This document shows positions 1 through 64,000 of a stretch of 64,000 nt of DNA, one piece after another. This DNA comes from Podarcis liolepis (taxonomy: Eukaryota): assembly GCA_965112155.1 (NCBI GenBank), contig OZ218105.1, one strand, 5' to 3'. The first letter of the stretch is position 1; each line of letters starts with the position of its first letter. The position numbers and the translations under genes are program-made. The notes beneath the pieces were generated by a model. That model ran no database searches and had not been told where the DNA came from. It was given only the letters and a program-made list of their open reading frames with translations.

Positions 1-3000
1 TCAGTGCATTCAGCTGATTTATTCATGTTGAGAGTTTGCTATGGAGTTGGAGTACTCTTAGAAAAGCACCTTGTAGTGGTAAAATCCTCTGCCACTAATA
101 GTGACAATTTAATAATTTTATGCACTTAATGATATACCATAAAAGCATACTGAAACATTACTTTGATTATAAGAAACTTATATTTTGGGGTATAGTTGTC
201 AAACCCCTTTTGTGGTTCACTATACTGTAGTGCTAAAAGGAAAATCTGAATATATGTTGATGGTATGCTTCTGAAAGCAAATATCTGCAGACACCATTCA
301 TTTGTTTTAGTAGAAAGATTTAATAGCTGTCCAAATGAGCTGTTGGCCATCTTTAACCAATTTCTAACTATTTAGAAAGCCTTTCAGAACAATGTAAAAT
401 AATTCAAATATGTGAACAACGTAATATTTTGTACTGATCTGACATACAAAATCTGTTTGAAATCTAACACATGATGGATGGTTGCTGCATTAAGCAAGTA
501 AAACATTTCAGTAGTAGATAATATATTAGGAAGAAAACATATATATATAATTGTAGTTCAGTTCTTGATTTGGAAATGTCATGGATTTGTGAATAGAATC
601 AGTAGACTGAATCTGTTGCTTCTTTATTGGAAATTTTAGTATTTTTCTTTGCTATTGCAAAGATTTCATTTGCTATAGCATAAGTAGCAATTAGAATATT
701 CTGTGCACTGTCTTACCCAGCACTAAGTCAGCCTTTAAAATGTTAATGTTTGTTTTTATACATAATTGTTTGATTGGTATCTTATATACTAGCTACCTAT
801 CCTTTGCATATATATTTGTCAGTATGTTTTAGGACTTGGCAAAAATAACTTTTGGAATCTCATACCTAAGAATTCAGTTTCCAAAAAGTGTTTATATCAG
901 TTGAAAGTGCCATGTTCTTTGATCAAAACAATTGTTAGAATTCATATAATCTATGGATTGTGCTTTAAATTGCTTCAAAATTGTTATCAAAGTTAATGTG
1001 AGTGCTGGGATTTTTTATATGTAAGCTGAATTCAAGTCGGAAAGATGATGCAGTCATATTAACATTAGTTAGTTTATAAAAACAGGTTTTTTTACCTATC
1101 TCAGTATGTTTAAATATATATTCTCTGAACTTGCTGTATTAAAGAATGTACATAGTAGCAGAATGTTTCATATGTATGCATATCTCTTGCCAGATCTATA
1201 TCCCATTAAATGTTAAAATGTGTGAGTATAGTAATAACTGGTATAATTTCCAAGAAGAAAATGAAGCAGGTTATTTGCAAGACAGCATAATTTCTTAATT
1301 CAGCTCTTTTTAAACTGAATGTGTTCTAAGACTAAGCTATAATATTCAAAATGGAATTCATATATATTGCATTAAATAAATGAAGTATTAAGAACTTAAC
1401 ACGAAAACAGAAAGAGAATTAAGGAAAATATACTTTTAAAGAAAAATTAGGAAATTCAGCATGGGGAGAAAGTGTCTGGCCATAAGCTGTTATAATCTTA
1501 TTTGCACTTGTTGAGCCAAAAGTGTCGCTTTGTGGAGAATATCCCTAGAAATCAGATTAGAAAGTGTTTAATGGGAATTAGTTATCAGCTTTTTTATGGA
1601 CAAATACTACTTTTATAAAAGCTAAGATCTGTATCATATGTTGACAAGGTGAACTGGATTCATTAATTTTTAACATATCTTTAATCTTGAATACTGTGAT
1701 AATGTCCCTCCCACAATAACATCAAACTCAAAATTACTATGGTTACATTGAATTTCTGCCTTTTAAGCATGGATCTCTGATTTTAATTACAAAAGCAATT
1801 ACTTATTTGTAGCTACTATGTTAATTTTGCAAAGTGCTGGTCAAGTAACTAATAAAGTACTGTGTTACAAAATGTATTTTTTCCATTTGACAAGTGCAAT
1901 AGGGATAGTCCAAGCTTATTTAAATATGTTATTGAATAGTTGTTTCTTTCTTCATTGTGTTTCCTTAATGAGAGATGGCTGCAATGTTCTGCAATTACAT
2001 TTTGAGAAGTGAAAGAAACTTGTTTTGTTATGTTAGCGTATGGGATATATATTATATGTTATAAAGTTATATGTATTGTATGATAGCATATAATGTATCC
2101 TGAATATACTATGCTACTGTTATCATAAGGCTCTTAAAGATATTTTAGTTACGTACTGGTGATCAAGATTTGTTCAGCCAAGAGAACCTCATTCATGTGT
2201 GTTTGTGTGTGTAGATAGATAGAAAATCATACAAAACATTTTTGTTCTAAAAGAGTAGGAATATTTTTATACTTAATATTAAATGTCAGTTGTTAACTTT
2301 ACAACTGGTAAATCATGTTCTAAATATTACTTGGAGTGTAAATAATTGTTTAAAATATGCTTTGGGTATTAAGTAGTTGTATATATTTTGATACTAAAAG
2401 TTTTCTTTAAAATGCTGACATTTTTTATTGAGGTTACACAGCAAATCATTTAGTATTCTTAACTAGCACAAAACTATTGTTTGCATGTTCAGAATAGATT
2501 AGTCATAGTAATAGTAACATTACTAAGTACAAACAATTTAAAAAACTTTCTGGAACTAAACTTTTCTGTCAAGTCAAACAGATATTGTTAAAGCTGATTG
2601 TGCTTGTTGGAAGAGAGTGTAGTTGATGCAGGTTTAATCACTTTCCTCTAGGGGACTTTTAAGAAACTATGAACCATGCATCTAAAGAGCAGATGCAGCA
2701 TTGCATGCTTATTGAAAATGCCAGTTCAGTTGGAACGTGTATTTTTTTCAGTGTCCACATTAGAAATATGTATAGACTGAAGTGTAAGAACTTTCCCATA
2801 AACAGATAGAAAATGCATTTCAATCCATTGGGAGAGGATACTGTTGTTGTTTGAGCAAGCAAGCAAGCAAACAAGCAACTTTAATAGGAATTAGATACAT
2901 ATAGCTTGATAGTTGCCTTTTAATGTTATCATTAATAAAAACTGTGATTTTATAGCATGCTCTGATCCTGAGACTTGGAGTGGAGAAGAAATATTTTTGA

Positions 3001-3929
3001 TTCTCAAACCTACAGAAGGCTAAATGATTTCCCACAGTTACTCAAGGAGTCTGTGGCTGGGCTGATTGCTACTAAAGTCCAGATCCATTACCAAGTAAAG
3101 ATTAGTTTGAAACAAGAAAATAAATTACTTTAATAAAAAGGTCAACTGTATCCAATATGCTTACTGATTTGTTTCAGTAACCTAATTTTGTTTAAACACC
3201 TAACCACCCTAGCTCCTGATAACCGTCATTGCTTTCTTGATTGAGACCATCTGCCAAATAGCAACGCTTGCCAGAGAACTACCAAGCAGAGGTGGCAGTG
3301 GTGAATATTGGACCCATGGAGATATAAGCGGCACTTCCATAAAACAGTGAGTTGCAGTGGTGGGGTACTGCAGCAGAGGCAACCCCAAAGGGTATGACAC
3401 CAAAGCAAGGGTTCTGCTTTAGGAAGGTGCAAGGGCACTATTCTTTCGGTTTTAGTGGCTGCATGTGCCCATTTGAAGGATTCCTGAGTTGGAATACAAA
3501 TCTTCTGAGTGTTGGGATAGGACCTAGACCTATGACCAGGTGAAAGCTTGATAATGGAATCCTGAAGGATTCAACTGGGATCTGTTTACAGTATGAGTGC
3601 TGGGTGGCTTGAGAGTATGTGTGGCGGTTGTGGAAATAGAATGGGATAGGAATAGGTTTGATGCATTGACTGCTAGGTGGTGGTAGTAAGTGATTGATGA
3701 AAAGTTGGCTTGTATAGATATTCTTGGGGATTATGGGCTGGTAGTGGTTGGATGAGATTGTGTTGAGTGTTTTTATGTTGGTACAGAAATCCTGTATGTG
3801 TTTAACTGGATATTGAGAATTAATATTGTAAGGGTGGATAGAGCAGAGTCATGATAGTTTTCTGGGATGTGCCTGGAGAGGTCAGTAGGCTTTCCTTGAT
3901 TCCATTGGTTACAGGCAGAAGACGTTATG

Positions 3930-4250
3930 ACACTGGAGAGCAGACATGCCATTTGCAGAAAAAGGGACACAGCCATGTACAGTCCCTTTCTGATCTTTCC
4001 CTTATCTCTTGTCTGCTAGTAGCTTGGTTGTTGGGCCTTCTGCTCCGACAATGAAGCTGTTTAACACCAGTTCAGTTCGCAATAACACCATACTCACGAG
4101 GGAGCCATTCTGGGATGCGTTTCTGAGACATATGTGGGCTAGATATCAAGAAAGTGTGTTCACCAATGTACTTTCTACAGCACCAGCTGAATTGGATAAA
4201 CATACATGTGCGAGTTGGAGTTGTTATAGTCCATATAATTCATTTATCTG
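3930..4250 (-). mobile_element. Possible decayed Penelope-like (GIY-YIG) retroelement fragment
   Basis: Minus strand reads VYPIQ..., then CRKYIGEH (4156-4179) across a frameshift. Confidence 0.3.
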
Positions 4251-6019
4251 GCTAATAAACCTCGCTGATCTGGAATGGGCTTTGAGAGCTTACTATTTGG
4301 CCATCAAGACAGACTGGGAGTGTTGATTGTGTACCCCTAACCCTTCTGGACTGAGTTTGCTAAGGTGGTGTTGAAGAACTCTTATTCTGAGGACTAAACA
4401 TCCATGCTGGCTTTATAACCTCCATGACTGTCTGTTTGTCATTGACAAACAGAGATGATCACACCCTCAATCTTGTGTTTGATTCAGGGCAGGTGGGAAT
4501 GAGAGTCTGGAAATGGAGAAAGGTGTCCTGATAACCCCATTGTTATGGTCAGACCATTTCTTGGTGAGCTTTGATCTTATATTACCAGTTCCCCCTTCAA
4601 CGATGGGACCCCATTAAGATCCATGGTGCAGCTAGAGGTACCTCAGCCCAATGAGACCCCAAATGCATGGTTTTTATCCACCATGAACTGTGCATTCAGT
4701 ATTGTAAAGCCAATTTTGTAGAACTCCCTTCTAGTTGAGATCGAACAGGTGCCCTATTGTTTTTCACAATTATATTGATTGGATGGTCTATAAATATTTG
4801 TTACAGTCCAGTGAATTCAGTCCCAAATTCCATTGGAATTGGTTTATTTTGGTGCACAATAACTCTGTTTTGCAATATGATCACTTACATTTTATAGGTC
4901 ATAAAAACCAACTAAATCATGGTGCAGGTGAAATGGTTTCCACAAGTGCAACAGTACTTCTCACTCTCCTCCCCCTACAACACCCTCTAATCTGCTCCAG
5001 AGGGCTGAGGGAACCCCACAGAGCAGATTTAGGAGGTATTTGGATGAAGGGGAAGGGAACTGTCATTGCACTAACATAAATTGTTTCATTTTTGCAGTGA
5101 TTTAGTTGGGTTGAAGCCATGAATTGGAATCCAGTTGGTGCCCCTCCCTTTCACTTGATGATGAAAGAGTCCCTGTTTTGCCTGATGAAAGATTGTCTAC
5201 AATAGTACACGGTCTTAGGGCAAATAATTTTGATGTGTTCATTATGATCAAAGAAATGTGTATAATTTTGACTGGTATTGTGTAATAAATGAATAAAGTG
5301 AGTTTTCCAAGGCTTGAATTCCTGCAAAGTCATGAAGCTTGTTTAAGTTAACTTAGGCAAGTTTTTCCTCTCAACCTGTGTCAAATGTTTCTGTTGAGGA
5401 TAAATGAATTTGGGGCCCAGCATCCTGAAATTAAGTGACAAATCTGAATTGGGTTGACATTCCCACTTATCAAGAAGCTCATTACAGAGCATTTTTATTG
5501 TTAGATTATTCAGCTATGCCACACTATTCCAAGTGCTTTCTAACTTGTATGCTTTTTAATCAAGGACAGTGATAACATCATGTATGCATACAAAAACCTG
5601 AAATCCTAGATGTCTTTCAGCAGGAATGGGACTTGCGTTTAAGAAAATAGTTCAACATTCACCACCAGATTCACTAAATAAACTGAAACCCACTACTTCA
5701 ACAGAAACAAATGTTTTTATCCAAGTTTCATCAAACACATGCCTCAGTAAGAATTTAAAGGAATCTGGTACTTATAGCCCTTCTAAAAGTATATATGTGT
5801 CTATGCATTTGTAGAAATACACTGTAATTTCGTACCATTCTAAGTGTTAGATAAGAGAGTGATCAAATATCCATGCAACCTTTTCCATGTGGTTACCTGC
5901 TCAGATGTTTCCATCTTCAATTACTAGAGTTTAATGCAAGAACTAATGTTAGTTGAATAGTGAGCCTATTCACAGAAAAGGTATACATGCTAATTCTGAC
6001 TAGTGTGAGATATTATTTT

Positions 6020-7190
6020 TAATGTTTTTATTTTATTAGTATACAGCCCTTCATCTGAAGAACACATGGTGGTTCATAACATAAAAATACAAAATGACAA
6101 CAATACATAATTTTTAAAACCCAATAATTCTGCCTTCCACAAACACATTTAATCACCCAAAGGACTGGTTATAGAGAAACATTTTTGCCCGGTGTCCAAA
6201 GAAATGTATTGAAGGTGCCAGATTCTCTGGGAAGAGCATTCCACAAATGGGGAGCCATCACAGAAAAGGCCTGTTCTCGTGTTGCCACTCTCCAGACCTT
6301 GCGTGTAGGAGGCTCATGAAGAAGGGCATCAGAGGATGATCTCAGGGTCCATGCCAGTTCATATGGGGAGAGGGTGGTCTTTGAAGTATTGCAGTCCTGA
6401 TCTATTTAAGGCTTTACAGTGGTACCTCTGGATGCAAATGGGATCCGTTCCGGAGCCCCGTTCACATCCAGAAGCAGACGCAACCCGCGGGCCGCGATTT
6501 GCCGCTTCTGCGCATGTGCGTGATATAATTTTGACCGTCTGCACGAGCGGCAAAACCCAGAGGTAACACGCTCTGTTACGTCCAAATCGCAGCAGCGCGC
6601 AACCTGAAAATACTTAGCCCGAAGCTACTTCAGCCCGAGGTAAGACTGTATAGGTAAAAACCAGCACTTTGAAATGGTCTGGGAAACTAACTGGCAGCCA
6701 GTGCAGTTGGAACAGGATTGTTGTAACATGCTCAAACCTTCTTACCCTGGTGAACAACCTAGCCACCAAATTCTGCCCCAGCTGAAATTTCCAATTCACC
6801 TTCAAAGGCAGCCCATTGTAATCTAACCTAGAGTTTACCAGAGCATAGACAAAAGAGGTTTGGCTATTCCTGTCCAAATAGAGGTGCACTGGGCCACTAG
6901 CTGAAACTGATGGAAGGCACTCCATGCCACTAAGACCACCTGAGCCTCAGGTGACAGCTGTATGTCCACTGCTTCCATCTGGTCTAGGGAACCACCCACT
7001 AACATTGCCTTGGTCTTATCTAGATTGAGCTTCAGTGAGTTGGCTCTCACCCAGTCCCTTATCAAGGCAGTCCAGCACATCCACAGTTGCACCTACAGAT
7101 GTAAAGGAGAAGTAAAGCTGTGTGTCATCAGCAAATTGCTGACAATGTACTCCAAACTTCTGGATAATCCCACTCAGTGGTTTTCAGTAT
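6020..7190 (-). mobile_element. L2-type LINE 3' fragment, interrupted by a MITE
   Basis: Minus-strand peptides LKLNLDKTKAMLVG, ALVNSRLDY, ARLFTRVRRFEHVTTILFQLHWLPV..FKVLVFTY, typical of the L2 ORF2 C-terminus. Confidence 0.8.
6417..6648. mobile_element. Tc1/mariner (pogo/Tigger-like) MITE
   Basis: TA target duplications; imperfect TIRs CAGTGGTACCTC / GAGGTAAGACTG; CpG-rich; splits the L2 sequence. Confidence 0.75.
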
Positions 7191-9109
7191 CTTAAGGGTG
7201 GGGATTGAATCCTGAGGAACTCCACATTGAAAGTTTCATGGGGCCGAAGAGCACTCCATAAACATCATCCAGAGTGCAAATGGTTGCACTGACTGTTCCA
7301 AGCCCCTTGTCCACATTCTCGAGCCTTACAGATGAACTCTCCTGAGTTAGAGACTTGGTTATAAAACTTACAGAATATTTCATAGCTCTGTCTCTGAATT
7401 TGCCAAGCACTGTGAATTTGCCACGTGCTACTGAGACTATATGGTTCAAATAAGATAGTTGATTGGAGTTTTGCAGAGCAGCTGAAGTCCAGCTGTTTCA
7501 CCATTTGATCACCATCCTGTCTTACACATACAAAATATACAGGAATTTAATTTGTGCTTCATAGTTTGTTGATGGACCAATTCAAGTCAGATAATGTTTG
7601 CCACTGACCTCTCAATAATGGAATAAACTAGCTCACAGAATGTTAAAATGGTTCTATTAGTTTGCAATCTGATAATATTTAAACATTTTGTGGGCTAGTA
7701 TCTGACTGGGGTTGGTACTTGATTACAAAAGTTTGTGATTAACATAACTTGCAAAATAGTTTCTGCCAACGAAGCATATGCTCAAGGCTTCTAAAACAGC
7801 TGCCAAGACAGTTGCCTATTTAGTTGCTTTGATAAGCTTGTACCATTTAAGCAAAATGCACACTTGGAACTTGCTGATATGAATAGCAAGTGCTAAAAGC
7901 ACCTCCATGCCCTGTCTTTTACAGATGTGAGTGCTGCAAGGGCATGAGGCTGCACCTTCTCCACAGTGATGCCCACGTAGTGGAACACTTTGCCAGCTAA
8001 GGTATACCTGTCCTCATCTCTGTTAGATTTCTCTTGGTGGGCTAAATTTTTATTGAGAGTGTTTACTGATGTCTGAAAACTGCTATGTATCCTTGATTTT
8101 GTATGGAATATTGCCTAGTTCTGTTAATTTTAAAATCTCTTTTTTTAAGATGGCTTTATTTTTATTTATGACTGTGTACCACTTTGCTGTTTTTTTAGAG
8201 GCTACAACAAATGTGGGCATGTTAACAAAAGCCAAGTTTTTTTCTTATTGCTTACAGTTCACCACTTACCTTGAAAAGTAACAACAATGGGATGGGGGTG
8301 GGGAGTGGTGAAATGTAGATTAACTCTTTGACTAGTGGTGTTTATAAATCTCTAGGTGGGTGATGGAAAGATAGTGTGATAGTAGTTTGGGGTATCAAAG
8401 GACCTTGCAGACCAGATACCTTGTTTGGCATGTAGGCACCATAACATCTTACAGAAGTATCTACTGTAGATACTGTAGTTAGCTCAATAAACAAATTACA
8501 GTCAACTTATTTATGGCAATACTTTGTGCATTACTTCCCATAATTGCTTCATTGAGACTGGTGGTGTCAACATCTGATGCTTGCCATGCTTTGTGCCTGG
8601 ATAGCTGCTGGTTTTCATCCTCCCTAGTGTTGTTCTCTAATATTTATTTCTTATTTAAAGCATCTTTAAAACCAGATATTCAGCCAAAAGAGCTTACAGA
8701 TCAATAAAAAAATTCAGGCTTACAGTCTTAAAAATGTAGCACAGAAGGGGGATGAGAAAGAGGGTAAAAAAGCAAACCGAAGGACGCCTTCATCTTAAGA
8801 GTTCCCCCTCCCCACAAAAAAACTTAAATTAAAACCCAACCTGGCTGGGATGGAAGCAGTTCCAGAAAAGGAGGAGCTGAAATGATCTGAGGTCTCAGGA
8901 TTGCTTATGGAATGGTAAGTGGTGTTGCTTCCCATGTGTATTTGTAAGTTTTGAGAAATAGGGGATATAAGAATAAGTCATACTTAAAATGGACCTGTTG
9001 AAATCAATGGATTTAAGTTCATCATAACTAAAGTCAGTTGTTTTCAATAGCTCTACTCCGACTGTGACTTAGTCTGATAATACCAATAGTGATTAAATAG
9101 AAGAATGTA

Positions 9110-9890
9110 AGAGACCTGAGGCATATCAGATCCAACACCCTGTTCTTGTAGTGGTCAATGAGATGCCAAGGGAAACCTGCAAGCATGACCTGAGTGCAGT
9201 AGGACTCACCACTTAAGCTCCCTTCCAACAGGTATTCAGGGCATGTTTCCTCTGCCTCTGGAGGCAGTAAATAGCCATCAGGGCTAGTAGCTGTTGATAC
9301 TCCATGAATTTGCTTAATATTTAAAAGACATCACTGCATCTTGTGTGCTGTGTGAAGAAGTGCATGCATTCTTTCATCTGTCCTGAATCTTCTAACATTC
9401 ACCTTCATTGGATGGCCTTAGATACTATGAAAGAGAGGGTCTTTCTCCCTGTCCGCTTTCTCCACATCATACATAAATCTGTATACTTCTATTATGTCCC
9501 TATTTACTCACCTTTATACCTTTTGTTAGTAGTTCTAGATCCTTGATCATTTTGGTTGCTCCTATCTGTAACCTTTCCAACTCTACAATATCTTTTTTGA
9601 GGTGAACTGTATATAGTATTCCAAGTGTAGTTGTACCATAGACTGTGATATTAGCAGTCCCTTTCCTAATTATCTCCAAGGTGGAATTCACCCTTTTTCA
9701 TAATGACTGAACACTGGTTTGGCAACTTCATTCCAAAGTCTCATTCCTGATCAGTTGCCAGCAATTCAGATGTCATTAGCATATATAAGTTAGGAATTTT
9801 GTATCACCTTACACTTAAACTGAATTGCACTTGCCATTTTAATTCCCATTCTTCCAGATTGGAGAGAACATTTTGGAGCTCCTAGCAGTT
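9110..9890 (-). mobile_element. CR1 LINE 3' fragment
   Basis: Minus-strand peptide HLKKDIVELERLQIGATKMIKDLE of CR1 ORF2; a similar copy lies at 46760-47300. Confidence 0.75.
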
Positions 9891-10461
9891 TCTTGCTTTA
9901 ATTAAACCATTAAAGGGTTCCTCTGCTGAGACACTAGCTGCATTCCACCCAATGTTTTTAAAAGTAGGAACTGTTAGTTAAGACTTCTTTGCCACTTCCC
10001 TAGCAATAGTATAACTTGTGAGGATTATCTAATTAAAATAACAAGTTGAATGAAATACCACGTTTGACAATTCTCCTGGCACTGTTATTGAGTCTTCTGA
10101 AAGAAAAGCACTGCAGTTTTCTGTATTATCTGTGGTACTCCTTTTTAGATTATTAGCACACATGTACATTTTAGGAGTTCTTAAAATCTAACTCCCACAA
10201 GCTTCTTTCAATAAACTTATACCACATTATTTTAATGTGGTATTGTGCTTGTGTGAAAAAGTGAGAGCCCGGGGTATATAGGATAGCAGCTGCCATAATT
10301 TTAGTTGATTTTCAGCCTCTGGATTAGTTCATTAGGTTACTTTGACCTGCAGATCTAGTCTGCTCACAGATCAAGGGAAAATGTGGGTGCATAAATACTG
10401 AGCTGTATGTAAGCACAATATGAGACTGTAGGAAAGTGTAGTACTTACGTAGTATGGAATT

Positions 10462-10525
10462 AAGGTAAAGGACCCCTGGATGGTTAAGTGCAGTCAAAAG
10501 CAACTATGGGGTATGGCGCTCATCA
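10462..10525 (-). mobile_element. Sauria SINE 3' fragment
   Basis: aaggtaaaggacccctg...gcgctcatc is the reverse complement of the tail of the full copy at 52720-53075. Confidence 0.6.
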
Positions 10526-13500
10526 GGTGTCATATCTATTTCCACGCTTGAGTGAATGTATAAGCACCATGGCTCTTTCCTGAAACTGAAGGCTATACCA
10601 TCCTAGCATAACTGATTCTGAACTATGGATGCAAATATTAAGTAAGCATCAGTATCTTTTTAAAATGTATTTGAACTTGCATTCTGCAGGGCATGTATAA
10701 AACACCGGGGGTAAAATAAAATCACATACCTTTCTGCTAATTGCAAATTATTTGACAGTTGTGACGACACATCCATAGAAAATATGGGCTTGATACCATA
10801 TTCACTTTTATGTGCACCAGTTTTTAAAATAGAGCTGTACAATTCCCCTGCAAATTAAACGCATTGTGGGTTTTTTGAGAGGAAGCCTATTGAATGGAAC
10901 AGCTTACCTGCCAAAACTCATCCATCAAAAGGAATTTCACACTAAACCACTATATTTGTCATTTGGTTGGCCAACTAAAAGCACAGCTGGAGATCACATT
11001 ATATTGTCCAGTTACTTTATGCTGAAGCTCTGTGGGGACAGTAAGCAGTCAGAAAGATTATTTGGGATCATGAAGATGTAATAGTATCTAATGGTATAAA
11101 ACTTTTAAGTGTGGTGCTGGTTCAGTCATTTGACTTTATATTCCATCTCATGTAAAAGGATCTTGGTTTTCTGTATAGGAATTGGTCTGAAGTATTGACC
11201 CAGGGTATGCCTGATCTGAGTTAGTAATCACAGAGACTGGTGGCAGTGACAAGTGGAGATTTCTGCTCTGTGCTAAAACAGAGACAAGAGTTTGCATTCT
11301 AAATCAGAGGAAATTATTTCACACACAGTGGTAAAGCCGGGGAAATTAAGATAGCTATGCCATGAGGGTGAGTGCTCCCTATGACATTTGACACCTTTCC
11401 CCATTATTGATTTATAACTAGCCTCTGATGCTATTGACCACCATTCTCTTTTTTCACCCACCCACCTGAGTACTATTTATTTCTGTACTTCTTTTCTGTT
11501 ATCACACTTCTGCTTTCCCTTGCGGTCATCCAGGCTTCTGTTTTCAGCAATTTGCCTTCTTTAGGGTCAGTTTTTCAATTCTTTAAGTGGGTTTCACTCT
11601 TCTGATCCAACGAACAGATACATGTAGACCAGTGGTAGCGGTGTCCTCTGAGAGTCTCATGAGGTTTGCATGTGCAGAGTAGGGCAATGTGAGCCCTGGA
11701 AGAAAGAAGCAGGGAACATGCAAATACCTGAGATGGCCCAAAGCATGGAGGAGTGTGACACTTTGCAAAGAATATGACTTTGCAAGTAGCAGATGCCCTG
11801 CTCTGAAGTCTGTATGAAGAGTTCTCCCATGGAAATTGAATGAACTGTACCACCTCTGCCCATGAACTCCACTCACATTATGACTCAACATCCTGAGAAC
11901 TTAAGTGCACTGTACCTACCTTGCCCCAATAGTGTCACCTGTGGATATGTGCTTACTTGCTACACACACTCTTCATCAGGTCCCCTTCTATAAGGTCTCC
12001 TTGCTGGACCCTGACATGCAAATAACAATGCTGCTTCCTCTATGATTCTCATAACTGGCCCCCTTCTAGCCGCACTCTTTTAGCCATACAGCAACTTGGG
12101 GGAGCATCTGGGTGCACAAATTGTTATGTTCACTGCAAAAAGGGCAGGACTCCCTCCACCCACCAGTGGGCAAGCAATGTTGCCACTACCAGTTGCAGAC
12201 CCCAAAGAACCCAGTGTCACAGTAGACCTGCCCAAATTCCTAGCCCCAAAGAAATTTGCCTGCTTCTTCAGTAACCAAACCCATCTAAAACTTAGACACT
12301 CCCCCTTTACTCCCAGAACCTTAAGAAAGGAGGAAGTCCAGAACTGGCACGACCAAATACTTATTTAGAATGAGGTATATATAGCATGCTCATTGTTGCA
12401 ATGTACTAGTTGATGTTAGAATTCTTTTAACCTATGGAATATTATCCCAGCATTACAGGCACTGACTGATACGGGTACTCAGAATTTGTTTTTCTACAGA
12501 GATTGACGTTTAAAAGTGGTTAATATTTAGCCCATAGGGACACCGATCTGCACACAGATGTCCCACATGTACCAGACCTTTTTCTACAGTTCCTAAGCAG
12601 GTTTCTCACATGTTAACTTCTATATTTCCTAACACTAGATTGTTAAGGTAATTTTTATCTGTGATCAGCTATGCTGAAACTTTGTAGCTGACAAGCTAAC
12701 TAAATAGGCTTTGAAGCACCTAACAATCATTCTTATCGATCAATCAGTTATATTTCTCAAACCAGTTTATTACTTTTGCTTATAAATCTTAATTTACAAC
12801 ATTGCATTCCTTTAAGTTCAATTACATTTTAAATACAGGCAGTGACCTGTGCAGGGGTTATGTTCTGAGGTACTGCACGCTTACGTGAAATTGTGTATAG
12901 TCAGAACACCAATTTAAAAAGCCTGCAAACTCCCTATTCTACTCCTTTTTGTGACTTTTGGGTCACTTTGAGTTTGGCGTGATGTGTGCATGCGCAGTCA
13001 CACACATATTGGACATTCCTAAAATGGTCACTGCCTGTATAGTCAGAACACATCACATTCAATGACAGGTGGCATTGCCAAAGTCTTTTCTGGATATCCA
13101 CCCCCTTGGTATTTATTCTTTTTTTTTTTTTTTTGCCAAGTATGGAAAGCTGAATGCACACAAGTTAAAAGTGTGTAAGTTGTGAACTTTAGCGTACATG
13201 TTGTTGCATTTTTGTGGTCAATTACCAGGTCTCCATTAGGTACAAAAAAGATAAAGTGGCAGTGCTATTTGCAAAAGAAAGCAGGGGGCTTTTCAGTGGA
13301 AATGTAAAAATTAAAATAGAAGATGTCTGCTGAATCTTTATTGGCAGAGCATTCTAGAACTGTGTCAGTGCAATTTCTTACTGCTGTCAGGTGAGCTTTA
13401 CCAGCTTTTGGAGATGACTAACAATGCTCTTGCAGATGAACTCAGTGATTGAGCTGAAATATAAGGTACCCTGGATCTCTCAAGTTGTTCAGGGCTTTGC

Positions 13501-13660
13501 GAATCAATGAACATGACGTAGTAGTAAATGGGTAGCTAGTGAAAATGTTTTAACAGTGGTGTCACGGTGTCGGCCATGCACCCCTATCTGTATGGGCTTC
13601 CAAATCAGGAACTTCCAAAGCCCCATATAGAATGCATTACAGTAATCCAGCCTTTAGGTT

Positions 13661-13776
13661 GTTGTTGTTTAGTTGTTTAGTCATGTCCAACTCTTCGTGA
13701 CCCCATGGACCAGAGCACTCCAGGCACTCCTGTCTTCCACTGCCTCCCGCAGTTTGGTCAAACTCATGTTCGTAGT
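13661..13776 (-). mobile_element. BovB/RTE LINE 3' end (short truncated copy)
   Basis: GTT-repeat tail; shares sequence with the copies at 49570 and 55560; TSD TTTAGGTT at 13653-13660 and 13777-13784. Confidence 0.85.
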
Positions 13777-13799
13777 TTTAGGTTACCAACACATATAAC

Positions 13800-14260
13800 A
13801 GCAGTGGCTGCCGAAACCACGTAACACCGGTCCTGAAAGATCTAAATTGGCTCCCAGTACGTTTCTGATCACAATTCAAAGTGTTGGTGCTGACTTTTAA
13901 AGCCCTGAATGGCCTCAGCCCAGTATACCTGAAGGAGCATCTCCACCCCCATCGTTCAGCCTGGACACTAAGGTCCAGCACCGAGGGCCTTCTGGGTGTT
14001 CCCTCACTGCGAAGTTATAGGGAACCAGGTAGAGGGCCTTCTTGGTAGTAGCACTCGCCCTGTGGAACGCCCTCCCACTAGATGCCAAGGAAATAAACAA
14101 CTATCTGACTTTTAGAAGACATCTGAAGGCAACCCTGTTTAGGGAAGTTTTTAATGTCTGGTGTTTTATTGTATTTTTAATATTTTGTTGGAAGCTGCCC
14201 AGAGTAGCTGGGGAAACCCAGCCAGATGGGAGGGGTATAAGTAATAAATTATTATTATTA
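13800..14260 (+). mobile_element. L2-type LINE 3' end
   Basis: Encodes HVTPVLKDLNWLPVRF..FKVLVLTFKALNG; tail ggggaaacccagccagatgggaggggtata-(ATT)n, also seen at 16268-16337 (+) and 39338-39478 (-). Confidence 0.8.
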
Positions 14261-15553
14261 AGTTATCACTGTGCAAGAAAAGCTGTAGCTGGTCAACCAG
14301 ACAGAACTGGTAAAAGGCATTTTTGGGTTCTGATACCTGGAAAGTGTAAAGTTTCCTCAGCCCTCTGCGATGGAATTTTATTTTATTTTTAAAGGGCTAG
14401 ACACGAGATGTGGATGTACTGCAGATCAAGAGTTCTGAGTTCCCACTTGCCTGTGAGCTGCTACATATCTAGGCAAGTGGTTATTTACATGTCTGGCTTG
14501 AAAGGTGGGTGAAGGTTTTTTTTATTATTTTTTATGTTTTTGCTTTAACAAACTTTTATTACATATGTAATCCGGTATTCCTGAGGATGATTCCTTTTAT
14601 GCTTACAAAAATCTGGTCAGGTGTGTTTGACTGAAAAATGGGCACAATATTTCATTCTTTAAATGGACTAACTGATTTAGGATTCTGGTCTCCTTCGTCC
14701 AAGCATGACGCGTCATATCATGATGCCTTTTAGGGTCTCATCCACACCTCCATTTGTCCCGCTGCTTTTCCCCAGAGAAACCCCCAGTTTACCACTGAAT
14801 CAGACCAAATTGCAATTGGGTTTTCTGTGGATTGTTGTTTTTTTCCTATTCAGCAGTCAAGAGTGTGTTTCCTAGGCGAAAGCTGGGGGGCCAACACATA
14901 GCCATTCAGACCCAGGCCTAGAAAGCACGGGACCAGCAGAATACCACTCAGACCGGCCCCATTTTTTTTAGACACAGAACAAGTGGACGAGCTCTTAGTT
15001 AGGTTGTACATTGACTTTTATTCACATTTATAATTATAGGTGCATTCCCATGTTTACAAGCAGGGATGGCTGATGCCTCCCAGAAGTGGGAATGCTATAA
15101 ACCCTACCAGTCCTGTACCACCTTTACATGGATCTTTTTTAGTATTCTACCACAGCTCTGCGAATTGAAGGTACTTCTTATCAACCATAATATCTAAACC
15201 CACATTCAGAGACAGTATAACTCTCCATACTGGATGCTAGGGACACTTGCAGGTGGGAAATAGAATCATATTCATGTCTTGATTGTGAACAGAAGCATCT
15301 GGCTATTCACCATTGAAAACAAAGCTGCACTAGACTTCATCTGATCTAACAAGTCTGTTAATACTCTTATATGCCCAGTGTTGAGGGTTGTTTTGTAATA
15401 TTTTGAACAAGAATACTTTCTGGTTCTATAAACGTACTGGCATTTGATCCAGTCTGTTAAAAGCAAAACAAAAAACCCCCTGCAGAAATATGCCTTAATA
15501 AATATGTCCAAAAAAATTTAAACTGAAATATATGATTAAGAAGCAGTAATATA

Positions 15554-15703
15554 CAGATGTCTCCCAACTTGCGCACAATCAGCATGTGTGCTCCTGCTGA
15601 CACATGTGCCAAAAATGGCGATAAAAAAGGGCAGGGCAGAATGGGTGAATCCCCACTCGTGTGCGTCCCAGAATGGAACCCCGTGTAAGTAGGGATTCCC
15701 CTG
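15554..15703. mobile_element. Degenerate mariner-type MITE
   Basis: TA-CAG...CTG-TA ends with imperfect subterminal inverted repeats. Confidence 0.45.
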
Positions 15704-15924
15704 TAGTTTAAAAGTTATATCCAAACAAAGTGTGAGTGTCATTGGGGTGAGGGAAATGATTATTTAGATATAAAATCACAACTTGATATTATACACTTCG
15801 TTTTACAATGTTATCATTTTGAGAGAGAGAAAAGGGCACTGTGTTTTTATCTTGATAACCAAATGTGGGAGGAACCTCACAAAACAGAGTTTTTCTTTTT
15901 CCTCTTCTCACTGTAGTTCCCTAC

Positions 15925-16066
15925 TGTATCTAGTTGGTAGAAGAGGAGACTCTTAATCTCAGGGTTGTGGGTTTGAACACCACATTGGTCAAAAGATTCC
16001 TGCATTGCAAGGAGTTGGACTAAATGACCTTCACAGTCCCTTCTAACTCTACAATTCTATGACTCT
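15925..16066 (+). mobile_element. tRNA-Lys-derived SINE with CR1-type tail
   Basis: Head tagttggtaga..gagactcttaatctcagggttgtgggtttgaac (tRNA-Lys CTT-like); tail ttggactaaatgacc..cccttctaactctacaattctatga. Confidence 0.7.
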
Positions 16067-18148
16067 CTGAAAAGCCTGTCCAGAGGACTGGGATGTCTCC
16101 TGAATAGTAGCTTCAGTGAGATTGCTTTTTGCAGGCTGTGCTGGTGCCAGATAGTAGTACTACACCTGCAAAAATCTAAAATCTAAAAAAAATCAAGACT
16201 TTTATCACAGACACGTGTGTGTTGATGACCTTTCGCCATTATCTCAATGTTGGCTTTGATGCATTGTGGGGAAACCCAACCAGATGGGCGGGGTATAAAT
16301 ATTAAAATTGTTATTATTATTACTATCATTATTATTAAGTACACTAAATATGTGCAATGTATTAACAATAATACATTGCTAACTTGAACATATAAATTGT
16401 ATCTGATGTGTGAATTTTTTTTGTAAATCATTAATAAAAATTGTACTGGAATAAGTATTACATTTTGGTCTTCATGTGTTCACCCTAATTAAACAATTTT
16501 TATGTGAAACCAACTAGAATAGGAACATCTGTCTGAATGGAAGTGTTCGCTTTGATAAGTGCTGTTTTCATAAAATTAAGTGCTGTTTTCAATAAATAAG
16601 TTATTTCTTTTAGTACTTCTAACATTTCTCAGACATTGTCTGCTCTGTTTTTTGTTGCTTCCTATTAAAACTGTTTAGATTGCATGTTATAGTTTTATAT
16701 TTTATGATTGTATCTATGGTGGGGATGACCATTTTTGGTGAGAGTCTGAGGTGGGGTTGTCAAACAAACCATGGTTAGGTGAGGCTGCAGGATTTAGACA
16801 TAATGACAAACCATAGTTAAAAACAAGTCATGATTCATATGCCAACAACAAACCATGGCTTTGTTAGTCTAACCATAGTTAGTCTGCTGGGCATGCTTCG
16901 GATGGCTGAACAAATCACACTTTGCCGAGATAACCCATGGCTTAGTGTTATATGTGAATAGGCCTTTGAAACTAATACAGTAATCTTTTCATTTTAAAGC
17001 TAATCTTTGTCCAACACATGAAAAGTAACATTGTTTGTCTTGTCAATTTGTTCTCTCTAATGTAAATGGATTGAGAAATTGTTTTGTTTGTATTATTATT
17101 GCTACAGTTTATTAGCAGCCCTTCACCCAAAGTCCCAGGGCAGGTTACAACAATTAAAACACAGTATTAAAACAGTTTAACAGTACTTAAAATAAGGTGG
17201 GTCCTTATTTTTTTAAAAAAGAATTTGAATTTGATCCATATTGCAATTCATACTTGCAGACGATGGAGCAAGTTATGTATAAGTGCGTGTAATGGCTGCC
17301 CATTATCTCTTTTCATAACTGGAAGCCCCACTTCAGGGACATGTATGATTGGTGAAGAGACAGGATGGGGGAAGAGTGCTTAACTATTCTTCTAACTGAT
17401 ACTTCTTCATTCAAATCATATGCATTCATGCACCCACACCTCAAAGTGGAACTCAAACACTTGTACTCTCATCTTTGGAGTTATTTGGCTTATGGTATTG
17501 CCGTTGCTTATGGAATTACTACCTTTTGTAATTCACCATTATCAGTTACGTGCATTAAATTAAAAAGTAATGGTAAGCTGGTATGCATTGACCATTGTAA
17601 AGCATGTTGATTCCATGTGCAAAGGACTGGAAACAAGTGAGTGAATCAAGGGGAAGGAACAGAACAGGGAATGAGGACGCAAACAAGAAGAGTAGTGAAG
17701 ATTGATTACATCTGACTTATCATCCGTCCTGGTTCTCATGTAATGGCAGTGTCTCACAGAACATTCTTCCTCTGGGCACATCCAGTTACTTGGATCCTAT
17801 GTGCAGAACTACTCCTGGTGCTGTTAGTCTGCTGAAGACTAGAAGATTGCATGCAGCCAGAAAGAGGAGTGTACTGTTGGGCAACACTGTTGTCTTAGCA
17901 CCAAGGGTGGGAGAAGACTATATTAGCTTTCTAGCTTATCTCCTCTTCTGACTTGCTGTCTTCTAGTCCTGTCTAGAGAAAAGATATGTTGTTCTTTGCA
18001 TGCAGAAAATCTGGATCATGATTACTGTTAATTATTGTTATATAACATAAAAAGTATGAGCACAGGCTATTTTTCTTTCCCATTGATATCTTGTTTTCTG
18101 AAGTCAACCTCTTCACTAATGTCTAGCCCCTTCTGCTTTGTTTTTCAG

Positions 18149-18252
18149 ATCAGCAAAAATGGGAAGCACTGGATTCTGGTTTGCTCCTAGACATGTCAGT
18201 GGAACTGGTTAAGACCAAAATCTGAAGGTTTTTCTTCGTTATCCATCACCAG
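18149..18252 (+). other. PLAG1: PLAG1 5'UTR exon (equivalent of human non-coding exon 3)
   Basis: Polypyrimidine tract and tttttcAG acceptor (AG 18147-18148), CAG|GTGTGC donor at 18253. Sequence (AAAATGGGAAG..GGATTC..ACTGGTTAAGACCAAAATCTGA) resembles the human PLAG1 5'UTR as recalled. Confidence 0.7.
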
Positions 18253-21200
18253 GTGTGCACTGAACAGAGGCTACCATAAATCTGTTTTGAGTATGAACAC
18301 CTTTTAAAATGGTACAAAATATATAAAAGTATTGTTTTTTAACGTAGATTTAAAATGGTTTCTAATAACTGTATCATCCATCCTATAGTTGTGAAAGAAC
18401 AAATATGAATAAGTAATAATATACTGAAGCTGAAAATAGGCATTGTGACTCAAAATTTTTTCAGCTGGTCTTTGAGAAGTGTAATATTTGAACATTAATG
18501 TTAAAATCCTGTCTGCATTGCTCAGCCTGTACATCCACAATTGAATTAGCTTATCTAGATAGCTAGAAATAATAAGCCAGTGAGTGGTTTAATCAGAAAT
18601 TTATTCCAGGACCAGCATAACCAAATTTAAATGGCTGGGCTCCAGAGGACCATATGCAATGTTCTACGTTTGCACTAGGGCTTTACTGATCCACCCTTTC
18701 TACTGAAGCTCCTTGCGTGCATCCCTCTCCTTTCCCTCTCTCTCCTCCCAGCTGCTTCTAACGGTTAGGGCACACTCTGGAGAGAATTCAGTGAGCACAA
18801 GGTGGTGCAGTTGTAAGGGAAGATCAACTTTCCCACCCCGGTACTCTTGGAAGTGCTGTACATGCATGCACACGCCTCTTTGGATCCTGCCTGCTGAAAC
18901 TGTTTTTATATGAGGACATAGCTGCACTTAATTTATTAGCATTTGCATCATCGTAATGAATTCAGTGGTTAGATTCCAGAGCAATAAAGATCTTTCTTAT
19001 TCAGCACATAGTTTCAACTCCTTAAATTAAATATTCTTGAGGCCTTAGCTAGATGTAGTAGCAGTAGACTTGAGCATTCAAACATGGGTCTGCAGTGCAA
19101 CTCTAAAGCACAGTATATTTAAAGTGAAAGAGAGGTGGTGAAAGAGGATTGCTGAACTCATTGTCCCTAGCTTTTGAGCCCCACAATCCATTACATGTAG
19201 CTGAACTCATAGACCAAAATGAAACGTGGCTAGGGGGACTGGTTTTGGTCGCCAAAAATAAGAACAAAAACCTGTTGCTGGGGCAAGGGCTCAGCATTTC
19301 TTGTACTGGTTTTTCTCTTTTCAGTCATACCCCTCCTGCTGTACAGCTGGACACACCACTACCTGTGGTCCACGGTGCAGGTGATTGTGCTATATGTAGG
19401 GTCTTGAGATAGTCTCACCCATTTTTTTTTGAGAATAGCAATTACACACACATGCACAAACATATATGGTTGAGCTTACTCACAACTTCCTGACATCAAA
19501 AGGCAGCAGTTCTAGTTCTTTTCCAAGGTACTTCTAAGGCCTTACAATTTGTTCAATGTCATCACTGTATTGAGACAAATCCTTGAAAATCTTACCACTA
19601 AATCTATGTGGGTAGATAAAATTGCAGTTCACTATAGGTGTAGCTTCCTTTATAGGGCTTGAAGATGCCATAAGGCTACGGAATTATGATGAAGCAGTAA
19701 TCACCATGAGATGTTATGCTTTCTTTCTGAATTCATTAAGTATTTCCATAAACATTTCTTGTAGTTTATTATTTTTTTTTGCTCACTTAGGTTTTGCAGT
19801 TCATTCGCTTAATACTTTTATAGGAACCCACAACTGAATTTTGGGAATGCATGTTCTGCTTCCCAGTTCCTACTTAATCATATTTTCTTAATTAAACATT
19901 ATTGGTACCAATAAGGAAAGGTTAGAAAGATGGCAGGCAAATAATTAAATGTGCTTTATTTTTCATTTGTAGTTTGACTTGCACTTGTTTGCTTTTGTTG
20001 CTAATTGAGGGACACAACAATTGGTCACTGGAACAGCTTCAGTTCCTTTTCACTTAGGACGTCCTTAGAGTATCAGTATCTGGCACAACAAATAGGGGTA
20101 TGTTATTCAGTTTGTTGTGGAAGATGCATTAAAATGTACCATTTTATCAAAAAATGTAGTCCCTCACCCCACCCCCAGTTAGTGTGTCAGTTGTGAGTTT
20201 CATAGTTGCCCTTTCCTCTCTGCTGTTAAAAAGCTCTTAGAACTATTTTGGGCTTTCCCAGTGGCCTAATCATGAGTACATGAGAGATCAGCAGTTCCCC
20301 GAGAACTTGAACCCTGAGGTTTGAGCCTTCTCAGATGGGTCTGGCTCCCTCTATCAGTTTTGGGCTAACTATTGGTATTGCAACTGCACCAACATATTCA
20401 ATAGTCACTTTATAAAAAATCAACTGTGGTTGATGCTAAGTGTGGTTAATGAAATTGCTGATGCAGGCATAATATCAATCTTAGCAAGCCCTAAATATCA
20501 GAGGCTAGGGATGCTCACTCGGGAGGACAGGAGCACACAAATTTGCATTCTGGTCCTGACTATACAGCCATGATGAGGCTGCTGTACAACAGGGGCATTC
20601 AGATGAACACCACCGCTTCCATGACTTCCAGAAAGGCTTTTCATGAAGGGCAGGTGGCTGCAAGGGGGTGGAAGAGACAGGAAACTTGCTGTCTGTGAAC
20701 TTCCTTATGTTAAAGTGTAGTGGTAGCCAAGCCTAAAAATCTAGAATTTAATGTCTGTAGAGGGTTGCTCCCCAAATAACCAGCTGAATCTGCTACTACC
20801 AGGTTTTAGCATGTGGATAAAACATCCTGGAGATAATTATTACCACTTTTCCCAAAGGGAGGTATTTTTTTTCTTATATCATTTATCTAGTTCGTTTAGA
20901 AAGACATTGGCACAAATTATGAATAGCAAAATCATTTTCTTTTTACAATGTGAAGTGCAGAAATCAATAAAACAACAAAAAACATGCTAGGCTAATCTAT
21001 ACATTTTGCCATTCCCAGTCCCCCAAGAAGTAGGTTTATTTTTTTATCCACTGATAGATGTTTTTAAAACAATATCAGGTTTTTCAAAAGTTTATATACA
21101 GATTAAATATTTGGGTGGTAACTAGGTGTTCATTAGAATACATGGTTTGTTTGAAAGCACCAAAGATTTTACGGACAATCGTTCAGTTAGGAGGAACTGG

Positions 21201-22604
21201 CCTAGTTTGCATATCACTGTAACCCAAGCTGTGGCTTATTGCAACTGCATGAACATGTTGGCTCCAGAAAAGAGCCTGGCTCCTCCCCCAACCTTTTAGC
21301 ACAGTGTGGTGCAACAGCTAAGTCAAGGTTCAGCTTAGTGTGTCTTCTGAACCTGGGATTTGTCCTTTGGTTACAGATCGTGGTTGAGGAGACATCATGA
21401 TCTTGGGTTGGGATGCCACTCCATACTGCTAAAAGGCTTGAGGAGGAGCAAAGCAGGTGTGAGCTTCTCTCCAGGAGCCGTCACATTCACTTGGTTTCAG
21501 TAAGCCATAGTTTGCTTTACCATGACATGCAAACTACACCACTGAGTGAATCTTATTACGGTACCTTCTATGCTTATGCTTGTCTTTCCTTATAAACCTT
21601 TAGTATCTGTCAGTTGCATATCTAGCCTCCAATCTGTTTCCTTAATAGCTTCTTGGGCCTTGCTATCTATGATCTCAGCTTAGTTTTAATATTTGAAAAA
21701 CAGTACTGTTAGGAATAGAGGATTGCAGAGTGCTCATGGTTACTAAAAGCAAGGATTAGATAACTCTTGTAGATGTTGACATACTTGTGCCCATATAATT
21801 CCTGAGCACTAAATCACCACAGCTTGGCTGTCAGTCAGATCCTTATGTAGCTAATATTAGGGTCTTCTACACATGAAGAACAATTGCATGGTACAGACCA
21901 TTCAGGACTATAGCACTCTGAAATGCAATTTGAGGATTTGCATGATTGAATACACTTAATATCATCATCATTGTATTTTGAAGTCTCTGTGCATAAATAA
22001 CTATAAGGTCAGAAGACGCTGAGTTAGATTAGACATTATAGTTATCTGTTCACTGGGACTTTTCCTTGGCATTTTGTATTCCACAGGCAATAAAAAAATT
22101 TGTATAAGGCTATTCATACTTGCATTTCCCCCAAAGTTCTGTAGTAGTATAGTCATGGGAGTGCTGTATCATGCACCATTATTTTTAGTCCAGTTTACAG
22201 TGCTGCTTCAGACTAGATTCCTTTTGAATTGTGCTTTTTTTTCTTCAGTAGATGGCACTCACTTAGCAATATCACTTTGATTTGATAAAAGATACGAAAC
22301 TGTTTTCTACTGAAATATAGGAACAGTTACTTTTATTTAAGGCTTAGATAAATTCTTGCAGTACTACTACATTGCCTCAAGAACCTCAAAAGAATGGCAA
22401 GATGTAGTTTCAGCACATATGTGGTTCTGTCCATCCTGAGCAGTGAATTATGAGCTGTGATAAATAGCTTAAATGAGCCTACATATATTACATTAGACCA
22501 GCTGAACCTAATTTTATATAAGCTTTATTCAAAAACATCACATAGCAAGTAAACTTCAAAATTAAGTGTAGTTACAAATAGTTGTTTCTTATTTTTTTTT
22601 CCAG

Positions 22605-22966
22605 TCCCCTTTTGCTTTCTTTAACGACCACATGAAACTTGAGAAGCCATCTAAAGCTAAATCATTTAGTGGAGNNNNNNNNNNNNNNNNNNNNNNNNNN
22701 NNNNNNNNNNNNNNNNNNNNNNNNNNNNNNNNNNNNNNNNNNNNNNNNNNNNNNNNNNNNNNNNNNNNNNNNNNNNNNNNNNNNNNNNNNNNNNNNNNNN
22801 NNNNNNNNNNNNNNNNNNNNNNNNNNNNNNNNNNNNNNNNNNNNNNNNNNNNNNNNNNNNNNNNNNNNNNNNNNNNNNNNNNNNNNNNNNNNNNNNNNNN
22901 NNNNNNNNNNNNNNNNNNNNNNNNNNNNNNNNNNNNNNNNNNNNNNNNNNNNNNNNNNNNNNNNNN
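22605..22966 (+). other. PLAG1: PLAG1 first coding exon: 5'UTR part visible at 22605-22674, remainder (start codon, NLS, ZF1-ZF2) inferred to lie in the N gap
   Basis: Acceptor ttttttttttccAG ends at 22604. TCCCCTTTTGCTTTCTTTAACGACCACATGAAACTTGAGAAGCCA..TCATTTAGTGGAG matches the recalled PLAG1 5'UTR just upstream of the ATG. The N run then begins. Confidence 0.7.
22675..22966. other. Assembly gap (292 N)
   Basis: Run of n bases seen directly. Confidence 1.
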
Positions 22967-23493
22967 TTAAACTCTATTTATTTTTCAGATTATATTATCA
23001 TTTGTTGGCCATTTTAAGCTTTGTAAACGTATATATCTGTGTACACTTCAGCTGATTTGCAGGGAGGAAATGTTAGTTAATTTAGACATCAGATTGTAGA
23101 AGTATAAACTATAGTGCATAGTTTTACAAGCTAATATCTTTCAGTCTTTGTGTGTGTTTTCAAAGAGGAGTTTAAAGCTTTTTTCAGTTGTATAAACATG
23201 TTGCAAAGAAGTGTATGAATTGAGCATTTTTGCTATGGGCATAATTGAAATATTCATATATAATGAAATATATTATTAAAATAACTTAAACATCAAACTA
23301 AAATGTCAATTGAAATGAAATTGCTTGTAATGTGTGATTTGGTATATTTAAGTATGGCATTTAATGTCTATAGTGACATGTCTTTTGCAAAATATTTGTT
23401 TGAAAAAAATAGTTTAGTATTTAGCTGCCATTAAATGAACACGTGTACTTTTTGATCAAAATAATTACTTACAGAATATATCTGTGTTTCAAG

Positions 23494-24757
23494 GCATATG
23501 GCTACTCATTCTCCTGAGAAAACCCACAAGTGTAATTATTGTGAGAAAATGTTTCATCGAAAAGATCACCTAAAGAATCACCTACATACACATAATCCCA
23601 ATAAAGAGGCCTTTAAGTGTGAAGAATGTGGAAAGAACTACAACACGAAGCTTGGGTTTAAGCGTCACCTGGCTTTGCATGCTGCAACAAGTGGTGACCT
23701 CACCTGTAAAGTATGTTTGCAGACATTTGAAAGCACAGGGGTGTTGCTGGAGCACCTAAAAACTCATGCAGGCAAATCATCAGGTGGAGTGAAGGAGAAA
23801 AAGCACCAGTGTGAACATTGTGATCGTCGGTTTTACACCCGAAAGGATGTCCGGAGACACATGGTAGTGCACACTGGAAGAAAGGACTTCCTCTGTCAGT
23901 ATTGCGCACAGAGATTTGGCCGGAAGGATCACCTAACACGGCATATGAAGAAAAGTCACAACCAAGAACTTCTGAAGGTCAAAACAGAGCCAATGGATCT
24001 ACTAGACCCATTTCCTTGCAATGTTTCTGTGCCTATAAAGGACGAGTTACTTCCAGTGATGTCTTTATCTTCCAGTGAACTGACATCAAAGCCATTTACA
24101 AACACTTTGCAATTAAATCTCTACAATACTCAGATTCAGTCCATGCAGAGCTCAACATCTGCACACCAAATGGTTGCCACATCATTACCTTTAGGAATGC
24201 CTTGTCCAATAGATATGGAATCTGTCCATCCTTCTCACCAGCTCTCTCTAAAATATCCACTCAGTTCTACCTCATATACAGTTTCTATGACTGATAAAGA
24301 GCAGCCATTGAAAGGGGAAATTGAAAGTTACTTAATGGAACTGCAAAGTGGTATGCCTTCTTCATCCCAAGATTCTCAAGCATCTTCATCTAAATTAGGG
24401 TTGGATCCTCAAGTAGGACCACTAGATGATGGATCTGGGGATGTTTCCCTTTCGAAAAGTTCAGTTTCTATTAGTGAACCTCTAAGCACCCCATCACTGG
24501 ACTTCTCTCAGTTATTCAATTTTATACCTGTAAATGGACCTCCTTTTAATCCTTCTGTTTCTGTAGGAAATCTTGGAATGAGTTACACGCAAGAGGAAGC
24601 ACATTCATCTATGGCGCAGCTTCCTCCACAGGCACAAGATCCACATGACCCTGGTAATGGTATAGGCCTTGGGTCTTTGCATTCATTATCAGCAGCTTTC
24701 ACAAGCAGTTTAAACACAACCACAACCTTACCACGTTTTCATCAAGCTTTCCAATAG
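23494..24757 (+). CDS. PLAG1: PLAG1 zinc finger protein, last coding exon (end of ZF2, ZF3-ZF7, Ser-rich activation domain)
   Basis: ORF HMATHSPEKTHKCNYCEKMFHRKDHLKNH... has five complete C2H2 fingers, SUMO consensus sites VKTE/IKDE/LKGE and the C-terminus LPRFHQAFQ*. Acceptor tttcaAG at 23492-23493 (phase 2). Synteny with MOS and RPS20 favours PLAG1 over PLAGL1/2. Confidence 0.97.
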
Positions 24758-27700
24758 GGTGAAAAATTGCCTTGTGACAGGTTTATTTGTAGAAATGCCT
24801 TAGATTACTATTATTAATGTAGTGCCTACTATGTCATTTGTAAATCTACTTTTGTACAGTACCAATCTCATTAAGCCAGTATGAAATTCAAATTAACTTT
24901 TAAAATATTTTGAATGTGTTCATTCACAGTTGTTTACTCTGTGTGTGTTTTTTAAGTCTCTGTATTCTCACTGCCAATAGACCCACACTTAAAAAAGGAA
25001 AAGGAAACCATTCCCACTAAACGTTATGTATCCCTTGTTTAAAATTTCATTAAGATCTGATAATTCACTTTGTCAGTGGAATTGTGGCTATTTTGATACT
25101 TTCAAGACTAGGAACAAAACATTACTGTTAATACAGATGTCTGTGAAAAATTCAGAATATTTTTGCCTTGTTCATGAACTAAAAATCATGATTTATAAAT
25201 AAGGAAATGTGTTACTCTTGTATGAGAAAGTTTTTATGTGTAGTCTTCTTCAAAGGTCTGAAGGACCTACCACTTACGCTTAAATAACTTCACAAGAATA
25301 GAGAGGAAGAAACCTCTCACTTAAGTGCAATTACAAAGTATTATAATTTGGTAAGAAAGGTATGCCTGATTGGGAAGTTTTAAAAGAGACAAAATGTAAG
25401 AGCTGACCTTCAAATAAAAATATTGGGTGGTATTCAACTAAGTTTTTACTCAGAGTAGACTCTTTGAAATTACAGAACATGATTAAGTTAGGTCTATTAA
25501 TTTCAATAGGACTATTCTGAGTCAAACATGGTTGACTACTGCTCACTGGGTATCCAATGAGTATCCTACGTATCCAATGCTTTCTGCTCACTCACTGATG
25601 AAAGAAATCCATCAGCAGAATGGAGGAGGGAGGCATCTGTGGCAGTTTCCCTTCTCCCCTGAACTCCCCTGCACCCCAGACCATCTGTGCCAGACCCTCC
25701 GGACCAGATTTACAGCAACCATTGTGGGGCAGGGAAGCTGCACTGGAACGAGGAATTGCTAACAAGTGCCTTCTTCCAGTTCTGCTGACTAATTCCTTCA
25801 GTAAGTAAGCAGAAAGCATCAAATAAAATCCATGTTAACGTTACCTTTTCCATAATCATTTTTAGCAGTCTCATCAGAAAGATGGGGCGAAGCCGAGACA
25901 GAAAGTTTTTTATATGATGTCAATTTGATGTTTAGTTTGCAGTCAAAAAATGAATGTAAACTGGCAAATACATTTTTCCATATTATCATTGGAGCGGATC
26001 TCTTGAGTTATATTTCATGGTGTGTAATGTCACCCTAAGTAACAACGCAGATGGTAATCACACTTACCACGCCTGGGTATTTGGCTAGTGATTTTTCTCA
26101 CTGCCAATAATTAATAACAGGACTCTTAGGAGTGAAGTAAAAGCATATTGCTTATGCCACTTTTACCTAATATAAAAGGGTGTTTGGGAAAACTAACAAC
26201 AAAATGGCTACTCATGCTGTATGTCAAAGTGCTGTTGCTTTTCAAAATGCCCTCTTATATTTCCTACCCCAATAACCAAAAGAGGGAAAAACTGTGATAT
26301 ATAAATGCAAAATGTAGTTTTGCTGTAACTTGGTAAAATTCTATTCCTTGGCATAATTATCTCCAATCATTTGTGTAAATGAATACAAGGTTTTAAGTGG
26401 TTGACCTTAATATACTTCACAGAAACAAAAGTTGCTCCCATTAAGGAGCTTTGGCTCCTATTTGTATCATTAGTTCCTACTTTTTTATCGTAGGAACAAT
26501 ATGCAGGTGTGATTTTACTATTTTATACTGATGTATTTAAATTTTATTACTGAATGGTAACTTTTTATAAATGTTTATGTTCCAAAGGCATTAAAAAGGG
26601 GTGTATTAATAAGGAAAATACAGTTTCAAAATTCTGCAAGCTGCTCCAATATGCTGGGAGAAGACTTTCTCAAAGTAGACTTTAGCTCTGCTGCATGATT
26701 GCTTCCTTTAGTTTCTATGAAACAGGTTGCTTAAATACAGCTTCAGTGGAATGACTTGTTCAATATTGCTTTCCAGCCTTTTAGCACCATCATTTTAAGG
26801 GAGGGGAGAGGAACACATCAGAAGAAAATTGGAAATATTACAAACTTACTTTATGTCCAAATGACAAAGCAAATAGAAAATTGTTTAATTGTGATTATGA
26901 TTAGTAGTAGTATAGTAGTAGAAAAGATGGAAATACTATCTCTTGAAAGGAGTCATGTCCTATGAGAAAAGTATACCTCCTTCCATGCTGTTTTGGTAGA
27001 TGTTGAAGGAATTCAACACCTTTCCCAATCGGTACCTGAGGGACTGGCCTTCTCTGTCCCATTTTTTTCACACACTCAGTAGTTTTGTGTGCTACTGGGG
27101 AAACACCAGCAGGTGACTATTTGAAAAAGCTGTTCACCCATTTCAGAAGTGAGTTGAACTTTCTAATAGAGGCTTACCACTACATTGCTTATGGTGTTTG
27201 ACAGGGATGGTATGTACAAAGCATGTCACGACAATATTATCTGTTTTCAGTGTTAGTTGCTGGTTAACTTGTTTTTTAAAAAATAAAAAATAAAAAACTA
27301 GTTTTTCCAGTACTCCTTAATACATATGAAGGCTCCATGTTGTTACGGCAGTTCCCTCAGGTTGTAAGATGGTTTTAATTAGAGACACAGGTGCACTTCA
27401 AATTATAGTAGTAGGGACCTCTGACAAGATATTGAACCTCATTCAGTTAGTACTTCAGCAGATGGCTACACCTTGTGTTTCTGTCACTGAAGTAAGGTGT
27501 GGGAGTATATGGAAGCAGAATGACAGCGTAGGCAATATTTACACATTAGTGCTTTATGACTATACTGACTAAAAACATGAGCCAGACCTGATTGCTTTAT
27601 TAAGCTAATAATGAATGTTAAGAGTACATATTTTCAGGATTTTTGCCTAGTGAGCTCTATGTATTGTAGGCTGTTTTTGTTGTTGTTTTTTAACTAAAGC

Positions 27701-29655
27701 TCGATCAACTTCTGTGTTACACATAATACAAGATATAGCACTTTCAAAAAGAAAACCTAAATCTTATAAAAGAGAATTTCTTACAGGTTATGCTTTCTAT
27801 TATTAAAAAAAACTTTTATTATAATTTTTCAAGTGCCATTAGATGACATACGTGGGCCTTTTGGTATAATGCTTTGGGTACAGAATGGTAAACATTGTAA
27901 CTTTTAACAGGTACATCTTAAAAGTGTTTTTGTATCAATTTGCTATATTGCACAAAACCAGTGTGTCTTTTTAAAGGGTTTTACAGTGGATTCCTAGGTT
28001 TACATGTTTCTACTGCAGTCTTCTACTGCCATTTCATACCAGTCCAAAAATTGAATAGTCAACAATAGTTAAGTGTATACTCTGAAATCTTAGAGGTTGC
28101 AGTCATGTGCCCACTAATGCTAAGTCCCATACATTTCAGTGGGAATTACATGTGTGAAATTAGGCACAGGAGCACAGCCTTATAGCTCAATCCTATGTGT
28201 ATTTTACTTGGAAGACCCACTGAATTCAATGGAATTTACTTCCAAGTAAGTGTGTGTAGGATTGTAACCTTCAGAACATTTAAGATGCAGTATTGGATAG
28301 ATATGTCCTACCATAGCTATGCTGCTGCTGGAATTCAACATAGGGTTGATCCTGTGCCTTTTAGTATAAAGAGAAGACTTAAGCTCTTAATTATTTGTCT
28401 CATACACTGGTTTAGCAGCTTAAAATAACGTGCCTCTTAGTAATAAAGTCTATACATTGTTTGCTATGAAGTATGCCATGTAGGTTCAGCTGCCTATCTG
28501 CATTCTGTCATATTACAATGAAAACAGCCACTTATTTGATACTATAGAGGAAGACAATTTAAAGTGATGTCACAGTAATAAAAAAAGAGTGTTTATAGTC
28601 CCCTAACTCTTAAAGGGGTGGTCATGTGCTGGAAGGCCATGGTTTTTTTTGTAAGTATTTAACCCTAAAATTGACACAGAACTATTGCTAACTGCATGCA
28701 AACACTTTTCAGTATAAGCTTCAGTGGTACAGTTGAACCAGAATGAATGTTTATTTTCTCAGAAACACTCATGCAAATATATTATAGTGGATCATGCTGC
28801 TAATATAACTTGGGATACAACTCCTCTCATGGTGCTACAGACCTCCCTGTCTCATTCAGACTGATGTATTTTTATCCATAGAGAAAGGCCTATACTAGAT
28901 TTATAGATGTATGATATATTTTTATACTGTGACTTAATTTGTCATTAATGAATTTTGTACACCACCATGTATTCATATGCACTTGCAAAAGGAGAAACTT
29001 GGACATGTAAATTTGTACCCAAATGAACCTATTCTCAAAACTAGAAGATGATAGATGAAATGGGGGGGCTTTTGATATGGTGTGAAGTGAAGAACATACT
29101 TGTTTTTAAGAGCCCTTTGAATATTAACAAACTGGGGGGAAATATAAAAAGAATGACACCTGAACCTGACTTGGATTGCTGAAACTTATATTTTTAGATA
29201 GTGAGAAATGTTTGGACTTGTGTGATAAAATGTTTAATGATACAGATTTTGAGTCAAAATAGAAAAATGCATTCCAGACTGAATTTGTGTATTTCATTTA
29301 AAATTACTATCCTGTGATATGGGAAATTGAGTTGCTTATCATGTATATGTACTTTAAAATGTATTCACAAACTACTGTTGTATTTGTATAAAATATAGAC
29401 AAAAGATTGCATATATATTTTTGTGTATAAGCTCTGTAAAATAGCTATCACATTATGAAGCTGCAGCAGAAATTCATTTTAGACATTCATATCCAAAGAA
29501 ACAGACTATTTATTGTCCACATACCCTGATAAAAATATAACTTGCTGCTATTAAACAATAGTGCTGCAGCTTCTTGTGGCCTACAGTGTTATGTTTGCTG
29601 TACAAAAATATGTGAACTCCACAAAATATCAATAAAACAGAATGGTTTTAGTTAT
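24758..29655 (+). other. PLAG1: PLAG1 long 3'UTR (~4.9 kb)
   Basis: AT-rich region after the stop codon, ending near AATAAA 29631-29636 with GT-rich sequence downstream. Contains several miRNA seed matches. PLAG1 is known for a multi-kb 3'UTR. Confidence 0.6.
29631..29636 (+). terminator. Probable PLAG1 polyadenylation signal
   Basis: AATAAA preceded by TGTA elements and followed by GT/T-rich sequence. Confidence 0.55.
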
Positions 29656-32600
29656 GTACAAAATATGCCTGGAATTAAGTATGATGGTGTGTGTGTGTGA
29701 TTATGCAAAAGGCTGTGAACTTAACATATTCCAAGAACCTTTCTTATTTGCAGATAGTAAATTGACAGCTAATGGAAGATTATGGGTACCCTCAGTTCAA
29801 AATTTGGTTATATTACAAGTCTCAAAAATGTCTCTGGCAAAGTAGTGACATCACTCTAAATTTAGGCACTATCAAGATTTTGTGGCTGGAGCTGACAGGT
29901 TTATCTGAACCATTTTCACCATTTTTAAATTCATCATATCATTGGTTAAAATTACTGTTGCTTTAAGTAATTCTTTATAATATGAGTAACTAAACTGTGG
30001 CCCTCTCAGATGCTGTTATACTACAACTTCCATAATCCCTGACCATTGGCCTTGATGACTGAGGTTGATGAGAACTGAGTCCAAAAAATCTGGAGGGTTG
30101 CAAATTAATCACCCATACTTTACAGCATTTGAATTATGCTACAAAACATTACCCTTTTAAATAGATTATGAATCATTTTATAGCAATGGAACCATGCTGT
30201 GCATAGTAATCTTCAAAGCCATAACAGTAGTGTAGCTCATAGGTTTCCTTGGGTGACAAAGTCACAGCTACCTTCCTGAGTGCATTGCCAGAAATGCTTC
30301 CTAAACACAGGTTTTCTGTATAGTGCTTACAGATACCTACTCTTGCAGTTAGTAAGCATGGGACAACAGTTAACATTTAGGCCTGTCTACCTTATTTTTT
30401 GCTAATAGCAACATCCATCTGGTGTGCTGAATGAGGAAACCCAGCAAAGTTCATTACAAAGTTCCTTGTAATGCTTGGTACCATTTCTCAACTTTCTTTC
30501 CTTATCACTGGAATATATATGCCACTGCCTCCTAGCAGAAACAACAGTAGCCACCATTTGCAGTACTGCATTTCTCCAACTAACTATCACAGATACTGTT
30601 CGTGTTGGCTTGCAGCATTTTAATTCCCTATAGAAAGCATGGACTTTTTGAATTGAAATCATATTGACTTTCTCTTTGCAAAGATTATGGTAGAACACCC
30701 ACTCCATACATAATGTAGTACTAAGTCAGGTCTGCGGAGGCTTGCTGTGTAACTTACTTTCTACACTCGTATAGCCATGCATTATACAGGAAGAGAAGTA
30801 GTGGTAGACTACTTCAGCAACTGATCATCTCATTTTAAGAAACAGTTCCCCAGGACACAGCCTGAAAACCATTTGCTCAAATCTGTTAATGTCTGCAAAA
30901 GCTGCATGCTGAAGATACAGGGAAGATGGGAGCTTAGTAGTATAACAAATACGCCGTATGCAGAAGGTCCCATATTCAGTTCCTAGCATCTTTGGATGGA
31001 GTGAAAGAGAGCTGCTGCCAGTGAGTATAGAAAATATTGAGCCAGATGGACCAATGGTCTGACATGGTATATAGCAATTTATGTTGACAAATGGATATAA
31101 CAATCCTTAAAAGATCAGTTTCGCAGGTGAGACTGGAAAGGTGAGTGCTGCTGTCCACCTGTTAATTACATGACACCAGATGATTGGCAGGTGGGCACCA
31201 CTGCCCACCAATCAAAATCCCTTGCAAGGGGTTTCGAAGTGCTAGTGGTCAGATGTTTGGGAACTTGCAGCAGTTTCAAAGCCCTTTTGCTGTTTGCAAA
31301 TGACTTGAAAACATGTTTTAATAGACAGAGTAAACTATATTGTATTTCACCATAGCAAATGTTTAATATAGTACTTATAAACTTTGTTCTCTTTTGTTTT
31401 TGTTTTGGTGGTTCTCACATCACCTGTTGTACAGAGCAGTCCATTTAAAATATTTCTGAATAAAACCTCAGAACTATCCAATGCTTGGATGTAACCATAT
31501 CGAGATGGGGTGGGGTTGTATTCTATCATTCCTAGAATACAAATTTATACATGATTTTTTCATGTCTGATGAAAAGAGTACTAAAATACTGGGGAATCGT
31601 ATAGTTCTTTTAAATGGTTGATTTCATCAATCGGTTTCATCAAAAATTCAAGCCAGACAAAATACAAGGTTGCCCCCTTGTGTAGATACATTGTATCAGT
31701 CTTTTTTGTTAACATTACTAAGCACACAATAAGAAGTCTTAAAGTGACTTGCTCAATACCATTTTTTAACAAACAATGCTTTCAGTATGCTACATATTAT
31801 CTGTATAGGCCACATTTTTTTCAGTAATTTAAGCTTATTTATAATAAGTCCAAATTAGTTAATGCCACTTTTTGTATAAAGTGTTACTTCCTAAAAAATT
31901 TATCCGTTTCTATAACTAAAGTCCCAATTCTTTATTAGCCATCTTTGACATCTGAACTCGTAGCTACTTTCTAACACATTTTCTGCCACTAATAAGTGAA
32001 ATTAAATGTAACTATATAATTTGTCCTAGCTAACTTTTGACTATGACAGCAAGATCTCAGAAGACTCAGGAAGCAAATATCCAGTCTCATTATATACATT
32101 TATATATTATGAACAACATTTTAATACTACCCATTAAATAAGTTCTCTGGTGCACAGAAAAAGCATATATAAGTATAAAAGCACCAGAAACAAAGAGCAC
32201 ATGCTTGTTTTAACTGGAAAGCCTGGAAAATAAAACCTGGCACTGAAAGGGTCTGGTGAGTCTTTCTGGGGAGAACATTCCGCAACTGAGGTATCCCTTC
32301 AAAAGTATCTGCTGCTTACTAGCAACTCATTTTGCCTTATATGGGGGGGGGGGGAGTACACAGAGGAGGGCCTCAGCCTCAGAAAATAATCTCAGGGTCA
32401 GGGCAGATACATATGTGAGGAGATTGGCTTTTCGGAACCTGACCACAAGCCATTTAAAGGTTTAAAGGTTAACACCAGCACTGTGTGTATATTTATATTT
32501 CTCCTTTTATCCATAAAAAGTGCCCCTGGCTATAATATATATTTACAAATACATCAAAAATAGCATTTTTTTAAAGCTATCAATATACATTGGAAGAATT

Positions 32601-35191
32601 TTTTTTCAGCCTGCCTAAAAAACCACAAGAGACCAACCAAACCTCTTCAGAAAGGGAGTTCTGCAAACTCCATGACTTAACGATAAAGACCCTCTGCTGC
32701 AACCCACCTAGCCAAACGTCTGAAAGTTAGAGGATGTGTTGTAAGGCCTCAGATTATGAACGTACTGGACAGGCATGTTCACATGGTAGGAGGCAATCCT
32801 CAAATACAGTGCTCAAAAAAAGCATTCAGAGTTTTTAAAATAATATTGAAAATTTAAGGTGAAGACACACATATTTTTAAAGCAAATTGTCCCCCAACTT
32901 ATATTTGTGTCATAAATTCTTGATGCTTTAAATGCAGGGCTTTTCTTTCTGTTGAATTTCATCTTGCTGGTTTTGGCACAATGTTCCTACCTGTCAACGT
33001 ATTATTAAATCTTGATTCTGATTTTATGGTGTTGGCCACCCCTCCCAGCTTTGTGTCTACAAATTTTAAAAGCATCTCCTCAACACCTTTGAAGTCTTTT
33101 ATATGTCTTTATAAAAAATACTGAATAGCACAGAGCCTAAGAAAGCCCTGTGGAACTCCAGGCTGCTACAGAATATTAAATAAATTTAAGGGGCGGTCAG
33201 TTTTTCAACCAGCTGCAGATCCACCCAACAGTAGTTGTGTCCAGTCCATATTTTACCAGCTTGTCAATGAGGAAATCATAACTTTGTCAACTACTGGCAA
33301 ATGTTTTTGGAATTTTAGTCCAAGAACTTCTGGAGGGCAACAAATTGGCTAATCCTGGTCTATGGCATTGCCATGATCTGGGCAACTAGTAACTGTCAAA
33401 AAATAAAAAGGTGAGGTTGGCTTGAGAACTTTTTGATAAACTCAACCATACATGATAGTAGCCAATTTTACTTTTTCCAGGGGTACCCTTGAACTGCCAA
33501 AAGGATGTCTCAAAGAGAATACAGTTCTAGCCAGTGTACAACTCATCCCAGAATAGCTTTCCTAACGCCTAATAACACCTCTGTATTGCCATATCTAGTC
33601 AATCATTGTACCTAGACATAAACTTTGGAACCTTCACTGCCTTCTTGACATTAGCTGGAAAGGGGAGAGGTGGGTTTCAGCAGCATAGTGTGAGCACCCA
33701 AACCCCAGTGCTTTCAGTATTAAGCCCATTAGCCTTAATTTCATATGCCCATAGAGAAAGATTGGCAGAGAAAGAGAGAAAGATGGGGCAACACACAGAA
33801 AAAGGACCTGATCAGGTGTGTGGTGTCATTCCCAGGTAAGGCAGCCTCCTTTATACAATTCAACAAGGCAGGTTTTGAAGCAGCAAAATACTAATTTATG
33901 TGTACATTTCTAATATGCATGCATTTTGCTTACCATACGTATATATGGTGGGTGAAGAGATTCAGGTGCATTATCCCACAGCCGGGTTGGATTTTTGTTT
34001 ACTCCGCTTATTTCAAAGGAACTCACTCACAACTAAGTGCGCACAAGACTGCAGCATCCTTACAAGAACCCTGTAAGATAGGTCAGCCCTGTTATCCTAT
34101 AATGACAGGTGTAAGGGAAGAAGGGTGACACTGAGGAAATGTGACTCACCCAAGACCACATATTGCAGAAGTGAGAATGACCTAAAGACTTCACAGCACA
34201 CAGCTCACACGCTTAGCTACTACACAGATCGGCTCTGGTAAAAGAACAACTGAATCCTGTGCAACACTCTGGGAGATCTACTGAAATTGCATATTGTCTT
34301 TAAAATGCTGCAATCTTTTGTCTAATTTTTGCCACACATTTCTCTAGCTCTAATTCTGCTTTGGCCTTAGAGAAGCCTCGTGTGATTAAGAAAAAATAAA
34401 ACAAATTGTTACTTAGCAAAGTTGAAAGCAATTTGAAAAGTACAGTACACACAATCTCTTGTCATTTCAAAAGTAACATCAGAAACTGAAACTTATATTC
34501 ATCTATAAAGACCAGGCATTTACTTATGCCTGTGTCATATCACACACAAGTTTAACTTGTGCTCATGCTCATCTGAAAGTCCCAAGTAAGCATTTTGAAT
34601 ATACACAGCTTTGTAGCAGTTGATCTAGAAAATCACAAAATGACACCTAAATTGTGTCATCATCCCACAATTATATTTGTTGCTCATGGTGTGGTGAAAT
34701 CTGCATGGAGCAACACTTTGTGAAAGAGCCCAATATGAATGTACTTCCTTGGGTGCAGTGTGATAGCAAGGTAAAATTTCTGATTGATAATGAATTCTCT
34801 GTGGCATTTCATAACCTCTCATTCTGATATAATTGCAAGCAATTGCTGAAAAGCAGAGAAGTACTTTCAGTGAAGCAGCTTAAGAAAAAGAATTTTTTAA
34901 AGACGCGGGGGGTTGAAAATGAGGGCTCCTTGTAGGAATGAATCTTAACAAGTTCATAGTAATACTATGGCAAGTTTAAAAAGCTAATTTAAGATCTAGG
35001 GCAAATGACTTAATCTAATCCTGAATACACTTACAAACCTAAGATCAGCCCTACTGGATCATGCTGAAGACCCACAATGGGAGACAACTAGAGCGCAGGT
35101 GGTGGAAAACTCACTCCAAAGCTGACTGAATGCTTATTCAGTCACAGAATGCTACCTGTAAAGCAGCAGTGAAGGCGACAAAAGAGAATTA

Positions 35192-35422
35192 CCGTATTTT
35201 TTCGCTCTATAAGACGCACCAGACCACAAGACGCACCTAGTTTTTGGAGGAGGAAAACAAGAAAAAAAAAGATTCTGAATCTCACAGTGAAAGCAGCAAT
35301 CCCTCTTGCTGTTCTGGCTTCTGTGATAGCTGCACAGCCTGCATTCGCTCCATAAGACGCACACATATTTCCCCTTACTTTTTAGGAGAGAAAAGGTGAG
35401 TCTTATAGAGCAAAAAATATGG
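35192..35422. mobile_element. Tc2/pogo-like MITE
   Basis: TA TSDs; TIRs CCGTATTTTTTCGCTCTATAAGAC / GTCTTATAGAGCAAAAAATATGG. Confidence 0.85.
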
Positions 35423-35875
35423 TACTTTGCCGCCTCTATTGCATCCTCAAAGAGCTGTCTGGCAGAGTTGTTTTGGATAGTCCAAAGACTGATCATTACC
35501 AGAAGTGGTAGACGGACCTCTGGAGCACTCAGCAGCATGCTGTGATCAGTTTTCACAGCACTTTGAGGATAAAGTAACTCAGCTCCATAGTGCCTTGGGT
35601 GTCACCGTCATTGCAGTTCCACTTGAGGTGTTATATACAATTCCCATGCTCTGCGGGATCAGTTTCAATTTACGTGGCCCAATGATTTGGACAAGACTCT
35701 TACAAAGATGTGCTTCTTGCTCTCATGAACCGTGTGCACAACCAGGCTGTGGTGAGTGCATCTTTATGTGATGGAATGATGCCTGCTTCTCTTAAACAAA
35801 TGGCAGTGTGTTCACTCCTAAAGAAGCCCATTCCAGTTCCTATAATTTATAATAACAACCACCCAGCTGCAATTA

Positions 35876-36090
35876 CAGTTGTACCTCGGGTTACAGACGC
35901 TTCAGGTTACAGACTCCGCTAACCCAGAAATTGTACCTCGGGTTAAGAACTTTGCTTCAGGATGAGAACAGAAATCGTGCGGCGGCAGCGGGAGGCCCCA
36001 TTAGCTGAAGTGGTGCTTCAGGTTAAAAACAGTTTCAGATTAAGAACGGACCTCCGGAACAAATTAAGTACATAACCAGAGGGACCACTG
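35876..36090. mobile_element. Tigger/pogo-like MITE (same family as 55141-55355)
   Basis: TA TSDs; TIRs CAGTTGTACCTC / GAGGGACCACTG; high identity to the second copy. Confidence 0.85.
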
Positions 36091-36859
36091 TACCCCTTTT
36101 GGGGACAAGGTGGTGGAGAGAATAATGGCTGAGCAGTTGCAGAAGTTCCTGGGGGATACAGATTATTTAGATCCACCTCAATCTGGTTTCAGGCACAATT
36201 TTGGGACTGAATCAATATTGATTGCTACTGGGTACCAGTTGCTGGAAACCACAGGTGAGCAAAATGCTGTTGCACTCATTTCTGGCTTGCAGGCATCTGG
36301 CTGGCCACTGCGAGAACAGGATGCTAGATTAGATGGGCCATTAGCTGATTCAGCAGGCTCTTAGGTTTTTATGCTCAGAGCCATATAGCTTCGCAAGGTT
36401 GCAACTTTTCTCTGAGAAAGCCCTTCTGTCTTGAATGTGCTGAACAACGGGCAGAAATTTAAGTTATGACTCTTCCTAGCATCAAGAGTACAGTGCCTAT
36501 TGAATTTCTACCTGTCATTCAGTTGTTAAACTCCACTAGAAGTTGCTCTATTTAGCTACAGCCTTCAAATGCAATACAAAGGACCAGAACAGCATTAGAA
36601 CCTGACATAAAATCCAAATTAAATATTTCTAGCAAGTGTACTTAGGAATAAGCCTTTCATGATTTCCATGAATGGAAGGCTTGTCACTAAAATCACTTAG
36701 TAGGAATAATTTGTACTGAACTCAGTGAGACTTACTGCTAAGTAAACATGTTTAGGATGTTTAGCATTGTGCTGTAAGTATGTTTAGGATTAGGACTGCA
36801 ATATCAATTCCCTTTACAGGCTAAAGTTACTAGAGTAATTATTAAAATTGGAATCATCT

Positions 36860-36910
36860 GAAGCTGATTGGAGTTTGTCATGTGAGATTAAATGCAGCTA
36901 TTTATGAGAA
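36860..36910 (+). promoter_or_regulatory. Putative MOS proximal promoter (inverted CCAAT, CATGTG E-box, TATA-like TATTTAT)
   Basis: GCTGATTGG ~36863-36871, TCATGTGA 36878-36885 and TATTTAT 36899-36905, about 110-150 nt upstream of the ATG. Confidence 0.4.
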
Positions 36911-37013
36911 GGAAACATGAACTTGGAGGCAAAAGGAGAACAAAGTCAAGAAAACCTACTTAATCCTTTCTCTTGGAAGAAACTGTGTTGCCTAACCTCC
37001 TTTTGAAATAATT

Positions 37014-38033
37014 ATGCCATCCCCTCTTCCACATAGTCGTCTTCTCCATCTGGAATTTTCTCCATCTGTGGAAACACGACCCTGTAGTAGTCCCTTGGTG
37101 TTTCCTGCCAAACGTGAAAAGTTGGGGGAAGGTCCGTTGCCTAGGGCTCGTCGGCTACCCTCTCGTGTAGCTTGGTGTTCTATAGACTGGGATCAGTTGT
37201 GCCTGCTGCACCCCCTAGGCTCTGGTGGCTTTGGTTCTGTCTACAAGGCTACATACCATGGAGCTACAGTGGCTGTAAAGCAGGTAAAAAAATGCAGTAA
37301 GAACCGTTTGGCATCACGGCAGAGCTTCTGGGCAGAACTAAATGCAGCACGCCTTGATCACAAAAATGTGGTGCGTATAGTAGCTGCTAGCACATGTGCC
37401 CCTGGCAATCAGGATAGTTTGGGCACCATAATAATGGAGTATGTAGGAAATAGGACTCTGGACCATGTTATCTATGGGACTGGCTGTATAACAGCTAAAA
37501 AGAAAGATGATCAGCTGAGTATAGCTCAGTGTCTGGGCTACTCCTGTGACATTATGGCAGGCTTAGTGTTTCTCCATTCACATTTGATTGTGCATCTGGA
37601 TTTGAAACCTGCCAACATATTCATCACTGAACACAATGTTTGCAAGATTGGAGACTTTGGATGTTCCCAAAAGCTACAGAATGCTGCATCTGACCCACAA
37701 CTTTGTCAACAAGGGGGAACATACACCCACCGTGCTCCTGAACTCCTTAAAGGTGAGCGAGTCAACCCCAAGGCAGACATCTACTCTTTTGCCATCACCC
37801 TCTGGCAAATGGTTACACAGCAAGAGCCTTATTCGGGTGAGCGCCAGTATGTACTCTACTCTGTTGTAGCTTATAACCTGCGCCCTTCTCTGACTGCAGC
37901 TGTGTTTAGAGAATCAACCACTGGCCAAAAGCTTGAAAATATAATTGGAAGCTGTTGGAGAGCTGATGTAGCAGAGCGTCCTAGTGCAGAACTTCTCCTT
38001 CACAATCTTCAGTCCCTGTCTCTAATAGTATAA
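37014..38033 (+). CDS. MOS: Proto-oncogene serine/threonine kinase Mos (intronless, 339 aa)
   Basis: MPSP N-terminus, [70 protein letters not shown]. Single uninterrupted ORF between PLAG1 and RPS20. Confidence 0.98.
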
Positions 38034-38057
38034 AAGACCTTGTCTTGTCCCTCTTCA

Positions 38058-38175
38058 TTTTTATTGTTGATCATCTCTTGCTAAGTTTGTGTATCTTATT
38101 GCTCTGATTCTTCTCTGCATGCAAAAGAAGTTTAAAAATATATATGTTGCTGGTGGTCAATTTTCTATAAATAAA
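38058..38175 (+). promoter_or_regulatory. MOS 3'UTR cytoplasmic polyadenylation element and polyA hexamer
   Basis: TTTTTAT (CPE) at 38058-38064 and AATAAA at 38170-38175 in a ~150-nt 3'UTR. Mos mRNA is the classical CPEB-regulated oocyte mRNA. Confidence 0.7.
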
Positions 38176-39337
38176 GTTCATTACAGGAAATTACTAGTAG
38201 GTTTGATGGTGTTCAGAGAATGCTATTAGCTGTATTTGACGGTGCTCAGAGACTGCTATTAGCTGTATTCAGTTTATTATTTTGTCCTAAGCATCTGAAT
38301 AGGTTAAATATGCCCAAAATCTGAGACTTGGTTGCTATCCTAGGCACACTTTGGTGGGAATTGGGTCCATTGAAGATAATGGAGCTTCCTAATAGGAATG
38401 CATACCAAGAAAAATGTAACAATTGTCATACTCCCAGTGTCATATATCAAACTAGTATTGCACAAAGGGGGGGGGGTAACTGTGATTTTTATTTTATTCT
38501 CTTTGAAAATAGTGATATATCTGTGCATTGAGCTACAAATAAGTTATATAATTTCTTTCCTTGTTTTAAATATTTGCTAAGCCACAGAGACATGATTTCA
38601 ATGGTCAAAATAGGCTCACAAACAAGGTATCAGTATGTGTAACATATCCATGCATTTTTTGGGGAACTGATAAGAATGATGAATAATAGATTGGCCTGCT
38701 ATTTTGTCTCCAGTTCAGATAAACCATCCAGCTGTCCATCACCAGGTGGTACAGTTTATGAAGATACTTTCTTAACTATACCTAGATAGCAAAAGGCTTG
38801 ACAAAAGAGAGACTGATCCTTGATGGGCAAATACAACTGTAGTTCACAAGCAGTCATTTAAAGGTCATAAATGTAAGAGTATGTTAAGTTTAACTATCTA
38901 GTGATTGCTTTTAAAGTGTGTCCAGACACAATAGAGAACAGGACCCTGCACCTTTAACAGTAGTGTAGAAGTCGGAATTTCAGCAGGTGTAGCTTGTCCT
39001 GAATCTAGCCACCCTAGAATGAATACTCAAGCATTATTCCAGAGTGAATACTCAAGCATTATTCTCCCAGATTAGTATTGTTTGGAAAAGAAAAAGAATG
39101 ATCTTGGATTGTTTCCATGCTTTGTGCCCCTATGTGAATTACAAGCATTCTGAAAATAATAAAACCTTATTTGTGGTCTTGGGGAAACCAAGAGCAACAC
39201 AAAATAGTTAAGTTCTAACAATGGTACTGCAAAAAGATTTGGATATGTATTCATAACAATGTACTTTTAATATGTGGTGTGTGAGTTATGCTGCAAGCAA
39301 TCCTCTGATCTTTGGGTGAAGCGTGGTATATTAATTA

Positions 39338-39478
39338 AATAATAATAATTTATTATTTATACCCCGCCCATCTGGCTGGGCTTCCCCAGCCACTCTGGGC
39401 GGCTTCCAACAAAATATTAAAATACAGTAATGCATCAAACATTAAAAGCTTCCCTAAACAGGGCTGCTTTCAGATGCC
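39338..39478 (-). mobile_element. L2-type LINE 3' tail
   Basis: Reverse complement of the ~14120-14260 tail. Confidence 0.75.
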
Positions 39479-40377
39479 CCATTGATAATGAAGCAGGAGA
39501 CTGGAGGACTGTGATAGTTTTCTAACTGACTCTAAAGATATGGTGAAATCCTTGCTATTTTATTGCAACACCCTCTCAGATGACCTTTGAATTATGGATA
39601 ATGATTTGTTTAATTTTACTTCCATGCAAATGTCAATGTTCCCATTTTGGTTGTTGCAAGTCTTCTCCTACCTTGTTCTTAAATGTTTGTGTTTAACATT
39701 TAAGCCTTGCTCTCATATCCAGATTTTCTTTATAAAACACACACACAAAACTTCAATTTTCTTTTATGTTAAGAAGTGCAAGTTGAAGTTTATTATAAAT
39801 CAAAGCTACTTCTGAAAACAGTTTCCCTACCATCCCAATACTCTGGTCACAGTTCAGAGAGCTCTTTTAGGTCACGTATGCACTATGGACTTTGGCTTAT
39901 GGTGATGGTGGGGACGTCCTCTTCTCCTCCCCTCAAGTATTGCAAACTGCTTCAAACAGTCATTCAAACTTCCAAGAGACTTACCCTGTGCTACAATATG
40001 CTGCTGTTTGTGGGGGGTAAATCATATTGATTTCTGTATTATGACTATGGCGGTATTTGTTGATATGAATAGACTGTGGCTTAAGTTACATAAGCTTATA
40101 GGATAGGCTGTTTTAGGAACACAGCTGGGAGCAAATGCAATTCACAATAAGAAAATCTTGTTTCCAGCAGAATCAAGTTTTGCCAAGTTAGTCTGTTTTG
40201 ATTAAGATATAAGGAAGTTTAAAATAGCACTCTCAATTGTATCTATTTAAACAATAATCCAAAATAAGCAGAGTATTTTTAAAAACACAGAACAGCTGCT
40301 GATGCTTCCTGACTTCATGCCTAGAACTCTCTAGCTTTCTTGTTTGGCTGACAGAACGACACTGTTACGACATCTAA

Positions 40378-40380
<3 letters not shown>

Positions 40381-40435
<55 letters not shown>
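40381..40435. repeat. (TA)27 microsatellite
   Basis: Perfect TA dinucleotide run. Confidence 0.98.
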
Positions 40436-40437
<2 letters not shown>

Positions 40438-43400
40438 TAAAGTCTGAGGCATCTATAACTTGACAACTGGATATGTGTCATACATTACAAACATACAGAA
40501 GTGGTGTTTTTAATATAGTATAACTGAATGCTCACCACTGTGAAAGTGAACATTATTGGGATCAAACCTGCTTGTATTTGTACGGAAGAAATAGCATATG
40601 GTCCAGAAATACTCTTTTACTTGGATATGGCTACAGTTGCAGAAGTAAGAAGTTTTATCTCCCACATTAACATGTTTCCTTCAGGTTCACTCATTATAAA
40701 CCTGTGTATGTGAACAAAAACATGGGCCTGAGAATTTCTCTATGCAGTTGTGTTGCCACTGTGAAACTAGTTTCCAAAATCGTAAAACACGGTATCTAGC
40801 TATTAGACCCCAGAAACAGCTTTTCCAGAATAGTGTCTATCAATTATAATAAAACAAAAATTCCAGAAGGTATCAAAACACAAGGATTCATAGCTGTTAT
40901 TAGATGAAATTTCCCTCTCATATGCAGATTGCTGTCTTGAGACTTTAAATAAGCGCTAATTAGGAGACTGAGCTACCTGTCCACACAAACTCACTTTTAA
41001 GAACTAAGACTGCAATAGGGATGCGGGAGAAATTTTGTTCTCTCCACATTTTGAGATGAGACAAATTATTTTACCATGTCCCCTGCAACAATGTGCAAAT
41101 CAGGACATAGGTATGTGGATTAGTCTCCACAATTTGTGAACCAATATGTGCATCCATATAATACTAATTATTAGTTAATTTATGAACTGCTTTCTGTGAA
41201 GTATTTCAAAGCAGTTTCACAATACATAGCCATTTAGAAGGCTTGTTGAAAGAGGAAACGATTTTTTGCTGAAAAGACGAGATATGGCACCTGTCTAACA
41301 GGGAGGTGCTGGCACACTAGAGGGCCCATTGTAGTATCATGCAGACAGACTTCCTGGCAATATGGTATCTGCAAAATGCCTTATGCTGCATACTCTAATT
41401 GTTGGTTAGGCATATAAGGAGTGATATTATATTTTAGGTATCCTTGTTCTAGCTAGCTTAGAGCAGCTAATAACTCCACTGTAGACATGCAAGTAAAAAA
41501 AAAAAAAAGTTTAATGCAGCTAGGGAACAAAGCATGTGGTCCCTTCATGGGGAATTGTCCAGAGAAAAAGATAGCTGCTTCCATAAGCAGTCCTCGGACC
41601 ACTTTATAAATACATTACTTTTATTTTAGCAAAACCCCATGGATTTTTAAGAATGTATTCAGATGCATTTTTGCACGTATGAGAAACCATCATGGAACAG
41701 AAATAGGCTGGGTAGTTCACACATAACATACTTTAATGTATTATTTACAAAGAAGTCGCTTGTGTGTCAACATAAATGGGTTGCTATGTATCATATTTTT
41801 TAAACAATAATAACTAACTTTCACATTAGATGCTCACATTAATATAAATGTATATATCATGCTTTTTGTCAACTCTCCTTCTATTGCATCTTAGACCCCT
41901 GGATTTAGTCCTAAACATCTGTGTTGGTGTGCAGTGTCCTATTACGGTTGGAGATGGGCTGATGTAACAGTTGGATGTATCTTATCTTACAGACTTAGTT
42001 TTATGTTTCAGTTTTGTTTTGTTTTAAGAATGTAACCAAACTTTGATCTGAACTGAAGTTCACATGTTCAGTTAGTATACTTTATAAGAGATGCTAGAGG
42101 AAAGCTATACCTGGTTCATAACAGAATCAATGTCAATAAAAAGTTATTCCTTTTTGCTATAATGTGAACTCCCTAGCATCTCTCTAGATGGGAAAAGATA
42201 GAAAATTATTATCTACAATGAAGAAGAAGTGAATGGGTATATATAATAATCACCTTCTGTTGAGAAAGAAAGGATAAAAAATGAGTGCTGCAGAACTCTA
42301 AACGCCGAGAAAATTACTGTGACAAAAGGTTTCACACATCGAGTGTTATTCTCAGTAAACAGATGTATGGTTACAGTGTGGGAAATGGGGGGGGGGCACA
42401 CAAAAAGTTGTAGAATGGAAGAGATAAGTAACATTTCCAAACAACAGTACAATACAATAGAAGTGCAATGATTATTTACAACAGCAGGAATCAATGTTAT
42501 CATGTTAGCTTTGCTGAGTTGCTTTTTACACCTGTAGTGAGACAGAATGCCCTTTTCTTGTTTAAGACCTAAATCATGTTTGGGGAAATATTCCACCTTT
42601 ATTTCACCTTTTTTGCCACCACATTAAAAAATTTTATGGGACGCCCATCTCAAATCTGCTGCAAAGTGTTACATCACTGAACTAGAATTTAACTCCAGCA
42701 ATTTTCATTCTATTTATTTAGATTTTAAATTTAGGTCAAGGATCTATCTCCCACTGCCAGCATTGTTTTCCTAGCTTTGCTAGGCTAATGTATATTACCA
42801 ATGTCAACTGTTGACACTGCTGTGCATAAATAATTCTTTATAATTATTATACTAAGATCCTACTAAAAATGAATTTTCTTAAGCTCAATATGGATGGCAT
42901 CTTTTTTTCCTCCCTATTCTCCACACGTCTTATTGCAAAACTACCGCCAATGATATTTAATCTCCTTTGTCATCCATCAAATCTGTTTTGTATACATATT
43001 AGCTGCAGCCACTTACCCAACCTTCTTAACAAAAATGTGAGTGTGGAAATGAAATAGGCTTATCCATTTCAATTTATCTACAACCTTCGTCTTTTAAAAT
43101 AAGGCAAAACCTTTTATATAAGAGATAAGAACAAATACCTGATAAAAATGGTTCCATTGCTGTTTTATCCTACTAGATGGGTAAGAGTAGTAACATGATT
43201 ACTGAAGCCCTGCTAATGGAAGCAAGGAATTAAATCCTATATTGCTACGATGTAAGATATGCCTATTTTGCATTTGTATTCCTGAAGGCATTCTGACTTT
43301 TGTTCAAAATAATGACCAAATTGTTCCAAGGTGAGCTGTCACCTCCCCACACCCCAACAATCTCATTCCCATTTACCTGGGAGTAAACAGAGTTAGGATT

Positions 43401-45215
43401 GCACTGTTGGTTGGATATATCATTGTACAAAGCAGAAGAGAGGTTTTTTGCTGTCCAACAGGTACAAAATTGTGGTAAAATGGTCATCTGACCATTTTGG
43501 AGAAATCATATTGGAGAACAACATGATTAGACAGTTGTATAGTCACCTACTACCGGTACTTTTATTTTTTTCTTGCTTTATTTCTTGTTAGAACATGTGT
43601 TCATACTAGGATTTTATAGTATCTTATTAAAAGCATTCGGTTCATTATTATGTAAAATGTTCCATTAAGCCTGTTGCTTAAAAACAGGCTCACCATAAAT
43701 GAACTTGGGTGAGGACTAAGGGGTTAATACATGTAAGGGTGAAGTTGTTCCAAAGAAAGCATAACCTAATTCCAAAATGTGTCTGATTGTGAGGAAGAAT
43801 AAAGTTAAAAGTTGGCAGATCTGTAACACAAGGAATACCGCAAAGATAAATTATTCTGCCCTAGTTGCATATGTTCAGAACATTGGTGTTCTTGGTTGTG
43901 TCCTGCCTTTGAACCATCCTGTTTAAAATGCAAATATTCATATACTGTCGCACTAGTCAATTATAAGACTGAAAAGTGATTCATTCTTTCCAATACTTCA
44001 TAATAGGTCTCCCTAAGGACAAAAAGTTGAATACATCACTATCTATCCCATACGTATTTGTCTTTGTCTGGAAATAGAAGTCAGTTTGCAGCAAGTGGGG
44101 AGTGATCCTATTTCTCCCCCCTCCCAGCACCATTTTGCCACTGCAGATTGCCTCCCCATGCTTTGCACCCAAATGTGTATAGTTGCTCAGAAATACCCTT
44201 GAGTTCAATGCAGATTACATCTAAGTAAGTGGAAGTCTTAAGACTGCAAGTCTAAGAATGCTGTGGGTTCAATCACTCTAAAACAGATTGGTTGACCCAG
44301 AGTATCTTTGAAACAAAGCTTTGGTCTCTGAGCATTTGTGGGAGTAAAACCAGCGCTCAATGGAGTAATTCCACGCATGCTTGTTTGGGCTTTCAGCATC
44401 ATCGGCTTCAGTGGGCCTTCCCCCTAACTCCAGCAACGTGGTTAACACAGGTGCCTCCCATCTCTACAATTACAGTATATTGATTCTATGAGCGAGGCTA
44501 ATCGGAGTCAATCACTGCTGAAATGGAAGGCAGCCTGGAGCTAGAGATATAAATAGTTTAAAAAGGGGCGAGGGAGGTTCCGGGGCCAAATTCTAATTTG
44601 ACAGACGAGGCTTGGCATCCTGGGTAAACTGCAGAGCAGCAAACTCAGAGCAGCAAAAGCCACAGCAGAAGACGCCTTGTGAGTACACTACTACTGTATA
44701 AGTTTACCCTTCGATGGAGGGGGGCGGGAGTGTCTTATTCTGGATCAATCGGAAATTCCACATTTCAGAAGGAAGGTTTTAGAGTTTCCTTTCCTTCTTG
44801 CCGGAATAAAGGGGGAAATGACAGAAGGGAGATCCTACGCTTTCCCTCGGGGAAAAGGACCCAGCTACCGGCATAAGCCTAAAGCCCATCGCACAGCCAT
44901 GGCGGCTACCCTCCCTACCCCGACCCGCCGCCCTGAAGAACTACTTCCGCCCCTGCCTCGCTTCGCAGGCCCAGCCCTCGCCCTCGCCGCTTCTCCTCCC
45001 CATCCATCCACCCGAATCGGTTCCGGGGCGAAGTGGGGGGAGAAAGGGGCGGGGCGTGTGTGGCTCGGCGAGCCTATAAAGCCCGCGCCGCCTCGCCACC
45101 CGCCCTCTTTGCGTCCGTGTCTCGGCGAGGCGTTTGTTTCCTGACTCACCGCTGTTCCCCGGGCCTCGCGCGCTTCGGCCAGGAATAAGTCGGTCAGGAA
45201 GGCTCCGCGGCGGCC

Positions 45216-49152
<3,937 letters not shown>

Positions 49153-49170
49153 ATGATTGTCATCTGCTTC

Positions 49171-49176
49171 AATAAA
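49171..49176 (+). terminator. RPS20 polyadenylation signal
   Basis: AATAAA 18 nt after the stop codon, followed by a T/GT-rich downstream element. Confidence 0.85.
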
Positions 49177-49569
49177 AGTTAATATCAACTTTTACTTTTT
49201 GTTGTGTGCTTTATGGCAGTGTTCCTGCTTTAATTATGATTAGTATCAAAAGCCTCTACTTGTCCACAATTAAAAAGCCTACAAAGTATGTAATTATTAG
49301 GTAGGTAAGAGATCTCCCGTTTAAACTGATTTTTAGAACTCATTCAACAAATGAAGCATACCAGTGTGAGTAGACTAGGTGGGGTTAAGGGAGGGGGTTA
49401 TTGGTTTGTTCTTGTTTTTAGTATGTAATTATGTGCTAGGTTCCTGTTGATCATGTATATAGTCAGCGTTAACTATGTAGCACTTGAACCAAAGTCTTGT
49501 ATCACAAGAAGTTTGTTGGTATATCTGGCTAGTTTGGGAGTTGCATTCTTGCCTCCAGGAGCCAAATCT

Positions 49570-49742
49570 GCTGTTGTTTTGTCGTGTCCGACTCTTCGTG
49601 ACCCCATGGGCCAGAGCACGCCAGGCACTCCTGTCTTCCACTGCCTCCTGCAGTTTGGTCAAACTCAGGTTGGTACCTTCGAGAACACTGTCCAACCATC
49701 TCGTCCTCTGCCGTCCCCTTCTCCTTGTGCTCTCCATCTTTC
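49570..49742 (-). mobile_element. BovB/RTE LINE 3' fragment
   Basis: Peptide LGKMESTRRRGRQRTRWLDSVLEGTNLSLTKLQEAVEDRSAWRALAHGVTKSRTR; TSD CCAAATCT at 49562-49569 and 49743-49750. Confidence 0.88.
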
Positions 49743-51082
49743 CCAAATCTAGTGTTTGTTTATTGGACTTCATTACATGTGACAAGGAAGTGGAAATCAG
49801 TAACATTAACATGAAATTAAACATCCTTCAATACACAGTGTCCACAGTTTGACATAGCACATTGGGCGTAAAAAGTCACTGAAGTCTTTTTATTCAAAAT
49901 ATACAAGAATGCTAAATGGAATTTTAGGTCTGGACCACAGCTTGTAAGGAGTTATAATAAATCATGGCTATGTAGGAGGCTGAAAATTAGAGGGCTACAT
50001 TTAACTTAACGTTTGATTGAGAATGAGGGAGAAGGCATTTGCTAATGCCCTCTGCTGGAGAACAGCTGCAATTGTAAAAGCACAGTATTTTTGTGTGTAT
50101 TTGTAAGTATAAGGTGAAACACCAATGCAAGGGTGTGCATTCAGTTTAGAAGTAGCATTTGTGTTTTTTATCCAACAAGAGAAGTTCTAAATAAGTTTTT
50201 TATTTTATACAAGAACACTTCAGATGGTAGCAATGAAAGACTCAAATCCAGGTAAGTCAGCTAGCTACAATTAGGGTGATTTTTAACCTCCAGTAATCCA
50301 CACTGAATACATACCTTGGTTAGCCTGCACTTAAGATGCAAAACATGCACCTAGTTTGTGGATAAAAGTTCAAAAGGCTATTTTGCTATCCTGAAGTATA
50401 ACTTATTTATTTAAAGGTGATCCTTTAGGGTTTCCCTCCACATTGGAATATATATTTTACTCTTGCTTATTTGTAAGAAGTTATGCACCATTGGAAACAC
50501 ACAAAATGTAGCATTAAGCACTTCTGAAAAAACTTATCAAGATAGTTTCCTGGTGGAAGCTACTGAAAAGCATCCTTTGTGGTTCTTTTAAAACTTGGGC
50601 ATTGTGTATACATTAAGCACTCTGATGAATGGTCCTGCAGCTCCTGGACAGGTCAAGAATTGATGCATGTAGATGGGTTAAGTATTATGGATGGGGAATT
50701 GTTTTTTCCAGGAAAGCTTGTTGGACGTTAGTCTACAGCTAATGGTGAGAGCTGAATCCTAAAGAGTTTGCAGCATTGCACAATAGAGTTCTCTCTGCCA
50801 TGCCATTCCTCAGGCGTCTGCTTTCTGATCTGTTGCATCTCTGCAGGCGTCTGGTTCCTCAATTTTAAAACATTGAGATAGGGCTTTTCAGCATGGATTA
50901 TGCTTTCTGTAGATACACATTCATTGGTTTCCAACAAAGGGATGCAGCTTTGAACCAAGATGAACTTTGAAATCCCTATAGTTCATGGTTGATAGGGAAA
51001 TCGTGATGTCAAGATTATCTGCATCACCTGCCCCCTGCAAGTCAAACTGATAAAAACTGTAACTCATAGTTCTATATCTAGG

Positions 51083-51220
51083 CAGCTGCATAGCTCAGTT
51101 GGTTAAGAGCATGGTGGTAACGCCAAACCCCCGTAAGGGAAAGCTGCATATTCCTGCATTGCAGGTGTTGGACTAGATAATCCTCAGGTTCCCTTTCAAA
51201 TCTAAGATTCTATTCTGATT
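51083..51220 (+). mobile_element. tRNA-Ile-like SINE with CR1-type tail
   Basis: Head tagctcagttggttaagagcatggtg..taacgccaa; tail attcctgcattgcagg..ttggactagat..attctattctga shared with the 15925 element. Confidence 0.65.
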
Positions 51221-52719
51221 CCCAGTGAGTATTTGAAGTACAAAGACCTGTTTCACTATTACCGTACTTTCTATTCAAAGAGTGGGTGGGTGGGGTACAG
51301 ATTGAAGCCCTGAGAGGCAATATTGAAGGCCAGGACAAAGGTTTCCCAGTAGTAAATGGGGATGTGTGCTTCTAATGCCTGTTCAAGGTTGTTGAGGTTC
51401 CTGTGTGGATATAATCTGCTTGGCATATGGGAGTGCCCTGCATAACTTTAAATGGGAAAAAAATCTGTGGCCTTCCAGATGTTGCTGGACTGCAACTACC
51501 CTTATTGCTTACTATTGGAAATGCTAGTTGGGGCTTAGTTGATGGCAGACCTATAGCATCTGAAGGGCACATTGACTGTACCTGATCTTGAGATATTTTG
51601 TAAATATAATAGTAATAAGATTCTAGCAGACACAGCTGATGGGAACTGGAGTCCAATAACATCTAGACCAGAGTGGGTGGCAGCCCCATCACTTGATCAA
51701 AAACCCAATAGGCCTAATGAGGTTGCCGACTCCTGGCTCAAACACAGGTGCCAGAAAACTGAATACAACCATTATCAAGCTTACTCTCTGGCAGTGAGGA
51801 TGGAGAAGAAACATAATTTCACCACTGCATTCTTGAACTGTAGTCTGGTATGGACAGCCCAGGACATTTTCCTTCCTGAGTCAAAGGTCAAAAAGGTGTC
51901 TCCTCCGTTCCACATACAGCTGAACCTTAATTCATGACTGACATGATGGTGACCACTGGCTAGCTTAGGGGGTGCAGGGTAGCATGTAAACTGCTTTGAG
52001 CCCCCCCCCCCAGTCAAGTGGTATATAATTTTTTAAAAAATTAAATAATAAATACAGTTCCATTCTTCAATGACTCACTATGGTTCCCCTGTCCTGAACC
52101 CCACCATCTGCCAACGGAAATTTGAGAAAGGTTGTTTTTATTTTTTATTAGTTTTTATTAAAGATTTTCTCAAGTTACAAAACAAACTGAGAAAGGTTGT
52201 TGAGAGCAAGCATGCTGCCTGCCACAGACTACACCGGAGTCTTCATGCTTCACATGTGTGTGCCACGCCAAGTCCTGAGTGAATCAGGGAGAGTGTTTCT
52301 CTCTTCATGTGAGGCTGGCATAGGTTTGCACAGACAGCTAGAGGTGTTCTGAAATGCCTTTGGAAAGTCAGTAAAGTGGGCATAAGTAGAAATGCTGAGC
52401 TGGATTCCTTAGATCTGGTGAGGGCAGGAGGAGTGGCAAAGCTGCTTTATTTGCTGCTGCCTCACCCTTCAAGCCAGCCTCCATCATCCTGGATGTGTAC
52501 ACCACATTTCCTTTTATATTATTATACAGTCTGCCCTCCCAGCACTGTTCATCTGAACAGAGGTGAGCAGCAGACAGCAGAGCTTGTTCATTGGTTCCCC
52601 TATGACAGAAGTAGCTGGTGCTCTCCAGATACTGTTGGAGTACAACTCCTATCATCCCTGACCATTGGCCATGCTGGCTGGGGCTGATGGGAAAATATGG
52701 AGGCTACCCCTGCTCTGGT

Positions 52720-53075
52720 GGGACACGGGTGGCGCTGTGGGTTAAACCACAGAGCCTAGGACTTGCCGATCAGAAGGTCAGCGGTTCGAATCCCCGCAAC
52801 GGGGTGAGCTCCCGTTGCTCGGTCTCAGCGCCTGCCAACCTAGCAGTTCGAAAGCACGTCCAAGTGCAAGTAGATAAATAGGTACTGCTCCGGCGGGAAG
52901 GTAAATGGCATTTTCGTGCGCTGCTCTGGTTCGCCAGAAGCAGCTTAGTCATGCTGGCCACATGACCCGGAAGCTGTACGCCGGCTCCCTCAGCCAATAA
53001 AGCGAGATGAGCGCCGCAGCCCCAGAGTCAGTCACGACTGGACCTAATGGTCAGGGGTCCCTTTACCTTTACCTT
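52720..53075 (+). mobile_element. Full-length Sauria SINE
   Basis: tRNA-related head with A box (gtggcgctgtgg) and B box (ggttcgaatcc); (ACCTTT)n tail; TSD TACCCCTGCTCTG at 52705-52717 and 53076-53088. Confidence 0.92.
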
Positions 53076-53204
53076 TACCCCTGCTCTGCGGGCCAGAGCT
53101 CATCTTTATTTTATTCTATCTAGTGTTTCTCCAACCCTCCTGCTTTATGAAATCCTGTTTGCTCAAATCTGAGAGCTTCTCTGTGTGTGTGGCAAGACTT
53201 AAGG

Positions 53205-53343
53205 CAGGGATGTAGAACTTGCAACCCACCAAATGCTCTTGGACTCCAATTCCCATCAACCCCAGCCAATATGGCTGTAGTCTCTGGGGTGATGGGAGTT
53301 GTAGTTCAGTAATATCTGAAGAACCACAGGTTCCCCATCCCTG
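53205..53343. mobile_element. hAT-like MITE (family also at ~29997, 51460, 52622, 58310, 61953)
   Basis: CAGGGATG...CATCCCTG termini; internal ccagatgtt..actacaactcccatca core repeated across the window; degenerate 8-bp flanks. Confidence 0.6.
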
Positions 53344-53859
53344 CCTTAATGGCTTATCTTATGCAGCTGTTTGGTTTCAAGCCAACACAGACTCATTTTT
53401 GCTCCTTCCTAGGCATAGGACTTCTCAGGGTTGTGGACTTGTCCCATTCCATGTGTTCCTGTTATTGCCATGCTCACATTTGGATTCTCAGAAGTAAGTA
53501 CTGCTTTACTCAATGGGAGTTGCTTCCAGTTAAGAGTGAATGATATAGCAGCTGTGCAGCCCAATCCTATTAGTGTTTATTCAGAAGCAAGTGCCTCTGA
53601 GTTCAATGGGGCTTTACTCCCAACCAAGTGAGTATCCACAGGATTACAACCCTGTGTTTGTTATTGTTTTCAATGGAGAGGTGAGTCACTCTGCCTGCCT
53701 CCAATGCAGTTTTGTTCCATTTAAAACCCAAACCCCCCAAAATTCTCTGCTCTCAGGTGTGCTACAGATCTCTGGTGTGTCCACCTGTTGCTCTTGAGTC
53801 ATTTGGAAAATGGAAATATGAGTTAATTGAGGGGCCTGTGTAGCAGTTTGTTTGTCTGT

Positions 53860-53999
53860 TCCTCATTGGTCAACAGCCTCTCTATAAAACTTGGGGGAAG
53901 GGCATAGTAGGTCTGACTGAAGCAGTAGTGGAAAGCACAATTTGTCTGTGTTAGCAAAGACATAAGAAGCTAGCGGTGTTTGTAGGAGTATTAAAACAG
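53860..53999 (+). promoter_or_regulatory. Putative promoter and non-coding first exon of the KIF20A-like gene
   Basis: ATTGG 53865, TATAAAA 53883-53889, then ~90 nt ending in a strong donor ACAG|GTATGT at 54000. The next exon starts 7 nt before its ATG, so an upstream UTR exon is required. Confidence 0.55.
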
Positions 54000-55140
54000 G
54001 TATGTATGATGAAAATGTAAAGTTCATGATAGAAAAAAGTTATTTGGTAAAGAAAAACAAGTATGTGTATAAAGACTAAGAATAAGGAAAAGTCTGAATG
54101 CAGGTATAGGAAGGGTCTAACAGCCTAATTCCATGCATGCTCTTCTTTTAGAAGTAAGTTTGTTTTGTTCAATGGAGCTTTCTCCCAAGTAAGTGTGCAT
54201 AAGATTGCAGCAATTTAGCTTGACCCTATTCAATGTTAGATAAACCTAAGAACATTGGAATCAATGGGCCTAAGCTCTCCTTTCAGGATCAAGCTGCAAG
54301 TAAAACTAGGTATATGAGTGAAAAGAGGAGGCAATAATGGAACAAAGACATTTTCTTTTTGAAGTAATGTATTGATAGGTGTAAAGTGTTGTGCATATGC
54401 AAGTTTAGTTAGTAATTATGTACGTTTTCAGAACCAAGAGCTAATTCTTTTTATCTCACATTCTGGGATTTCATTTTTTTATGGGAGGCAATTGAAATAC
54501 AGTTTTTTGCCAGCTCAGGAGTGCTGTTTACCATGCCTTTATCTTCCTGCTTGAGAAAAGAATAGGTTTGTTAGTACAGGTGCCATGAACTCTGTGCATG
54601 CACTGAACTACTCTTCTACGTGCTGAATAGACATTGATGGTGGGTCCAGATTCATTTTCTGACGTCATGTACGCATTTCGTAGGCTTCGATGATATGTCT
54701 TTAGTTATTCTGGATCTGTAAAATTAAGAGAGTCTTGCTCAGCATCAGAGGCTGGGGCTCAGGATCGGAGCATCTGTTTTGAGACCGATTGGAGAGCTGA
54801 TGTCAGTCAGTGTGTAGACAATGCTGAGCTAGGTAGACCAATGATCTGACCCACTAAAAGGCCCTTCCCTATGTTCCAGTGCTGCCTGGCTTAATAGTGA
54901 GCCTATTGAGACTTGGTTGCTGCCAATGTGCTTTGTGAACATGGTCACTTATAGCCTGTTTGTGTTCTGGTGAGCAAAAACAAAACCAACAAGAAAACCC
55001 TTAATTTCTTGAACGATAGCAAATGTTGAGTTCGGAAGGTGGAACCAGGAAACTGGACTTGAATTCCAGATCTGCCATATACCTGTACTCATTTTTTAAA
55101 CCTTGACAAATGAGTGGGGAAGGAGCAGTCATTGCTAATA

Positions 55141-55355
55141 CAGTGGTACCTTGGGTTACAGATGCTTCAGATTACAGACTCCGCTAACCCAGAAATAGTA
55201 CCTCGGGTTAAGAACTTTACCTCAGGATGAGAACAGAAATCATGCGGCAGCAGCGGGAGGCCCCATTAGCTAAAGTGGTACCTTAGGTTAAGCACAGTTT
55301 CAGGTTAAGAACGGACCTCCAGAATGAATTAAGTTCTTAACCCGAGGTACTACTG
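55141..55355. mobile_element. Tigger/pogo-like MITE
   Basis: TA TSDs; TIRs CAGTGGTACCTTGGGTTA / TAACCCGAGGTACTACTG. Confidence 0.85.
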
Positions 55356-55559
55356 TAGTGATCTTCCTTTAGTGCCTTGTGCTGGCTGTGGTTTTTTCTT
55401 GTTTGGAAAGGCTCTGAGAACTAAATTCCTTGTCACCTACTATTACTTTTTGGTTAAAATCCATGTGGGTGGATTTCCTTCAGATAGCAAACATCAAGAA
55501 TTGTAACATTGGGTTGGATCCAGAGTGAATTAGTTATTTATATCAATGGGACATCCCTT

Positions 55560-55908
55560 TTTGTTGTTTAGTCGTGTCTGACTCTTCATGACCCTATGGA
55601 CCAGAGCACACCAGGCACTCCTGTCCTCCACTGCCTCCTGCAGTTTGGTCAAACTCATGCTGGTAGCTTCGAGAACACTATCCAACCGTCTCGTCCTCTG
55701 TCGTCCCCTTCTCCTTGTGCCCTCCATCTTTCCCAACATCAGGGTCTTTTCCAGGGAGTATTCTCTTCTCATGAGGTGGCCAAAGTATTGGAGTCTCAGC
55801 TTCAGGATCTGTCCTTCCAGTGAGCACTCAGGGCTGATTTCCTTAAGAATGGAGAGGTTTGATCTTCTTGCAGTCCATGGGACTCTCAAGAGTCTCATCC
55901 AGCACCAA
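55560..55908 (-). mobile_element. BovB/RTE LINE 3' fragment
   Basis: ORF RLLRVPWTARRSNLSILKEISPECSLEGQILKLRLQYFGHLMRR..LEKTLMLGK is the BovB ORF C-terminus; TSD GGGACATCCCTT at 55548-55559 and 55909-55920. Confidence 0.92.
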
Positions 55909-56113
55909 GGGACATCCCTTAGTTACACCTAACTTCTCATGCTGATTTCAGTGCAGCCAAAGTAGAACTTAGTTGCTGTAGATACAACCCGTTAACTTCA
56001 CCAGGAAGTGATCTATTGTCCATAAAATACGTATATATACACTTGTGTCTTGTTTAAAAGTTGGATAGTGTACAGACCTGCTATTTCTTTTCCCCATCTT
56101 ATACAGCAAAAGA

Positions 56114-56224
56114 ATGAATTGTCAGGAAAGACAAAGAATAACATCCACTGCTGAGAGTATGGCAGAATTGATGTCTATGGACTCGTCAGAAGTATCCAAC
56201 ACCAGAGATGAGCAGGAAGAGGAG
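56114..56224 (+). CDS. KIF20A-like first coding exon
   Basis: Acceptor atacAG ends at 56106; ATG at 56114; MNCQERQRITSTAESMAELMSMDSSEVSNTRDEQEEE; donor GAG|gtgggc; phase 0 into the next exon. Confidence 0.65.
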
Positions 56225-59200
56225 GTGGGCTGCTTGCTATTAATTTCATAAGCATTTGTGTAGTTTTCTATTGGTTGTGCATAGCAAATGCTTAGAATGA
56301 AAACTCTGTTCCTTTAGACATATATTTCAAAGACTAAAAACCAGTCTGCAATAGACTTCGGCATAGCCATTGACTTATCAATACCAACATGGACAAGCTG
56401 ACGGGGGTAGTTTTATTTAAAATGCACTATATTAAATGCTAGAAATTTATAAAATGAAGATGCAGCTATTAAAACTTTACAGCTTTTGAAATATAAAACT
56501 TCCACTCAGTTTTAACTTTCCAGTGAACTAAGTAGGGGAAGCAGTCGGGTGTTGGATATGTGCATTTTATTAGCGTTTTCACTGAGTTCAAATAGGATTT
56601 GCAGGACATATAATACCCTCACTGTGCCACTCTTGGTTAAAAATGCAGTTCTATAATTGTATTCTCAGGGGCGGGAGGGGTGGAGACTATCTGAGTGTTA
56701 AAGAGAAGGAAAGTTTTAAGGTGGAGAAGTAATCTTTTTGAGCAGAAGTCAAAGCTTCGGCAAAGCATGAAGACAAATGACAGGATATTGAAGAACTATT
56801 TTCAATATTTTCACAATTTCAGCCTTAATTTATTATTCCTTTTTTTAAGGTGATGTATCAGCCACTGAAAGTATACTTGAGAGTGCGGCCCTTTTCTAAG
56901 GCAGAGCTTGAAAACAATGAAAACCAGGTTAGTTGTGAAATATGGCATCATTTTTAAAAATCTTTTGTGGGGAATTGCATTCAAAAACAGTTTGGGAAAT
57001 AGAAATCTTTTACCTATTTTTTGTCTGTAATATGCTGTGGTGGTCCTTACTTACCTTCTCCAAACTCCATCATTACAATTGTAGCACCCTGCTTGTGGTT
57101 AACGCTTAGCTGGAATGAAATATTCAACGCAGCAATAGAGAAATTAAAATAATAATTTATTTGTCAGACAAATAAATGAGAGACACAGTGGTATATGGAT
57201 ACCAAAGCTCTGCCCACTCCAGCCCTGATGGCCAGCACTTATATTTCCTCAGCCCAGCCCCCTTGCTCCTCCTTTGGCTGCCTCTGTCCAATCAGCCTGG
57301 TTGAAATTCCTATTGGCTGTTTGCTTGAACCAATCATAAAAGATACACCCATTTCCTATTACCTTTTATGGGAGACAAAGAGCTATATTTCCTTCTATCC
57401 ATAAATGGCAGACAAGTAGCCATATATCTTACATTTGCCTCGACAAGCACCTTAATTATCAGATCATCTTTGCCCTATTGCCCTATTCACTCCAAAACAG
57501 ATGGCTAAAACAGATGGCTCATGGTAACAGAGATCTTGGGTTCACCTTCTCACACACCATCAATGAAATAAGAATCTAACATAAGAATCTAACATTTCTT
57601 ACTTTCTAAATCCTTTGCATACTTACATTTAAGCCAATATATTTCATACATTAACATATATAGCTTTTTAGAAGAAAAGGAACTTAGTAAAAACAGTTTC
57701 CAAAAGCAACCCCTTAAATTTACACCCTCCTTTCAAGCCAGCTGCTGTTCCTATTAGCTCTTGCCCTTTAACCTTATGAAAATATGGCTCAAGTCTAATG
57801 GGAGGCACCTAGTATTATTTTCTGTTAAACAATAAATCTCACTATTTACCAACTCTTAATTGTGTTTTTGCAGCTTGATTGTATTCTGTAATTTGTATGG
57901 TCAGTATGACCTTTTGCTCCCAGCCTGTAATTTCCTTTTACAACTTTAAGGTACTGCTATAGATCAGGGGGGCCCTTGATCAAGAAGATAAACAACTGCC
58001 AGAGTACTCAGCCAGCTGCTTTATGTCTGGCATGAAACATACAAACATTTGCAAATATGTTTTTTTAAGCTCATTTTAAAATACAAGCCTTGATCAGATG
58101 CCTCACAATGAGGTTACATTGCCTTAGTATGCACATAGTTAGTTTGCTTATACTTGCTGTGAGTCACCCTTCACAAGATTTGGACACTAAAACAGCTGGA
58201 TAAGCATGACATATGTAGCAGTCTAGGTTTTTAGATGATGAAGCTTAGATAACTGTACCACTGAAATGCTCCAATGAGATTGTTAGAAAACTGGCTCTCT
58301 TGCACCAGAGCATGGGTAGGCAATGCGGTTACCTTCTGATTTTGTTGGGAGTCCCACTCCCATCAGCCCCAACCAGCATAGTCAGTGATGATAGGAGCTA
58401 TAGCCCAATACCATCTAGGGAACACCATACCCCTGACCAAACAGTAATGTTTGAAACTTTGCATTTAACTACACTACGTCAAAGTGCAGCTTGCACACTG
58501 AGGCTGCATGCATACCACACATTTAAAGCACATGACTGTCCCTAAATAATCCTGGGAACTATAGTTTAAGGGTGCTGAGCAGGGCCGGCCCACCCAGGAG
58601 GCAAGTTGTAGCAGCAGCTTCAGGCTGCATGGGGTAACAGATCCCCTTGTTCTTGGTGTAGATTTTCCCTCGCCCCTTCTAATCTGGTGTGGAGGGGGAC
58701 ACCATTTTGGTGCCAAGTTTTTCTTGGGCTGGTCCTGGTGCTGAGAATTGTAGCTCTGTAAGCAGTGAGCTACAGGTCCCAGGTCCCAGGTCCCAGGATT
58801 CTTTGGGAGAAGTCACCTGCTTTGAAGACACTTGAAAGGTACAGTGTTTACACAGCAGCAGAATCGCATGCACCAAAAGGTCACAAATGAAACCACGTCA
58901 GTAAGTGTAAAACCGGTTTGTAGCATGCAATTTAGTAGGCAAAGAAAGTTTTAGGAAGCTGGTTAAAATAACTTGTGTTCTCTTAAGGACTGTTTGATTA
59001 TTGAAAATCAAGAAACAGTGACTCTTCACGCACCTAAATACTCTACTGCTATGAAGAACAGTGAAAAGGGAATTGGACAATCGGCGCATCAGTTCACTTT
59101 TACTCAGGTGAGTTCTCCTCCAGGGCCAATTTCAGTGAAAATAAATAAATAAATGTGCATAAAGCAGACTGCATTAGAACACTTGGTGCAGGCTGTTCCT

Positions 59201-62200
59201 GTTTCTGTAAGTAGTGAGAACTCAGAGCAAAATATAGCTGACTCCCAAACAGATGCACAGGACTTCAGTCTTAAAGTGCACCATTCCATTAATTGCATGC
59301 TGCTTTCCTGTACTGTATAGTAAAGTTCTTAAAGGTGATTATTCTTTTGATCTTTATACCAATTGTATGGAAAGTGACAGTGGGGCAGTGAAAATGGATT
59401 CTACGTGCCCTAATGGTGGCTAAGAGACCAATACTGTTGAACTGGAAGAATAGAAATATGATTCCCCTTAAACAGTGGCTTGACAAACATGACAATATTA
59501 GCAGCATATGAGCAGACTGCCTATGGACACAGACTTTCTTTGGATAAATATAATGATATTTGTAACAACTTTATACAGAATATATGAGGTTGTTGTTAAA
59601 GAAATTTGTGTTAGGATAATAAGACTATACACATTTGTATATTTGTGGAAACGTAATGGAGTATTTTTCTTTTATTTGAATTTTCACTCCCCCCCCCCCC
59701 TTCTCACCACTTTTCAATAAATGAAATTCTTCTAATAAAATATCAATAATACTTTTAAGAGGATTCAGTGGTGCATTGCTCTGAGGATCAAATTGGCTGT
59801 GGCATGGTATGACTTGTCATAAGCAAAGCAATTAAACTGCTTTTCTGTGCCAAACTGGATGTAACATGAATCTATAAATGACATATTCTATGGGTTTTTT
59901 TAAAACATTGTCAGTAGCTGCTGAAAGTTCTAATTTGGATCAGAATAATTACACTTGGGTTTGGGGGTTAACCCTTCCCCTCCAAGTCATTCCCCATTCT
60001 AATCACCCTTTCCCCAAAGTTGCTATTTGCCTCATGGGGAAAACCATATAGGTATAATTTGACTTCATGAGGCAAATGACAACTCTGTAGGAGAGGGAAG
60101 GACTGGTGGTGAGAAAACATTAAGCTCCATGGTCCCAGCTTGAAGTAGGCCCCTATAGATGCTGCTATTAACACTTCAGTTAGTCAGAGATCCCACTCAC
60201 ACCTCATGTGTACAGTTTGCTCCTCACTGTCCCTGTAAAACTTTTTCCTATTCTCTACTTAGGTGTTTGGACCAGAGACTTCTCAAAGTGAATTTTTTGA
60301 AGGCACAATGAATGACATAGTAAAAACTTGTATCAACGGAGTGAATGGACTTGTGTTTACCTATGGTGTGACTAACGCAGGCAAAAGTTTCACAGTTCAA
60401 GGTATCCAATTATTCTTCATGGGGTCAAATACAAAAGATCTAACAATGGCATGTATTGAAAAGAGGCTCATTGTTTCTGCAGGCTGCTCAAAAGACGGTG
60501 GTATCCTTCCCCGCTCTCTTGATCTCATATTTAACCATGTAAGGGGAAGACAGTATCCAAAGATGAACATAAAACCATGCTTCAGCAATCTTACCAAGAG
60601 GCTAAATGATATGCAGGTTAAGCAAGAAGAATCCATCAAAGCTGCCCTTCTTGCTTCTCTGAAAGAGGTTAGTGGCATCACCCTTCCAGATCCTGCCTTA
60701 AAATCCACACCATGTAGAACTACTCATTCCTTGGAAACCCCAACAACAAATTCATATAAGCCTCTCAAGGGGCTTGGTTTAAGGGGGTTCTGGACTATAG
60801 CACTGCTGTAGTTCTTTGGGTTAGATTATGTGGGGTGGAAACACTGCAGAAAACAGTGGCAAGGATGGGCACTGGTTTATAGCCATCTTAAATTCCCCAG
60901 AATTCCTCTGGATCCTGAGATAGCCACCTAACCTTGCACTTCTCTTTGAAACACTGGGACATCTTTGAAAAATGTGGGCGAGATTAAAATGTTTTGGAAA
61001 GGAGGTTGGCACCACTGGTTATGGGGCTTTATGGGAGCTGTTGGCTCCAGCATTGTCACATTATGCTGATGGAGAGCAGGTTCTCAAGCTTCCGAATGCA
61101 AATGAGGTGGTGGCCTTGCTTCTCATAACTGTAAGAAAGGCACTGGGGCCTAATTTGGTTAGTAGAATGTCTGTCATCTGGTGGGAGGGCCTTAAGTGTT
61201 GTGCTCTGGAATTGGCCCATCCCTTCGGGGGTTCAGTTCAGTTAGATGGAGGGCCAAGTTTGGCCATCACAGAGTTAGAGAAACCAACTGTCATTCTTGC
61301 CTCAGGGTGTTGTTTTAATTTATCTCAGACAGTATGTTATTGTGTTACAATTTTCTTTATTATTAAAACTTTGTTTGACGTATACATGAGCCGCTTACTA
61401 TACTGAAAGAAAAGAAACTGATGAAGAATGGTGGAATATCCTATACTGTATGAGTGAGGGGCTATTCCCAGTTTGACAGGAGGATTGGTGTTTTTTAATC
61501 ACCCCCTCCCTCCACAACAAAAAACATTCACAGAGAAGGCTTGCATGCTTGTTTTAAAGTGATTGTTCTGTAAGATGCTTCTGAAAGGTTGGAAAGAAAG
61601 TAATTTATAAATAAATACTCTGATTTTTCTTTTTTTCATTTGAGACCACTTCCGAAAGCAGGAAACATGCATGACTGGTGTTTTCAGCTTCTTGTGCATT
61701 TATGCACTCATGCCACTGCTGTATATGTTGTGTGCAACAAGTTGGCCTTATTCTCCTAGTCTTATGCATTTCCAAGGTGCGGTATTTCTGATTGCTGAAT
61801 CATGCTGTTCACTTCAGGAGGAATCTTTAGCTATTATGATAATGCAGCAGAGCATTCAAGGGAACTTCTCGAAGCATTTTGCTGTTTGGCATGGAGGTTT
61901 ACAGAAGGAAGGAAGAAATAAGATAAATGGATTTCTTCTCAATCCCTTAGGTCAGGGGTGGGGAATCTGTGGCCCTCCAGATGTTCCGGGACTCCTGTAC
62001 CCATCAGCCAAGTCAGCATAGTCAGGAATAATGGAAGTTGTAGTTCAAGCAACATCTGGAGGGCCACAACATACTTTCCCTTTCTTACCTGTCTTTTTCA
62101 GTCTCAACCAAAGTCTGGGTTTCATCTTGAATTCTTCTTGGTGATGAAAGTGTTTCTCTTCAACCAGGCATTTGGCTGTTTAACATTCTATAGTTTTAAA

Positions 62201-63474
62201 AATGTGTTTGTGGGAGGGAGGTTATTGGTTTGTTTTCATTTTATTATATATTTTGTATTCTCATTTTGTATTTTCCTGTTGTGAACCACTCGGGATATTT
62301 GGGTGAAGGGTGGTATACAGATTTAATTATTATTATTAATCATAATCTCAAAAAATGCACTTGAATTGTTGTGAATATCCCATTCAAAATTGATTTAATT
62401 AGAACCTATACCAGTTGCTTTGTTTTTAAAAAACTTAATTGGTGGATAGCTTGCCTCCTGTAGAAATTAAAAGATGTGAATACAGAGGCAGCAACATAAC
62501 CTTGACATTTTTGTATTTCATCAAGGATACTGAAAATACTTCAAAGTCTATCACATCTTCAAGTGCATCAGGCTCAACTTCTAGTAGCTGTAGCTCACCA
62601 AGTTTTGTTTTGAATGAATCAGGTAATGGGTGAATATTTGTGGTTAAAAATGCATATAGAATTGTGTAAAATGGTCGCTATAGCATTGCTTACTAATCGT
62701 ATAAAAACAGGATTGATTTTTGTAGGATATTGGGGAAAGAATATCCCTATGTTTATTTATTAAAATATTTGTATATTGACTTTCATATGAATTATCACAA
62801 AATAAAATGATTAAATTCAGAGCAGGCATTTAAAAGAACCCAGCTGGTACTGATGTTTAGCAAAGGCCTCCAGGAATAAATGTGTTTCCAGCATGTGCCA
62901 AAGTCGTCAGAGAGGGAGGTGGTACCACAGGAAGGGCATTGCTGTTGAAAAGACCCCCCTCCTGGTCACCGCTAAGTGAATCACCGGGAAGCACAATGCA
63001 ACCAGGAGCACCTCATCCAATGATTTTAGTGCAATAATGTGTAGTAATGCAAAAGTATGTGCCTTGCACCAAATGCTTAAACAAAAATGGTGCAATATCT
63101 GTCCTGGGAGGAAGTATCCATAAATGAGAACAAAAATAGCTGTAAGTTCTGCTGCTGTAAGTTGTCTTAAACTGTTTCTGATACTGTGTTTTAATGTTGG
63201 AACGTGACCTTAGGGCAAAGGGCAGTTAAATAAATTTAACCTTACAATAAACAACAGGCATTACAGTTGCTCCCTTTATTCACCATCCTTGAATGTTTAG
63301 ATTCTGAGGTTTATACCAAGTGCCCCAGGACCCTAGCATCTGTTTGGGTTTCTTTCTTTGAAATCTACAATGAGTACATCTATGACCTACTGGATGTAGT
63401 GCCTGCATCGAAGAATCAGAAGCGCAAAGTTTTAAAGATATGCGAAGATCAGGGAGGAAACTCTTACGTAAAAG
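56114..63474 (+). CDS. Kinesin-6 family KIF20A-like protein, 5' part; join(56114..56224,56850..56927,58988..59107,60263..60401,60483..60667,62526..62622,63301..63474), continues beyond the window
   Basis: All exons have GT-AG boundaries and compatible phases. Motifs LKVYLRVRPF, HQFTFTQVFGPET, P-loop YGVTNAGKS, DGGILPRSL, a long L6 insert typical of kinesin-6, and SVWVSFFEIYNEYIYDLL. Confidence 0.9.
56850..56927 (+). CDS. KIF20A-like exon (start of motor domain)
   Basis: VMYQPLKVYLRVRPFSKAELENNENQ; AG/GT flanks. Confidence 0.9.
58988..59107 (+). CDS. KIF20A-like exon
   Basis: DCLIIENQETVTLHAPKYSTAMKNSEKGIGQSAHQFTFTQ; donor CAG|gtgagt. Confidence 0.92.
60263..60401 (+). CDS. KIF20A-like exon with P-loop
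   Basis: VFGPETSQSEFFEGTMNDIVKTCINGVNGLVFTYGVTNAGKSFTVQ(G). Confidence 0.93.
60483..60667 (+). CDS. KIF20A-like exon (alpha2, start of L6 insert)
   Basis: CSKDGGILPRSLDLIFNHVRGRQYPKMNIKPCFSNLTKRLNDMQVKQEESIKAALLASLKE; donor GAG|gttagt. Confidence 0.92.
62526..62622 (+). CDS. KIF20A-like exon (Ser-rich L6 insert)
   Basis: DTENTSKSITSSSASGSTSSSCSSPSFVLNES; phase 0 in and phase 1 out, matching both neighbours. Confidence 0.8.
63301..63474 (+). CDS. KIF20A-like exon (beta4, EIYNE)
   Basis: SEVYTKCPRTLASVWVSFFEIYNEYIYDLLDVVPASKNQKRKVLKICEDQGGNSYVK; donor AAG|gtaatg. Confidence 0.92.
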
Positions 63475-63554
63475 GTAATGCAGCAACTTTGGTGGTACTG
63501 CTTCAAAGGAATAATTACTCTTTGGGTCTAATTATCTCAAGAATCCATCTAGCC

Positions 63555-63998
63555 CAGAGGTTTTCAGCCTTTTTGAATCCACGGCTCCCTTGACCAACTA
63601 CATTCATTCTGTGGCACCCCTGTGGACCTCAGGAGCCCAGTTATGTCACCCCTTGCCTCCAGAGCTGGCAGCCTCTCACCCTTTTCAAACGCCCTCCCTT
63701 GTGGAGTGTTCCCTCAGCCTCCTCTCCCCTCTTCTTGGGAGTCCTCCGGGCAGCAGCTGCTGCCATCCCTGGTCTCTGAGCTGCCCCTCCTCCGTTGCCC
63801 CAAATAGAGTCTCTCTCGGAGGCACCATTCGCCTGCAGAGCTTACAGCCAGGGCTGATGCAATAAACAGCTGTGCAAGCCTTTGGGAGGCAGAGATGCAA
63901 GAGGGTGTCAGGAGGGAGGGAAGGAAAGGGGGACAGAGGCCAGCGTTGCCTGTGGCACCCCTGACTATCATTCATGGCATGCTGGTTGAAAACCACTG
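63555..63998. mobile_element. hAT-type non-autonomous DNA transposon
   Basis: TIRs CAGAGGTTTTCAGCC / GGTTGAAAACCACTG. The left 8-bp flank is ATCTAGCC and the right flank begins AT where the window ends. Confidence 0.7.
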
Positions 63999-64000
63999 AT

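Follow-up and report, generated by a model that had tools for sequence, protein, structure and literature searches.

The textbook list of vertebrate kinesin-6 motors has three entries, KIF20A, KIF20B and KIF23. A 64,000-nucleotide stretch of the Podarcis liolepis genome (contig OZ218105.1; hereafter the window) contains a kinesin-6 gene beside RPS20, and the question raised by this locus is which member of the group, if any of these, it represents. The original prediction, made from the letters alone, called it an intact third kinesin-6, a KIF20A-like paralogue kept in reptiles and lost in mammals. Our preferred reading, to which we assign a probability of about 0.85, is that the window contains the 5' end of a KIF20AL orthologue (the first seven coding exons and a possible non-coding first exon). 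KIF20AL is, on this reading, an old paralogue of KIF20A and KIF20B in jawed vertebrates, and is linked to RPS20. It is the third KIF20-type gene, and counting KIF23 makes it the fourth kinesin-6 of vertebrates. The window gene itself is not new; it is the ordinary orthologue of a paralogue that has been annotated but not characterised.

The coding exons, E1 to E7, lie on the plus strand between 56114 and 63474, downstream of RPS20 (46623-49125) and on the same strand; LYN lies outside the window. All seven exons are free of stops and have polypyrimidine-AG acceptors, GT donors and compatible phases, in agreement with the prediction of seven spliceable exons. The features of the locus are as follows.

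46623-46724, 47965-48039 and 48970-49125, plus strand: the three coding exons of RPS20, the upstream neighbour, placed by tblastn.
53860-54000, plus strand: putative promoter and short non-coding first exon, suggested by an inverted CCAAT at ~53866 and TATAAAA at ~53884.
56114-56224, plus strand: E1 (predicted), ATG and 37 codons in open frame, GT donor at 56225, likely AG acceptor at 56105-56106.
56850-56927, plus strand: E2, 26 codons, start of the motor (KVYLRVRPF); joint 56927/58988 in the X1 and X5 contigs.
58988-59107, plus strand: E3, 40 codons; both joints in the X1 and X5 contigs.
60263-60401, plus strand: E4, 46 codons and 1 base, with the P-loop GVTNAGKS; joints in the X1 and X5 contigs.
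60402-60482, plus strand: intron 4, 81 nt, GT..AG, spliced out in the X1 contig.
60483-60667, plus strand: E5, 2 bases and 61 codons; joints 60401/60483 and 60667/62526 in the X1 contig.
62526-62622, plus strand: E6, 32 codons and 1 base; acceptor given by the X1 joint (30 nt on E6).
63301-63474, plus strand: E7, 2 bases, 57 codons and 1 base; placed by frame and 85 bits of homology.

Both neighbours named in the original prediction were recovered. The RPS20 exons are 91-100% identical to the S10 part of P0378 by tblastn, and the RPS20 promoter is a CpG island at ~45000-46000 (CpG o/e 1.04-1.09). The single-exon 339-aa kinase at 37014-38033 is, on our own reading, presumably MOS, and a C2H2 zinc-finger exon at 23498-24757 is taken to belong to PLAG1; a run of N occupies ~22670-22990 inside a PLAG1 intron. 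No CpG island was found at 53860-54000 (CpG o/e 0.04-0.18), the stretch with which the original prediction began the gene and where the putative non-coding first exon would close at a GT donor (..aaaacag/gtatgt) at 54000. The window covers ~301 codons of the kinesin, the N-terminal ~300 residues and about 36% of the expected ~830 codons, and the gene extends past base 64000, so that switch I, switch II, the neck and the stalk of this copy lie outside. The description of the gene as intact therefore applies to the part in the window.

Transcript data provide direct evidence for the middle of this model. A 698-nt contig from run X1 carries the joints 56927/58988, 59107/60263, 60401/60483 and 60667/62526, all GT..AG, and a 396-nt contig from run X5, which belongs to a different study, joins E2, E3 and E4. 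Taken together, the two contigs, each spliced and each from a separate sequencing study on this organism, match the predicted E2-E3-E4-E5-E6 borders exactly; E2 to E6 are real exons that are spliced and transcribed in this organism. The read-confirmed stretch runs from the E2 donor to the E6 acceptor, and E1, the E6 donor (CAG/GTAATG, placed from the reading frame) and the E7 acceptor are predicted. The X1 contig has 146 nt 5' of E2, room for E1 and a further 35 nt, and is compatible with the predicted E1. As the gene contains introns, it is not a retrocopy. Intron 4 is in frame and stop-free, which is why a mechanical ORF (60263-60811) runs through it. The Logan ORF P0001, from a relative, likewise runs through its own intron, and the intron part is poorly similar. 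In two other deep raw RNA runs, X16 and X17, no reads fell on the exons and reads were found on intronic repeats only, indicating that the gene was not expressed in those samples.

The encoded peptide has the features of a kinesin-6 motor. E1 encodes an acidic, Ser-rich N-terminus without homology (clade profiles score ~0), and E2 is 80% identical to turtle KIF20AL by tblastn. The RVRP, GVTNAGKS and EIYNE motifs were all found, in E2, E4 and E7, respectively, and Pfam Kinesin (PF00225) is matched by E4 (E 1.2e-11, 44.6 bits) and by E7 (E 5.5e-07, 29.3 bits, at the cut-off). E5 supplies the end of a core beta-strand (GILPRSL) and the first part of the L6 insert, E6 a lineage-specific middle of the insert that is 56% Ser/Thr and has no homology in profile scoring, and E7 the end of L6 and SVWVSFFEIYNE. 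LIFN and SVWVSF are separated by 89 residues (44+32+1+12), exactly the length estimated beforehand, and the insert aligns with the L6 of KIF20A in solved structures. Together with an N-terminal extension of 47 residues ahead of RVRP, this long L6 insert provides the combination that marks kinesin-6 proteins, namely a long L6 and an extension before beta-1. The N-terminus had been described as short and unlike KIF20A; this holds (47 against ~67 residues) and is a trait of the whole KIF20AL clade.

The P-loop requires separate comment. GVTNAGKS conforms to the Walker A pattern GxxxxGK[ST], and its GKS is unique to the window copy; GKT is found in every one of the 120 orthologues and in the closest relative, P0001. 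The Ser codon is AGT at 60386, and the X1 contig differs from the genome at no letter across E4. Ser is permitted by the Walker A rule and is used in kinesin-3. This substitution, unique among 121 relatives, is one reason to consider that the copy is decaying or truncated, with seven open exons and either a break downstream or no working motor; two thirds of the gene do lie past E7, outside the window, and the two deep RNA runs gave no exon reads. Such decay is nonetheless improbable. None of the seven exons contains a stop and their splice sites are intact, correctly spliced RNA comes from two studies, each exon retains 67-80% identity to turtle and crocodile, Ser is a permitted residue at this position, and the clade persists from shark to birds with an evolutionary rate near that of KIF20A.

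To place the window exons among kinesin-6 genes, we scored them individually against profiles of the three KIF20-type clades; searches, profile scores and counts were made per exon, while trees were built from orthologue proteins, without KIF23 proteins, and the window copy was placed by its exon scores. The scores in bits for KIF20AL, KIF20A and KIF20B were 36.5, 20.1 and 12.6 for E2, 59.2, 47.9 and 25.3 for E3, 76.2, 58.4 and 55.8 for E4, 88.8, 56.9 and 50.1 for E5, and 85.5, 69.6 and 56.8 for E7. All five conserved exons thus favour KIF20AL over KIF20A, by 16.4, 11.3, 17.8, 31.9 and 15.9 bits in the same order, and KIF20B scores lowest or near-lowest throughout them; KIF20AL also outscores invertebrate KIF20 in each. 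Identity per exon by tblastn is 67-80% to KIF20AL of turtle and crocodile and 40-60% to tuatara KIF20A. In the trees, KIF20A (100/100), KIF20B (100/99) and KIF20AL including shark and teleost (100/99) form separate clades, and branching inside the KIF20AL clade of the larger tree agrees with the species tree. The window exons share the traits of that clade, a GVTNAGK P-loop, an L6 without FDSG, and an N-terminus and L6 shorter than those of KIF20A. The FDSG motif was not found in the window exons, counted from window coordinates, and occurs in none of 120 KIF20AL proteins against 112 of 119 KIF20A proteins, which bears out the predicted lack of the SFDSG segment. These profile scores and motifs assign the window exons to the KIF20AL clade and not to KIF20A or KIF20B.

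We also considered whether the gene could be the KIF20A orthologue itself, fast-evolving and moved from its BRD8/CDC23 neighbourhood, which we take to be the KIF20A locus and which differs from that of KIF20AL, into the RPS20-LYN interval. NCBI applies the name 'kinesin-like protein KIF20A' to almost every member of the clade, and KIF20A chains are the best solved structures for E5 (E 8e-11) and E7 (E 5.5e-13) and the only structure matches for E5. The true KIF20A clade excludes KIF20AL at 100/100, however, and the eight tree species with both genes, the 11-32 bit preference of five out of five conserved exons and the missing FDSG all speak against a moved KIF20A. So do the AU test, which rejects the joining of fish KIF20AL-type proteins to KIF20A (p 0.0025), and the presence of a true KIF20A of 903 aa in tuatara, the nearest lepidosaur available. 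The window exons have neither the clade membership nor the FDSG in L6 nor the GI/VTNSGKT P-loop of the KIF20A orthogroup, and this explanation is very unlikely. KIF23 (MKLP1) fits no better, as E7 matches the ZEN-4 structure 5x3e at E 0.072 only. The prediction of a paralogue distinct from KIF20A is accordingly upheld by trees, AU test, exon profiles and the occurrence of both genes in the same species.

The KIF20AL reading gains support from the distribution of the clade, which comprises shark, gar, bowfin, teleosts, amphibians, turtles, crocodile and birds; KIF20A and KIF20AL lie on different chromosomes in salamanders, frogs, a caecilian, turtles and birds. This range shows the view of a paralogue kept in reptiles to be too narrow. 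A young duplicate, derived from KIF20A or KIF20B inside the reptile lineage, would suit that framing, and no squamate model appears among the best 120 matches; yet the clade runs from shark to birds in agreement with the species tree, and the RPS20 linkage is common to chicken and a characiform fish, leaving a recent reptilian origin the least credible of the alternatives. Mammals are missing from the best 120 matches to KIF20AL, as are squamates, so this blank has no bearing on mammalian loss; the predicted loss leans on the established human and mouse kinesin catalogue, in which the gene is not known to be listed. Likewise, gar, bowfin and teleost KIF20A are not among the best 120 KIF20A matches, and this does not bear on loss. 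The protein-cluster search returned kinesin clusters labelled 'Chordata' only. We propose that KIF20A, KIF20B and KIF20AL all derive from the single KIF20-type gene of invertebrates, and that KIF20AL has been kept downstream of RPS20, on the same strand.

Linkage to RPS20, another point on which the original prediction sought a check, was found in two distant groups. The chicken KIF20AL interval on chr2 contains LYN, RPS20, MOS and PLAG1 (PMC12193209), and the chicken KIF20AL protein is encoded on a 149.9-Mb contig. A fused gene model of Metynnis combines Ribosomal_S10 at residues 21-112 with a kinesin at residues 179-597, which implies the same RPS20 linkage in a characiform fish. The automated 'KIF20A-like' models that had been anticipated are widespread, with public models in well over 200 species, mostly under the NCBI name 'kinesin-like protein KIF20A'; KIF20AL is the chicken gene symbol and zgc:56231 the name used in cyprinids, which we assigned to the clade via the UniRef names of carp proteins. 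NCBIfam has no model for the KIF20AL family. The zebrafish 'kif20a' of a morphant cardiomyopathy (PMC5794171) was considered as a possible KIF20AL orthologue and dropped on comparison of N-termini. The published morpholino for that gene encodes MALASPC (PMC5794171), which is like the N-termini of true KIF20A proteins and unlike the KIF20AL-type N-terminus of Danio, so that zebrafish has both genes.

KIF20A is a broadly expressed G2/M gene, and expression of KIF20AL looks restricted by comparison. The KIF20AL clade is old and is evolving under constraint, its motor changing at 1.37x (1.16-2.0) the rate of KIF20A over the same species pairs. The product is predicted from homology to be a dimeric, plus-end-directed kinesin-6 that has its motor at the N-terminus and a long insert in L6, because its orthologues are 40% identical to KIF20A (ostrich KIF20AL against KIF20A over 836 columns) and keep the P-loop, SSRSH and DLAGSER switch motifs, coiled-coil stalk and C-terminal tail; SSRSH and DLAGSER lie beyond base 64000 in the window copy. 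By similarity to KIF20A, KIF20AL most likely works at the anaphase central spindle and midbody.

The function of KIF20AL is barely studied. No paper was found on KIF20AL as a family, and the two that name a member do so in lists only. The earlier statement that no functional characterisation was known was right to that extent and needs amending for zebrafish, where zgc:56231 mRNA is maternal-specific and gone by 24 hpf, and where its knockout and maternal deletion are not among the lines that arrest (PMC11490497). For chicken, differential expression of KIF20AL in testis is reported (PMC12193209). These signals from other species are the literature support for a germline or maternal role, and together with a promoter without a CpG island and the blank X16 and X17 runs, while other runs carry spliced mRNA, they hint that the gene may be used in the germline and in early cleavage divisions only. 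In the same zebrafish screen, maternal deletion of mcm3l, mcm6l and npm2a, which are likewise paralogues of general cell-cycle genes, leads to embryo arrest (PMC11490497); zgc:56231 has no such phenotype line, and the analogy is hypothetical. We offer as a tentative and rather doubtful proposal that KIF20AL could be the kinesin-6 that egg-laying vertebrates use in the germline and at cleavage stages. It would be to KIF20A what mcm3l, mcm6l and npm2a are to general cell-cycle genes, a maternal counterpart, and would serve meiosis and the rapid divisions of large eggs that proceed without transcription. Its absence from the human and mouse catalogue might then be part of a wider mammalian loss of maternal paralogues, and it might have been overlooked since pipelines name both genes 'KIF20A'.

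The window copy itself is of small import, as hundreds of genomes already have a model of the gene and a chicken symbol exists. The wider significance lies in a fourth kinesin-6 carried by sharks, ray-finned fishes, amphibians and sauropsids that evolves nearly as slowly as KIF20A. A single NCBI name, 'KIF20A', for both paralogues of a species invites orthology errors between mammals and fish, frog or chicken, and the zebrafish and chicken expression hints suggest a role in cytokinesis at meiosis or cleavage that could be tested.

Compared with the known members of the group, the window gene resembles KIF20A (MKLP2, Rab6-KIFL) as a kinesin-6 that combines an N-terminal extension with a long L6. 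KIF20A differs in its GITNSGKT or GVTNSGKT P-loop, the FDSG in L6, ~67 residues before RVRP and a length of ~884 aa. KIF20B (MPP1) shares an origin in the vertebrate expansion of a single invertebrate KIF20-type gene, and differs in forming its own clade (100/99) and in being ~1800 aa long. The closest counterparts are the KIF20AL proteins of other vertebrates (~780-870 aa), from which the window copy, seen over its first ~300 residues, differs in the P-loop Ser for Thr and in lineage-specific E1 and E6 sequences, and with which it shares the clade, the type of P-loop and the lengths of the N-terminus and L6.

The kinesin gene downstream of RPS20 in the window is a normal orthologue of KIF20AL, an annotated and barely studied kinesin-6. 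Seven stop-free exons (E1-E7) lie on the + strand within 56114-63474, bordered by pyrimidine-rich AG acceptors and GT donors in compatible phases, with split codons GGC (Gly) at E4/E5 and GAT (Asp) at E6/E7:

56114-56224, + strand, E1, stop-free coding exon
56850-56927, + strand, E2, stop-free coding exon, carries RVRP
58988-59107, + strand, E3, stop-free coding exon
60263-60401, + strand, E4, stop-free coding exon, carries GVTNAGKS
60483-60667, + strand, E5, stop-free coding exon
62526-62622, + strand, E6, stop-free coding exon
63301-63474, + strand, E7, stop-free coding exon, carries EIYNE

These three motifs are all found where the original prediction had read a kinesin-6 motor, the Pfam kinesin model matches E4 and E7, and, among solved structures, E5 and E7 match KIF20A chains best. 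The gene exits the window past E7 with ~300 of ~830 expected codons visible; its description as intact holds for E1-E7 and is confined to that portion. A mechanical ORF at 60263-60811 spans intron 4 (60402-60482, 81 nt) because this intron is in frame and stop-free, and P0001, a 152-aa ORF of a relative that is 84% identical to E5, likewise reads across its own intron 4. Retention would insert 27 residues directly after the P-loop; in RNA from run X1 the intron has been removed.

Five sequencing runs of the organism (X1-X4 from one study, X5 from another) contain 9-14% of sampled words from 58900-63500, a share close to the exon fraction of that interval. Reads were placed on 56800-62799, a range that covers E2 to E6. 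There, a 698-nt X1 contig joins 56927|58988, 59107|60263, 60401|60483 and 60667|62526, all GT..AG, and has 146 nt 5' of E2, room for E1 plus 35 nt; a 396-nt X5 contig joins E2-E3-E4. Two deep RNA runs from 2026 (X16, X17) have reads solely on intronic repeats in this range. The joints, together with the repeat-only reads, show that the mRNA is real, has the predicted splicing and is not ubiquitous. E1, the donor of E6 and the acceptor of E7 are predicted features. Intronic repeats at 57080-57700, 58350-58800 and 61950-62400 collect RNA reads and contigs in large numbers and at high depth from all four runs, and an opposite-strand joint (58379-61977) indicates that introns 2 and 5 contain copies of a single repeat family in inverted orientation.

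When E5 alone was used as a query against a representative protein library, its best full-length matches were newt P0008 (64% identity), sawshark P0010 and anchovy P0031, all outranking the paddlefish KIF20A P0061. The best 120 matches of a word search with P0008 were proteins of ~780-870 aa from salamanders, frogs, caecilians, turtles, crocodile and many birds, almost all named 'kinesin-like protein KIF20A'. A search with P0061 recovered a second set of ~884-900 aa, partly from the same species and on different chromosomes; among the matches listed, Lissotriton, Ambystoma, Spea, Rhinatrema, Mauremys, Struthio, Apus and Coturnix have both genes. In a maximum-likelihood tree of motor domains (42 rows, 454 columns; bootstrap/SH-aLRT), KIF20A (100/100), KIF20B (100/99) and a third clade of shorter proteins including shark and anchovy (100/99), which we name KIF20AL after the chicken symbol, separate from single-copy invertebrate genes at 100/99, with no settled order among the three. 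One profile was built per clade, and the exons were scored singly and unjoined; E1 and E6 scored ~0 on all four profiles.

Exon scores on clade profiles (KIF20AL; KIF20A; KIF20B; invertebrate)
E2: 36.5; 20.1; 12.6; 25.4
E3: 59.2; 47.9; 25.3; 30.9
E4: 76.2; 58.4; 55.8; 54.4
E5: 88.8; 56.9; 50.1; 60.2
E7: 85.5; 69.6; 56.8; 66.9

Exon identity is 67-80% to turtle and crocodile KIF20AL versus 40-60% to tuatara KIF20A, and the reading of the gene as KIF20A itself, relocated, is contradicted. The proposal of a distinct paralogue kept in reptiles was right at its core, too narrow in range and overstated in novelty, the gene being already annotated. Mammals may lack the gene, a proposed loss that draws on the known kinesin complement of human and mouse.

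The structural traits noted from the window alone (a short N-terminus, a short L6 insert and no FDSG in the exon translations) proved common to the whole clade; a recount in the window gave exactly the noted 89 residues from LIFN to SVWVSF.

Traits of 120 KIF20AL and 119 KIF20A proteins (KIF20AL; KIF20A; window)
Median residues before RVRP: 53; 67; 47
Median ILPRSL..WVSF distance: 101; 120; 94
FDSG motif: 0/120; 112/119; absent
P-loop: GVTNAGKT in 115/120; GITNSGKT or GVTNSGKT; GVTNAGKS

The window gene alone among the compared relatives has Ser (AGT, 60386-60388) after the P-loop lysine, versus Thr in 120/120 KIF20AL proteins and P0001. The X1 contig has the same letters, so the codon is no assembly error, and the Walker A rule allows Ser at this position.

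When the anchovy protein served as query, the ~800-840 aa models named 'KIF20A' in gar, bowfin and every teleost order proved to belong to the KIF20AL type. In a 54-row tree these form a clade (100) beside tetrapod KIF20AL with shark outside, following the species tree, and forcing them into true KIF20A lowers the log-likelihood by 40.4 units (AU p 0.0025); that the gene is a young duplicate is contradicted. The KIF20AL motor evolves at only 1.37x the KIF20A rate (1.16-2.0, same species compared) and is therefore constrained. A copy broken downstream is unlikely, both the RNA and the conservation of the clade standing against it; the window gene is expressed and correctly spliced, and it belongs to an old kinesin-6 paralogue group under constraint. 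Among the matches listed, true KIF20A occurs in paddlefish, sturgeons, bichir, reedfish and coelacanth (gar and bowfin not among them) and the KIF20AL type in gar, bowfin and teleosts (sturgeons and bichirs not among them), which could be reciprocal loss or merely the extent of the best 120 matches. The gar, bowfin and teleost proteins bear the name 'kinesin-like protein KIF20A', as do, for example, both paralogues of Lissotriton, Ambystoma, Mauremys, Apus and Strix at NCBI, a source of orthology mistakes.

Neighbouring genes in the window are as follows:

46623-46724, 47965-48039, 48970-49125, + strand, RPS20 coding exons, upstream neighbour
37014-38033, single-exon kinase, 339 aa, read as what we take to be MOS
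23498-24757, C2H2 zinc-finger exon, presumably PLAG1

Upstream of the large zinc-finger exon, about 22670-22990 is a run of N, either masked sequence or a gap in the assembly. RPS20 has a CpG island at 45000-46000, and none was found at the kinesin 5' end (o/e 0.04-0.36). At 53860, the predicted gene start, lies a CCAAT/TATA-like stretch, possibly with a short non-coding exon that would end at 54000. About 1 kb 5' of this putative promoter, 52500-53000 shows a slight rise (G+C 0.54, CpG o/e 0.54), far below the RPS20 island. Two repeat-borne ORF copies between RPS20 and the kinesin, 55530-55898 (-) and 49429-49824 (-), share the motif ..TRRRGRQRTRWLDSVLEAT..LTKLQEAVEDRSAW.. and probably represent a transposon-derived element common in the Podarcis liolepis genome.

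The linkage to RPS20 agrees, indirectly, with three other observations. One chromosome-2 interval of a chicken GWAS lists KIF20AL, LYN, RPS20, MOS and PLAG1 (PMC12193209), and the chicken KIF20AL protein is on a 149.9-Mb contig. In P0378, a Metynnis hypsauchen gene model, Ribosomal_S10 (residues 21-112) is fused to a KIF20AL-type kinesin (179-597) in the window's order and strand; the fusion is an annotation artefact, yet it records that in a teleost the two genes are neighbours on one strand.

In the literature searched, the symbol KIF20AL occurred in one study only, which reports higher expression in testes of large-testis cocks (chicken, PMC12193209), and no paper describing the family or its phylogeny was found. 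Carp proteins of the clade bear zgc:56231, a name derived from zebrafish. Zebrafish zgc:56231 is maternal-specific, with abundant mRNA from the 2-4-cell stage that has disappeared by 24 hpf; F0 knockout animals are viable, and embryo arrest upon maternal deletion concerned only the screen's other three genes (PMC11490497). The zebrafish 'kif20a' morphant (PMC5794171) was rejected as the KIF20AL paralogue: MALASPC, encoded by its morpholino, does not match the N-terminus of the KIF20AL-type Danio protein, so the target was true kif20a and zebrafish carries both genes. Judged from homology, the window gene would encode a plus-end-directed dimeric motor, which probably acts on the central spindle and midbody as KIF20A does; more tentatively, its use might lie in the germline and in early cleavage divisions. 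Over their full length, ostrich KIF20AL and KIF20A share 40% identity, with switch I, switch II, the stalk and a similar tail end retained.
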